A stretch of DNA of 51,986 bases, the filler included, from Sphacelaria rigidula (lineage: Eukaryota): assembly GCA_964200075.2 (NCBI GenBank). It is 4 parts of 4 records of this genome, joined end to end, with 100 filler letters (N's around TTAATTAATTAA, not from the genome) between each part and the next. Parts side by side here need not be neighbours in the genome. Positions count along the whole stretch, not along the records: positions 1 to 12,923 come from CAXNAA020003300.1; 3 more parts are not named here. One strand, given 5' to 3'. Shown one piece after another: positions 1 through 51,986 of the stretch. A program made the position numbers and the translations under genes. Positions within the stretch are counted from its first letter, which is position 1. Each line of letters begins with the position of its first letter. The notes under the pieces are model-generated. The model saw only the letters and a list, made by a program, of their open reading frames with translations, did not search any database and was not told the origin of the DNA.

Positions 1-300
1 TGGCGTGGTGGGCGGTGGTGTAGTTGGCGGTGAGGTGTAGGGAGGTGGTGTGGTAGGCGATGGCGTGGTGGGCGGTGGTGTAGTTGGCGGTGAGGTGTAG
101 GGAGGTGGTGTGGTAGGCGATGGGTGGTGGGCGGTGGTGTAGTTGGCGGTGAGGTGTAGGGAGGTGGTGTGGTAGGCGATGGCGTGGTGGGCGGTGGTGT
201 GGTAGGCGGTGGGGTGTAGGGAGGTGGGGTGGTGGGCGGTTGGGTAGTTGGCGGTGGCGTGGTCGGCGGTGGAGTGATAGGCGGTTGTGTGGTGGGTGGT
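1..300. repeat. 60-bp tandem repeat (15-bp sub-period) encoding PPTTP-type peptides on the minus strand
   Basis: 1-60 and 61-120 are identical; the third unit lacks one C; the pattern degenerates towards 300. Confidence 0.95.
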
Positions 301-328
301 GCGGTGGTGGGCGTCGGTGTCAGTGGCT
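1..328 (-). CDS. Exon: Pro/Thr-rich stalk (EPLTPTPTTAPPTTQPPITPPPTTPPP...)
   Basis: Acceptor gtcgtcag| at 330-329 with a CTGAC branch-like motif at about 351-347, in phase 1 with the preceding Cys exon. One 1-nt indel at about 124 inside the tandem repeat. Confidence 0.7.
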
Positions 329-3300
329 CTGACGACGACATCACCGGTCAGGCAGAACAGCGTGCGCAAGGGACAGTCGTCTTTGCATGATAAGTGATGG
401 ACGGAAAATAATTCGCTGTCCACCGCACGTCGCCGCATTTGACTGTTCTATGATCACAACGGGTGAATCCCATGCCATATACAACGTACACTCCATAGCT
501 GATGTTGGCAATGACCAAAAGCAGAGAATGATATCTCTCCTCCTTCACGTGCCATCGCCATCATAATCACTTCCTTCGTAACAAGCAGTGAAGTCAAACA
601 TGACCGAGATCTGCTCACCACAACACAGTTCTCTGCAGCTGTCGAACTCGCCGTAGTCGCAAGGTGTGGAGAGGGCGACCTGTTCTGTTCCATCGCCGCA
701 CTCGCGCTCCCACCACACGCACGTCGAAGCTGACGCCAAACACGTCAGCATGATGGGTTCACGTCAGGCATGACAACGTGCGCAAGGGACAGTGGTATCG
801 GCGTTATCAAATGACGAAACAGTGGTTCATGCGCGCACCACCCCACGATTCCGCCTCTGGCTAATTCGCGGTTGAGATCGGTGACTGTCACCCTCCAGTC
901 CTCTGACGGCCGCCCGACTGTGGATGGTTGTGTCAGGGCAAACGAACCTCAATCAGCGACCATAAGGCACAAGCGCGTGTAGTAGAGAGTGACAGGATCT
1001 ACAGACGAGTCTGTGGATTGTGTCAGCCGTGATGCAACACACAAAACTAGCCAGTTGATGGTGTCGAGCATGTTGAACTCCAGGCCCAACTATGCAGGTA
1101 CAATTACGGATGAACAATGTTGGTACGAGTGGGTATATTCACCGACGTAACTCGAGCGTTTATGGGTCGATCTCAACAAACGAGAGCTCGGTTCAACCGC
1201 AAGGTTCACGCGATGACCGTTCAGCAACAAAAAAACAAAACAAGAATGCACACAATAGATTGAGGTCCGTTTATGATTTCTTCCTGCTGTTGTCCCTCCA
1301 ATCCTGGCAGGGGTTGGGATATGGCATGCCATATCTCGGGAATGTTGGCGTCGAATTCGACAAACGATAGTTCGGATGAACCACAAGGTCCACGCAATCA
1401 ACGGCCAGCAAAAACAACATCATATATGAATTTAAGATCCTCTTCATGGATTTTCCCGTTGGTGTCCCTCCAATCTTGGCTTGAGGATTGAGATGTGACA
1501 TGCCGTATCTCCGGTATGTTGACGTCGAATTCGACAAACAATTGCTCAGATGAACCGCAAAGCCCACACGGCCAACGGCCAGCAACAACAGCAAATGACA
1601 CGCACACAAGATGTCAAGGACATTTCGTGAATGTTTCCTGATGCTGTCGCTCCAACCCTGGCTCAGTGGTTGAGACATAACATACCATATCCCCGGCATG
1701 TTCACATTGAACTCGACCAACTATTGCTCGGATGAACCGCAAGCGATTACCAGCCAGCAATAACAACAAAAATAAAGGTCACCAAGAAGTGAAGGGACAT
1801 TTTATGAATGCTTCCTGATGCTGTCTCTTCAACCCTGGTTCGGTGGTTGAGATATAATATGCCATGTCGCCGGCGTGTTGATGTCACTTCAATGAACGAC
1901 AAGGTGTTGACATCGGAAACATATCGCTCTATCGTATAGAAAGCCCCCGACAGACATCAGCGCAGTACATCACTGTAAGAGCAATATAGTACACGCAGCG
2001 TAAGAGTACACCGAGCAGTACAAACAGAAGAGTACACGGCACAGACCATACGACCCAGCACAGTACTGTACACACATAGTACAATTGAGTTTCCAGTACA
2101 AGCAATACGATTGAGTACACAGTACAGTACACGCAGATAAATCAGTCACCAGTTCAAGCAGCGCAGTCCAGTCCAGTACAGAGCGCGCAGTATGACCGGT
2201 ATATAGTATAATTAGCGCAGGCAGCGCAATGCAGTACACGCTGAAGTTTTGAGTGCATGATCCTTAGCAATGGTCGTCTTCGCCTCAGCAATGGCTGCCT
2301 TCTCCATAGCAACGGCTGCCTCTCGCCCAGCAACACTTTTTCACGTATTTCAATCTCCCTCTTGATGTATATGCGTGGCTCGTCTCTTAGCACCTTTGGC
2401 GCAGTGCCAGGAATCGCTGCTATTTTCCCACCTCTTTTGCGGGGCATCGCTCTGAGGTGCGCTGTGACCTGCAGCCACCCACTTCTGGTTGTGATATCTA
2501 GCGTGCATCTTCAAAATTTGAAAACGATTTCAAAAGCTCCCTCAGCCATGCCCCCAGGTTTTCGTCGATATGTCGTTTGCATGCTTCTTCAGGAATGTGG
2601 GGATGGCGTTCCTCCCCCCTTACGAAAAACAGTGCTGCCATGGTCATCCTGATCTCTTCCATACTGTACGATACGCCTGTGGGCCAAACCACCACCATTG
2701 GGAAGCAACAGTTGCCAGCTTTCTGACGGCGTGCCCAATGCATTATTATTACTGATGTCCTCCATTTGGCTTCGTCTGAAAACTCACAAGGAAAATATCG
2801 TGTAAACGCGTATGACGAAAGTTATCATTTGCACATTTCTTGCTCGCGCGTTATCTTCCTCCTCCTTACAATGTTCCCCCGTAACAACGAGTACCCTGTA
2901 TTACGATCCAAACTCAATCCCACGTCTGCACGGGTGTACCCGGAGTGGGGGCAATGTCACAGAAAGCACATCGATAGCGATGACACATGTGTGAGTGAGT
3001 GCCAGACTCGGCGGACCGGGGCTAGCGATGACACATGTGTCAGTGAGTGCCAGACTCGGCAGCCTCACTCTCCCCGTGAGACAAGGAAACCTCGGGACAA
3101 ATACACGAGCTCTCGCATAAAATTAGAAGGAGAAATAGACCCGAAAGGAGGGCAGAAAAAAGTTCAACGTGTAGATATAGGTAAGGCTAGATATACGTCG
3201 CGTATAGGGAAGCTCAAAGTGGCGACCTACAGCGTCCGTACACGGTTCCTCACGAGAAAGAGCAAGGCTGGCCATGTTGAGGTGGTACTGCGAAATGACA

Positions 3301-6300
3301 GGCGCTGGGTTGTGATGTTATCATACTGCAGTAGACAGGGAGATCGGGTCGAACCGAGTTTGATTTTGCGGGATACCGCATCTTCTGCTGCGGGGCAAAA
3401 AATGGCAAGAGAAGAGCTGGACAACATGGGGTCGCGTTGGCCCTAGTCAACGACAGCAATGGCATCTCTCTGCTACAACTTGCGGGTGACAGCGGGATTG
3501 GCCTGGTCAATACGATTTCGCTCACCCGAAAGGAAGACACGTCGCGTGTGTCCAACGGTACTGCGAATCGTCCGCGGATATACCTCAACATCGCGTGTGC
3601 CTCAGTGCGGCTACGTAGTCACTTTGCACGCAACAGACCTTGGCCAACTCCCATAGGGCGCCAACCGATCGGCAGGGAGGCAATAGCACCCTACATCGAT
3701 GGACGTGAGCAACTCGCACAGCTGATAATCAGCGAGCTCAAGAACCGCAGAACTGGTGATACAGCCAGCGCATCAGCTGCAAAATTGGTAGGCATACCCC
3801 TGAGCTCCGCTGAGAAAGTGATGCCCCCTCAAACCCAAAAGCTACGTATATTGGAGTGGTTCGGAGATGATGCAACCAGATCGAACTTCGAATAGGCCTG
3901 CAATGAGGGAGAGGGCAAGGTTAATGGTGCGAATGGGACCGAGAGATGACCCCGCATGGTGCACCGTGCACGCAGCACGCGGGAAACTCGAAGGGATCCA
4001 AGCTGAGTGGACACGTATTTAGATGTGTATGCTAGGGAGCTGGAGAAGAATATGAGAGTTGAAAACATAGGAAGATGGTGCAGACACCTGAAAGGAGGAC
4101 GGAGTCTGACGGGACGAAACGTAAGGAGCGAGTAGTGTATCAAGAACAAGTACGGGGACCTACTGGAAGACAAAACCCCACTCTGTGGGTAATGGTAACG
4201 GTACTTCTCCACTTTACGGAACGCCATATCGGCAAGTATCGGCCGAGCGGTTAACCAGAATATTGCGCAACGACCGAGAGGGTTGTCACCTGGAGACCAA
4301 CCAAGCCCAACTGAAACTCAGAATGCCATGAGAGCTATGGCTAACGGCCATGCGACGGGCCCGGGTAGCCTACCTGCTGGGACGAAACCCCAATCGGTGA
4401 GAGATGGTAACGGTAGTTCTCCATCTTACGGAACGCCATATCGGCAAGTATCGGCCGAGCGGTTAACCAGAATATTGCGCAACTACCGATAGGGTTGTCA
4501 CCTGGAGACCCGCCAAGCCCAACTGGAACTGAAGATGACGTGAGAGCAATGGCTAACGGCCATGCGACGGGCTCGGATGGCCTACTTGCTGAACTCCTCA
4601 GGCTTGGATTGATGGGGAAGCTTTCGGAGATTATTTTACCGCTTCCATAGCATCATCGCTGAGGTCTAGACATTTGGCGAGGTGATGCAGGAGTGGGAAG
4701 ACGCCACAATCAAAGTGTTACACAAGAAGGATATGGCCGAGTGTGGACAGGGGCCTCTCTCTTGGCACATGCTGGTAGAGTCTTCCTCAAAGCCGCAGTC
4801 AACAGGCTCGGTAGCTTCTGCGAGGAGGCAGAAATCTTCCCAGAGTAATGATGTCCATTCCGGCGCCAATAAACGACCAACGACATGATATTCGTGGAAG
4901 GCCGCCTACAGGAGTTGGGACAGGCGAGAAATGGCCCACTAAACATATGCTTCGTCGACCTGCAAAAGGCCTTCGACTCCATAGACTGCACGCTCCTGTG
5001 GGAAGTGCTTGCCCAATACCCAGTCCCGCCACGGATGATCGAGGCTATCCGCATGTTTCGCGGTAGCATGCGAGCTCGGGTACAGCTGGACTATGGCGAA
5101 TTATCACTTTGATTCTACACCTGCCAGGGACTCAGATTAGGACGCGTTTCGTCCCCGCCATTGTTCAACGTCTCCGGCCCAGCCTGGGTCGACGTGATCG
5201 TACAGCGTTTCGCGGCAGACCCGGTCATCGTCTCAGACACGGTATTTCTAGATGGTACGCCAATGGTGGCGGCGAAACTCTCGAAGAGACGGCTAAAGAA
5301 GGCGCGGAGCACGGTGTGGGGAATGTTATATGCCGATGACGCCGGCAACACCTCGAGGTCCCCAGATGGGTTTGCTAAAATGACAACCACAAGAGTCATG
5401 ACCTATAAGGAGTTCGGATGAAGGGGATGAGAGAGCAAGACAGAGCCCACGTGCCTGTGATTAGTAAGTACCTAGCTGCGCACAGACTGCATCGCACATC
5501 AAGGCGGCTGGCCAACGCTAGAAGCACACGACCGAGTTTGTCCACCTTGGTGATGTGAGCGCGAATGCGAATATTTCCATCGAAGTCAACCGCCGCATCA
5601 GCGCTGCGTGGTCCCAACTTTATGGTCCGGCCAATGCCCAGCTACGTTTGAAAATCCGCCTGCTTCAAGCAGCGGTAGGGGGAGCTATGCTATTCAGATG
5701 TGCTACATGGACGATGCGTTTCGAGGATTTCAGGAGCCTACCTGCTGTCCACCGAAATATGTTGCTGTGAGTGGTTGGATTCCGCACGAAGCAGCGAACT
5801 CGCCACAAGACTCATTCGTTCAGATATTCGCTCGAGATGGCCACCTGCAAACGTATCGAGGCGACCACCCGCAAGGTCTAGCTCTGGTTCGGAGGGGTCC
5901 TAGTCCGCCAGGATGAGCAGAACACATCATGTTCGAACGGTTAGCCGTGCAATAGTGAAAGGAGGCTAGCCGCCCCTTCATACACTCGGGGAACCTCTTC
6001 CAGGAGAAGCTATGTGCACCAGAGGGCTCTTCGACGAGAAGGAGCACGACGGAAATGGTTCATCGACGGAGTGGAAGTCAACGACGAACGCGATCGGATC
6101 ACTGGCAAAGAACATGGATAAAATACATCTTGGTGTCGGGAATGAGGCACAAGACCCAGACGTGGCGTGGCGACACGATGGAAAACTTTGATTAGACCTT
6201 CCCCACAAACGAGAGGCTGCTGTATCGATAGCCGCCAGTCATCGAGTCGCCACCGGTGATACAACAATATCAATAGTTCGCGAGGACTCCAGGATAGCAA

Positions 6301-9300
6301 TAGTCCAGATAATGTTTCACTTCTTACCCGACTAAAGATGAATGCAGGAAGCTGGGTTAACACGGAAGTGATCCACACCTGTTCCCTCTTGTCGGTCGTT
6401 GACGTTTCCTTGGCCTGTGGATTCGCGGCGTTCCCCAGTTGTGCTTTTGTACATGCTCTACGGCGACCTTGGGTTTCATCGCTCCCTCAGTTTTTCCCTC
6501 TGTTCTTTGTTTCTCTCTCTATATATATCTTCCTCTTCCTCTCTCTCTCTCTCTCGCCATTTCCATTTCATGTGTTATTCATCATCAGTTTGGTGTTTTC
6601 CTTCCATTGGATTTATGGGTGAGAACGCATGTATGGGCCGAAAGAGTTGGGTAACAATTGGTCCGAAATAGTAGGGTCACATTCTGCTCCCACGGTCTTC
6701 TCATTCTGTCTTGTGCATGAGTGCACGTGCTATATGCGCGCTGACTTGTTCACCGGACGCATGATTCACGGCCCAGCCATTTCTACGTTTATTTTGTTTA
6801 TCGCTTTGCTTCATTTTATTTCATTTTCAAAGTTCTTCTCCGCTCCATTCGCCTTCGTTCCTTCTTGATTCTGCTCTGACTGTTCAAGGTTACTATACTT
6901 TTGACTGTTTTGGTCAGGACTTCGGATATATCACTCCCTTTGTTTGTTCTATATTTTGGCCTCTTTCCATGCCTCTCAATCTAGAGCAAGCGTTCCCGAA
7001 ATGTTTACCTCGAGAACTTCTATCTCGAGACCACGGCTGGGTCCGTCAGGGATCAGCGCACGTGCAAAACTCGATCAATGAGTCAATCAAGACAATACAA
7101 CACAATCATACACCGCACAATCCATACCCTGTGCCTGGTGCAATGACCGCAAGCAGAGCATGACTTTTGGTCCCCCTCCACATGTCATCGCCATCAGAAT
7201 AACCTCCCGTAAAAGGAAACAGTGAACGCACACAAGACCGAGATCTGCTCACCACAACACAGCTCGCGGCAGCTTTCCGAGTAGCCGGGGTCGCAAGGTG
7301 TTGCACTGGCAATCAAATCGCTTTCCCCGTCGCACTCGTCCTCCCACGACACGCACGGCGAAGCTGAGAAACAAAATATCGCCAGGTCGGGGTGAGGTCA
7401 AGCAGAAGAACAGCGTGCAAAAGAGACAGGTGTATTCGCGTGACCGACGGACGGATAATGGATCATGTACACGCCACCCCACGTTGCCGCTTCTGGCTGT
7501 TTTCCTGGCCGACATCGGCGATTGTCATGCCATTGCACAACGCATCCCCCGTAGCTGGTGTTGGCAATGACCGCAAGCAGAGCCTGACATCGCTCCCACT
7601 CCACTTTCCATCGCAATCAGGATCAGATCCTCCCTGCCTAACAGTGAACTCACACAAAACCGAGACCTGCTCACCACAACACAGCTCGCCGCAGCTTTCC
7701 CAGTCGCTGTAGTCGCTTTCCGAGTTAAAGTATTCGTAGTCGCACAGTGTGGTGGTACTGGCCAACAATTCTGTTCCGTCGCCGCACTTGCCCTCCCACG
7801 ATACGCACGTCGAAGCTGACGCCAAACAAGCCAGCATATCGGGTTCAAGTCAGGCAGAACAGCGTGCACAATGCACGGTCGTATTCGTGGGATCGAACAC
7901 AGCACATTGCCGTTTCCGGCTGTTTCCCGGCCGACGGTCATGCCACCCATAGCGCATACCCCGTAGCTGGTGTTGGCCATGACCGCAAGCAGAGCCTCAT
8001 ATAGCTCCCGCTCCACATGTCATCGCCATCAAAACAACCCCCCGTCAGAATAAGCAGTCCAATCACACAAAACCGAAATCAGCTCACCACAACACAGCTC
8101 GCCGCAGCTTTCATATTCGCCGTCGTCGCAGATCGTCCAGCTAGGCACCAGCCTTGTTCCGTTGCTACACTCGCCCTCCCACGATGCGCACGTCGAAACT
8201 GACGCCAAACACGGTAGCACGTCAGGTTTAGGGATCGTTTCGTAATGATGACGGAGCCGGGGGGCGCGTGAAAATCATACTGTGACATGTCAGACGTAAA
8301 ATAGTAGTCGAGTCGCCATCGCAAGGAGCGATGGAGCCTCTTGATATGCATTCTGTACTGACCTTGTACGCCCCGCTCGCTTGAGTGTCATCAAGCCCCG
8401 TAATGTGCGAGATCCAATTGTTGTGTAATGCATCGATAGTCGCACACTCCGAGGTCGGTCACAACCTAGCCCTTGTGACACTATGGACTCATCCTACGGA
8501 GGCTGATGAACGCGTAGACCAAAGGAACTTCGGAAAAATATAGCAAAAATAACAATAACGAGGGAGAGAAGTACATCTTTGAACCGACGTAGGCGCGGGG
8601 GTGAGAATTGGCGACAGTCTAGATAAAACGACCAACAGGCCCATGCCAGGGGTTGAGATAGGGAGGCGGTACAAGGGCCAAAACTGTGGAAGCAGGATGA
8701 AAGTTAGCAAAACGGATACCACACTACTAAGATCACTTCGTATGGCAACCAATCCGTCTTTGTACAAATATGAGGATGTCAGCCCGTTTAAATCCGATTT
8801 TCTCCCGTGGATTGACTTTTCGGACCCCGGTCCGTTGGGCAATGTTTTTCGCCCAGCTCTGAGGAAACCAGATCAATTCTCCGATTCTCTGGGCGCTGAC
8901 TTTTGGTTCATCACCTCTCTGCTCAGATACGGCAGTCTCCCCATCTGAGCAGAAAGGTGATGAACCAAAATTCAGCGCCCAGAGAATCGGAGAATTGATA
9001 TGGTTTCCTCAGCGATGAACATTGCCCAACGAACTGGAGTCCGAAAAGTCAATCCACGGGAGAAAATCGGATTTAAACGGGCTGAAATCCTCATATTTGT
9101 ACATATGCGGATTGGTTGCCATACAAAGTGGTCTAAGCACGATCCCTCAACCCATGACTCATGGAGGAACAAAAATGGTGGCACAGTCACAAAATATTTC
9201 CATTATTCGGGCAAGTAGGGTGTGACCATTATTCGGACATAATTATCTCCGCGCCACCGCACGTTACAGCTCCCGGTTGTTTCTTGGTCAATTGTTATGC

Positions 9301-9881
9301 CACGCACAACGAAACCCCGTAGCTGATGTTGGCCATGCCTAGAAGCAGAGCATAACATTGCTCCCACTCCACATGATTGCCATCAGAACAAACGTAATCC
9401 AAATGCAGTAGTCAACTCGAGCATCAACATGATCTGCTCAACGCAACAAAGTGCACAGCAAAGGTGTGGCTCGAAGCCGCATGCTGTGTCAGTGTCCACC
9501 TTCACTGCTCCACCGCCGCACTCGCCGTCCCGTTCCACACGTCGAAACGGGTGCCAAACACGTTTTCATGTCGGGTTTGGGAATCGTGTCCACATGATCA
9601 CGGCGCCGGGGCGCGCCTCAAAATCACAGGATGGCATATCAGACGTACAAAACCGATCTCGATGTCATCTCACGGAACGAGGAGACTATTTTTGTAAACG
9701 TTCTCTGCACTCTCCATGTACGTCCTTGTCGCTCGAGTAGCAGCAAGTCGCGTAATGTGCGTGATCCGGTTGTTGTGCAATAGATCGATAGTACTGCACT
9801 CACGAGTCCGGTCAGAACGCAGTGGTTGTCGCACTTTGGACTCACCCCAGGAACTTGATAAACCACGCTCGCCTAAGGAAT
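1..9881 (-). CDS. Spliced gene (partial): Cys-rich tandem-exon repeat protein with Pro/Thr mucin-like stalk
   Basis: Phase-consistent join of 9881-9846, 8198-8088, 7815-7675, 7363-7253, 729-619 and 328-1. All introns are GT..AG in phase 1. The 5' exons are not resolved and the 3' end runs off the scaffold. Confidence 0.75.
619..729 (-). CDS. Cys-module exon (A)STCVWWERECGDGTEQVALSTPCDYGEFDSCRELCC
   Basis: 111 bp, gcgtcag| acceptor, |gtgagc donor, phase 1-1, no stops. Confidence 0.8.
1150..1900. repeat. Degenerate ~175-180 bp tandem repeat, about 4 copies
   Basis: The motif ttcctgatgctgtc.ctccaaccctggc...gtcgaattcgac...gatgaaccgcaa recurs at about 1271, 1443, 1624 and 1801. Confidence 0.85.
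2766..7103 (+). mobile_element. Decayed RTE-clade LINE retrotransposon (APE endonuclease + reverse transcriptase)
   Basis: APE-like start LKVATYSVRT at about 3211. RT motifs CFVDLQKAFDSID (about 4948), GLRLG...PPLFNV and WGMLYADDAG (about 5317). Many stops and frameshifts. The 3' end carries gagaccacggctgg..(caat)n at 7028-7103. The 5' boundary is approximate. Confidence 0.9.
4192..4590 (+). repeat. ~210-bp tandem duplication inside the LINE
   Basis: atggtaacggta.ttctcca..ttacggaacgccatatcggcaagtatcggccgagcgg... occurs at about 4192 and again at about 4404. Confidence 0.9.
7253..7363 (-). CDS. Cys-module exon (A)SPCVSWEDECDGESDLIASATPCDPGYSESCRELCC
   Basis: 111 bp, ttttgtttctcag| acceptor, |gtgagc donor, phase 1-1. 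Confidence 0.8.
7675..7815 (-). CDS. Cys-module exon (A)STCVSWEGKCGDGTELLASTTTLCDYEYFNSESDYSDWESCGELCC
   Basis: 141 bp, i.e. 30 nt longer than its siblings and still in frame. AG/GT intact, phase 1-1. Confidence 0.8.
8088..8198 (-). CDS. Cys-module exon (V)STCASWEGECSNGTRLVPSWTICDDGEYESCGELCC
   Basis: 111 bp, gcgtcag| acceptor with an upstream cctgac, |gtgagc donor. Confidence 0.8.
8493..8529 (-). pseudogene. Dead copy of the 36-bp exon at 9846-9881
   Basis: Paralogous context; the donor reads |atgagtcc instead of |gtgagtcc. Confidence 0.5.
8731..9133. mobile_element. Foldback MITE, PIF/Harbinger (Tourist)-like, TAA target-site duplication
   Basis: About 200-bp inverted arms with a short loop at about 8930-8942, flanked by taa on both sides. 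The paralogous segment at about 10074-10105 shows the empty site. Confidence 0.9.
9442..9547 (-). pseudogene. Dead Cys-module exon
   Basis: Homologous to the live modules, but the acceptor is ccg (not cag), the donor is ttgagc (not gtgagc), and there is a frameshift. Confidence 0.7.
9846..9881 (-). CDS. 36-bp phase 1-1 exon (D)SLGERGLSSSW
   Basis: tttccttccag| acceptor and |gtgagt donor; phase compatible with the downstream Cys exons. Confidence 0.55.
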
Positions 9882-11576
9882 CTGGAAGGAAACACTAGGG
9901 AGGACAATGATGAAGGAAATAACCATGTCTTCCAATTTGATCCAGGCACCGGGCTACGAGTTGGTAACGGTTCCGAGAAAACGTCTGGTAGGCCTATGCC
10001 ACAGCTTGAGGTCAGGAGGCGGTACAAAGACCAGGGCTCAGGAAATGAGTTACAACTTAGCTAAACGGAGATCGCACTATTAAACTCGAGCTATCAACCT
10101 ACGAGTCAGGAAGAAAAGAAAAACAGCCCCACAACCGCAACATCTTCTTCATCGCAGTATGATAGCCTTGACAAGTAGGGCGTACACATTTCTCGCGTAC
10201 GATAGAGCATGGCTGCTTGGGTAGAGGAGAAACGTGGAGGGAAAACTGACGTCGGCAATGGACGGGTGGCTGGGTGCACTGCTGGTGGGCGCGCAGGGGT
10301 CATCTGCGCAAAGATCAAGAACAACACCAAGACATCTGTCGGTCGGGTGCGGTATCACAAAAGAACACATGACAACACCCCCTTCGCCTGCTACGTCACG
10401 GTCGGAAAATGAGAAGTTTTACACGAGTGCACCGAATTCGCCACGGTGTGCAAATGGTCTTCAAACCGAATGCGTGCAGCCTTGGAGGTCAAGCTTTTAT
10501 GCGAAATCAGTCATCCCAAGTGGTTCGATCGGCACATATACCAAACCAATGCGGCGCCAATATTGCAAGGTCACCGTATATATCCGGTGTCGCGTTTTCA
10601 CCGCAGAGTGTAGCTCGGCCCTTGTTTGTCTTGTCCGCGAAAGAAGCGGGGTTCACCGCACGTTACAGTAAGCAAAGCGCAGGTTCAACATCACAACGAG
10701 CATCAATAAGGCAAACGAGGTGGGTTTACCCAAGTTCGTCGTTAAAATGTCCATGGTGGGAACACTTTACATCTACCAGGTCCTACCGTGACTATAACCC
10801 CAACCCAAACCCAAGCCCCAGCTAAACCCAGAATCCTCGGGCAAGGCGGGTGTAAATGCTGCTATTGTCAAGGACTTTGCTGGCAGGGGTCGGATCGTCG
10901 CTATGCGATGCAGATTTGTGAACAAAACGCGTGCTTCACACACCGTCGACCGGTTGGGACTGTCAATTCCTCAAAATATTCCAAACATCGACCCTCACAC
11001 CAAACCCTCGGTGAAATGCTCATGGCTTCTTTGACGAAGAACTCACGTATATCCTGCTGTGACAAACAGCAAGTACAAGACAATCAACACGTGCGTACGG
11101 CATGGAACAAAAAAACGCCACGAAACTCCAGAGAGCAAACAGTCGACTCCGAGGATTCGCTGTATTTCTACCAAAAGCTGTAGCAAGACTCTGAAATGCA
11201 CTCTACGTCGGCATGCACGAGTATTCAACCGCAACGGCATCCGAAACCCCGCCACGTACATACTTCGAGATGCCTCGTGATCAAAGCGCTACCTTGACGC
11301 ACCCTCGCTGCTCCTGCAATCGTGCGCATCCAACTCTGCGATCCAGAACCAGCGGGGTTTGTGTTTGAAGTTGCGCGCGCATTTATCACCGCCGCAAAAG
11401 CCGTCACATGATCAGGGGGGAAAAGGGACGAAAGGAAGGAGCAAAGGAGAGTGAGAATACGAAACGATATGCATCGCCCTCAATGCCTTGTCATCGGCTG
11501 TACTCCGGAGTACGACAATACGTGTCTGATCAGTTCTTGCACTGCCGACCGGGGCCCCTGCAATTGCTCATCTCAC

Positions 11577-11774
11577 CTGTGGATAAAATTCTGTGTCGTC
11601 CTCGACCCCATCTTTGCGTTCATCGGCGGCTGCTCTACCCTCAGGCCTCGGTTCGTTTGCCTCGTCTCTCCTGCTCCCGCTTGCGTCTAATGTTGCTACG
11701 AAGCGATCGTACTTCGATAACGGTGACTGCTGATCCGGATCTGGATGTGCCATCCGACGATGCGAAGAAAGCAC
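11577..11774 (-). CDS. Possible upstream exon (MAHPDPDQQSPLSKYDRF...DDTEFYPQ)
   Basis: Open frame ending in a strong cag|gtgaga donor. No acceptor or phase link to the Cys gene could be established. Confidence 0.25.
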
Positions 11775-12923
11775 ACCGTGAGGGTAAATGAAGGTGACAA
11801 GACGTGACGGACTGCAAATACCTGTGTGTCGCTAGAATGTAGATGGCACAGCATACATAAGTAGGGTCCGGGGTGCTACCGCCTACCCGTCAACCAAATA
11901 TCCGGATTTTTCGGCACAGCGAGAGTGACCTCATGGTAAACGTATGTTGTGATGCCTGGTTGCACATTGGCGGGGGACGTGAAAAGAAAAGCCATTCGGA
12001 ATTTCAAACAAGAACCGTCGTTTACCGTGCTACATGTCTCGAAGAGGCTTCCATTGCGGCACGGCCTTGCGCGTGCCTCATACCCACTCGACCGACTCGC
12101 AATATTTGCTGTACGGTATCGAACGCAAGAGTGTCTCCAACGCGCATGGAACCGGAATAGCACATCAGCCGTGTCGAGTGCCTGCACTACAAGTTGGAGA
12201 CCGGAATTACGGGACTCTAAGGAACACCAGGTATGCACTCGTTACATCGTTTTTCTTTTCAATGAAAGCACAGTAAAAAAAAAACGTTTTGCCTTCTAAA
12301 CAATTGTTCATCCATTGTTTTACTTCCCTCCGTGTGTACGGTTACAGCGTAGCAGGATCTGAGGATTGCGGATCGGACCTGACTGAGCCGCATTCTCCAT
12401 TCGCAATACACAATTGGGAGGTGGAAGTGATCCAAAACGGAGTTCCACAACGGAGTATTGGAGTGAACGCGGGAGTATGTTTCAGAATGAGCACGGGAGC
12501 GTAAGTCGAGCTCGCGTTCGGGGTCTTTACATGTGACAAGCATGCTTAACGGTCTAGATAATGCGGCAGTTGGAGTCCAGCGTACGAAAACCCGCATCGT
12601 GTTTTGCTCCAATCGTCCGGGTATTTTCCTCTTTTCCACTTCTGCAAGGATTGTATTCTCGACTCGTGCAGTGAAAATGTTTTTTCTTTCTCGGCTGTAG
12701 GGTATGAGGAGATAGTATATTTTACTGTACCGTATAATGCTGAATGGTACAGTACTTTCAGGTTGTGCCAGTGGCTTCTTTTTCTCTTCTTTACATACTC
12801 TGCACCCCCCCCCCCCTCCCCTCCTGTCTCTGGAAGTGGCGATACCAAAAAATAGAGCAACTCATCGTAGGCTGTCATCCAAATGCAAGATATTCCGTAG
12901 GCTTCGGGCCGAACAATCTTAGC

Positions 12924-13023
12924 NNNNNNNNNNNNNNNNNNNNNNNNNNNNNNNNNNNNNNNNNNNNTTAATTAATTAANNNNNNNNNNNNNNNNNNNNN
13001 NNNNNNNNNNNNNNNNNNNNNNN
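12924..13023. other. Artificial 100-bp scaffold linker (N + TTAATTAATTAA + N)
   Basis: Seen directly. Confidence 0.99.
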
Positions 13024-13140
13024 GTCTGTGAGGTCCCAACGATTTTTTTTTTTTCGCGAGTTAAGGGCGTTTTACTAAAACCTCAAAACTGATTTTTTCC
13101 CTTTATTCACGAAAAAAAAAATCGTTGGGACCTCACAGAC
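13024..13140. mobile_element. Small MITE-like inverted repeat
   Basis: gtctgtgaggtcccaacgatttttttttt ... aaaaaaaaaatcgttgggacctcacagac; lies at the scaffold edge. Confidence 0.7.
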
Positions 13141-13149
13141 AGCTCTTCT

Positions 13150-14000
13150 TCATGCACTGTTGATTGTCCATACCAATTTTCAATTTTCAACTCCAAGAAA
13201 AAATTGCGAATTTACATTTGAAAAACCGAGGCGGCGGAAACTCGGAACAGTATTTTGCAGGCCGTTTATCGGTCCACGTTTGGTGTTTGTGGGTTGAAAC
13301 TTTGTGCAAGACCTTGCTAGGTCGTGATGAACCAAGAAAATGGGTGAGGTTGGGTTTTATTTTATTTTTCACTGATTGAGGGCATTTTAGTATGGTAACG
13401 ATGATTTTTTTACGAGAACACCCGAACCTCTAATGAAAAAAAAAAATGAAGGCCCAAATATGTTTTTACTCAGCATATCTCTGTCGTTCTCCATGCCAAG
13501 TTTCAAATCACAATTCTAAAAATTGAGCTGAAAAATTGAGTTAAGGCCCAAGAGCAATGTTCACTTCTCCTCAAAACCCCCCTAAAAACACGAAAAAAGA
13601 TTGGAAAAAACGAAAAAAAACCCGGAAAAGCTGTGTTTTTTTTCGTCATGCACTAGCGGTTCTCCATACCAAATTTCATTGCACAACTCTCAAAAACTGA
13701 GACGCGATATCCAGATTTAGGTCATCTAGTGCCTCTGCTCGAATTATACTGATTTAGTATGGAACCTTGTGTGCGCCATTTCTCGAGATAGATAACGAAT
13801 CAGGTGAAACTGGGGGTATCTATCGTCTCCCCGTGCTCCAGGGAAGGTCCACACCAAAAATCGTCATCATCCGCTTGATCGATCGTTTAGGGTTTCATAT
13901 AGATTTCACTGTGGACGCTATCTCCGCTAGGTATAGGAATTACTTTTTTTTAAATCAGAACGCATTGTCTGCGTCACATTCGGGTCTTGCGCGTTCTTCA
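13150..14000. mobile_element. Non-coding DNA-transposon remnant
   Basis: Repeated ctccataccaaatttc motifs. tccagatttag..tagtgcctct at about 13710 also occurs at about 33291, next to the mariner fragment. Confidence 0.45.
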
Positions 14001-14182
14001 CACTTTTAATACGTGGAAAAAAATTCAGTGTGTTTCATCCACCATTCCGCGCTCTCAACGTTCGCGTTTCTTAATACTTATCATGCCAGACCCATGCCAG
14101 ATCTTCCTTCTCCTACTATACATGGGGTTTACTCGACGAGGAAAAATTGGCCCAGATTTTTGAGTAGATGAGCACCTTCCCC

Positions 14183-14280
<98 letters not shown>

Positions 14281-14281
14281 T
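14183..14281. repeat. (TTA)n microsatellite
   Basis: Seen directly. Confidence 0.98.
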
Positions 14282-14640
14282 CCGCACATTAGAACATTAT
14301 TGATCAGACGATTAATACGATATGCGGATCACGGCCCAACTCGTCTGTGTCGTTGAGATATCGCTTTTAGAGCCTGAATCCGTTTTTTGGCTAGCCCAGC
14401 TCGTAGTTCATGAGCTTCCTCTCGAAAAAACGGCGGAACGACTGCGAGCGGTCGAGCGCCCCAGCCCTTGAGTAACCAATGTTATCTTACAACAAACCCT
14501 AGCGTACTTTTGCGTCTGTCTCCAGATCGATGCAAAGAAGCTGGAAACTTCTCCCAGGAGACGCAAAGCNNNNNNNNNNCTCACAACCCCCCACCCCCCT
14601 TTTCTCCTGTCTCCCTCCCCCCAAAAAAAAACAAGAAATC

Positions 14641-14677
<37 letters not shown>

Positions 14678-15828
14678 CCCAGCGCGCGCAATGGTTTTGG
14701 ACCAAATGGGAATTGATCACAATTCGGGCACCGCCCCGGTATGATATATCATGTTTTGGGACATTTCTTTCAGCTCAGGCAGAGCAAAGAAAGTATCTTG
14801 ATCTTATATGATAAGATAGGACAACCTCGATATATTGGAACATTGAGACAGTAACATTCGTGACATCCCCACCATTTGTTTTCGCCGAATAGGAGGTCAT
14901 CAGGGGTATGGCTCTGAGAAATATCTCCCTGTGCCCCCTTGGTCGATGGCGAACCAATCACACACGCGGAGACAATGTATCGGCTAAGCTCCAACGCATC
15001 TGGCCACAACGTCTAACAGTTATAATACAGATACAGTACAGTACATGTTTCCCCAAGTCATCAACACGAAGGACAGGGTACACTCGGTCAACACTACAGG
15101 CCTTGAGTGCGCTCGCCCCCAGTAGTCTGCTGCGTTGCAAACCCACGAGTGCTCTCCCGCTCAGCAATTCCTGAGCAAAATGAATGCGACTTCCAGCCTG
15201 ACAACTGTAGTACAACCGCACTCCATTCGACTGCGGGGTTGAGAAAAAAAGCATCATCCGTCCTGTGCACGATAGCACAGTTCAACTACTGCTGTTGCTA
15301 TGTGCAGCACAGAGTCTTGACACAGGGCTGCTACCTATTACAGTACGGCAGAAGGGTTAGGTGTGGCCATCAGTGGCTACTATAGATTGCGTCCATCAGC
15401 TGTCTTGGGCACGGTATCTCCTGGAGAGGGTATTGTTATATACTGGTTAAGTATCACCCAACCAGGCAGAATCTGGTTTGAAGACGGGTCGGTTACTGAG
15501 TGGCCAGCCTCTACCCTGAATCCAAATAAATCAATTCATGAACCCATGGTGCTTTACAACAGTAAGCTTGACTTCATGCAGAGTAATCAATCACATATAT
15601 GGTTGAAAGGGGTTTGTACTGAGGTTCTATTTTTCGGATAATTTGCGTGATAGTCGTCAAAATGCACAAACGACTATGAGCCAACTGGTGTTTTGGACGT
15701 TAGGCAGTTATAGTTTCGAAATGTTTAATTATCAAATCCCGAAATCTCCTATTCGATCACCACACCCCGCCCGGAGCAGACATTGATTTTCGGATTACAG
15801 ATGAAAACCTTTCCCGCCTCATGCTTAC

Positions 15829-15953
15829 CGTGGAGCCATGTCGTGGGCAAGGAACGCGAAGATTTCCTCGGTGGAGGCGACGGTGCCGCCTAGCACCTCG
15901 TCGAACGCCACGTCTCCATGAACCACCGGTACTAGCCCAGCCTTCAGGGCAGC
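15829..15953 (-). CDS. ipk: IPK exon 4 (GLVPVVHGDVAFDEVLGGTVASTEEIF)
   Basis: aacag| acceptor, |gtaagc donor, phase 0-2. Confidence 0.9.
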
Positions 15954-18900
15954 CTGTTATTTGTTATTCAGGCGCGCAATGCCCCAAGCAGGAATTTGCT
16001 TCGTTGAATGAAACCTGAGTACGAAATCTGAAACACCGCAGTGAGTAACCGGCGACGCGAGTCAAGCAAAAAACACGTGGACTCTAGGACTATTCGGAGT
16101 AAGAGGGGTGAACAAGATAGCGTATCTGCCTGAACTTAAGCAATGGCGCGCATACTTGCCCGGGAGTGAAAAAAATAAATGGTCGGTATCGAGTATCGAG
16201 ACTCGTGTCGCCGTTTGTCCTGATGGATGTATGGCGTTCTCATTCAACGCGAGCTATGCCAAAAACCTGCAGAGGACATGTAAGTAGGTGCTTGCCGGAG
16301 GTCTGAACTACAATATTCGACGAGCTCCAGGCGCTTATATTTTTAGTGTGTGTGTTGTCGTCCCATTTATTCTGGGCGCCAGTCTACACCTTTCGCTATA
16401 TGTGGGCGCACCAGTCGGGGTCACTCAGCAGGAAGGTCAACACAGGAGCTTTTTCTTTTAATTTATTTTTAGTACCCCACCTTCCTTCTGCGGTGCTTGC
16501 CTTCTTATTTTTCATCGCGAGAGGGTTCAGCAGTCCCTTTCCCCCGTCGACCGTTACGTCGAATATTGTGTACCCACGACATAGTCGCTCTCCACTGTTG
16601 GGCATAGTGTGAGAAAAAATCCCAGATGGCTCCGGGAATCGAACCCACGACCCAACCGTGAGATGTTACCAACTGAGCCACCGGGGCGACCAGTACCGTA
16701 GTCCTGCTAAGAATTGCCTGATCCGCAATGTGCCAACGCATTACATGGCTCGACAGGCTTGAATCCTGCATACTACCAACGCAAAATCGGCGCCTATCCT
16801 ACGCAAAAGTCCCATTGATGGAGATAGATTAACCCGTGGACAATAGTCTATCCAGAACAGCCGGTGGATGCAAAGACTCAAAGCTATCCCCAAAGAGTAC
16901 GCTATCCCTTACAATTCGGTCGGCAAAGAGTAAAAACTGTGAAAGGCTACCGGATCAACCAGGCAATAACCACAACAGAAATAAACATTTCGGCCATCGT
17001 CGTAAGCTAACTATTCCCGTTAGACTTCAACGACCTGTGGTTTTCTGCACCTTGATGGGGGCCGTTGCCAAGGAAACCAGGGTTCCATCTCGACATACAG
17101 CAGAAGCCGCTGGCTGCAGGCTCATCGCCGGCACACCTGCTTCCAGCAATGCTGCGGTAACTAGCCTGTGCTGCGTCAACCGACGAGGGTGTACAGTAGG
17201 TATATGGTGTGGTGCGGAACTAGATAGAAGAGAAGGAAGTTTCTGGTTGAGCGATCAGACCCCTTTGTTTGTGAAACAGCAGCAATATTAAAAAAGTCTT
17301 CACGACTTACTTTCGAGCTCTGTACGTATGTCCAAGAACTCATACATTGCCAAATGCAATACGATCGTATCTCCTCAGACAGTCCTGCCTTTCGCCAATC
17401 TACAGCCCATGATACTGATCAACCCAACTCCAGAACAGCTGACTGCACTGGGTTGGGTCTTTGAGCATATACTCGTTTCCCTATAGTACTGCCCCAGTTT
17501 TATACTTTGGGGCTACGTAGGCGTATGGGGTACTCTAGGTCCACCTGGTCAGCCTCGATGCTGCGTCGCTGACTTCGCAGAAACCTCGCCATTGCGCCCG
17601 GCCGGAGACGCCATCCCTAGTGCCGTGCTCGGCAGCCGGAATGTGCCCGAAAGATCCACTACCGTGCCCAACAATGATGCGCGTCGCGATCGGTGATTGT
17701 GCGATTGCGTCGCGTATTTCTCTAGATTGGCAGCATTCAAGGATGGTAAAAAGGTCGTGTGACGGAGAGTTTGTACGTTGCAGTAGCTAGGCTACAAAGA
17801 CAGTAGCCAAGATCACACGGCATACCGTGCAACAGTTGATCAGTATCTTTCACAGGAACCGTGGATAAGGTACCTTACCAAGAGTAACCCCGGTATTTAC
17901 CGGGGTATCCCATGCCGTGGCATGCGTGGGTGTCGTAGGTATGAGTTTTGAAAATACCTGAGTGAGCGGGTACGGTAGGTATTGGTATCTCGAAATACCG
18001 TGGTATCGTAGGTATCGTAGGCATGAGTTTTGAAAACACCTGACCGAGCGGGTACGGTAGGTATTGGTATCTCGAAACACCGTGGTATTGTAATTACCGT
18101 AGGTATGACATATGAAAATACCCGATTGGGCAGGTACGGTAGGTACTGGTATCTCGAAATACCGTGGTATCGTGGGTATCGTAGGTATGAGTTTTGAAGA
18201 TACCTACCTGGCTGGACCGGTATTGGTAGGGTATGAGATGTCCCAAATACCAGTACCAGGTACCTGCCTTACCCTCTATACCGAATTCATAACTGTCACC
18301 CGGAAGGGCGGAGAAGCGTTTCAGGGCGTGTCTGGGCAAAAAAATAACTAAAGAAAAAATGTGGCGGTGGATTTGATTTGAGCGAAAATCGCACATTTTT
18401 GTCGAGTTGGGTCCAATCGAATGTTCAAGCTTTCGATCGAAAAAAGACGGTGAAATTGGTGAAACGGTGCATGTCCCTCTTGTACAGTACAGACAATCTG
18501 TACTGTCTGCACCGCTTGCAAGTAGCGTGTCTCGAGTGCGTGTGTGCGTGTTTCGTACAAAAAGATTTTCAACAGAAGCGGGCAACGTGCAGTGCAGACA
18601 GCCCAGGATTATCAGTTTTCTCTGCTCACAACGCGACGTGAAAAGGACCTCAACAACGTGCAGCTTTGCTGCCTGCACTGTCCATGAGCGTGTACGCAAC
18701 TCGGTTGCCCGCCGTACCACGCAGTTCCGTCGCCGATCCTACCATGAAAGAAGATGCGCAAGTTTTCGCCAACAAATAATAAACAAAGCATACCTAGCTA
18801 CTGCAGCGTATATATCCCTGTGCTCAACTCGTACTCGATGCTGCAGGGTTGGGACGGTAGCTGAGAATGAGTTGGATGGAGTTAGCATGGTTCTGTAAAC

Positions 18901-20259
18901 GGGTGTTGTCTGGCGTGGTGGTCTGTAAGATAAAAGTCAAGTGCCACTTCGTGCCTTTCGACCGCATGTTTTCGATCGAAAAAGCTTGGCTTCTTTACTT
19001 TGTAGTTTTCCTCCGCGCGCCACGAATTACAAATTTGATTTGAAGCCTTCTGAGAACAGAAATTCGGTGGACCAACCAGATCGAGAAACAAATTCGACCG
19101 CACTCCAAACTAGATAATAATGAGTTCATTCGAATTGATCCAAAGACGCAAATAAGGGGAAATCTGGGTAAATATCACTTGTGAACACAAGACGTACTTG
19201 CTCCGACAACCTCTGGCCTTTGCATAGTAAGTTGGGACCAGCTGCTGCACCGTGGGGAGTGCATCGCGTCCGGTATAATCGGGTATACCCCGGTATTTCC
19301 CGGGGTATCCCATACCGTGGTATGCGTAGGTATCGTAGGTATGTGTTTTGAAAATACCCGATTGAGCGGGTACGGTAGGTATTGAAATATCGAAATACCG
19401 TGGTATCGTAGGTATCGTTGGTATCGTAGGTATCTTAGGTATGAGTTTTGAAAGTACCTGCTTGAGCAGGTACGTTAGGTATTGGTATTTCGAAATACCG
19501 TGGTATCGTAGGTATCGTACGTACGACATGTAAAAATACCCGATTGGGCGGGTACGGCAGGTATTGAAATCTCGAAATACCGTTGTATCGTGGGTATCGT
19601 AGGTATGAGTTTTGAAAATACCCGATCGAGCGGGTACGGTAGGTACTGCAATCACGAAATACCGTGGTATCGTAGGTATGTCATTTGAAAATACCAGTAC
19701 CGGCTACCTACCTTACCTACGGTGCCTGCGGTGTCTTTCTCGCTCAAGAGTTTCCTTGGAGTATCTAGTCGTTTCCTCGTGCCGTTTTGCGCTCTGTCAC
19801 CCGAACGTTTCAAAAACCAATTTCAAGGCGAAGATTTATCTAGGTGGACGCTATGAAAGACAATGCTTATATTACAGGCACTTAGTCGTAATGTAAAACT
19901 CTTGTACTTCAACTGTGACCATACGCTGTGTAGTGTACAGCGATAGAGCGCGTCATAGGCATGCAGTACAAGTATCCCCCTTCCCCCACAAAGCACCCAT
20001 TATGTAAACCAATTTTGATTCTGTTCCGATATGAAGAACATCACCTAGATATGCGAGCCAAGACATCTGGTCTGAGAGTTTCCTTCTCCGTTTTATCGCT
20101 GATGAGGCTGCCTCCCAACTTGATGAGCACTAATTCGCCATTGCGTCCAATTTCTGGTGCATAACCAGAAGCCTTGGCAACAACAGTATCCCTGAGTATA
20201 CCCGACATCTTAGTGCTGCTGGCCTGTTTTTCGGTCGATGCTATCATCCGCTTTGTCAT
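15829..20259 (-). CDS. ipk: Isopentenyl phosphate kinase (amino-acid kinase family), spliced, C-terminal part not found
   Basis: Phase-consistent join of 20259-20045, 17721-17545, 17165-17051 and 15953-15829 gives LVLIKLGGSLISDK...IIVGHGSGSFGH...LLEAGVPA...GLVPVVHGDVAFD...ASTEEIF. The start codon is uncertain (the frame is open to 20328). Confidence 0.9.
16346..16691 (-). mobile_element. tRNA-derived SINE in an IPK intron
   Basis: Pol III A-box tggctcagttgg (16680-16669), B-box ggttcgattcc (16645-16635) and a (CA)n tail. A second copy lies at 36925-37483. Confidence 0.8.
17051..17165 (-). CDS. ipk: IPK exon 3 (LVTAALLEAGVPAMSLQPAASAVCRDG)
   Basis: cacag| acceptor, |gtgcag donor, phase 2-0. 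Confidence 0.9.
17545..17721 (-). CDS. ipk: IPK exon 2 (GHGSGSFGH with the IPK-specific His)
   Basis: ctag| acceptor, |gtggac donor, 177 bp, phase 2-2. Confidence 0.9.
17856..18275. repeat. ggtatcgtaggtat...gaaaatacc minisatellite element, copy 1
   Basis: About 70-80-bp internal units; same family and orientation as 19248-19724. Confidence 0.85.
19248..19724. mobile_element. Minisatellite-filled non-autonomous element, copy 2
   Basis: Short inverted termini caccgtgg...cctacggtg around 70-80-bp tandem units. No TSD recognised. Confidence 0.65.
20045..20259 (-). CDS. ipk: IPK exon 1 (KLGGSLISDK)
   Basis: ag|gtgatg donor, phase 2. Confidence 0.88.
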
Positions 20260-21929
20260 GTTCCATTTCAAATCATAGTATGACGTTTGGGATGATGAGG
20301 CCCGGTAGCAGCAACCCTCTCTTCTCACTGCTTATGACTCCCTAGCGTCTACAATACTTCACCTACCACCGGCTTGTGTGGCCATACGACCATGTGTTCA
20401 AGATACAGTAGCACAGCGCAATTGTCAACTGTGCAGCACAGCAGTACAGCTCAACTGTCGAACATCAAGTTGCGGGGGAATAGGTGTCTGTTTGACCATG
20501 TCAGCGGGAGATTCCCACATTCCCACCCAGATACCAGATACAGACTCGAGACTGGCCAAGACTGTCAGGATCATGTGCGCGATGCCCGGATCTCTCGTGG
20601 CCATATGACCACATGTGCTAGGTACAGTATAATGCAGCTTTTGACGTCCGAATATCAAGCAATGGGGGTATATGCCGCCCGTTGTCACCCAGGCAGTGTC
20701 GTGCGCGATGTGCGATATCCGTTCTGTATTATGTGCTATTTGGAATTGTCTGTTGTGTGGCCGGTCGAGTTACCTTCTGTGGTTTTTATAAATTCATACC
20801 GTATTGCTCACGGGGTAGTGGCACTTGCTTTGGCCGTCGAATCCAAATAGCCCGAAACCAGGTCTCGCCGAAGTGTGTACGGTGAAAACGTTAGCCCTCT
20901 CACGGCGTGCCAGTTCCCACCGTACCATTTTCGAGAATTAGTGCAGTGCTGCAGGGTGGGAAATGGCCGCCAGATAGATCGATAGGTGCGTTTATTGACG
21001 GCCGCCGACGCCCTGCCGCCGAAGGGGTCCCCGGGGGAAGAGAAAATTAAGCGCACTGCGTCATTTTGGACTATTTTGCCTTCATTTCTGATGCATTGAT
21101 GGACAATATGTCAAGATACTTCTCAAAAACCATTGAGCTACTGAGTCAGCGCTGACTGAGCAGCTCAGTGGTTATTATGGTATTTTCTCAAGAAAGGCAT
21201 ATCACGGAGCCGGTCCAAGCTGTCAAGCCTATGGAATCGTGCACCCAAGTTCGACCGAGCTTCACCCAAGAGTTGACGTCCCTGTAATCAGCGCTGCTAC
21301 TTTGTAGGGTTCATTGTGCATCTCCTGGCCAACAAAAGTAGCGTTTGCACCGTATTCCTTGGCTCAGGCACAGGGTTTATGGTTTATATCTTTCATTAGA
21401 GAGCACCCAAGTAATGTTGTAACTCGGGAGAGTGTAGAAGAGAGGAGGGAAGCCGACGAGTGGTCGACTGGGGGCCGCGTGTACGGCGCGGCAGCTGTAC
21501 TGTACCACATTTGCACACAATTGACTGTCAATACTCGTACGGCACCCCGATCCCCCGTTCTACGTAGATTCAGTATGACTGGGTGTATCTGAGTCACTCG
21601 AACACCCCTCCTGATCTGATACATCAGCACTCAAAGCTCTAATTAAAAAGTTGTGAGGAGGAAACTCAACCTTCCGAGAAAAACGCCACATAAACTCCAA
21701 CGCCTGTGCTCAAAGTCCAGCAGCTCATTTTTGCAGACGCCCAGGCCAGGACACTTGTACGTAACATCGGGAACGCTCTACAAACCCATACCCCACAAAG
21801 TAGCGTGAACGGCTTCACCCGACATACGCACGAATGTATTACGGAAACCATCAATTGGAACGTCTAAAGCTGATAAGTCGAAAGACATACACGAACACAT
21901 GATGTACCTACTCGCTGTCCCCCATATTC

Positions 21930-22680
21930 ATCAAGGCGCGTCGATGCCTCTTGAATAACGTGAACGGGAGCGGTATCGTAAGAATATCAGCGTGTTGCTA
22001 CTCTGAATCTACATGCACGATCCTTACGGCTCCTGTCCTAACCAAGTCCCGAATAAAATGCCACCTCACGTCAATGTGCTCACTGCGACCTGATGTGAGA
22101 GGGTTGTCGGCCAGAGCCTGAGCCCCCTTGTTGTCCGCATAAAGAACAATATCACATTCCACCTCTCGTGCCAGCACAACCCTTGGTCGTTGGAAAGAGA
22201 GGATCGACCTGACAAACATACGCCCCTTTGCCCTTCCAGCCATAGCCACATACTCGGCCTCGGTGGTTGGTAGGTTGACGCAGTGTTGCGTTCGACGAGT
22301 ACTCGACACTGCCACTCCTCCGTACATCACCGCTACCCCGGAAACTGATCGCCTGTCTGTCTCTTCGCGTAATCAGCATCGCAGTACACTGGAAGCATAC
22401 TCTCTCCTGAACAAAACGTCAGACCGTAGTTGCTAGTCCTATTTAGGTCAGCTAAGACTTGTAACACTCCTCTCCAGTGTCCTCCACATGAGTCATGGGA
22501 TTGTCGGGCCAGGTCCCGGGCTGCCTTGGCTATATCAGGTCTGGCCAGCCCAGCCAACCACATCAGTCCCCCTACTGCACTCCGGTATGACCTATCTACC
22601 ACCGTGTCTTTCTGCTTGGCTGGTCCCAAGTCTGCTGATATTGAGGCAGGAATGTCAGAAAAATCCGTAAACTTCAAATC
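21930..22680 (-). mobile_element. Ty1/copia fragment (RT C-terminus + RNase H), decayed
   Basis: YRSAVGGLMWLAGLARPDIA, YCDADYA, TTEAEYVAM, DNKGAQALADNP..RSEHIDVRWHFIRD, QHADILT; stops and frameshifts present. Confidence 0.93.
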
Positions 22681-22864
22681 GCTTCAGCAGGATGTCGATA
22701 AAGGTCATCTGATTTACGTACGTGGTACCTCTTCTCCAGTCCCTCTCTATGGCACACCTCATATATCACTGGACTTCACCTAGGTTGTTTGTCAGGAATC
22801 TTTTGTTAGGATGTCACATACTTTTCCCACGCTTTCACACGTCGGATAGATCAGCTCCCTGTGG

Positions 22865-23310
22865 CTCGAGCTAGCTCTTTTCTAGCGTAGCTCCCTAGTG
22901 AGCTATGTGAGCTACATGAGCTACGCATGGTTTCCCTGGGTGAGATATGAGAGCGACATGAGCTACGCATGTTTGCCCTAGGTGAGCTACCAACCCATAG
23001 CTCATCAGCTCATATTCACCCTGAGTGGACTATGAGACATGCATGAGCTACGCGTGTTTGCCATAGGTGAGCTACCAACTCGTAGCTGATCAGGTCATAT
23101 TTGCCGTGGGTGAGCTACGAGAGCTACATGAGGTACGCATGATCGCCCTCGAGCTATGAGAGCTTGGTGAGCTACGCATGTTTGCCCTGGGTGAGCTACC
23201 GGACGTAGTTCATCCGCGCATGTTTGCCCTGGATAAGCTGTGTGAGAGAGAGCTGCATCAGCTTCGCATGTGTGCCCTGGTTGAGGTAAATAGCTACGGG
23301 AGCTACGCCA
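22865..23310. repeat. gagctac/ggtgagctac short-unit satellite
   Basis: Many copies of gagcta with recurring gcatgtttgccct.ggtgagctac. Confidence 0.85.
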
Positions 23311-23711
23311 ATTTTGAATTTGTCTCTGTTCCGATGCTCATGCACGTTGGTACCCGATTCGGGTGATACATTTCAACTAGTTATGGAACGGTCCTCGTGA
23401 TCCGGATATCATCAACCAGGAGGGAGGTATCTTGTACGGGTTATAAGGGTACATGAGCTCTTCTTGACGTTTCGTGTACACCTGATTCGGATTACATAAG
23501 TGTGCCCAAGGAGATCATATACGGATACTCGGGTCATACAAATCATCATCAGACCTATGTGTACGAATCACACGGGTCAAACAGATCATCATCGGACGGA
23601 TATGTACGAATCGCACGGGTAGAACAGGTCATAATCAGACAGATATGTACGAATCGTACGGGTCATACAGGTCATCATTGGACTAGCGCCAATAAGTATA
23701 CGTACAGTCAA

Positions 23712-24200
23712 CATACGGACTTGTGAACATGCACACTGTACCAGGGCCATACGGGTTGGCAGGTGAGGATTATTGAATACTGTTTATTGCATACTTCATT
23801 CGGATGCGCCGACAGTACACATTTTCAGAAAAAGTATACAGCCCTACCGTGGAACCGCTCGGAATGAAATATACGTACTTCATGTTCCATATGCCCGGTT
23901 TGCTACAGCCAGCATACGGACTCGTGAACATGCATTGTACCAGGGCCAGGTTAGCACGTGAGGATTACTGAATACTGTCTATTGTATACTTCATTCGGAT
24001 GCGCTGATAGTGCACATCTTCGGAAAAAAGATGCCGCCCTACCGTGGAATCGCTCGGAACAAAGTATATGTTCTTCATGTTCCATATGCCCAGTTTGCTA
24101 CAGCCAACGTCCGGACTTGTGAACATGCATTGTACCCGGGCCATACACGTTAACAGGTGAGGGAGCTGAATACTGTTTTCTTGCATACTTTATCCGGATC
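23712..24200. repeat. ~198-bp tandem repeat, about 2.5 copies
   Basis: cggact.gtgaacatgca..tgtacc.gggcca at about 23716, 23917 and 24112. Confidence 0.9.
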
Positions 24201-24599
24201 TTACGGGCGCGGGAAAGGGTTCCTTGTACAATAGATTCGGATTCCACAGGTAAGGGGTAGCTTTTTTGGTGTACATGAGATTCGAATCGCACGGGTCGAC
24301 GACAAGCAACTGCGCTTGCCTGACCCGAGTGATATACATCACAACTATGTGATGTTATGCAGATGACACGGGTCTGCAGATCAGTTGTACACGAAAGTGT
24401 GTGTGAAGCGGGTCGTACAGCTCGTCGCTCGGCAAACATGTACGGGGTCGGATAAACGTGTACGAGTGACAGCTCACCTCGGACGGATCATGATCCATAC
24501 CCCAAATGAGCTGACCCGGATCTGTCACAAGCTAATCCGTTCAATATATTTATCTTGTCACACTTTCTCCCCCTCCCCCTTCTCCGGATGAGTCCGGAC

Positions 24600-24750
24600 T
24601 AGAGGTGGGCACCGAATACCAAAAACAAAAAAAAAACGGTTACCGGATAAGAGGCGTCATTCTCAACAACAAAAAAAGCGGTTCAACCGGTTATTTTTCA
24701 GCTGCTTTAAACGGTTCACCGGAAAACCGGTTTGACCTGGTGAGCAAGGG
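24600..24750 (+). mobile_element. hAT-like element terminus
   Basis: tagaggtgggc start followed by aaccgg/ccggtt subterminal motifs; the other end was not found. Confidence 0.45.
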
Positions 24751-25423
24751 GAAACGCCTCCAAATCGTTGAAGCGCAGGTGAATTAGGCGTTCCTGTCGT
24801 GTGTTTTGTGTGTGGTGGGTGATGGACACGCTCAAACACACCCATTGCCAGTGACGGCAAGGTTCAACTCACACATCCGCACCCGTGCAACACCTGTCGA
24901 ACTTACAGCACAGTGGCTGGTGGCAACGCTTTTAATGCCTTATGAGAAATATGTTGGAGATTGCTTGAACAGCTGCAGTTCAAATCTGGCACCTAACCCT
25001 AGCCAACACATGGTATCTAAGGGAAAAACTTCAGTAGTGGGCGCCTAGACTGTTCATTTTGTACTTTCTTCGTAATCAGCGATTTCCTTAGCTCTTTCGC
25101 TTGCCACCGCTCATCACATTGGGGATCTGAAGATATTTGTATCCGCTCCACATTCCAAGTAACAATATCACCTGTGCTCAATATTGAGCGACTTATGGGC
25201 TTGCCGGTCATCGGGTGTCCTGTCACTTTTCAGCCCAGATTCTTACTTTTAAGTATTTTCGGTCGACCGAGCCTGTCCCGATCGTATTTTTGAAGAAATG
25301 TACTGGCTTGTTCTTTTGAAATTCCACCTACGTCAACGTTTTCGTGAGATTGAGAGTAGAGCGCTGGGTGAGAGTGGCTTTGATTATTTGCTTTAACTTA
25401 GCCAATTTTTCATCCCGTGTGCA

Positions 25424-25751
25424 GACGCGGCCATTTGGCTACCCACCAAAATGTCTCCGGAGGGATGCGCGGCCCTCCAGAGGCAAGACAAGCCTCCGAA
25501 GGCCTTCAATCTCTCAGGAAGAAACCAAACACTACCGACCTGGAGTGCCGTGCACCTCTCCGGAGGGATTTGGGGGTATGCGCGGCCCTCCAGAGGCAAA
25601 AACAAGCCTCCGGAGGTGTTTGATCCCTCTGGAGGAGAGCAAAAAATCTCCTCTGGAGGGTCGCGCACCCCTCCGGAGGCGTTTAATTCCTCTGGAGGCT
25701 CGAAACGTTTACCCACCTGCAGGAATTTGGGGGTAGCCAAATGGCCGCGTG
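25424..25751. mobile_element. MITE with ~20-bp TIRs and internal cctcc/tggagg palindromic repeats, nested in another MITE
   Basis: acgcggccatttggctaccc ... gggtagccaaatggccgcgt. The same TIR ends another copy at about 40018-40037. The flanks 25335-25423 and 25752-25870 match the reverse complement of the 28110-28412 element. Confidence 0.88.
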
Positions 25752-25945
25752 TATGGGCTTTTCTTAGCCTCTATCTCTGGCGTGTGCTCACAGCTACACG
25801 TCGATATCCTACTCAAGGGTATCGAGGGCTTCAGTGGAAAGGTGCTACAGAAAGCATCCTGGGCCTTGTGGGTGTACTCATGATCATGCATGCCATAGTC
25901 ATCATCAGACCATTGACCTCGCATCCCTACACAGCCGGGACGGAG

Positions 25946-26045
25946 NNNNNNNNNNNNNNNNNNNNNNNNNNNNNNNNNNNNNNNNNNNNTTAATTAATTA
26001 ANNNNNNNNNNNNNNNNNNNNNNNNNNNNNNNNNNNNNNNNNNNN
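25946..26045. other. Artificial 100-bp scaffold linker
   Basis: Seen directly. Confidence 0.99.
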
Positions 26046-27504
26046 CCCGGCTTTGTAGGGATGCGAGGTCAATGGTCTGATGACTATGGCATGCATGATC
26101 ATGAGTACACCCCCCCTCCTGCGCTGTGTTCGTCCCCTTGTTCATCGGTATCACTAAGGGACCAAATTCCATCGAACCTCCAGAGAGCGTGACCCCTTTC
26201 TGCCGCCAGCTTTAAATTTCATTATTTTGACCACCAGGGTGGGTCACCTGGGTCTTGTACTCATTTGTCAAGTGAAAATTATGCCGAAACAACAGATAAC
26301 TCGCCCCGTGGGTGACACGTGCTTCATGCTCTTTCAAACAAAGGATGAGTGCTATAGAGATGGCGTGGCGAACACGGCGGTATCGAGGTACAATGCAGCA
26401 TAGCTGTGCAGTTGTCTGTCGCGGATATAGCGTTAAAATGTGGGTCGGATACGGTAGGTATTTTCAAATTTCAATACGATTTGTATCTGGGATGGTGTGA
26501 AGTGAAAGCTTGGAAATGGAGGGCGCAGGTGGCGTCGGGAGAATTCTGTTAGAATGAACCAGTCAGAATGAACCGTTTTTCCGTCACCGTGCGGTGTTGT
26601 TGGAAGGTAGACACGAGGGCGAGGACAAGCCACAACTTAGACGGTATATATAACTATTGCCGTACTGTATAGTGCAACAGCAACTGTACATGGACGTACT
26701 GTTGTACTGGAGTGCTACAATATTTAAATCTGGACACGCGTGACTGAATGACATGACTGACCCCTGATTACCCAACCCGAGCAAACACGCAGACATTGAA
26801 AGCGAATATGCCTCACCAATATATATATATATATATAATTCTCGAAAGTTCCGCCGCTGAGGCATATATGCATACTATGATAGTCCCTTGAATTTTACCG
26901 TGTTCGTTCACAAAGCGGTAGTTCTGTTACCTTCATGACGTGTACGACCTGTAGACGTGCACTATATATGGATGGGGAAAAGCGAGCATATAGTTTTTTA
27001 GCTTTGAAACGGTGAACAGTTTTATATTTTCCAGGGGTCTACACGTTACGCGTTCACGTTCATGTCACGTTCATCACGTAAAAAATATTTAACCTTCACG
27101 TTACGTTACGTATGTCACGTTGAATAGATTTGAACGTTACGTTAACGTTTCATGTAAACATTAAACGTTACGTTCGCGTTACGTTCATCACGTAAAAAAA
27201 ATAGGGTTACGTTTCGTTACATTTAACGTAATGAAACGTGTCAATGTCACGTGTAACGTCTAATATAACGTTACGTTGACACGTGTAACGTTCGAATGTA
27301 ACGCTTCATTCCGTGTATGTCGCGGCTCATTCACCAGTGTTTGAGACGTTGTAATGTGCGGTTTAATGCCTGATGTTGACGTGGACGTGATGCTGACGGT
27401 GACCCGTCGGCTACTTCTCGTGTATAAAAAAAAATCTCTACAAAGAAACGCGTTTGAAATCCCGCCGCACGCCAACACACCCTCCACCTCACGATAGCAG
27501 CCAT

Positions 27505-28103
27505 GGGTGGCTCGGCTGCTATCACCACTGCTGTCGCTGGTGCTCGCGGGTAGTCAACGTGTTGCTTCATTGTCCTTCACTCGCCAGTATCATGGTAGCT
27601 CTTCACCCCATGAGAACAGGACAGGGTAGGGTCGATGACAAGTGCTGTACGAACACCCTGTGTATAGTTTGCAGAGGCAGTATTGTAGCTCGCATTCCAG
27701 GTCTGTGCATGCAGCGTGATGCGAACAGCACTCGCGATGCAGTACAGACTGCCCACGCACCCAAGACTTGTAGAGACAGGACCGCACTGACCGTACACAC
27801 AAGCCCAGTATGAGCAGTAGTGCTACTGCTGTAGTATCTACAGGGCTTGGGAACCTGGGCAGTCTGTAATGTATTCGAGTGCTGGTTGCAACACGCTGCA
27901 TGCTAACATGAAATGCGCTACATTGCTGCGCAACCAACCTACAGAGTGTTTGACAGCACTCGTCATGGACCCTGTCCTGTTTTGTTCTCATGAGGGTAAG
28001 GGGTGAGGGCCATCACGCTACTGGCGAGAGAACGACAAAAAAGCAAAACGCTGACTGCCCGCGAGCACTAGCGACAGCAGTGATGATGGCAGCTAAGCCA
28101 TCA
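27505..28103. repeat. ~600-bp degenerate palindrome (foldback) inside the hAT element
   Basis: cactgctgtcgctggtgctcgcggg pairs with cccgcgagcactagcgacagcagtg; catgagaaca with tgttctcatg; tacagactgccca with tgggcagtctgta. Confidence 0.85.
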
Positions 28104-28109
28104 CTACAA

Positions 28110-28412
28110 ACAAGGTTTTCGTGGGATTGAGAGTAGAGGATACCATTGAGAGTGAAAAGTGGTCAATAAGTGAATCACCCATTTCAGTTCCGAAATGCCC
28201 CTCCACGAAGGCCAATATGCTTCCTGTAGTAGCTTGCCAATGAGGCCCTTGATATCCTTGAGTAGGATATTGACGTGTAGCTTTAAGGACACGTCAGTGA
28301 TGGAGGGGATCAAAAGTAAGTGCACACGGAATGAATAATTGGCCGCGTTGAAGCGAATGAATAAAGCCACTCCCAATCAGCCCTCTACTCTCAATCTCAC
28401 GAAAAAGTTTAC
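28110..28412. mobile_element. MITE (~300 bp) inside the hAT element
   Basis: TIR ttttcgtgggattgagagtagagg ... cctctactctcaatctcacgaaaa. A second, interrupted copy lies at 25335-25870. Confidence 0.82.
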
Positions 28413-29368
28413 AGCCAACGCATACAACACAGTACTGTTGTGTGTACTCCTGTCCGTGCTTTCCTTCCAGCCAAGTACAACTGTGCAGTGAAAAGCACAA
28501 CCGTCACTTCTACCGTCAGTTATTGGCAGAGCAAGGCGATGTTCGTACTGATCGTCTTCCGTTACGCAGCCCACCATGTATTGCTCAGGCGATGTATCAC
28601 AACAGCAGTACAGACAGTCAGTACAGACCGTACACCACGACACGACAGCAGAGTGCTGCGTCTATCTCGCGCGCCCCAGAATTTGAAATTATGCCTGCAC
28701 ACCTCATAGAAAACAATGAGCACTGCGTTTCCAGTTTTGACAGCGCGTCGATTACGTGAGGAAGGCTACTTTGAAAAATCATGTGTAAAATCGCGCTGTT
28801 GAGAAACGGCTTTTCTGACAACGTGTTTTTTCACATGAGACGTAACCTTGAATGTGGTCGAGATGATCATGATGCTATGACTGTGACGTGTGGTAGGGGG
28901 AGCGCGAAAATTTTGCAATAGTACCATAACTATACCATGGTCACACAAACTCACTCGTGTTAATTGCAGCACCATCTTCCAGGATTTTTTAATTCATTGC
29001 AAACTTGAAGTTTCACCACTGTATGTGACGTGTTCATGACGTTTCATGTCACGGGTCACGTGACATTTAACGTTACTTGTAACGTGTACCGTTTAATGCA
29101 CGTGTAACGTGTAATAGACGTTACACGTTACACGAAACGTTTCATATTACGTGATTTGAACGTTTGGGCAATTAAACGCTCACGTCACGTTACGTATGTC
29201 ACGGGAAAAAAGTTGACGTTACGTTAACTTTTCTCTTTTGAAATTTTAGCGTTACGTTCACGTTATGTTGATCACGTAAAAAAAATTAAGGTTCACGTCA
29301 CGTTTCGGCCAAAACGTAACGTGTAACGCTGTGGCACGTGTAACGTGTAGACCCCTGATATTTTCCAG

Positions 29369-29421
29369 GTCGCAGTGGGTAGTCATCGAAACGAAAGGAA
29401 GTCGGCCACCGAATGAGGAGT
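29369..29421 (+). CDS. Candidate exon SQWVVIETKGSRPPNEE
   Basis: ttttccag| acceptor, |gtgagc donor, phase 2-1. Confidence 0.45.
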
Positions 29422-31114
29422 GTGAGCGATGAGAGAGAGTACAACATCATGTTACTGTCCAATTGTACTACTGCACTGTACTAAGGGTTGGTTGTGGTGG
29501 ATCCTATTGAGAGGGCAAAAATGTGACCCACGTCATCATGGTTGGGGTGCCCTGTACTTTGTGCATCCGGTGCTCCCGCGAGCCACATGTCCATCTCCAC
29601 AGTTCCTCCGCTCAGGGGTATGTGTGGAGAAAAAACGGTAAACGACCTGATGTGTTCGTACATCGCTCAGATGCAACAGTTAACATAACACTCTGCATGG
29701 CTGAGGAACAGGTATATATATATATGACGGCTGCTTCCAGGGCACGGGCTTGCCCTACTCCCAGGTGAACGGGGGGTTTGCTCTTTCTGCTTTACCCCTA
29801 GAGAGAATCGTGGGCGTGGGTGTCGTACTGTGTCTTGTACCGTGTTGGGCTCTACGAATGAACATCCTTCTTGCGCAGGTCACGAAAAGTCTGCGGTCTC
29901 GTTCTTTGGTGAGTCCTCACACATGAACAGAAGTTTTCACACATGAACAGCTTGCGTACAACAGTACAGTACAGTAGTAACGAAGTGATCCTATTTTTCG
30001 CATGGCACGGGTTTGTTTTCCCTGCTCTACCCCCCGTTGCCCCTCTACCCAACAGAGAATCCCAGAAGAGAGGCGTGGGGGTGGGTATTTTACCGTGTGG
30101 CGATGAAATGGTCGTGCACTATTGTACAGTGTATAGAACGGCTGCACTGACTCTCTGTCCGCTTTTTCGGAGAAACGTGCCAACTCTCCTTTTTCCGCGC
30201 TCTCGCAGTAGTACCGTGACGCTGCTCTGGGCGATCCCGCAAGGGATGTCAGCAAGCTGGTTAAGTTCGCTTTGCATGCAGCGATTACCCTTCCTGTGCT
30301 GTAGTTTTGACTTGTTCATGGATCAGGAGGCGGGGAGGGGCTGGTAGGTGGCAAGAACATGTGAAAATGTCGTACGGGGGCGAGGATGAGCCATGAGCCA
30401 TGGTGTGTCTATCACACTGTTCATACCGCAGTCTCACTACCGTACATGAGAAACTACTGAACTGACTCTCTGCCGCTCCCTCGGGGGGAAGCTTCAACTC
30501 TCCTCTGGAAAGGATGTCAGCAAGCTGGTTAAGTCGCTTTGTATGCGGCAATTTATTACCGTTCTTGTGCTACAGTTTTTTGTCATACAGATAGTAGAGA
30601 TACTGTACACGCTCTCGTCCTTCAGTGCTTTCGCCATACCACTGATCATCCGATCCCGTGGAAGGAGCTAATATACTGTACATACTGTACTATATAGTAT
30701 AGTACTACTCTTGTACAGTACATTCGATGAAGAAAACCTCTGCCGTTCACATGGGGCAATCCTTCCTCTCTCAGTAAAGCACTGGATTGCTGTGCACGGG
30801 TCCAGTACGTCGGTTCGGTGCTGTGCAGACAACGGGGTTTTCAAATATCATGGGGATCCAAAAAACTCGGCCGTTCGCCGCGTAATATCGTTCGGCGTGG
30901 TTCTGAAGGCCGACAGAGAAGAGAGACAATTTTCTCCTCTTCAGTCCGAGTCTGGTACAAAGTATTGTTCCGATAAGGATCATTTGTGACTTGGTTACAG
31001 CATGGGTAATCCGGACACCCTCGTACTCGTTTGCAGTGTGGGAGCTGGCGACATTACGCTATTACTATATAGTATAATAATAATTATAATGTTTATAATA
31101 ATTGTTATAATTAT

Positions 31115-31165
<51 letters not shown>

Positions 31166-34100
31166 TATAAATGATAATAATTATTATAATTATAATAACA
31201 ATAGTTGTGCTGTGCTGTGTTGCTGCTGCTGCTGCTGCTGCTGCTTCTGCTTGCCTACGTGGATGATCAAAAATGTGGATGGACATGTAGATGGACAAGC
31301 ACACGAGCAAAAAGCGTCCTCCCCCGAGATGAAAGCGACGACATCATTGGATTCTGACTGTCACGGCCAACAACCGCCATCGGCGCAGAGCCTCAATCTG
31401 ACTCGCTGCTACTCGGGCCCCGAGGCTGATCCGGGTCAAGGCCGATGGCGGAAATGTAAGGGTGGGATAAAGGCCTCTCCCGTGAAATTTCACCCTGATC
31501 CTGAGTTCCAGTTTCTGTACAGGTGAGCAGGAAAAGTGGAGGAGACGTTTTCACTCATTTCAAAAATATTTTTATATTTCTTAGTATGTAGGTTCTATTT
31601 TTCGTTCTGAGTTTGGTTTTGTCTAGGTTCTGGTTGGGTTACTCGGCTGTTTTGTCTGTTCGTTCGTTCGTTCGTTCGTTCGTTCGTTTGTTTGTTTGTT
31701 GTGTTCGTCATGTTCGTTCGTTCGTGTTCGTCATGTTCGTTCGTTCGTCGCGGTTTGGACATTGAATCATGATCCGGTGTTGAGCCCTCTGATCGCGACC
31801 GACGGTCATCTGTTGAAGCAGCATCAGTTTTGGTTGAAAAATGCATGCAAAGCCACTTGAGCCACCCTCGCGGTCGAGGAGTTTACTTTGGTGTCCTTTA
31901 TTCGAACCGCGCATCTTTTTGTTTCTATCCGTCTGTTTTCGTGCGTTTCCGTTTTCATGTGCGTCACCTGTGTTGTCATCGCCGTGCTCGCGGTCTAGAA
32001 ATGGTCATATTCTGAAAAAATGCACTGCGTACAGCAGGGAAAAGTGCAGTAAGTTAAATGCTCAGAAACATACTGCGTACAGTACGGAATATATTGTTCA
32101 TTTCAACAGACGCGATAGTCGATACTGTACGCAGTACACTTTTTGGCAGTATTATATCGTCATTATCCAGAGTGTGAACTGATCATGTTTCCGGTAGGAT
32201 ATGGACATGTACACCTACCTCGTTTCATGAGCTGCAGTGGTGACCATAGATGAGTCACTACCACAAACTGTGTTCAGGATGTGTGAGAACATCCTTGCAC
32301 GAACCCCAGGCCGCATTGGTGATATCTTTTTCTCATTTGCCACACGCGGTGGAAGTCGTGTGGAGGGGGTGATGGTGAAATAACTAAGATGGACCGGCAA
32401 CAACACCATCACCCCATTCAAAATTTTCTCAATGTCTCGCTCTAGAATTGATTTCTTCTTACCCTCGCGATTCTTCACTCTCTTCCGAAACATAAGCCCC
32501 GTTTGGAAAAACCGAAATATAAGCCCCATATACACGTTGACGTGTATACGACTCCCCAGCTATTTTAGAGCCATGGAACTACTTGCATACACTATCGCAA
32601 GGATGGGGGAGGAAAAAAATGTTCAGGGTGACCAGGGGACACCAGGAATCCATCCCCGGGTCTTCACTGCATCAGGTGATGAAATGGTGCTGGTAAGTCC
32701 GGTGTTCCAGGTGATGTAGTACCTTCAATACCTTTCCCTGGACGATGAAACTGCATGAGAATGCGGTAGGAACAGTTTGGGGATGGAAAACAGCAATTCC
32801 TGGGGTGACCAGGGGATGCGCGAATATCATCCCCGGGTTTCCAATTCAGAATATCCGGGGATGATATTACTCTGGTGTAGTCGCCCTTCCGCAGAATGCC
32901 GTTGTTGCTGCCTTTGAGAAGCTCGGCAATCACAGCGACTCGCTCGTCACCGTTGAGATTTCTTCTCTTGGGTGTCTCGGCAACCCTTTCATCGCTAGAC
33001 ATGCTCCTTTACACTACCGGATGATCTCTTTTAACCACTTTGGAAGAAGCGAGCTCTGTGTAGTGCTTCTTGAGGGAGGGTGTGTGTGGGCAGGGCTGTC
33101 AATTTTTGAAAAAAAAAAAAAGCGGTTGTTTTTTCAGGCGGGAGCGGCGCAAATACGATGCAAAAAAACGGTTAAAAAAAAATTGCTTTCCATTCGAAAG
33201 TTATGCCTCAAAATCCCCAAACGGGGCTCATGTTTTAGAACAGAATGGTACCAATTTTCAAAGCAAAGCTCTCATAACCGGGCTGCTAAGTCCAGATTTA
33301 GTGCACTTAGTGCCTCTCCTTGAAAAATCTCAATTATGGCATGGAGTGTTAAGAACGCCATGTCTCTCGATCGTTCCCCGTGCCTGAAGGAATGTTCAAA
33401 CCAATAACCAGCGTCATCCGCTGATGAGGTTGGGACGAAGTTTCGTATAGACTTGACGATCGAGGTATTTCCGTACACCACGACATTTACTCGACATGGC
33501 GTTTCATCAACGATAGAGCGCCTGACCGGGCTGTTGAGTTGACGAGCATCTACCCCCCCGAGCAGACAATTAGCAAGATGTGGGGATTAGGGCCCCCAAT
33601 TCTTCTGCGTCAATGAGATATGGCTGTGGTTGTTTGAATCCGTGTATTAAGGCTGGCCCAGCTCGTAGCTCCACCCACTTGTTTTCATGTTGCCGGCAGA
33701 GCTTGTTGACAGCGGCCCCAGGCCCCCTCAGTGGTCATGTGCAGGTGGACTACATCACACAGTGCTCTCTTGATGAGTTGGTTTTGACGGCCTACACTGG
33801 CCTGCGGTCGCGCTGCTATTTCTGTCGTGGGGATGCTGAGGGAGATGAAGAGCCGCACAACTGTTTTTTTGCATGTTTGGGTGTCAGAACAGTCGAATAA
33901 AAAAGTTAACGCAACAGGTCGCTACAAATACGGAAGATAACACCCGGGGGTGCCAGTTTTCTACTGAATACTTTCCACACCCTGGACAATATGCGTGTGA
34001 TAGTTGCAACGGAAAAAATTGAACTTCGTAAAACATAGATATATTGCAACTATAATCGTCGGTACGATGTGCGGTGAATAGTTGCAATATAGGCCTATTG

Positions 34101-35947
34101 CAACTATTGTTGGACGGTCCGACAACGGTGGCAATAGGCCTATACTTCACGCAGTACAATTTTTTGTACCAAAACCATCGACCACACAGTCTCTCCAACG
34201 ATTTTATATTTTCACACTCTTCTTTGCTCGTATATCGTCTGCAATTCGTAGTCGCGTCGTCTGCGCATCTACGCCAGCGCAGTTTTTTTTTGCCTGAGAT
34301 GCGGGGCAGCGCAGATTATGGGGAGGGCTATCGATGTACAGCTTGACGCATATGAAAAAAGTAGGTAGCACATTTTTCGCCTGAGGCAAGAATATATCCG
34401 TGAGGGTATTTTCGCCGGTAGGCAAGAACAAAAAGTTTTTTTTTTTCGCGCTTCTTGTTGTAGCGTAACGTGGAAATCCCATATTAGTGACCACCGTCTG
34501 CCCCCACGCAGGAGGGCAGCCCTATGCGTCTGGTATCCCTCGGGGGGACGTGGGTCACAGATCGCCTCCGGCTCTTGTCTGTACTGGCTCAAACGGATCC
34601 TCCGCGATTTGTTCTTAACCCTGGCGGTAATGATCACTGACAGACGGGGCACGGGCCCGCCGGATGATGTAACAAATGGGGGGACCCGTTTGGTACAAGG
34701 CGTGAGACAGAACAAGATAGATTTTATGCATATGCCACACGGACGCTTATGGTGAGACAAATGCGTAGACCGCTTTTTGGGCATACGAATTTGACCCAAA
34801 TCCAAAATCTTGAATTTTCGTACACACCCGCCACAAATGTACGGTGTCACCGTTGACAGTAGATATGACATTTCAGCACGATCCCTCATGATATACGCTT
34901 CCTACCTGTACCTTGGCTGTGCATGTTCGGCGACCACAGCTACGGCTTCTACACCATAGTATGTAGAAGCGGTTTGAAAGAAGCGGACGTTTGTTTTTCC
35001 GTTGACGCCTGGTTGGAACGTTCCCCGTCACGAAAATAAAATGCCGTGGTTTTATAGGCTCTGTTCCACAACAGCAATTGCTTGTATCGTCATCGTCCTT
35101 TTTTTTACCCAGGCTGCACCCAGATAACCTTTCGGCCCGTTGGTTTATGTGGCTGACTGATGTGAATAATTTCGGCTTGAGTTGACGTGTTTGATGCGCG
35201 CTTTGTGGTGTGTGCTGCGTGATTTGTAATGTGTGATCTCTGATGCTTGATCCGTGATTTGTAATGTGTGATCTCTGATGCTTGATCTGTGATTTGTGAT
35301 GTGTGAGATGTGAAACGTGACATGTGATGTGATGAGATGTGATGTGATGTGTAATATGTGATATGTGATGCAATGTGTTGCGTGTGATTTTTGATTTTGT
35401 GATTTATGTTGATTCGATGCAATAGCTTGATCTGTGGGTTGATCGCTCCTTTCCTTGAACGTAACTCATTCTTTCAGTCAAAAGTCTGGTGTACGATTCG
35501 TTGATGCATTTTTTTTGTCTACGTTTTTTTTTTTTCCGTCTAGCACAAGAAGCACATCAAATATGCTATGTTGCAGTATACAGCGTCGATTGCCGATAAA
35601 GTGCGGTGCTATCGGGACTCATGGAGCAAGACCAAAACAAAATGTGGAAACAAAACAAACAAGCTCAATACGCACACGACTAATTATTTCTCCCCGCCAG
35701 CTAGTTTCGACTTTTCCTTGCTACGACCAACGCCGCGCCTTCCCCACCCACCCCCCCTCCCAAAAAAATGAACACAAAAATAACGCCTCTGAACACAGCT
35801 GCGATATGGCGTGGATCAGAACACACAAAAAACCACCCGGCCCCCGGCCATACTGGCAATGGGAGCCAGAGGATTGCTTCCTGACCTCCGTGGACGCTGA
35901 GAAATTTTGCGAAGTGACGGAGGGCCGCAAAGGGATACTTTTAGTGG
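29369..35947 (+). CDS. PC-esterase / trichome-birefringence-like (GDSL/SGNH-like) acyltransferase, spliced, partial
   Basis: Phase-consistent join of 29369-29421, 30775-30954, 31291-31522 and 35799-35947. The last two give C..GRWRKC...YSCD...YWQWEPEDCFLTSVDAEKFCEVTEGRKGILLVG, matching the PMR5N/PC-esterase pattern that precedes the GDS motif. The GDS-containing exon was not found. Confidence 0.68.
30775..30954 (+). CDS. Candidate exon KHWIAVHGSSTSVRCCADNGVFKY...
   Basis: cctctctcag| acceptor, |gtacaa donor, 180 bp, phase 1-1. Confidence 0.5.
31074..31243. repeat. (TAA)n plus (TGC)n microsatellites
   Basis: Seen directly; source of the spurious poly-I/poly-C ORFs. Confidence 0.97.
31291..31522 (+). 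CDS. Exon of PC-esterase-like gene (...CYSGPEADPGQGRWRKC...FQFLY)
   Basis: ag|gtgagc donor in phase 2; the acceptor is the first AG after the (TGC)n tract. Confidence 0.7.
31655..31748. repeat. (TTCG)n microsatellite
   Basis: Seen directly. Confidence 0.9.
32868..33002 (-). mobile_element. Tc1/mariner transposase N-terminal fragment, truncated by a catcccc/ggggatg repeat element (~32600-32867)
   Basis: MSSDERVAETPKRRNLNGDERVAVIAELLKGSNNGILRKG resembles the N-terminal HTH region of plant/stramenopile mariner-like transposases (by recognition, not by search). Confidence 0.6.
33935..34210 (+). repeat. Interspersed repeat (cacaccc.tgacaa...aggcctattgcaac)
   Basis: Related copies at about 45133-45330 and 49158-49250. 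Confidence 0.7.
35205..35420. repeat. (TGTGA)n-like low-complexity repeat
   Basis: Seen directly. Confidence 0.9.
35799..35947 (+). CDS. Exon of PC-esterase-like gene (WQWEPEDC...FC...GRKGILLVG)
   Basis: cacag| acceptor, g|gtgagc donor, phase 2-1; carries the family motif. Confidence 0.8.
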
Positions 35948-36924
35948 GTGAGCCGCGGTCTGTCTATTTTCATCCGTCGTTTTTTTTTTGCGCAGGCACA
36001 TCTTGATTTATTGATTAAGTGATTGCTTGGTCGTCGCACTGTGGTTGATATCGCAGGAATAGAGCTCTGGTCACACGGTAGATATACCCGGGACAGGAAC
36101 GAAAGCTGAAGCACCCGTTCGCTGAAGAAAAAAGTGAAGAACAAGCAGAAAACGGTAGAACAGACGAAACAGAGGGGACTACTCGAGAGGAAAAAGATAA
36201 GTATATGTATTTGAAACACAAAAGACAGAAGGTGGAAGACAAGACAGGTGTATTTTTGTAAGACACGCACAATGCTATTCGGTTACAGTCTAACATCCAC
36301 AGAATCAGAAAATGTTTGCACAATATATACGTGATACTCACATGTTCCGGGGGAGAAATCAGGGTGATGCCTTGAAACGAGGGAGTCGTGTCCAGGAAAG
36401 AGGGGGAGTTGAAAGACGACGGATAAAAAAAAAAGCAAAGATGTATAGGGCCATGTTTTCCTCGCTGTTAGCAAAACAACGTCGCGACTTGATCGTCTAT
36501 GTATCTTGGTCAAATCGCGGTCCTCGTCGATTAAACAGTCTTTTTCTCCACCACTTTTGATTCTAGCATTTTATTCGCCTTTCGTACGCCCGCATTTACC
36601 TGTCGTGATGCTCCAGCGCGTGCATATGTACATTTCTGCTCTTTTCTTTCCCCCTAATCTCTCCCCCTCTCTCTCTCTTTTCTTTTTTTCGTTCGCGACT
36701 GGAGATGCACTAGCGATACCTTCATCATAAAATGCCAGAGCTCGCTTCCCGCTCTTTGCTCTCTTCAAGAAGTACTTGTTTATCGTTATCGGCCACTCTT
36801 TCGAAAGCTGATTTTGTTGCTTGTCTCGCGAGTTTCCGTCTGAATGTATATCAGTGTCGAACGGTCGCAGTGTTTGGATCGTTGTACCGAATTTGTCCGC
36901 ACTCATTATATCACTGGGATATTT

Positions 36925-37483
36925 GCTCGGGTGGTTCAGTTGGTGACCTCAAAACGTTTTGACGGTTGGGACGTGGGTTTGGATCTTGAAGTCACACGAT
37001 CTGGGAAGTTTTCTCACGTCATGCTCACCAGTGGAGAGTGACTACGCAATGAGTACACAAGATTTTACCTCAAGGTCGACAAAAGAGCGAGACCGCTCAA
37101 CCCTTCTCGCGATAAAAATGAAGGCAAACATCGCAAAGGGAATGTGAATTTACTAGCATAAAATATATCTCAAGTACTCTTGTCCTTCCTCTTATTTCTT
37201 TTGTATCGCGTTTTGTGGGAATTGTTTGTGGATCCGATTTTATTTTATGAATTTTTCCTACCCTAGCTTGGAGTAGTCAGCCTGTGACCACGGAAGGCGT
37301 CCGCATCACATGCTAAATCCAGAGTACTACGCAGATATCGGAACGGTTTTTTATGTGAAGACAACAATAACAAAGTCTTGTGTTGACCTTCCTGCTGTGT
37401 GACCCCGGCTGATGCGCCCACGTGAACCGGAAGGTGTAGACCGGCGTCCAGAGTAGATGGGATGGCAACACAAGGCACACACG
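36925..37483 (+). mobile_element. tRNA-derived SINE, degenerate copy with extra internal sequence (~37150-37370)
   Basis: Head gtggttcagttggt; body and tail match the reverse complement of 16346-16691. Confidence 0.75.
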
Positions 37484-38585
37484 TTAGAAATGGCTCTGAA
37501 AAATGGGATCGAACTTTATTTGATGGTGTCCGGAATCGTGGGAAATGACACCCTTAGAAGGCACCTCGGAGGGCATGTTTCGTGTTGGAAGCTTGGATGG
37601 TGTTCGACTGGTACCCGTCGGAGGCACGTTCGATGAGACGGGAGACTCTTAGAAACGTGTTTCTGAACCTTTAGTTCCCTCGGAGTCATTCAACAAAACA
37701 ATGGCATCATCCGCCACAAATCCTCACGTCATCGAATGGAACAAAAAGGGGTACCTCGCGAAGGCGACTTCGTGGGGTAGGTGCCATTTTTCCCAATTCC
37801 AAACACCAGACTTGTGAGTTGTCCTCTGACGGACAATATTCAGGGGAAGATCCCGCTGTAAGCTTCAGGCTGGTGAGATGTTGTCGGACGAAATGAGCCA
37901 GAGAAACAGGGGGGGGGATCTGATGTGGGCTCGCCTGGGGATATTAGTCGTACTGTTGAGCACTCTAGATCCCGTTTGACAGCAAGGAGGATGCGGCGAA
38001 CCAAGCTCTGTGCGCCTCTGTACTTGTGTTCGCCTCTTTTCTGCGCGTCTACTGACGCGAGAGCGCTTGCTCGTCCCTTGCGATAGAAAAAAACGTCCTA
38101 GTTCTGGTAGCATGCTTGGGTGTTCCATGTATCGTGGCGCACTCTGATGCATGATTCATTTGCCTTTGAAGCGACGTGACAACTACCTGCCACGTACATG
38201 AATGTGACGGGAGTCGACTCGATGAGGGAGTGCTGATCCGACCAGCGATGACCCCAGAATGTCCGGAGTGTGATTTATTTGTACTGCGGGAGAGATGGGG
38301 TGATCTCTTGAGACTACGGAGTGGTGCCGTAGAGGGGGAGGGACTGTTAAGATTGAAGCTATGAACGATGAAAAAATATATGTGTGACCGGTGGCATGTG
38401 TCATCATTGGTTGATAGATTGTCGCACATTGACTGATCCCCGAGGTAGTCATGATCCAGGCGTGGTCATTATCTACATGACAGACGTACGTACCCATGGT
38501 AATCACAACGGAGATGGGCGCGAAAAGTTGACTATCTTCCGGGTCGTGTGGTTTTACAGCTTAACTGCCAACTGTCATTCGATCG

Positions 38586-38586
<1 letters not shown>

Positions 38587-38616
<30 letters not shown>

Positions 38617-38662
38617 TGTATGTATGTATGTATGTATGTATGTATGTATGTATGTATGTATG
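38587..38662. repeat. (TATG)n microsatellite
   Basis: Seen directly. Confidence 0.98.
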
Positions 38663-38966
38663 TGCGCACTATATTTTCCATTCAGGGACATGCGCGTACC
38701 TTTCAATATGGCTCCGTTACTCGTTAAGAGGCGACCCCCGTCCCCCCCTCCCCCAAGCAGGGCCGGCGTAATGAGCGCCGAGATGTTGTAGATATCTCTA
38801 TTAGCGGTAGGAACGGTGCCCCGTCTCGAGAGGGATGCGTGGTCAATGGTCAAACGACTAGGGCAAGCAACAAATGAGTACCCCCCCCCCCACCCCCCCC
38901 CCCCCCCCCCCCCCCCAACCCCCCCCCCCCACACACCCCACCACGAACCCCACGAACCGCAGACAA

Positions 38967-39066
38967 NNNNNNNNNNNNNNNNNNNNNNNNNNNNNNNNNN
39001 NNNNNNNNNNTTAATTAATTAANNNNNNNNNNNNNNNNNNNNNNNNNNNNNNNNNNNNNNNNNNNN
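38967..39066. other. Artificial 100-bp scaffold linker
   Basis: Seen directly. Confidence 0.99.
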
Positions 39067-40702
39067 TCGGTAGCTTACGGTATATAACACCCCCATGCAC
39101 CCAAAGTTACAGGCATCCACTTTGATTAGCCACACGTGGCGCATATGCCGCGCTAACTCTGCAGTATATTGTACAGCACGTATATAAGCACGATATGGTA
39201 CTGTCCTACACGGTATTGTATTGTCCAGTACAGCATCAAACCATGCTTTTTGTTGTGATGATCATATATATCACCATCAACGTACAGGATAAACCGCGAT
39301 GATATTTTTTCTCGTGTTCACTCGGAAAAATGCTTCACTTTGGTATTCGAATGGTGAACACGGGACCACGGGGTTTTTAAGCTTGTATGTTTGGATGAAA
39401 GAGGTTTTTACTGGTTGAACATCACAATCACAGCTTAAAGCTACTTAGCATGGCTGTGTGTACATACATTCGCAGTCGGTGTATGGGATTTGAAACCAGT
39501 CGAAGCTGTCGAAGAGTTCGATCCGCTTGCCCAAGATATCAAATTGGGGGCAAGAGGATGAGCTCTCAACGACGTCTGCTGTCTCTCGACTCTCATCTAC
39601 CGGTACCGTGTCGTGCGTGGGACTTGAACAGCAAAAGCTGCTCGCAAATAAGAGTCTCTTTTTGCCCAATTCAAGGTATTGGTGGGCAGAATGAGGATCT
39701 ATTTCGAACAGTTTCTGGTGTACAGATTCCATTTGCGAGTGTATATGGGATTTGCACAGCCTCTGCTGTTCGAAATCAATCCTTTTGGCCTGATTCCAAC
39801 AGTTTGGAATCAGGACTTATTTCGAACAGCTGTGAAAATTTCAGATTTGCATAGCACTTGTGCCTCCAAAAACAATTCAGGGAATTTTAATATCGACACA
39901 GACCTTCGAGGGCCCCGACATTGAAAATCCTCTAGAGGGTTACGAATACCCAAGATCCTCTAGGAAAGATTTTAAAACGGACGGAACCGAGGATGACGTT
40001 TGAAAATTCCTCTACGAGGTAGCCGAATGGCCGCGTGTGCATCCCTGTCACAAGGACAAACCTGTCTGTAATGCGTGAGAGGACCGCGTGCTTAGAGGAC
40101 CGCGCCGCAGTTCAGAACACGTCAGGATCAACGTTTTTCAAACCCAATCGGGCCAGTCCCTGCAGGTACTACGCCCCTGACCATGACCCCGACACTAACC
40201 CTAACCCTAACCCTAACCACGGGGACGTTTGCCCACGTGTGTGCCTTGTTCACCTCGCCAAAGGCTCACCGCACGGTCTGGTGTTTGCTGCTGACTAAGG
40301 CCAAGGCAATGTTCAATTGTTTTCAACTGCATTGCTCTGATGTTCTCCTGGTGGCACAAGCTGTGTACTCGTGCTCCCAAATAAACAAGAACCCGACAAA
40401 GAGAAACACGGGGGGTAAATACCCCGCCAACAGTCATCCTGCTGCTTCAAGTTTTCATGAACTTGCGAAGGCTTTTGTGGTTCGGGATCGACACCCTGCA
40501 AACAAGAGCCGGTGCGGGCGACTTTCGATGGCCAGAACACGCGCCACAGGTATCAGATGACACCCAAACCTGAAGGGTAATATACAGCTGTGCCTTCTCC
40601 GCACACTGCAAAAGTAAGCGCGTGACGAGATGTCTCGCCGCCAGAGAAAACTCGGTAAAAGAGGTGAAAAAAGTGAAATGATACATGTACATATATAATA
40701 CT

Positions 40703-40805
40703 GTAATAATAGTAGTAGTAATAATAATAGTAGTAGTAATAATAATAGTAGTAGTAATAATAATAGTAGTAGTAGTAATAATAATAGTAGTAGTAGTAAT
40801 AATAA

Positions 40806-40879
<74 letters not shown>

Positions 40880-40900
40880 ATAATAATAATAATAATAATG

Positions 40901-40945
<45 letters not shown>

Positions 40946-40968
40946 TTGATAATAATAATAATAATAAA
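40703..40968. repeat. Compound (TAA)n/(TAG)n microsatellite
   Basis: Seen directly. Confidence 0.98.
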
Positions 40969-40979
40969 TAAACTTTCAC

Positions 40980-41079
40980 CTGTCCAGCACTGGGCATTCC
41001 CTCAGGAACGGGCTGCGGTCTAGCTCCGTTCCTGCCGTTCCAGTCATTTTCGATCTTGGCTAGTACGGCGGGAGTCCAC
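40980..41079 (-). CDS. GlmS-like exon (WTPAVLAKIENDW...)
   Basis: gatag| and cag|gtgaaa, phase 2-0. Confidence 0.8.
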
Positions 41080-44000
41080 CTATCCGGGCATTGGAAGGGG
41101 GAGTAACGAAGACGGGGACCGAGAGGACAGGGGGGGGGGGGGGGGGGGGGGGGGGTATGGTGTTAACATTTACTGTGTGTTGTGTGCGGCTTCAACCACG
41201 CATCCGTAGTATCAAGACTCGGTGTCTCTTNNNNNNNNNNGCATGGTCGAGAGGAGTGGGGCGGGGGGGTCGGGGGGGGCGGGGGGGAGGGGGGGGCGTA
41301 CTCATTTGGTACTTGCCTTAGTCGTTTGGCCGTTGACCACGCATCCCTTTCGAGACGGAGCACCGTTCCTCCTCCTAATAGAGACACCTCAAACACTTGG
41401 TCAGTAGTCTCATTACCATTATACGGCGTGCAACATCATCATGAGTACAGTACACCTCCCCTCCTCTCCTGCACCGACTAAGCGCCGATCATGTCGGAAG
41501 AGTTTTCCATACATACATACGTCGTGTTCGAGCTTTCGTCACAAAATACACAGCTCACACGCCATGGTCTAAGAAAATAAGTTCCAGGTGACACGACGGA
41601 ACACTGACTGCATAGCTGCGTGCCCACATGCGAAAAAAAGGAGACCGTGACTGTACGGCCATATCGCCCAGCTTTTTTTTCCTGAGACCGTGACTTGCTG
41701 TACGCAGTCATGTTTCGCCGACTGTTTCCTCATCTTTGGTCAGACTCGAATATTATATTTCTCCCTCCTTGATATCGCGTTTTGACCATCATGAGGTACA
41801 GTATCTGGAGATGCGCTCAACGGACCGTATCATCGTACCTCAGGTCATGCTCCACAAGGTCCACCCCGGGAGGCACCTCCGGCACGACGGACTTCTTCGA
41901 CGCCGACGCGGAAAATCCACCTGATGTTGCTCAGGTCATCGTTAGGGTTGGGGTTGGGCCATTGTATTATTACTCTTATTATTATCATTATGATTATCAT
42001 CATCATCATCATCATCATCATTATTATCATTATTTTTCTTCTCATTATTAGTATCACTATTATTATTATTGTTGTTGTTGTTGTTGTCGTTATTATGTTC
42101 GTCACATTAGCTCGATCTCTCGAACCCGTAGTCACAGGGTGCAAGAAGCACACCACCCATACCCATAAATCAAACAACCCGCAGAGGAAGGCAAGAAACC
42201 AAACATCTGGACGAAAAAAAAGGGCACCTGCACTACGATATATGCGTGTAAGACCGATTGAACTACAGGAGACCTACTGGAATCTGAAAAGTCCCCGCGT
42301 GCCATACAGTAGGTGAATAAGAATAAGTTGTATATTGTGCTGTCTGTCGCACTCTTTGTTACCTCTCCTCTTCCTCAGGATGAATCCGTGGTCTCAGAGG
42401 GATCGACTCTCATATTTCCTCCAGTACACGGTTCACGCTTCGGTATCGCGCATTGGATCAGCACTTGCTTCCCTCGCATCGCTTCGACTGATGTCTGGCA
42501 GCCTCACTAAAACAGGCTATATATCTTACCCCTCACGTCCCCAGGCTTGCAACGATGGAAATTGGATACATGTGAAGAAGAAAAGCCAAACTAGACGAAG
42601 TTGGTGGAAATCGAACCCGACTTCTTCCCGCCTTCAAGGTGTCAGGTATACCACCTGACCACCAGACCACCGAGGCCAGCACTAGATCAGCCATTCCTCA
42701 CAGAAGGGCTCGAGGCCCCGAATAGTCACGCCTCCCACGCACATATTTTCACGGCATTGCCGCAAAAAAATCGATAGACAAGGCTGCAGTATAACCAAAA
42801 AAATGCGAGACATGAGAAGACGTATCCCCCATGCAACGGTGCTACTTGGGGACAGGGAGGGTGGTATTCAACGTACCACATGAACGTACCTTTGGACTCT
42901 GCTGCGGACATGCCCTGCCTTTCCAGACGCTTGTCGAGCAAAGCCGTGGGTGCCTCACAGTTGGTCTCCAGCGAATAGCTCCGGAGCTACCCAATCGTCC
43001 AGAGAACAAGAGAATGTCCGTTGTGTTTTTCAGGGATGGGGAGGAAGGGTATGGAAACAATAGTGCGTCCGCCGATGGATGAGGTAGGGGGAAGGCGAGA
43101 AGTGCTTTTTAACGCGTAACAATTCACGTAGAATCGCTCCAAAATACAGGCAGTAGGTAAAAACACCGATTTCGTCACACCAATACTTCGATTTCAAGGT
43201 ATCTCGAAGACACTCGAATAAAGAGAGAAGTTGTTGGGATTGAAAAAATTGATATTTGGTTGTTGCACACTTTCCGCAGAAGAAAAGGGTTGGAATCCAG
43301 CTTAATTGGCTCAATGCCTCCCATGAGCCGTTTTTCTGCCATACACGCAGGGGTTGGGTGGGGTGGGGGTAGCTGTTCCCTGTTCGGTTTCAGTCTGAAC
43401 ACACTTTCGTGAGCAAATAACAGGACTGCGCCCTCCCCTCCGTCCCCTCCCCCCCCGTCGCCCAATGCGTGTCACTTCGTCACAGTAGAGAGTTTCGTGG
43501 GGAGCGCACTCCACCTATCAGCGCGACTTGTGTCAGCGTGTATGTCATGAAGTTGACAGTTTCGAACACCCTCTCATTTAAAAAAAAAAAGAAATCTTGC
43601 AATTGAAAACTCAAAATAACTGCCAAGAGAACAAACGAAACACGTTTCTTGTCCATCAACTTCACGACATGTAGATATGATTGATTTGATTGATCGATTG
43701 ATTGTCGCACATAAACGAATCTGAAACACGCTCTGAGGGGGGAAAAAAGGAAACGACAAATATATATATATATGTATATATTTTTATGTATATATGCTGA
43801 GAAACATCAAAGTCACGCTGGTAAAGATGAAAATGTGCACACGTCGAACAGGTCATGAGCTAGCTCCCTGGATATTATTTAATATGAGAGAGTACTGATC
43901 CGGGTCATGAGCTAGTTTATTTGGCCACTATTTCCCCATTAGCCCCCGACAGCAATGGACGCCGAGCACGCCGTGTAGCGGGAAGGTAACGCTTTGACTT

Positions 44001-46384
44001 CTCGGAAGCTGCTGTCACGTACCTTGTGTTCTTGTTCAACGGGTCTGAGATTTCTCTTTGATTAGTTATTTTAGGTATTATAAGCTCGTAAGGCTGTCCG
44101 ACCTGTGAGAATGCGTTCACCATACTTCCGTGTATAGTAGGAATAGTGGTGCGACGGCGCCCCACTGAACCATGTATTTCACCGCACCGCCCCGCACCAC
44201 ACCACATTGCATCAAGAGTGTGCACTTACTGAAATATTCACAGCTATGGGAGGATAGAGAGGCTCGAAAGAATTGCAGAGAGAGTTGACAAGAGATGCGA
44301 AGTAAAGGAGTGCATAGCTAAACTCAAGAACAGGAGGGCAGCAGGGACAGACGGAAGGTGAAAGAATTTCTCAAGTACGGGGGAGAGGGAATGATGATCA
44401 TGATGAATACTGTAACCACGGACTCTTACCGAACCCTACACAATTTCGTCCCCGCCAAACTGCCCTCGCAGGTTGGAACCCCGTCGCGCTGTACCACTGC
44501 TGTATCGTGCCATATTTCGCGAAGATACTAGACGCGCGGATGGGTTCCCGACTAATTATTGCGCGGTAAAAACCGAGGACGCAACCCTGAATATTACAAT
44601 CTCCATTCCATCACCCGATAATTCCCCTGGCGCATGAACTCTTGTGTTTCGAGCAGTACATGTTTCTCAGCTCTTCGCATTTCTGACTGCTAGTCTACAT
44701 GAGTTTACAGTACTAAAGCACTCACGACGCCGAGTTCAGTGTATACCCAGAACTACAGTAACAACTTGACTCCAGTATGGGTTAACACAAAATTACGAAA
44801 AAGTCCAAAAGGGGGCATCGAAGGCGAGGGCGAGAAAAAGGGGGACTTGAAAGCGAAACAATTGGGGAAAAAAAAGCGGGGACATAGTTCCTCGGAAAAC
44901 GTTTTCGACTTTTTTCAAGACATACATAAGGACGCATCGGCTCCTCGTACGCAAACTACAACACACCGTGACTTTACCAACCTCCTCCCTCACGAGATCC
45001 ATGTCATTTGGATCATGACCCTGACTCGTTTCACTGCTCTCTTACTCGTACCTATCTACACCTTATCCGGTAAGGGGTTCTACGTATACTAAGAGTTCAT
45101 GCATGAAGATGTCCGAGATATTTGTATAGTTTACACACCCTTGACAAAATGTGCTCAACAGTTGCAATAGGCAATACTTCAGGCAGCACACTTTTTCCAT
45201 TGAAATTTTTATACACCTCGAACAATATAGTCAATAGCCGTGATACACAAGAAATGTACTGGGTACAGTATAGGCCTACTGCGACTTTGGTCGATCGACA
45301 ATTATCGTGGTAGGTCCATACTTTAAGCAGTACATTTCTCCTCTATTGCAGTCACTGACCATATGTTGTCCAAAGTGTTATATATAGAGTTCCGGAAAAC
45401 TTTTTTTCTGTCAATCCAGACTGCACATATCTCAGATCAGAGTGTACCGAAAAATCATTTCGCCCTACGTCAAACGTGGTTTCCCTCGATTTCTTGTTTG
45501 ATGAGGTGTTTTTTTTTATTCTGCACTCTGATCAAGATATTTTTGTACTCTGAAATGACTTTAAAGCGTTTTGCGAAGCTCTTCTTTGACCGCAAATTGT
45601 CGAGGGTGTCCTATAGAGCTGAAGCCCCACGCCGAAGGCGCCCGATTCAAAGGCAGGTCCCGATATAAGGTCGGTAGTTTTTGCGATACAACTGTAACCT
45701 CACAAACCAAGATCCATATGGTGGCTGGTCCCAATTCAAGGTCGAGTCCCGATATAGCGTCGGGATTTTATGCGGACCGTGCATCACCCTTGAGCCTAAA
45801 ATCTTGGTACCTTTTCAAGAAAGGAAATGCATGCGGCATATTCAAAACGTTCAAATTGTTCGAGAAAATGTCTAGTAGGGGATCAGTTCGCGCCATCTTC
45901 AGTTCACGTGAGATACAAAAAGCGAATAAGAGGGGAAATAAAATATATATATTGAATTTCAGGGTGAAAATTTTGTACTTAAAGAGAGAGTGTTCCACAC
46001 GATCTACAGTACACACTCCCGTGGAACGTGTGCAACAACAACAACAAAACACAGCGAACTCTTCAAGAGGAATCAAGCAGCCAATCATCAATGACCACCC
46101 GAAGTTTGCCTGGAAAGAGGAAAAGAGGAAGGGGGGCGGAGGCGGAATGGACCATCATTTAACGGTAAGTATTAGGCCAAGGGTGCAGGAAAAAAAAGAA
46201 AAACACACCCATGTGTACCCAAGGGCATTCTAAAACCACCGAAACCCCCCCCATCTCCAATAAAAAAAGTTTTTTCCCAACTTTTGCTGAAAACCCTAAG
46301 CCACTGGCTCGTTTTTGTTTCAACGAACACCCCATAATAGGGGCGACACAGGTGTCGTTCTTCACTTTTTCGACGTGCACCCTC

Positions 46385-46416
<32 letters not shown>

Positions 46417-49400
46417 GCTGGAAAGACAAAGAAAAATAGAGAAGAAAGAAAAAGGACGTCTGTTTACCGCCTCCCCATACAAAACCGCACCTGAATTCCG
46501 CACGGCAGAAGCAGGCCAACGTTCACCCTCTCGTCCGGGGTCCGCCCGCCAGAAAAATCATCACCATCGTCAAGTGGGGACGGCAGCCCACAGCGCACCA
46601 CCTCGCCCGCACCGCTCAAATTCAGCACCCTGTTCAGGGAGCGCCCTACCGTGCCAGCGGCCGCGCCTTGACTGTTGGATCTGGAAGACCGGAACGAGAC
46701 GGGTCTGCTACTGCTCCCAGAGACGTCGGCGGTGGCGGTGCCCTTAGTCGGGTTGCAAGCGGGTACCGCCACGGCAGAGGCTTCGCTTCCGTACAGTGCC
46801 GCGGGAATGTCCTGTGATTTTGTACACGCACAGCATAGACCAGTATAGGACAGCATGATCATGATTATGTACGTGTGGAGTTTTGGTGCTGGGCGGTGGA
46901 GACGCCAGCCTGAGAGCGTTGAAGTCAGCGAATCGGCAGAAGTGTGTGAGGCTCCTCTCGGTGAAAGGTGATACATTCGTATTTTAGTGTCTTGAACGAC
47001 AGGTGGCGGCGGCAAAATTCTCCTGTTTTTTTTGGCGGGGTCGAAGTCAGTGTAAAAAAAATACGGAATGATAATGATAATGATAATGATAATATTGATA
47101 ATAATGACAATAATAACTCAAAATCCCCGATGATATGATAGTTTCGCATCCGCCATCCATTTACCCGTGTATTCAACAAGCGGCTTCAAAATCAACCAAC
47201 CAATCGAGTCTAATCAACCAATGCGGAACACTTTTGTTCTTCATATTACGACGAATATATATATGTGTATATATATATATATATATACGTACGTATGTAC
47301 GAATATAATGTACGCACGTATGTAGATGTATAGATGGATACATGCGTACACAACACGAGGAACAAACAAAACAAAACAAACTACCAAAGCGCATACTATA
47401 CAGTAGGGGTGCACTTCATGCGCAAAATCTTCTCTGGCTCAGGGGGCTCCTAACGATTCTAGATACACAATAATATGGGTCTCTGTGCATCCGCGTTTCC
47501 AAATTCATGCGGGATATCCCCTGGAACATCGTTGGAACAGTAATCCTGGCGTACTCTCACATATTTCATGATTCGTGCTTTGGATGAGATAAAGGGCTCC
47601 TGGCAATTCTATAACCTCGGGAGATAATTGTGCACCCCAACCGTAGCATCTCTCACTGGGAGAACTCACATCGTCGACAGCAATGACGAGCGGTTGTCCC
47701 ATGCATCCGAGCACCACCGTGCCGGGCTCAAGGGTGGAGAACACTGTCGTACCGAAGGACCCGTGGCCTCTGGCAAGCAGCTCCTGCTCAGAGATCAAGA
47801 CGCACGCACCGAGACTCAACGGTCACTTGCGCACGCACAGGACAAAATATAATAACCCCTTGAACACCCATGTGTTCCCATCATCAATTGCATTATAGCA
47901 CTCCATTCACCCGAAAACTGAGCGTTAGACTCCGGTGTCCACCCCCGGATAAGCTAACCCTCTCGACGCGACGAGAGTAGGTCTTCTCTTGAACCGGCAT
48001 CAATTCCACTCGGGAAAAAATGTGCTTAGTCCGGATGGACTACCCTCGCGCGGTCAGTACGGGGCTATAGTTAAGAGTCAACCAACCCCAACCATACGAT
48101 TGCCCAGTGAAACCCTTCGGGTCACACGCGGTTCCGGCTCACGTACAGATTCAACCCTTATTTTCACACTTTTTATTTCTTCTTTTTTTTCCCTGTCTTG
48201 GTACGTTGTTTTCCACCCCCTCCCTTCTTGTTAACGTTTTCTTGAGACGAGTCCATGACCTCTCGGGGCATCAACTGCTCTCCTCTCCCCCTGCGGTACA
48301 CCCCTTTAACATTTTGGTACCATACATGGATAGTATCGCGCATTTGGATTAGCATTCCAGAGCCGCCTCGTGTCACGTCAGAAAAACTTTGGATTGATTT
48401 GTTGGGTAAGAGTACTGTAAATACCCCGGCATTTATTTCACTCTCCCGAAGAATGTGCTGCGATGGTCCGATTTCCAAACTCTGCTCGAACAATACGGGT
48501 AGAGTTGGGTACGATCGCACTACTCTACCCGATACCTGGGTACTGTTGAGTGAGTACGACCTCAATACTATACTCAATTTTCGGGTACTTCAGAGTACGA
48601 TTGCGCGAAATAGCAATATATATATAGATATATATGCAGGAAACATCCCATCCAACACACCCTTGGAATTCCTTTTTGCTGCCTAAAATAGCTCGCGACC
48701 TCGCGTGTTCAACGGCGGAACATGCAGATTTTTTGGCAGAAAGAAGCCCAAATTGCACAGACTCTATGCCCGGGACCGAACCCTGTATTGTGCCGACCGA
48801 AGACACTTTCCACGATAGCACCCCCCCAAAAAACCAGCAGTACGCCCCCTCCCCCCTAAAACCAGCTAGACGTGTCACGAGAAAAATGCCCATACAGCAC
48901 CTGATGTTCGGGTTCAGGCAGCATGAAGCGCCTCATATTGGCGACATTGGCTAGAAGCTAGAACGAACACAAGCGTGGGAATTCCCACCTTCTCGGTGTG
49001 CTGGGCTTTTCCCATTTCGATTTACGTGAAGATTTTGCCTCCTAACACCATGCACTTTTTTTGGGGGGGGCGGCTATCGTAGAAAGTGTCCGAAGACTAA
49101 ATTTACATTTCACCAGACAACCGGACGCGGGGGCACTGTCAATCTTAACTTATACCCACACCCTTGACAATACGATATGTGGTACACCGGCAATACATTG
49201 CAACGTTCCAATAGCTATCGACTAATATATGTTGGAAACATGCTGTATTGTCTAGGGTGTGGTTTCTACATGGAACTTTTTCCCCCCGGAAACCATGTGG
49301 TAGAGTTCGGCGATTTCAAGTTGTTTTTTTCTCTGATCCTTTCTCTTCATTTTTTCTTCCCCTCCCGTCTTATTTTTATTTCTCGGGTCTACTCCGTTCG

Positions 49401-50943
49401 CCGGTTTCTCTGCCTTTTTTTGTGTCTTCCACGTTCTCTTCAGCAAGTGTTTCAATTTCCGCTTCTTCTTTTTTTCCTATCTCGGTGGCACATATCTCCA
49501 TCACCATGTGACCACAACTGCATCCCTGGGAGAGCATTTGAAGTGCGACAATCGCCGCCGTTGAGACTAACCAGTGGTGATTGCTCATTCATCGTGAACC
49601 GGCATCATTTTCACTTCAACAACGGGTGTAATTCATGCGCATTCACAAATGGACCACAGCTCGCAGCCAAAGGGTTACATCTCGTGTTGGCGGGGGTCCG
49701 GTCCCAATGAATACGGAGTGAACACAGACGAAACGCGACCTCACCGACATAGCCGCGAAAATATCAGCCCGCAGGAAGGCCCTGGTGGAGTGACGAACTA
49801 TAGACCGTACGTCCTGCTCGCTCAAGCTGCTAAGCAACTCGCTCATCTTCGACGACGAGGCCTCGGTCTTCGACAGCGACCCCTCAGTCGCGCCCGACGA
49901 TCCCGCCGCATTTCCCTGCCCCTCGTTAGCCGGAGAAGCAGAAGGCATGGTGACAAAAAGGGGGACAGTTGCAGCCGCGGCAGGAACAACATCATCAGCT
50001 GCAGCAGCACAAACAGCAGCAGTAATAGTAGCACTAGCAGTAGCACTAGAAAGAGAACACATATATATATATATATATATGTCGTATATCCGAACCCTCT
50101 TCCATCTTCGTGACGATGATCTCGTTTGCGGCGGTGTGTGATACGTCACATACCTCTCCTGAGCCGTCGACATCGGAGGCCGTGGTCGAAGGGGTATGAG
50201 TCTTGGATATTTTGATGAGAGTGTCACCCACCACCTTCACGAACTGCGCAGTCGACGGGCGGTCGATCTTGTAGGATTCACCTGCGAGTGGGATTAGGAT
50301 AGTAAAATCGCATGCGGCGGGGGTTGTACTCGTCATCTTGCATGACGTAGTCACGTGACCATTGACCTCGCATCCCTACGAACCCGGGACGGAGCACGCC
50401 GGGTGTACCGCGGACCAGGCTCGCAATCAATCGTCAAGCGCGATAAAGCGCCGTGACGTGCTCGGCCAGTCGCATAAAGAGTGAGCTGCATCGTACATGC
50501 TGAGATTGTTCGGCTCGAAGCGTGGGAAGCATCTTGTACCTGGAGGATATAATTTTTGGGGAATAAGCCCTTTATCTTATCCAAAGCACGAGTTACGAAA
50601 TATGTGAGGATACGCCGGGACTACTTTATTGTACTGGGGATATCCCGAATAAATTTGCCGTGACTCATATTCTTGCGCATTCAGAATCGTCAGGACCCCC
50701 TGAGCCAGACAAGATTCTACGCAAAACGTGCATCCCTGCCGTAGCATTGCTCGTACGAAGAATCGGACAAGCGCGCTGGAACTATCCGGAAAGTACTACC
50801 GCCACAATGCCCCGATGATGTAATGGTACAACCGACACCAATAGGGCGGGAAAAACTGCGGCATCGATTCCCCGCCGGGGACGTCTAGTTTGGCTTTCTC
50901 ATTGCTCTGAAGTATGTGACTCTCGTTGTCGAAATAACGTATT

Positions 50944-50974
<31 letters not shown>

Positions 50975-51590
50975 TTATTATTATTATTATTATAATTATA
51001 ATTATAATTATAATTATAATTATAATTATAATGACTACACACACACATACACACACATGTGAGTATGCAAAACAATAGAGAGCTTGCTTCGCTGAGTTTG
51101 TTGGACGACAGTCGACGCGGTGCGGGAGCAGTGCTGGTCCAATCCGCGGTACCTAAATGTAGGGCGTGTACTGCGTACTGTACCGGTGGAGAGAGATTGA
51201 TCCCTCAAGACGACCGACTCGTATCGATGGAAAAAAGGAAGAACAAATTAGAAGTGACTATACCAAAGGGGGAGAAAAAAAAAGGTGCAGTAGGTCTTTC
51301 CCAGGTGGAATAATTCCGCCAAGTCCCGTGTTCAGGCCAAAATCGGCCCTGAACTGTCAAAATGGGCATCTTGGGAGTGATTTTGTCTTCTTAGCACAAG
51401 AAGCGGCTTAACTACCGACTCCACGACTAGCAGCATGCAGTAGCCCGGACCAGCAACGATTCATAGATGCGGCTTCCTTACCCGACGAAGCCACCTTGAT
51501 GATGTTCCCCACGTGCTCCCCGAATCTCGCATCCATGTAAGCACCTACTTCTTCGCACCATCTCTCCGTCGGGGCGGTATTGATTTCTCC
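40980..51590 (-). CDS. Class II glutamine amidotransferase / GlmS-like protein (non-canonical), 8 internal exons, 374 codons
   Basis: The join 51590-51482, 50281-50154, 49915-49745, 47783-47670, 46811-46491, 42986-42890, 41920-41839, 41079-40980 is GT-AG, phase-consistent and stop-free. Motifs GSFG..V.STLEP..VVLG..GQPL, LYGSEASA, GEVV and DL..TPAVL..I...W parallel the end of the GlmS glutaminase domain and the linker to the SIS domain. Confidence 0.8.
41839..41920 (-). CDS. GlmS-like exon (...VPPGVDLVEHDL)
   Basis: atcag| and ag|gtacga, phase 1-2. Confidence 0.8.
41965..42095. repeat. (TAT)/(CAT)/(TGT) compound microsatellite
   Basis: Seen directly. Confidence 0.93.
42600..42678 (-). mobile_element. 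tRNA-like SINE head (degenerate)
   Basis: The minus strand reads ggcctcggtggtctggtgg...gggttcgatttccacca (A/B-box-like); no convincing cloverleaf. Confidence 0.45.
42890..42986 (-). CDS. GlmS-like exon (LRSYSLETNCEAPTALLDKRL...)
   Basis: gtag| and g|gtacgt, phase 0-1. Confidence 0.8.
46491..46811 (-). CDS. GlmS-like exon (DIPAALYGSEASAV...LLLPCGIQ)
   Basis: tcacag| and |gtgcgg, 321 bp, phase 0-0. Confidence 0.85.
47670..47783 (-). CDS. GlmS-like exon (ELLARGHGSFGTTVFSTLEPGTVVLGCMGQPLVIAVDD)
   Basis: gagcag| and |gtgagt, phase 0-0. Confidence 0.88.
49745..49915 (-). CDS. GlmS-like exon (...RAFLRADIFAAMS)
   Basis: ctaac branch motif plus gcag|, and |gtgagg, phase 0-0. Confidence 0.8.
50154..50281 (-). 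CDS. GlmS-like exon (GESYKIDRPSTAQFVKV...)
   Basis: cgcag| and |gtatgt, phase 1-0. Confidence 0.8.
50941..51058. repeat. (CAT)/(TTA)/(CA) microsatellite cluster
   Basis: Seen directly. Confidence 0.95.
51482..51590 (-). CDS. GlmS-like exon (GEINTAPTERWCEEV...)
   Basis: tttctcag| and g|gtaagg, phase 0-1. Confidence 0.75.
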
Positions 51591-51741
51591 CTGAGAAAGT
51601 GAGGAACGCACCACATAGTAAGTCAGAGTCCCCCGGCAAATCCTGATGCTTGGAAAAGAGTACTTGATTACTCGTCAAAATAAAGGTTATTGCAAGAGAG
51701 ATTCATGTTACCGTAGGGGCTTTTTGGGTACGTCCATCATG

Positions 51742-51811
51742 AGACCATGGCTCGATCCCTGCGGGGTCAGTTGAAGTGCGACAATCAATCGATCAATCAG
51801 TCAATCAATCA
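51742..51811 (+). mobile_element. LINE/SINE 3'-end fragment with (CAAT)n tail
   Basis: gagaccatggctcgatcc...gtgcgacaatcaatcgatcaatc resembles the RTE 3' end at 7028-7103. Related pieces lie at about 49508-49552 (+) and 43678-43712 (-). Confidence 0.6.
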
Positions 51812-51986
51812 GGTGTGCACTTTCGTATCCAAACGTTTTTTGAGACTGCACAATAAGGCCCAGATGTTTGTCATCCAGGGGCTCCGACGGTGAAGAACCC
51901 CAGAACCAAAATGCGCACTCCCTGCCGCAGAACCACTCGCAACTGAACCTACCAGCGCCATATACCGTAGGTTATTGTCCATCACT

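Follow-up and report, generated by a model that had tools for sequence, protein, structure and literature searches.

Four six-cysteine cassette exons and a Pro/Thr-rich stalk in an expressed brown-algal gene fragment from Sphacelaria rigidula

Results

Part of a real, expressed brown-algal gene lies on the minus strand of the first 12.9-kb piece of the Sphacelaria rigidula DNA analysed here (the window, 51,986 nt in all). The visible product consists, in order, of a charged N-terminal region of 80 or more residues, four abutting acidic six-Cys modules of ~37 residues, and a Pro/Thr-rich stalk. The gene continues past both ends of the 12.9-kb piece, and thus the start codon, signal peptide, transmembrane segment, GPI signal and C-terminus fall outside the view.

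Each module is encoded by its own minus-strand exon, three of 111 nt (E1, 8088..8198; E3, 7253..7363; E4, 619..729) and one of 141 nt (E2, 7675..7815). All four are phase 1-1, are preceded by cag and followed by gtgagc, and are supported by both the sequence and contig joins; a re-reading of the sequence agrees with the original prediction on each of these points. What had looked like a frameshifted repeat is indeed a tandem exon-plus-intron array, with homologous, indel-bearing introns and exon lengths that differ in frame only (by a total of 30 nt, most readily taken as 3 + 27 nt). Exon E2 has one additional codon in the C2-C3 loop and 9 in the C3-C4 loop, the latter looking like an internal duplication of that loop.

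The four modules conform to the pattern S-[TP]-C-x2-W-E-x2-C-x12(13)-C-D-x5(14)-S-C-x-E-L-C-C, with a Cys spacing of C-x6-C-x12-C-x7-C-x3-C-C. A strict six-frame scan of the whole window with this pattern gave five matches, four of which are the cassette exons; the fifth (11066-11260) is interrupted by stop codons and was rejected as chance. The modules are strongly acidic (net charge -6 to -9 each), and an N-x-[ST] sequon is found only in that of E1. Structure prediction gave no confident fold for the module (pLDDT 51.8 and 57.5), and disulfide bonding is therefore proposed from composition only.

The three short introns, E1-E2 (7816..8087, 272 nt), E2-E3 (7364..7674, 311 nt) and E4-stalk (329..618, 290 nt), were defined by alignment and contigs and have a pairwise identity of 69-73%, with 4-6 gap openings per pair. 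The E3-E4 intron (730..7252) spans 6.5 kb, and BLAST of a unit revealed homology with the short introns at both of its ends. This long intron has been enlarged by repeats and by a decayed LINE reverse transcriptase on the plus strand (4873-5421), whose RVT_1 profile match (E 0.0031) is under the cut-off. Among candidate relatives of this reverse transcriptase, 191 of 211 match PF00078 at E<=0.001, and the three that carry names among the 120 listed are all from Ectocarpus or Sphacelaria, by which the host genome is judged to be brown-algal. A further intron, between a 76-nt upstream exon (see below) and E1, harbours a high-copy, near-palindromic, MITE-like element of ~410 bp (8727..9137, no strand assigned), the arms of which are 90% complementary over 126 nt and 93% over 75 nt; DNA depth in its bin reaches ~68,000 vs a baseline of ~67.

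Splicing was assessed with assembled contigs, not reads, from three runs of one study (X6, X9 and X10) that are probably RNA, the type being guessed. Contig 13 of X6 (1359 nt, 0 mismatches to the genome) joins 204-328, 619-729, 7253-7363, 7675-7815, 8088-8198, a further 76 nt, 11577-11742 and 518 nt more. X10 contigs 8, 9 and 10 and X9 contig 19 are consistent with these joins, and the introns are skipped exactly, with 0 mismatches, in X6 contig 13, X10 contigs 8 and 10, and X9 contig 19; both the 290-nt and the 6.5-kb intron are absent from the RNA-type contigs. Contig 1 of the DNA run X1, in contrast, reads unbroken through the introns from 204 to 4243, and X1 contigs 3-5 are likewise collinear with the genome. 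Junctions are thus present in RNA-type and absent from DNA-type sequence, as for an expressed, spliced gene, and the joins that had been proposed are exact. RNA-type contig depths of 9-18 in the three samples correspond to moderate expression. As a separate observation, X9 contig 18 (7787-7864) continues unspliced from E2 into the 272-nt intron.

Two exons lie upstream of E1, both on the minus strand. A 166-nt exon (11577..11742, cag..gtgaga), defined by the contig join and by frame reading, encodes 55 charged residues and lacks an in-frame Met, which places the start codon further 5'. The contigs of all three RNA-type runs contain 76 letters between this exon and E1, and we infer that they derive from 11260..11335 (cag..gtacgt, phase 0 to 1). 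Depth arithmetic on the bin 11181-11610 gives 110 covered nt (34 + 76) in all three runs, and 11260..11335 is the sole 76-nt AG..GT interval in that bin to keep the frame open, which then extends unbroken across the 166-nt and 76-nt exons and on into E1. A further 517-533 nt of the transcript's 5' part, known from the contigs of the probable RNA runs, lie outside the window. The visible N-terminal 80 residues are charged and without hydrophobic character, an observation that speaks against secretion.

At the other end, the array splices in phase onto a Pro/Thr-rich exon, as predicted: the RNA-type contigs join exon 619-729 to position 328, and the frame carried over by the last base of the former continues through 69 residues, of which 49% are Pro, 36% Thr and 90% P+A+S+T. 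This stalk exon (1..328, minus strand) is partial, leaving the window at its start, with RNA-type contigs covering 204-328. It contains 5.3 copies of a 60-nt (20-aa) repeat with a 15-nt sub-period, the kind of long Pro/Thr/Ser-rich tandem repeat found in mucin-like or HRGP-type glycoproteins, and by composition we describe it as mucin- or HRGP-like. A match to extensin (PF02095, Extensin_1) at 12.2 bits and E 0.16, vs a gathering score of 105 bits, was rejected. One repeat copy is short of a base near 122-124, beyond which the spliced frame reads as a His/Arg/Pro-rich string with no added stop within the window. The tandem repeat is covered by repeat-collapsed contigs only, and the 1-nt change may therefore stem from misassembly or be genuine; in the latter case the C-terminal part would not be Pro/Thr-rich.

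A fifth cassette (9442..9547, minus strand, 106 nt) is dead. Its acceptor has changed from cag to ccg and its donor from gtgagc to ttgagc, and it carries a 2-nt and a 3-nt deletion. With its upstream flank (9519-10083) it is 68% identical to E1 and flank (8168-8730), of which it is a segmental duplicate. There is no RNA-type depth in 9461-10750, and the contigs link 8198 straight to the upstream exons. Cassette loss has hence occurred at least once.

The cassette units are ~30% diverged from each other, about equally and with no near-identical copies, the exons being 67-77% identical pairwise. Counted at >=90% likeness, DNA coverage of the cassettes (74-82) hardly exceeds the single-copy baseline of 67, which excludes a large family of near-identical copies. 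The predicted fixed Cys/Trp scaffold with varying residues between is borne out, 14 of 36 aligned positions being invariant across the four modules, including all six Cys and the Trp; at these 14 positions dN = 0, with a pooled dS of 0.27. For the 29 non-Cys/Trp codons, dN (0.30-0.53) is about equal to dS and to intron divergence (0.33-0.40), which fits loop drift, not demonstrable positive selection. Purifying selection acts on the Cys/Trp/acidic scaffold, and the loops change at an approximately neutral rate. The alignments show that the array originated by tandem duplication of exon-plus-intron units, since when there has been slow birth-and-death of cassettes, with four live and one dead.

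Searches of Pfam, PDB sequences, JGI metagenomes and 1.84 billion representative proteins with the module returned no match, in keeping with the module not having been recognised previously. The protein sets do include brown-algal proteins, and within the databases searched conservation can be traced only across the four internal copies. As far as these tools see, the module appears to be undescribed as a family. The ShKT domain was weighed as a candidate on account of the six Cys in ~36 residues and a C-x3-C near the end. None of the four modules matches ShKT (PF01549) at E<=10, and their C-x3-C-C end differs from the terminal C-x3-C-x2-C of that domain; EGF models likewise match none at E<=10, and where EGF has C-x-C between its 4th and 5th Cys the module ends in C-x3-C-C. 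A single module matched heat-stable enterotoxin ST (PF02048; 17.1 bits, E 0.008, vs a cut-off of 21.1 bits), which we judged to be chance because it rests on the short C-x-E-L-C-C string. LRR/TPR receptor repeat exons were rejected too, as the cassettes are 111/141-nt phase 1 exons without LRR or TPR match. From the 170 ORFs of at least 90 aa in the window, 75 of at least 120 aa were picked, and none of them gave a Pfam match at E<=0.001; the ends of the gene lie outside this window. The part of the gene inside it shows no NB-ARC or ROC-COR signalling domain.

Discussion

The reading that we favour, and hold to be reasonably probable, is of an orphan wall or surface glycoprotein that probably is secreted, disulfide-bonded and O-glycosylated, its gene being the outcome of old exon-plus-intron duplication with slow birth-and-death. 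The protein would enter the secretory pathway, and each module may fold as a small knob with three disulfides, as its even number of Cys, its lack of C-x2-C pairs and its aromatic residues suggest. An O-glycosylated stalk would hold the modules off the wall or membrane. The product could then be a chimeric glycoprotein of the wall, extracellular matrix or surface that is restricted to this lineage. Its negatively charged knobs may interact with cations, polysaccharides of the wall or further surface molecules.

The original prediction went further and saw a candidate surface recognition or adhesion system, which remains speculation, a guess. The array would then diversify by frequent gain and loss, shuffling and exon skipping, a route proposed for the LRR/TPR receptors of brown algae. 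Symmetrical phase 1-1 exons do permit each cassette to be left out or copied without loss of frame, variable loops sit on a fixed scaffold, and there is one dead cassette, the segmental duplicate. The 22 variable codons are also less identical (nucleotide identity 0.48-0.65) than the introns (0.69-0.73), although these codons were chosen post hoc because they vary, and for the non-scaffold codons defined a priori dN approximates intron K and dS. The units are old and about equally divergent, depth leaves no room for a large near-identical family, and the protein sets searched, which include brown-algal proteins, yielded no relatives. Cassette loss is supported to the extent of one dead cassette; active diversification is not supported. 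Exon skipping found no support, there being no skipped-exon joint listed among the X6, X9 and X10 contigs. In X10, contigs end around the 141-nt exon precisely at a 30-nt string common to the E1|E2 and E2|E3 junctions; this string would be a (k-1)-mer node solely in an assembly at k=31, which is an assumption. We regard a diversifying recognition system as unlikely.

The one-repeat-per-exon LRR-ROCO and NB-ARC-TPR candidate receptors of brown algae are documented as claimed in Zambounis et al. 2012 (PMC3341825) and PMC11378527. They share with the present locus the lineage and one repeat per symmetrical exon, so that gain, loss or skipping of a unit keeps the frame, and PMC3341825 describes non-coding TPR exon copies in introns, much as the dead cassette lies in an intron here. 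However, LRR exons are 72 nt and phase 2 in PMC11378527, as opposed to six-Cys exons of 111/141 nt and phase 1, and here there are only four live cassettes, ~30% diverged, with neither shuffling to the opposite strand nor alternative splicing seen. A genome-wide Ectocarpus screen (PMC3341825) found exon shuffling essentially confined to LRR and TPR genes, and the cassette locus falls outside these classes.

A transcribed gene in decay, still spliced yet with a broken stalk frame and a non-functional product, is quite improbable. The 1-nt deletion in one 60-nt repeat copy that shifts the frame near 124, the dead cassette, the TE and MITE-like insertions in introns, and the lack of homologues in the protein sets searched would all suit it. 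Against this, four cassettes keep open frames, six Cys and splice sites despite ~30% divergence, with dN = 0 at 14 positions; expression is moderate in three samples; and the frameshift, which brings no stop in the window, may stem from assembly of the repeat.

An intracellular metallothionein- or zinc-module-like repeat protein that binds metal and is not secreted would account for 24 Cys in 154 module residues, with a terminal Cys-Cys pair in each module, for the acidity, and for a charged visible N-terminal part in which no signal peptide is seen. It is very unlikely, however, as the four modules contain no C-x2-C pairs, C-x-C pairs or His ligands, the conserved Trp and other aromatics present are unusual for metallothioneins, a 90% P+A+S+T stalk is typical of O-glycosylated extracellular linkers, and no zinc-finger or metallothionein family in Pfam matches even at E<=10. 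Tandem, near-equal small Cys-rich units with variable loops resemble the multi-copy peptide precursors of plants and animals, but a polyprotein releasing each 36-46-aa module as an antimicrobial, pheromone-like or signalling peptide is most unlikely, given that only three residues (A-S-T/P) separate the last Cys of one module from the first Cys of the next, that the four-module sequence contains neither dibasic sites nor any other motif for spacing or cleavage, and that the long downstream Pro/Thr stalk is atypical.

A close architectural parallel is with metazoan class 1-1 modules such as EGF-like repeats, which are also ~40-aa six-Cys units borne in tandem, one per phase 1-1 exon. EGF-like repeats, as discussed by Patthy, occur in extracellular mosaic proteins, often beside mucin-like Ser/Thr/Pro regions. 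Unlike these, the present module lacks the EGF C-x-C signature and matches no EGF model; it arose independently, in a stramenopile. PMC8307928, citing Herve et al. 2016, records chimeric AGP-like core proteins in brown algae, and these, like the plant PAC-domain proteins of PMC7177597, combine a Pro-rich, presumably O-glycosylated region with a small conserved-Cys domain, proposed to bind wall polysaccharides or O-glycans. The stalk here, in contrast, is made of PPTTP-type repeats, not AP/SP glycomodules, and its Cys modules have no sequence relationship to that domain.

Complex multicellularity and an extracellular matrix arose in brown algae separately from those of animals and plants, and to our knowledge very few brown-algal wall and surface proteins have been characterised. 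At present the locus is one lineage-restricted gene fragment with a putative function, a well-documented lead and not a surprise. It is rather improbable that the cassette is the founding member of a second brown-algal exon-cassette system, a stalk-mounted extracellular binding module whose copy number and loops vary between strains, paralogues and isoforms for surface recognition. If true, such a system would stand beside the LRR/TPR receptors and serve at the algal surface to recognise self and non-self, gametes, epiphytes or pathogens. As it stands, the locus offers a clean, RNA-supported example in a stramenopile of the animal-style build of one putative disulfide module per phase 1-1 exon, and adds an undescribed small Cys module that is a candidate for binding alginate, fucans or cations.

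Cassette exons and stalk

Four cassette exons, E1 (8198..8088, 111 nt), E2 (7815..7675, 141 nt), E3 (7363..7253, 111 nt) and E4 (729..619, 111 nt), were located on the minus strand. Each lies between cag on its 5' side and gtgagc on its 3' side, each is of phase 1-1 (with two bases before the first full codon and one after the last), and each encodes a single six-cysteine module with the pattern S-[TP]-C-x2-W-E-x2-C-x12-C-D-x5-S-C-x-E-L-C-C. When the 51,986-nt window was scanned strictly for this pattern in all six frames, it returned the four exons plus a single chance match interrupted by stop codons. In an alignment anchored on the third Cys, 14 of the 36 module positions do not vary (six Cys, Trp, two Glu, Asp, Leu, two Ser and Thr). 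The invariant Cys are even in number without C-x2-C pairs, and the aromatics are conserved. Every module is acidic, with a net charge of -6 to -9, and abutting modules are joined by linkers of three residues.

The last base of E4 combines with an exon starting at 328 (minus strand), and the frame stays open into 69 stalk residues (49% Pro, 36% Thr, 90% P+A+S+T) encoded by repeats of 60 nt that have a sub-period of 15 nt. One copy of this Pro/Thr repeat is a base short at about 122-124, changing the spliced frame; past ~124 the reading is rich in His, Arg and Pro and free of stops to the start of the window, in a region (1-203) covered by repeat-collapsed contigs only. This 1-nt shift near 124 either reflects misassembly of the collapsed repeat or is real.

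Splicing and extent of the gene

The sequencing-run index lists DNA-type runs containing the stretch and three runs of small share (X6, X9 and X10) whose RNA type is a software guess, none of the runs listed being recorded as RNA. Contigs of these three were aligned to 1-12900. Two further runs, X4 and X5, contain 87% and 56% of the sequence words. X6 contig 13 (1359 nt, 0 mismatches) joins 204-328, 619-729, 7253-7363, 7675-7815, 8088-8198, 76 letters, 11577-11742 and 518 more letters. Contig 8 of X10 likewise joins 204-328, 619-729 and 7253-7363, and both X10 contig 10 and X9 contig 19 run from 8088-8198 through the same 76 letters into 11577-11742. The genome and the DNA run X1, in contrast, are collinear, with X1 contig 1 spanning 204-4243 and contigs 3-5 traversing the cassettes. 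The junctions of the original prediction are thus all used, and its underlying observation of a spliced exon series is strengthened by these RNA-derived contigs. X9 contig 18 spans 7787-7864, running past E2 into the intron, and is unspliced RNA or DNA carry-over. All three runs come from one study, the RNA label is a guess and the contigs carry no isoform proportions; intron-free, exon-restricted contigs are nevertheless difficult to explain other than as RNA.

These contigs extend the gene upstream. A 166-nt exon (11742..11577, minus strand), flanked by cag and gtgaga, has one open frame of 55 residues without Met. To the 76 letters separating it from E1 we assigned a 76-nt exon at 11335..11260 (minus strand), a position inferred from bin depth and reading frame: X6, X9 and X10 each show 110 covered bases at contig depth in the bin 11181-11610, the sum of 76 nt and of 34 nt belonging to the 166-nt exon, and 11335..11260 is the sole 76-nt AG..GT interval in that bin that keeps the frame open into E1. 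The contigs continue for 517, 518 and 533 nt 5' of 11742. As for the first exon or exons, RNA-type cover is absent from 11743-12470, and 12471-12900 is masked by a very high-copy element. The gene overruns piece 1 (1-12923) at both ends, the visible part being internal; the start codon, any signal peptide and the C-terminus lie beyond it.

At the end of piece 1, 12824-12892 shows extreme depth in every run, with abundant loose ends on either side (depth of its bin ~26,000 in the RNA-type runs and ~811,000 in the DNA run), and has no Rfam match. The four ~12.92-kb pieces of the window are separated by spacers of the form N44-TTAATTAATTAA-N44 at 12924-13023, 25946-26045 and 38967-39066, and piece 1 has no BLAST match to the other three at E ≤ 1e-10. 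In those other pieces we noted 82-nt tandem repeats at two nearby sites (17915-18205 and 19318-19679), a long (TAG/TAA)n array (40704-40967) and long poly-G or poly-C runs adjoining 10-N gaps (14570-14700 and 38881-38939).

No cassette-skipping joint occurs among the joints listed for the X6, X9 and X10 contigs, which is not evidence of absence. The X10 contigs break on both sides of E2, overlapping their neighbours by 5 + 25 = 30 letters, and a 30-nt string of that kind is common to the E1/E2 and E2/E3 junctions. On the assumption that the contigs were built at k = 31, the assembly graph would branch at the shared string, which would account for the breaks at E2.

Origin of the array

Pairwise identity among the three short introns (272, 311 and 290 nt) is 69-73%, and each pair requires 4-6 gap openings; among the cassette exons it is 67-77%, and any length difference preserves the frame. 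Both ends of the 6.5-kb E3-E4 intron match the short introns. Within it lie four to five tandem copies of a ~180-nt unit (1127-1880; DNA depth ~2,990 in the bin), a 212-nt tandem duplication of 88% identity (4169-4591) and, on the plus strand, a decayed LINE (non-LTR) reverse transcriptase (4873-5421; RVT_1 E 0.0031, below cut-off). For the LINE fragment, 191 of 211 candidate relatives were confirmed at E ≤ 0.001. PF00078 was found in nearly all of the 120 relatives listed, three of which also carry PF03372; the three named among these 120 come from Ectocarpus sp. CCAP 1310/34 and Sphacelaria rigidula, which puts the window in Phaeophyceae.

A dead fifth cassette was identified at 9442-9547 (minus strand), with the acceptor reading ccg, the donor ttgagc, and deletions of 2 nt and 3 nt. 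No RNA-type cover was found over it, and the contigs skip 9442-9547. Together with its flank, it forms a duplicate (9519-10083) of E1 and its flank (8168-8730), 68% identical over 570 nt. Each segment includes ~530 nt of upstream intron, making this a longer unit type distinct from the 420-nt cassette units. Between E1 and the dead cassette lies a near-palindromic element of ~410 bp (8727-9137; arms of 126 nt, 90% complementary, and 75 nt, 93% complementary), whose depth reaches ~68,000 in the DNA run (baseline 67) and 66-87 in the RNA-type runs, and which resembles a MITE-type repeat.

The homologous introns, the E1 duplicate and the dead cassette show that the array grew through tandem duplication of exon+intron units of two sizes, with the loss of at least one cassette. 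The locus had been predicted to be an exon+intron cassette array, and the homologous introns, in-frame exon lengths and spliced contigs show this to be right.

Divergence and selection

The units have all diverged substantially and to about the same degree, and therefore give no sign of rapid or recent turnover. The 14 invariant codons have a dN of 0 and a pooled dS of 0.27; for the 29 codons that are not part of the Cys/Trp scaffold, dN lies at 0.30-0.53 and dS at 0.27-0.99, against an intron divergence of 0.33-0.40. Purifying selection acts on the scaffold, and the loops drift at a roughly neutral rate. NG86 dN/dS is 0.54 for the 36 codons pooled and 0.85 for variable codons chosen post hoc. 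We set these ratios aside as support for diversifying selection owing to the small sample and biased codon choice; four copies of 36 codons are too few to show or exclude positive selection.

The original prediction had further proposed that the array is a diversifying recognition or adhesion system. That proposal is unsupported by old-looking, about equally diverged units and by joints of which none listed skips a cassette, and we regard it as unlikely, if the strongest of the alternatives. Somewhat less probable still is a transcribed gene in decay, with a dead cassette and a possible frame change in the stalk on one side, and a scaffold under purifying selection on the other.

Family and structure searches

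The module had been described as unrecognised, and this was borne out, with nothing matching in Pfam, representative proteins, PDB or JGI metagenomes. None of the four modules reached the Pfam cut-off. The single sub-threshold line, to a heat-stable enterotoxin family, is due to the C-x-E-L-C-C string and was rejected; EGF and ShKT domains were ruled out by profile and by Cys spacing. An hmmsearch with a four-module profile against 1,835,955,588 representative proteins gave 0 hits at E ≤ 0.001, although a 36-position profile at this database size detects only close or multi-module relatives. A word-seeded search for longer proteins confirmed 0 of 109 candidates at E ≤ 10, and a search with the N-terminal exon 0 of 143 at E ≤ 1. 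The blank for the module is somewhat more meaningful because the same protein collection includes brown-algal proteins (the Ectocarpus and Sphacelaria LINE relatives); gene callers may overlook 111-nt exons, which limits what blank protein searches mean.

The ESM Atlas gave no usable match to the module, and PDB sequences only an 11-residue chance match (E 1.8). In JGI metagenomes, 0 of 158 protein-pattern matches were confirmed, and a 19-nt DNA pattern of exon end plus donor led to 14 loci, none encoding the module. AlphaFold2 gave no confident model for the 46-aa and 36-aa modules from four-row alignments (pLDDT 51.8 and 57.5, respectively). Over the whole window there were 0 Rfam matches, and 0 Pfam matches for its 75 ORFs of at least 120 aa. 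No description of the module in brown algae was found in literature whose coverage mostly excludes subscription papers.

Discussion

Invariant Cys that are even in number and form no C-x2-C pairs, conserved aromatics, three-residue linkers and a stalk of 90% P+A+S+T suggest that the protein is probably a secreted or surface-attached chimeric wall or matrix glycoprotein; the surface protein originally proposed is, to that extent, plausible. Each module would fold with three disulfides, the stalk would serve as an O-glycosylated spacer, and cations or wall polymers could be the ligands of the strongly acidic knobs. Such a glycoprotein would be of the general kind of mucins and HRGP/AGP chimeras, and AGP-like chimeras are reported from brown algae (PMC8307928). 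The same Cys-rich modules might instead be intracellular metal-binding repeats, which the Cys pattern and stalk make improbable. A peptide polyprotein precursor, for which the tandem modules on short linkers could be taken, is the least likely reading.

In construction the locus is like the class 1-1 modules of animals, for example EGF repeats. The closest system within the same lineage is that of the brown-algal candidate immune receptors, whose one-repeat-per-exon arrays of LRR (72 nt, phase 2) and TPR, with dead repeat exons in introns, are described in PMC3341825 and PMC11378527. The cassette logic is the same. This locus departs from those arrays in the kind of module and in the size and phase of its exons, and the visible part of the gene shows neither an NB-ARC nor a ROC-COR domain. 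According to PMC3341825, exon shuffling in Ectocarpus is overwhelmingly limited to LRR/TPR loci, with candidates outside them in its supplementary table 2; this locus is therefore an example outside those loci. Here a cassette logic that is already known carries an orphan Cys module, with the exon-cassette array set on a mucin-like stalk.
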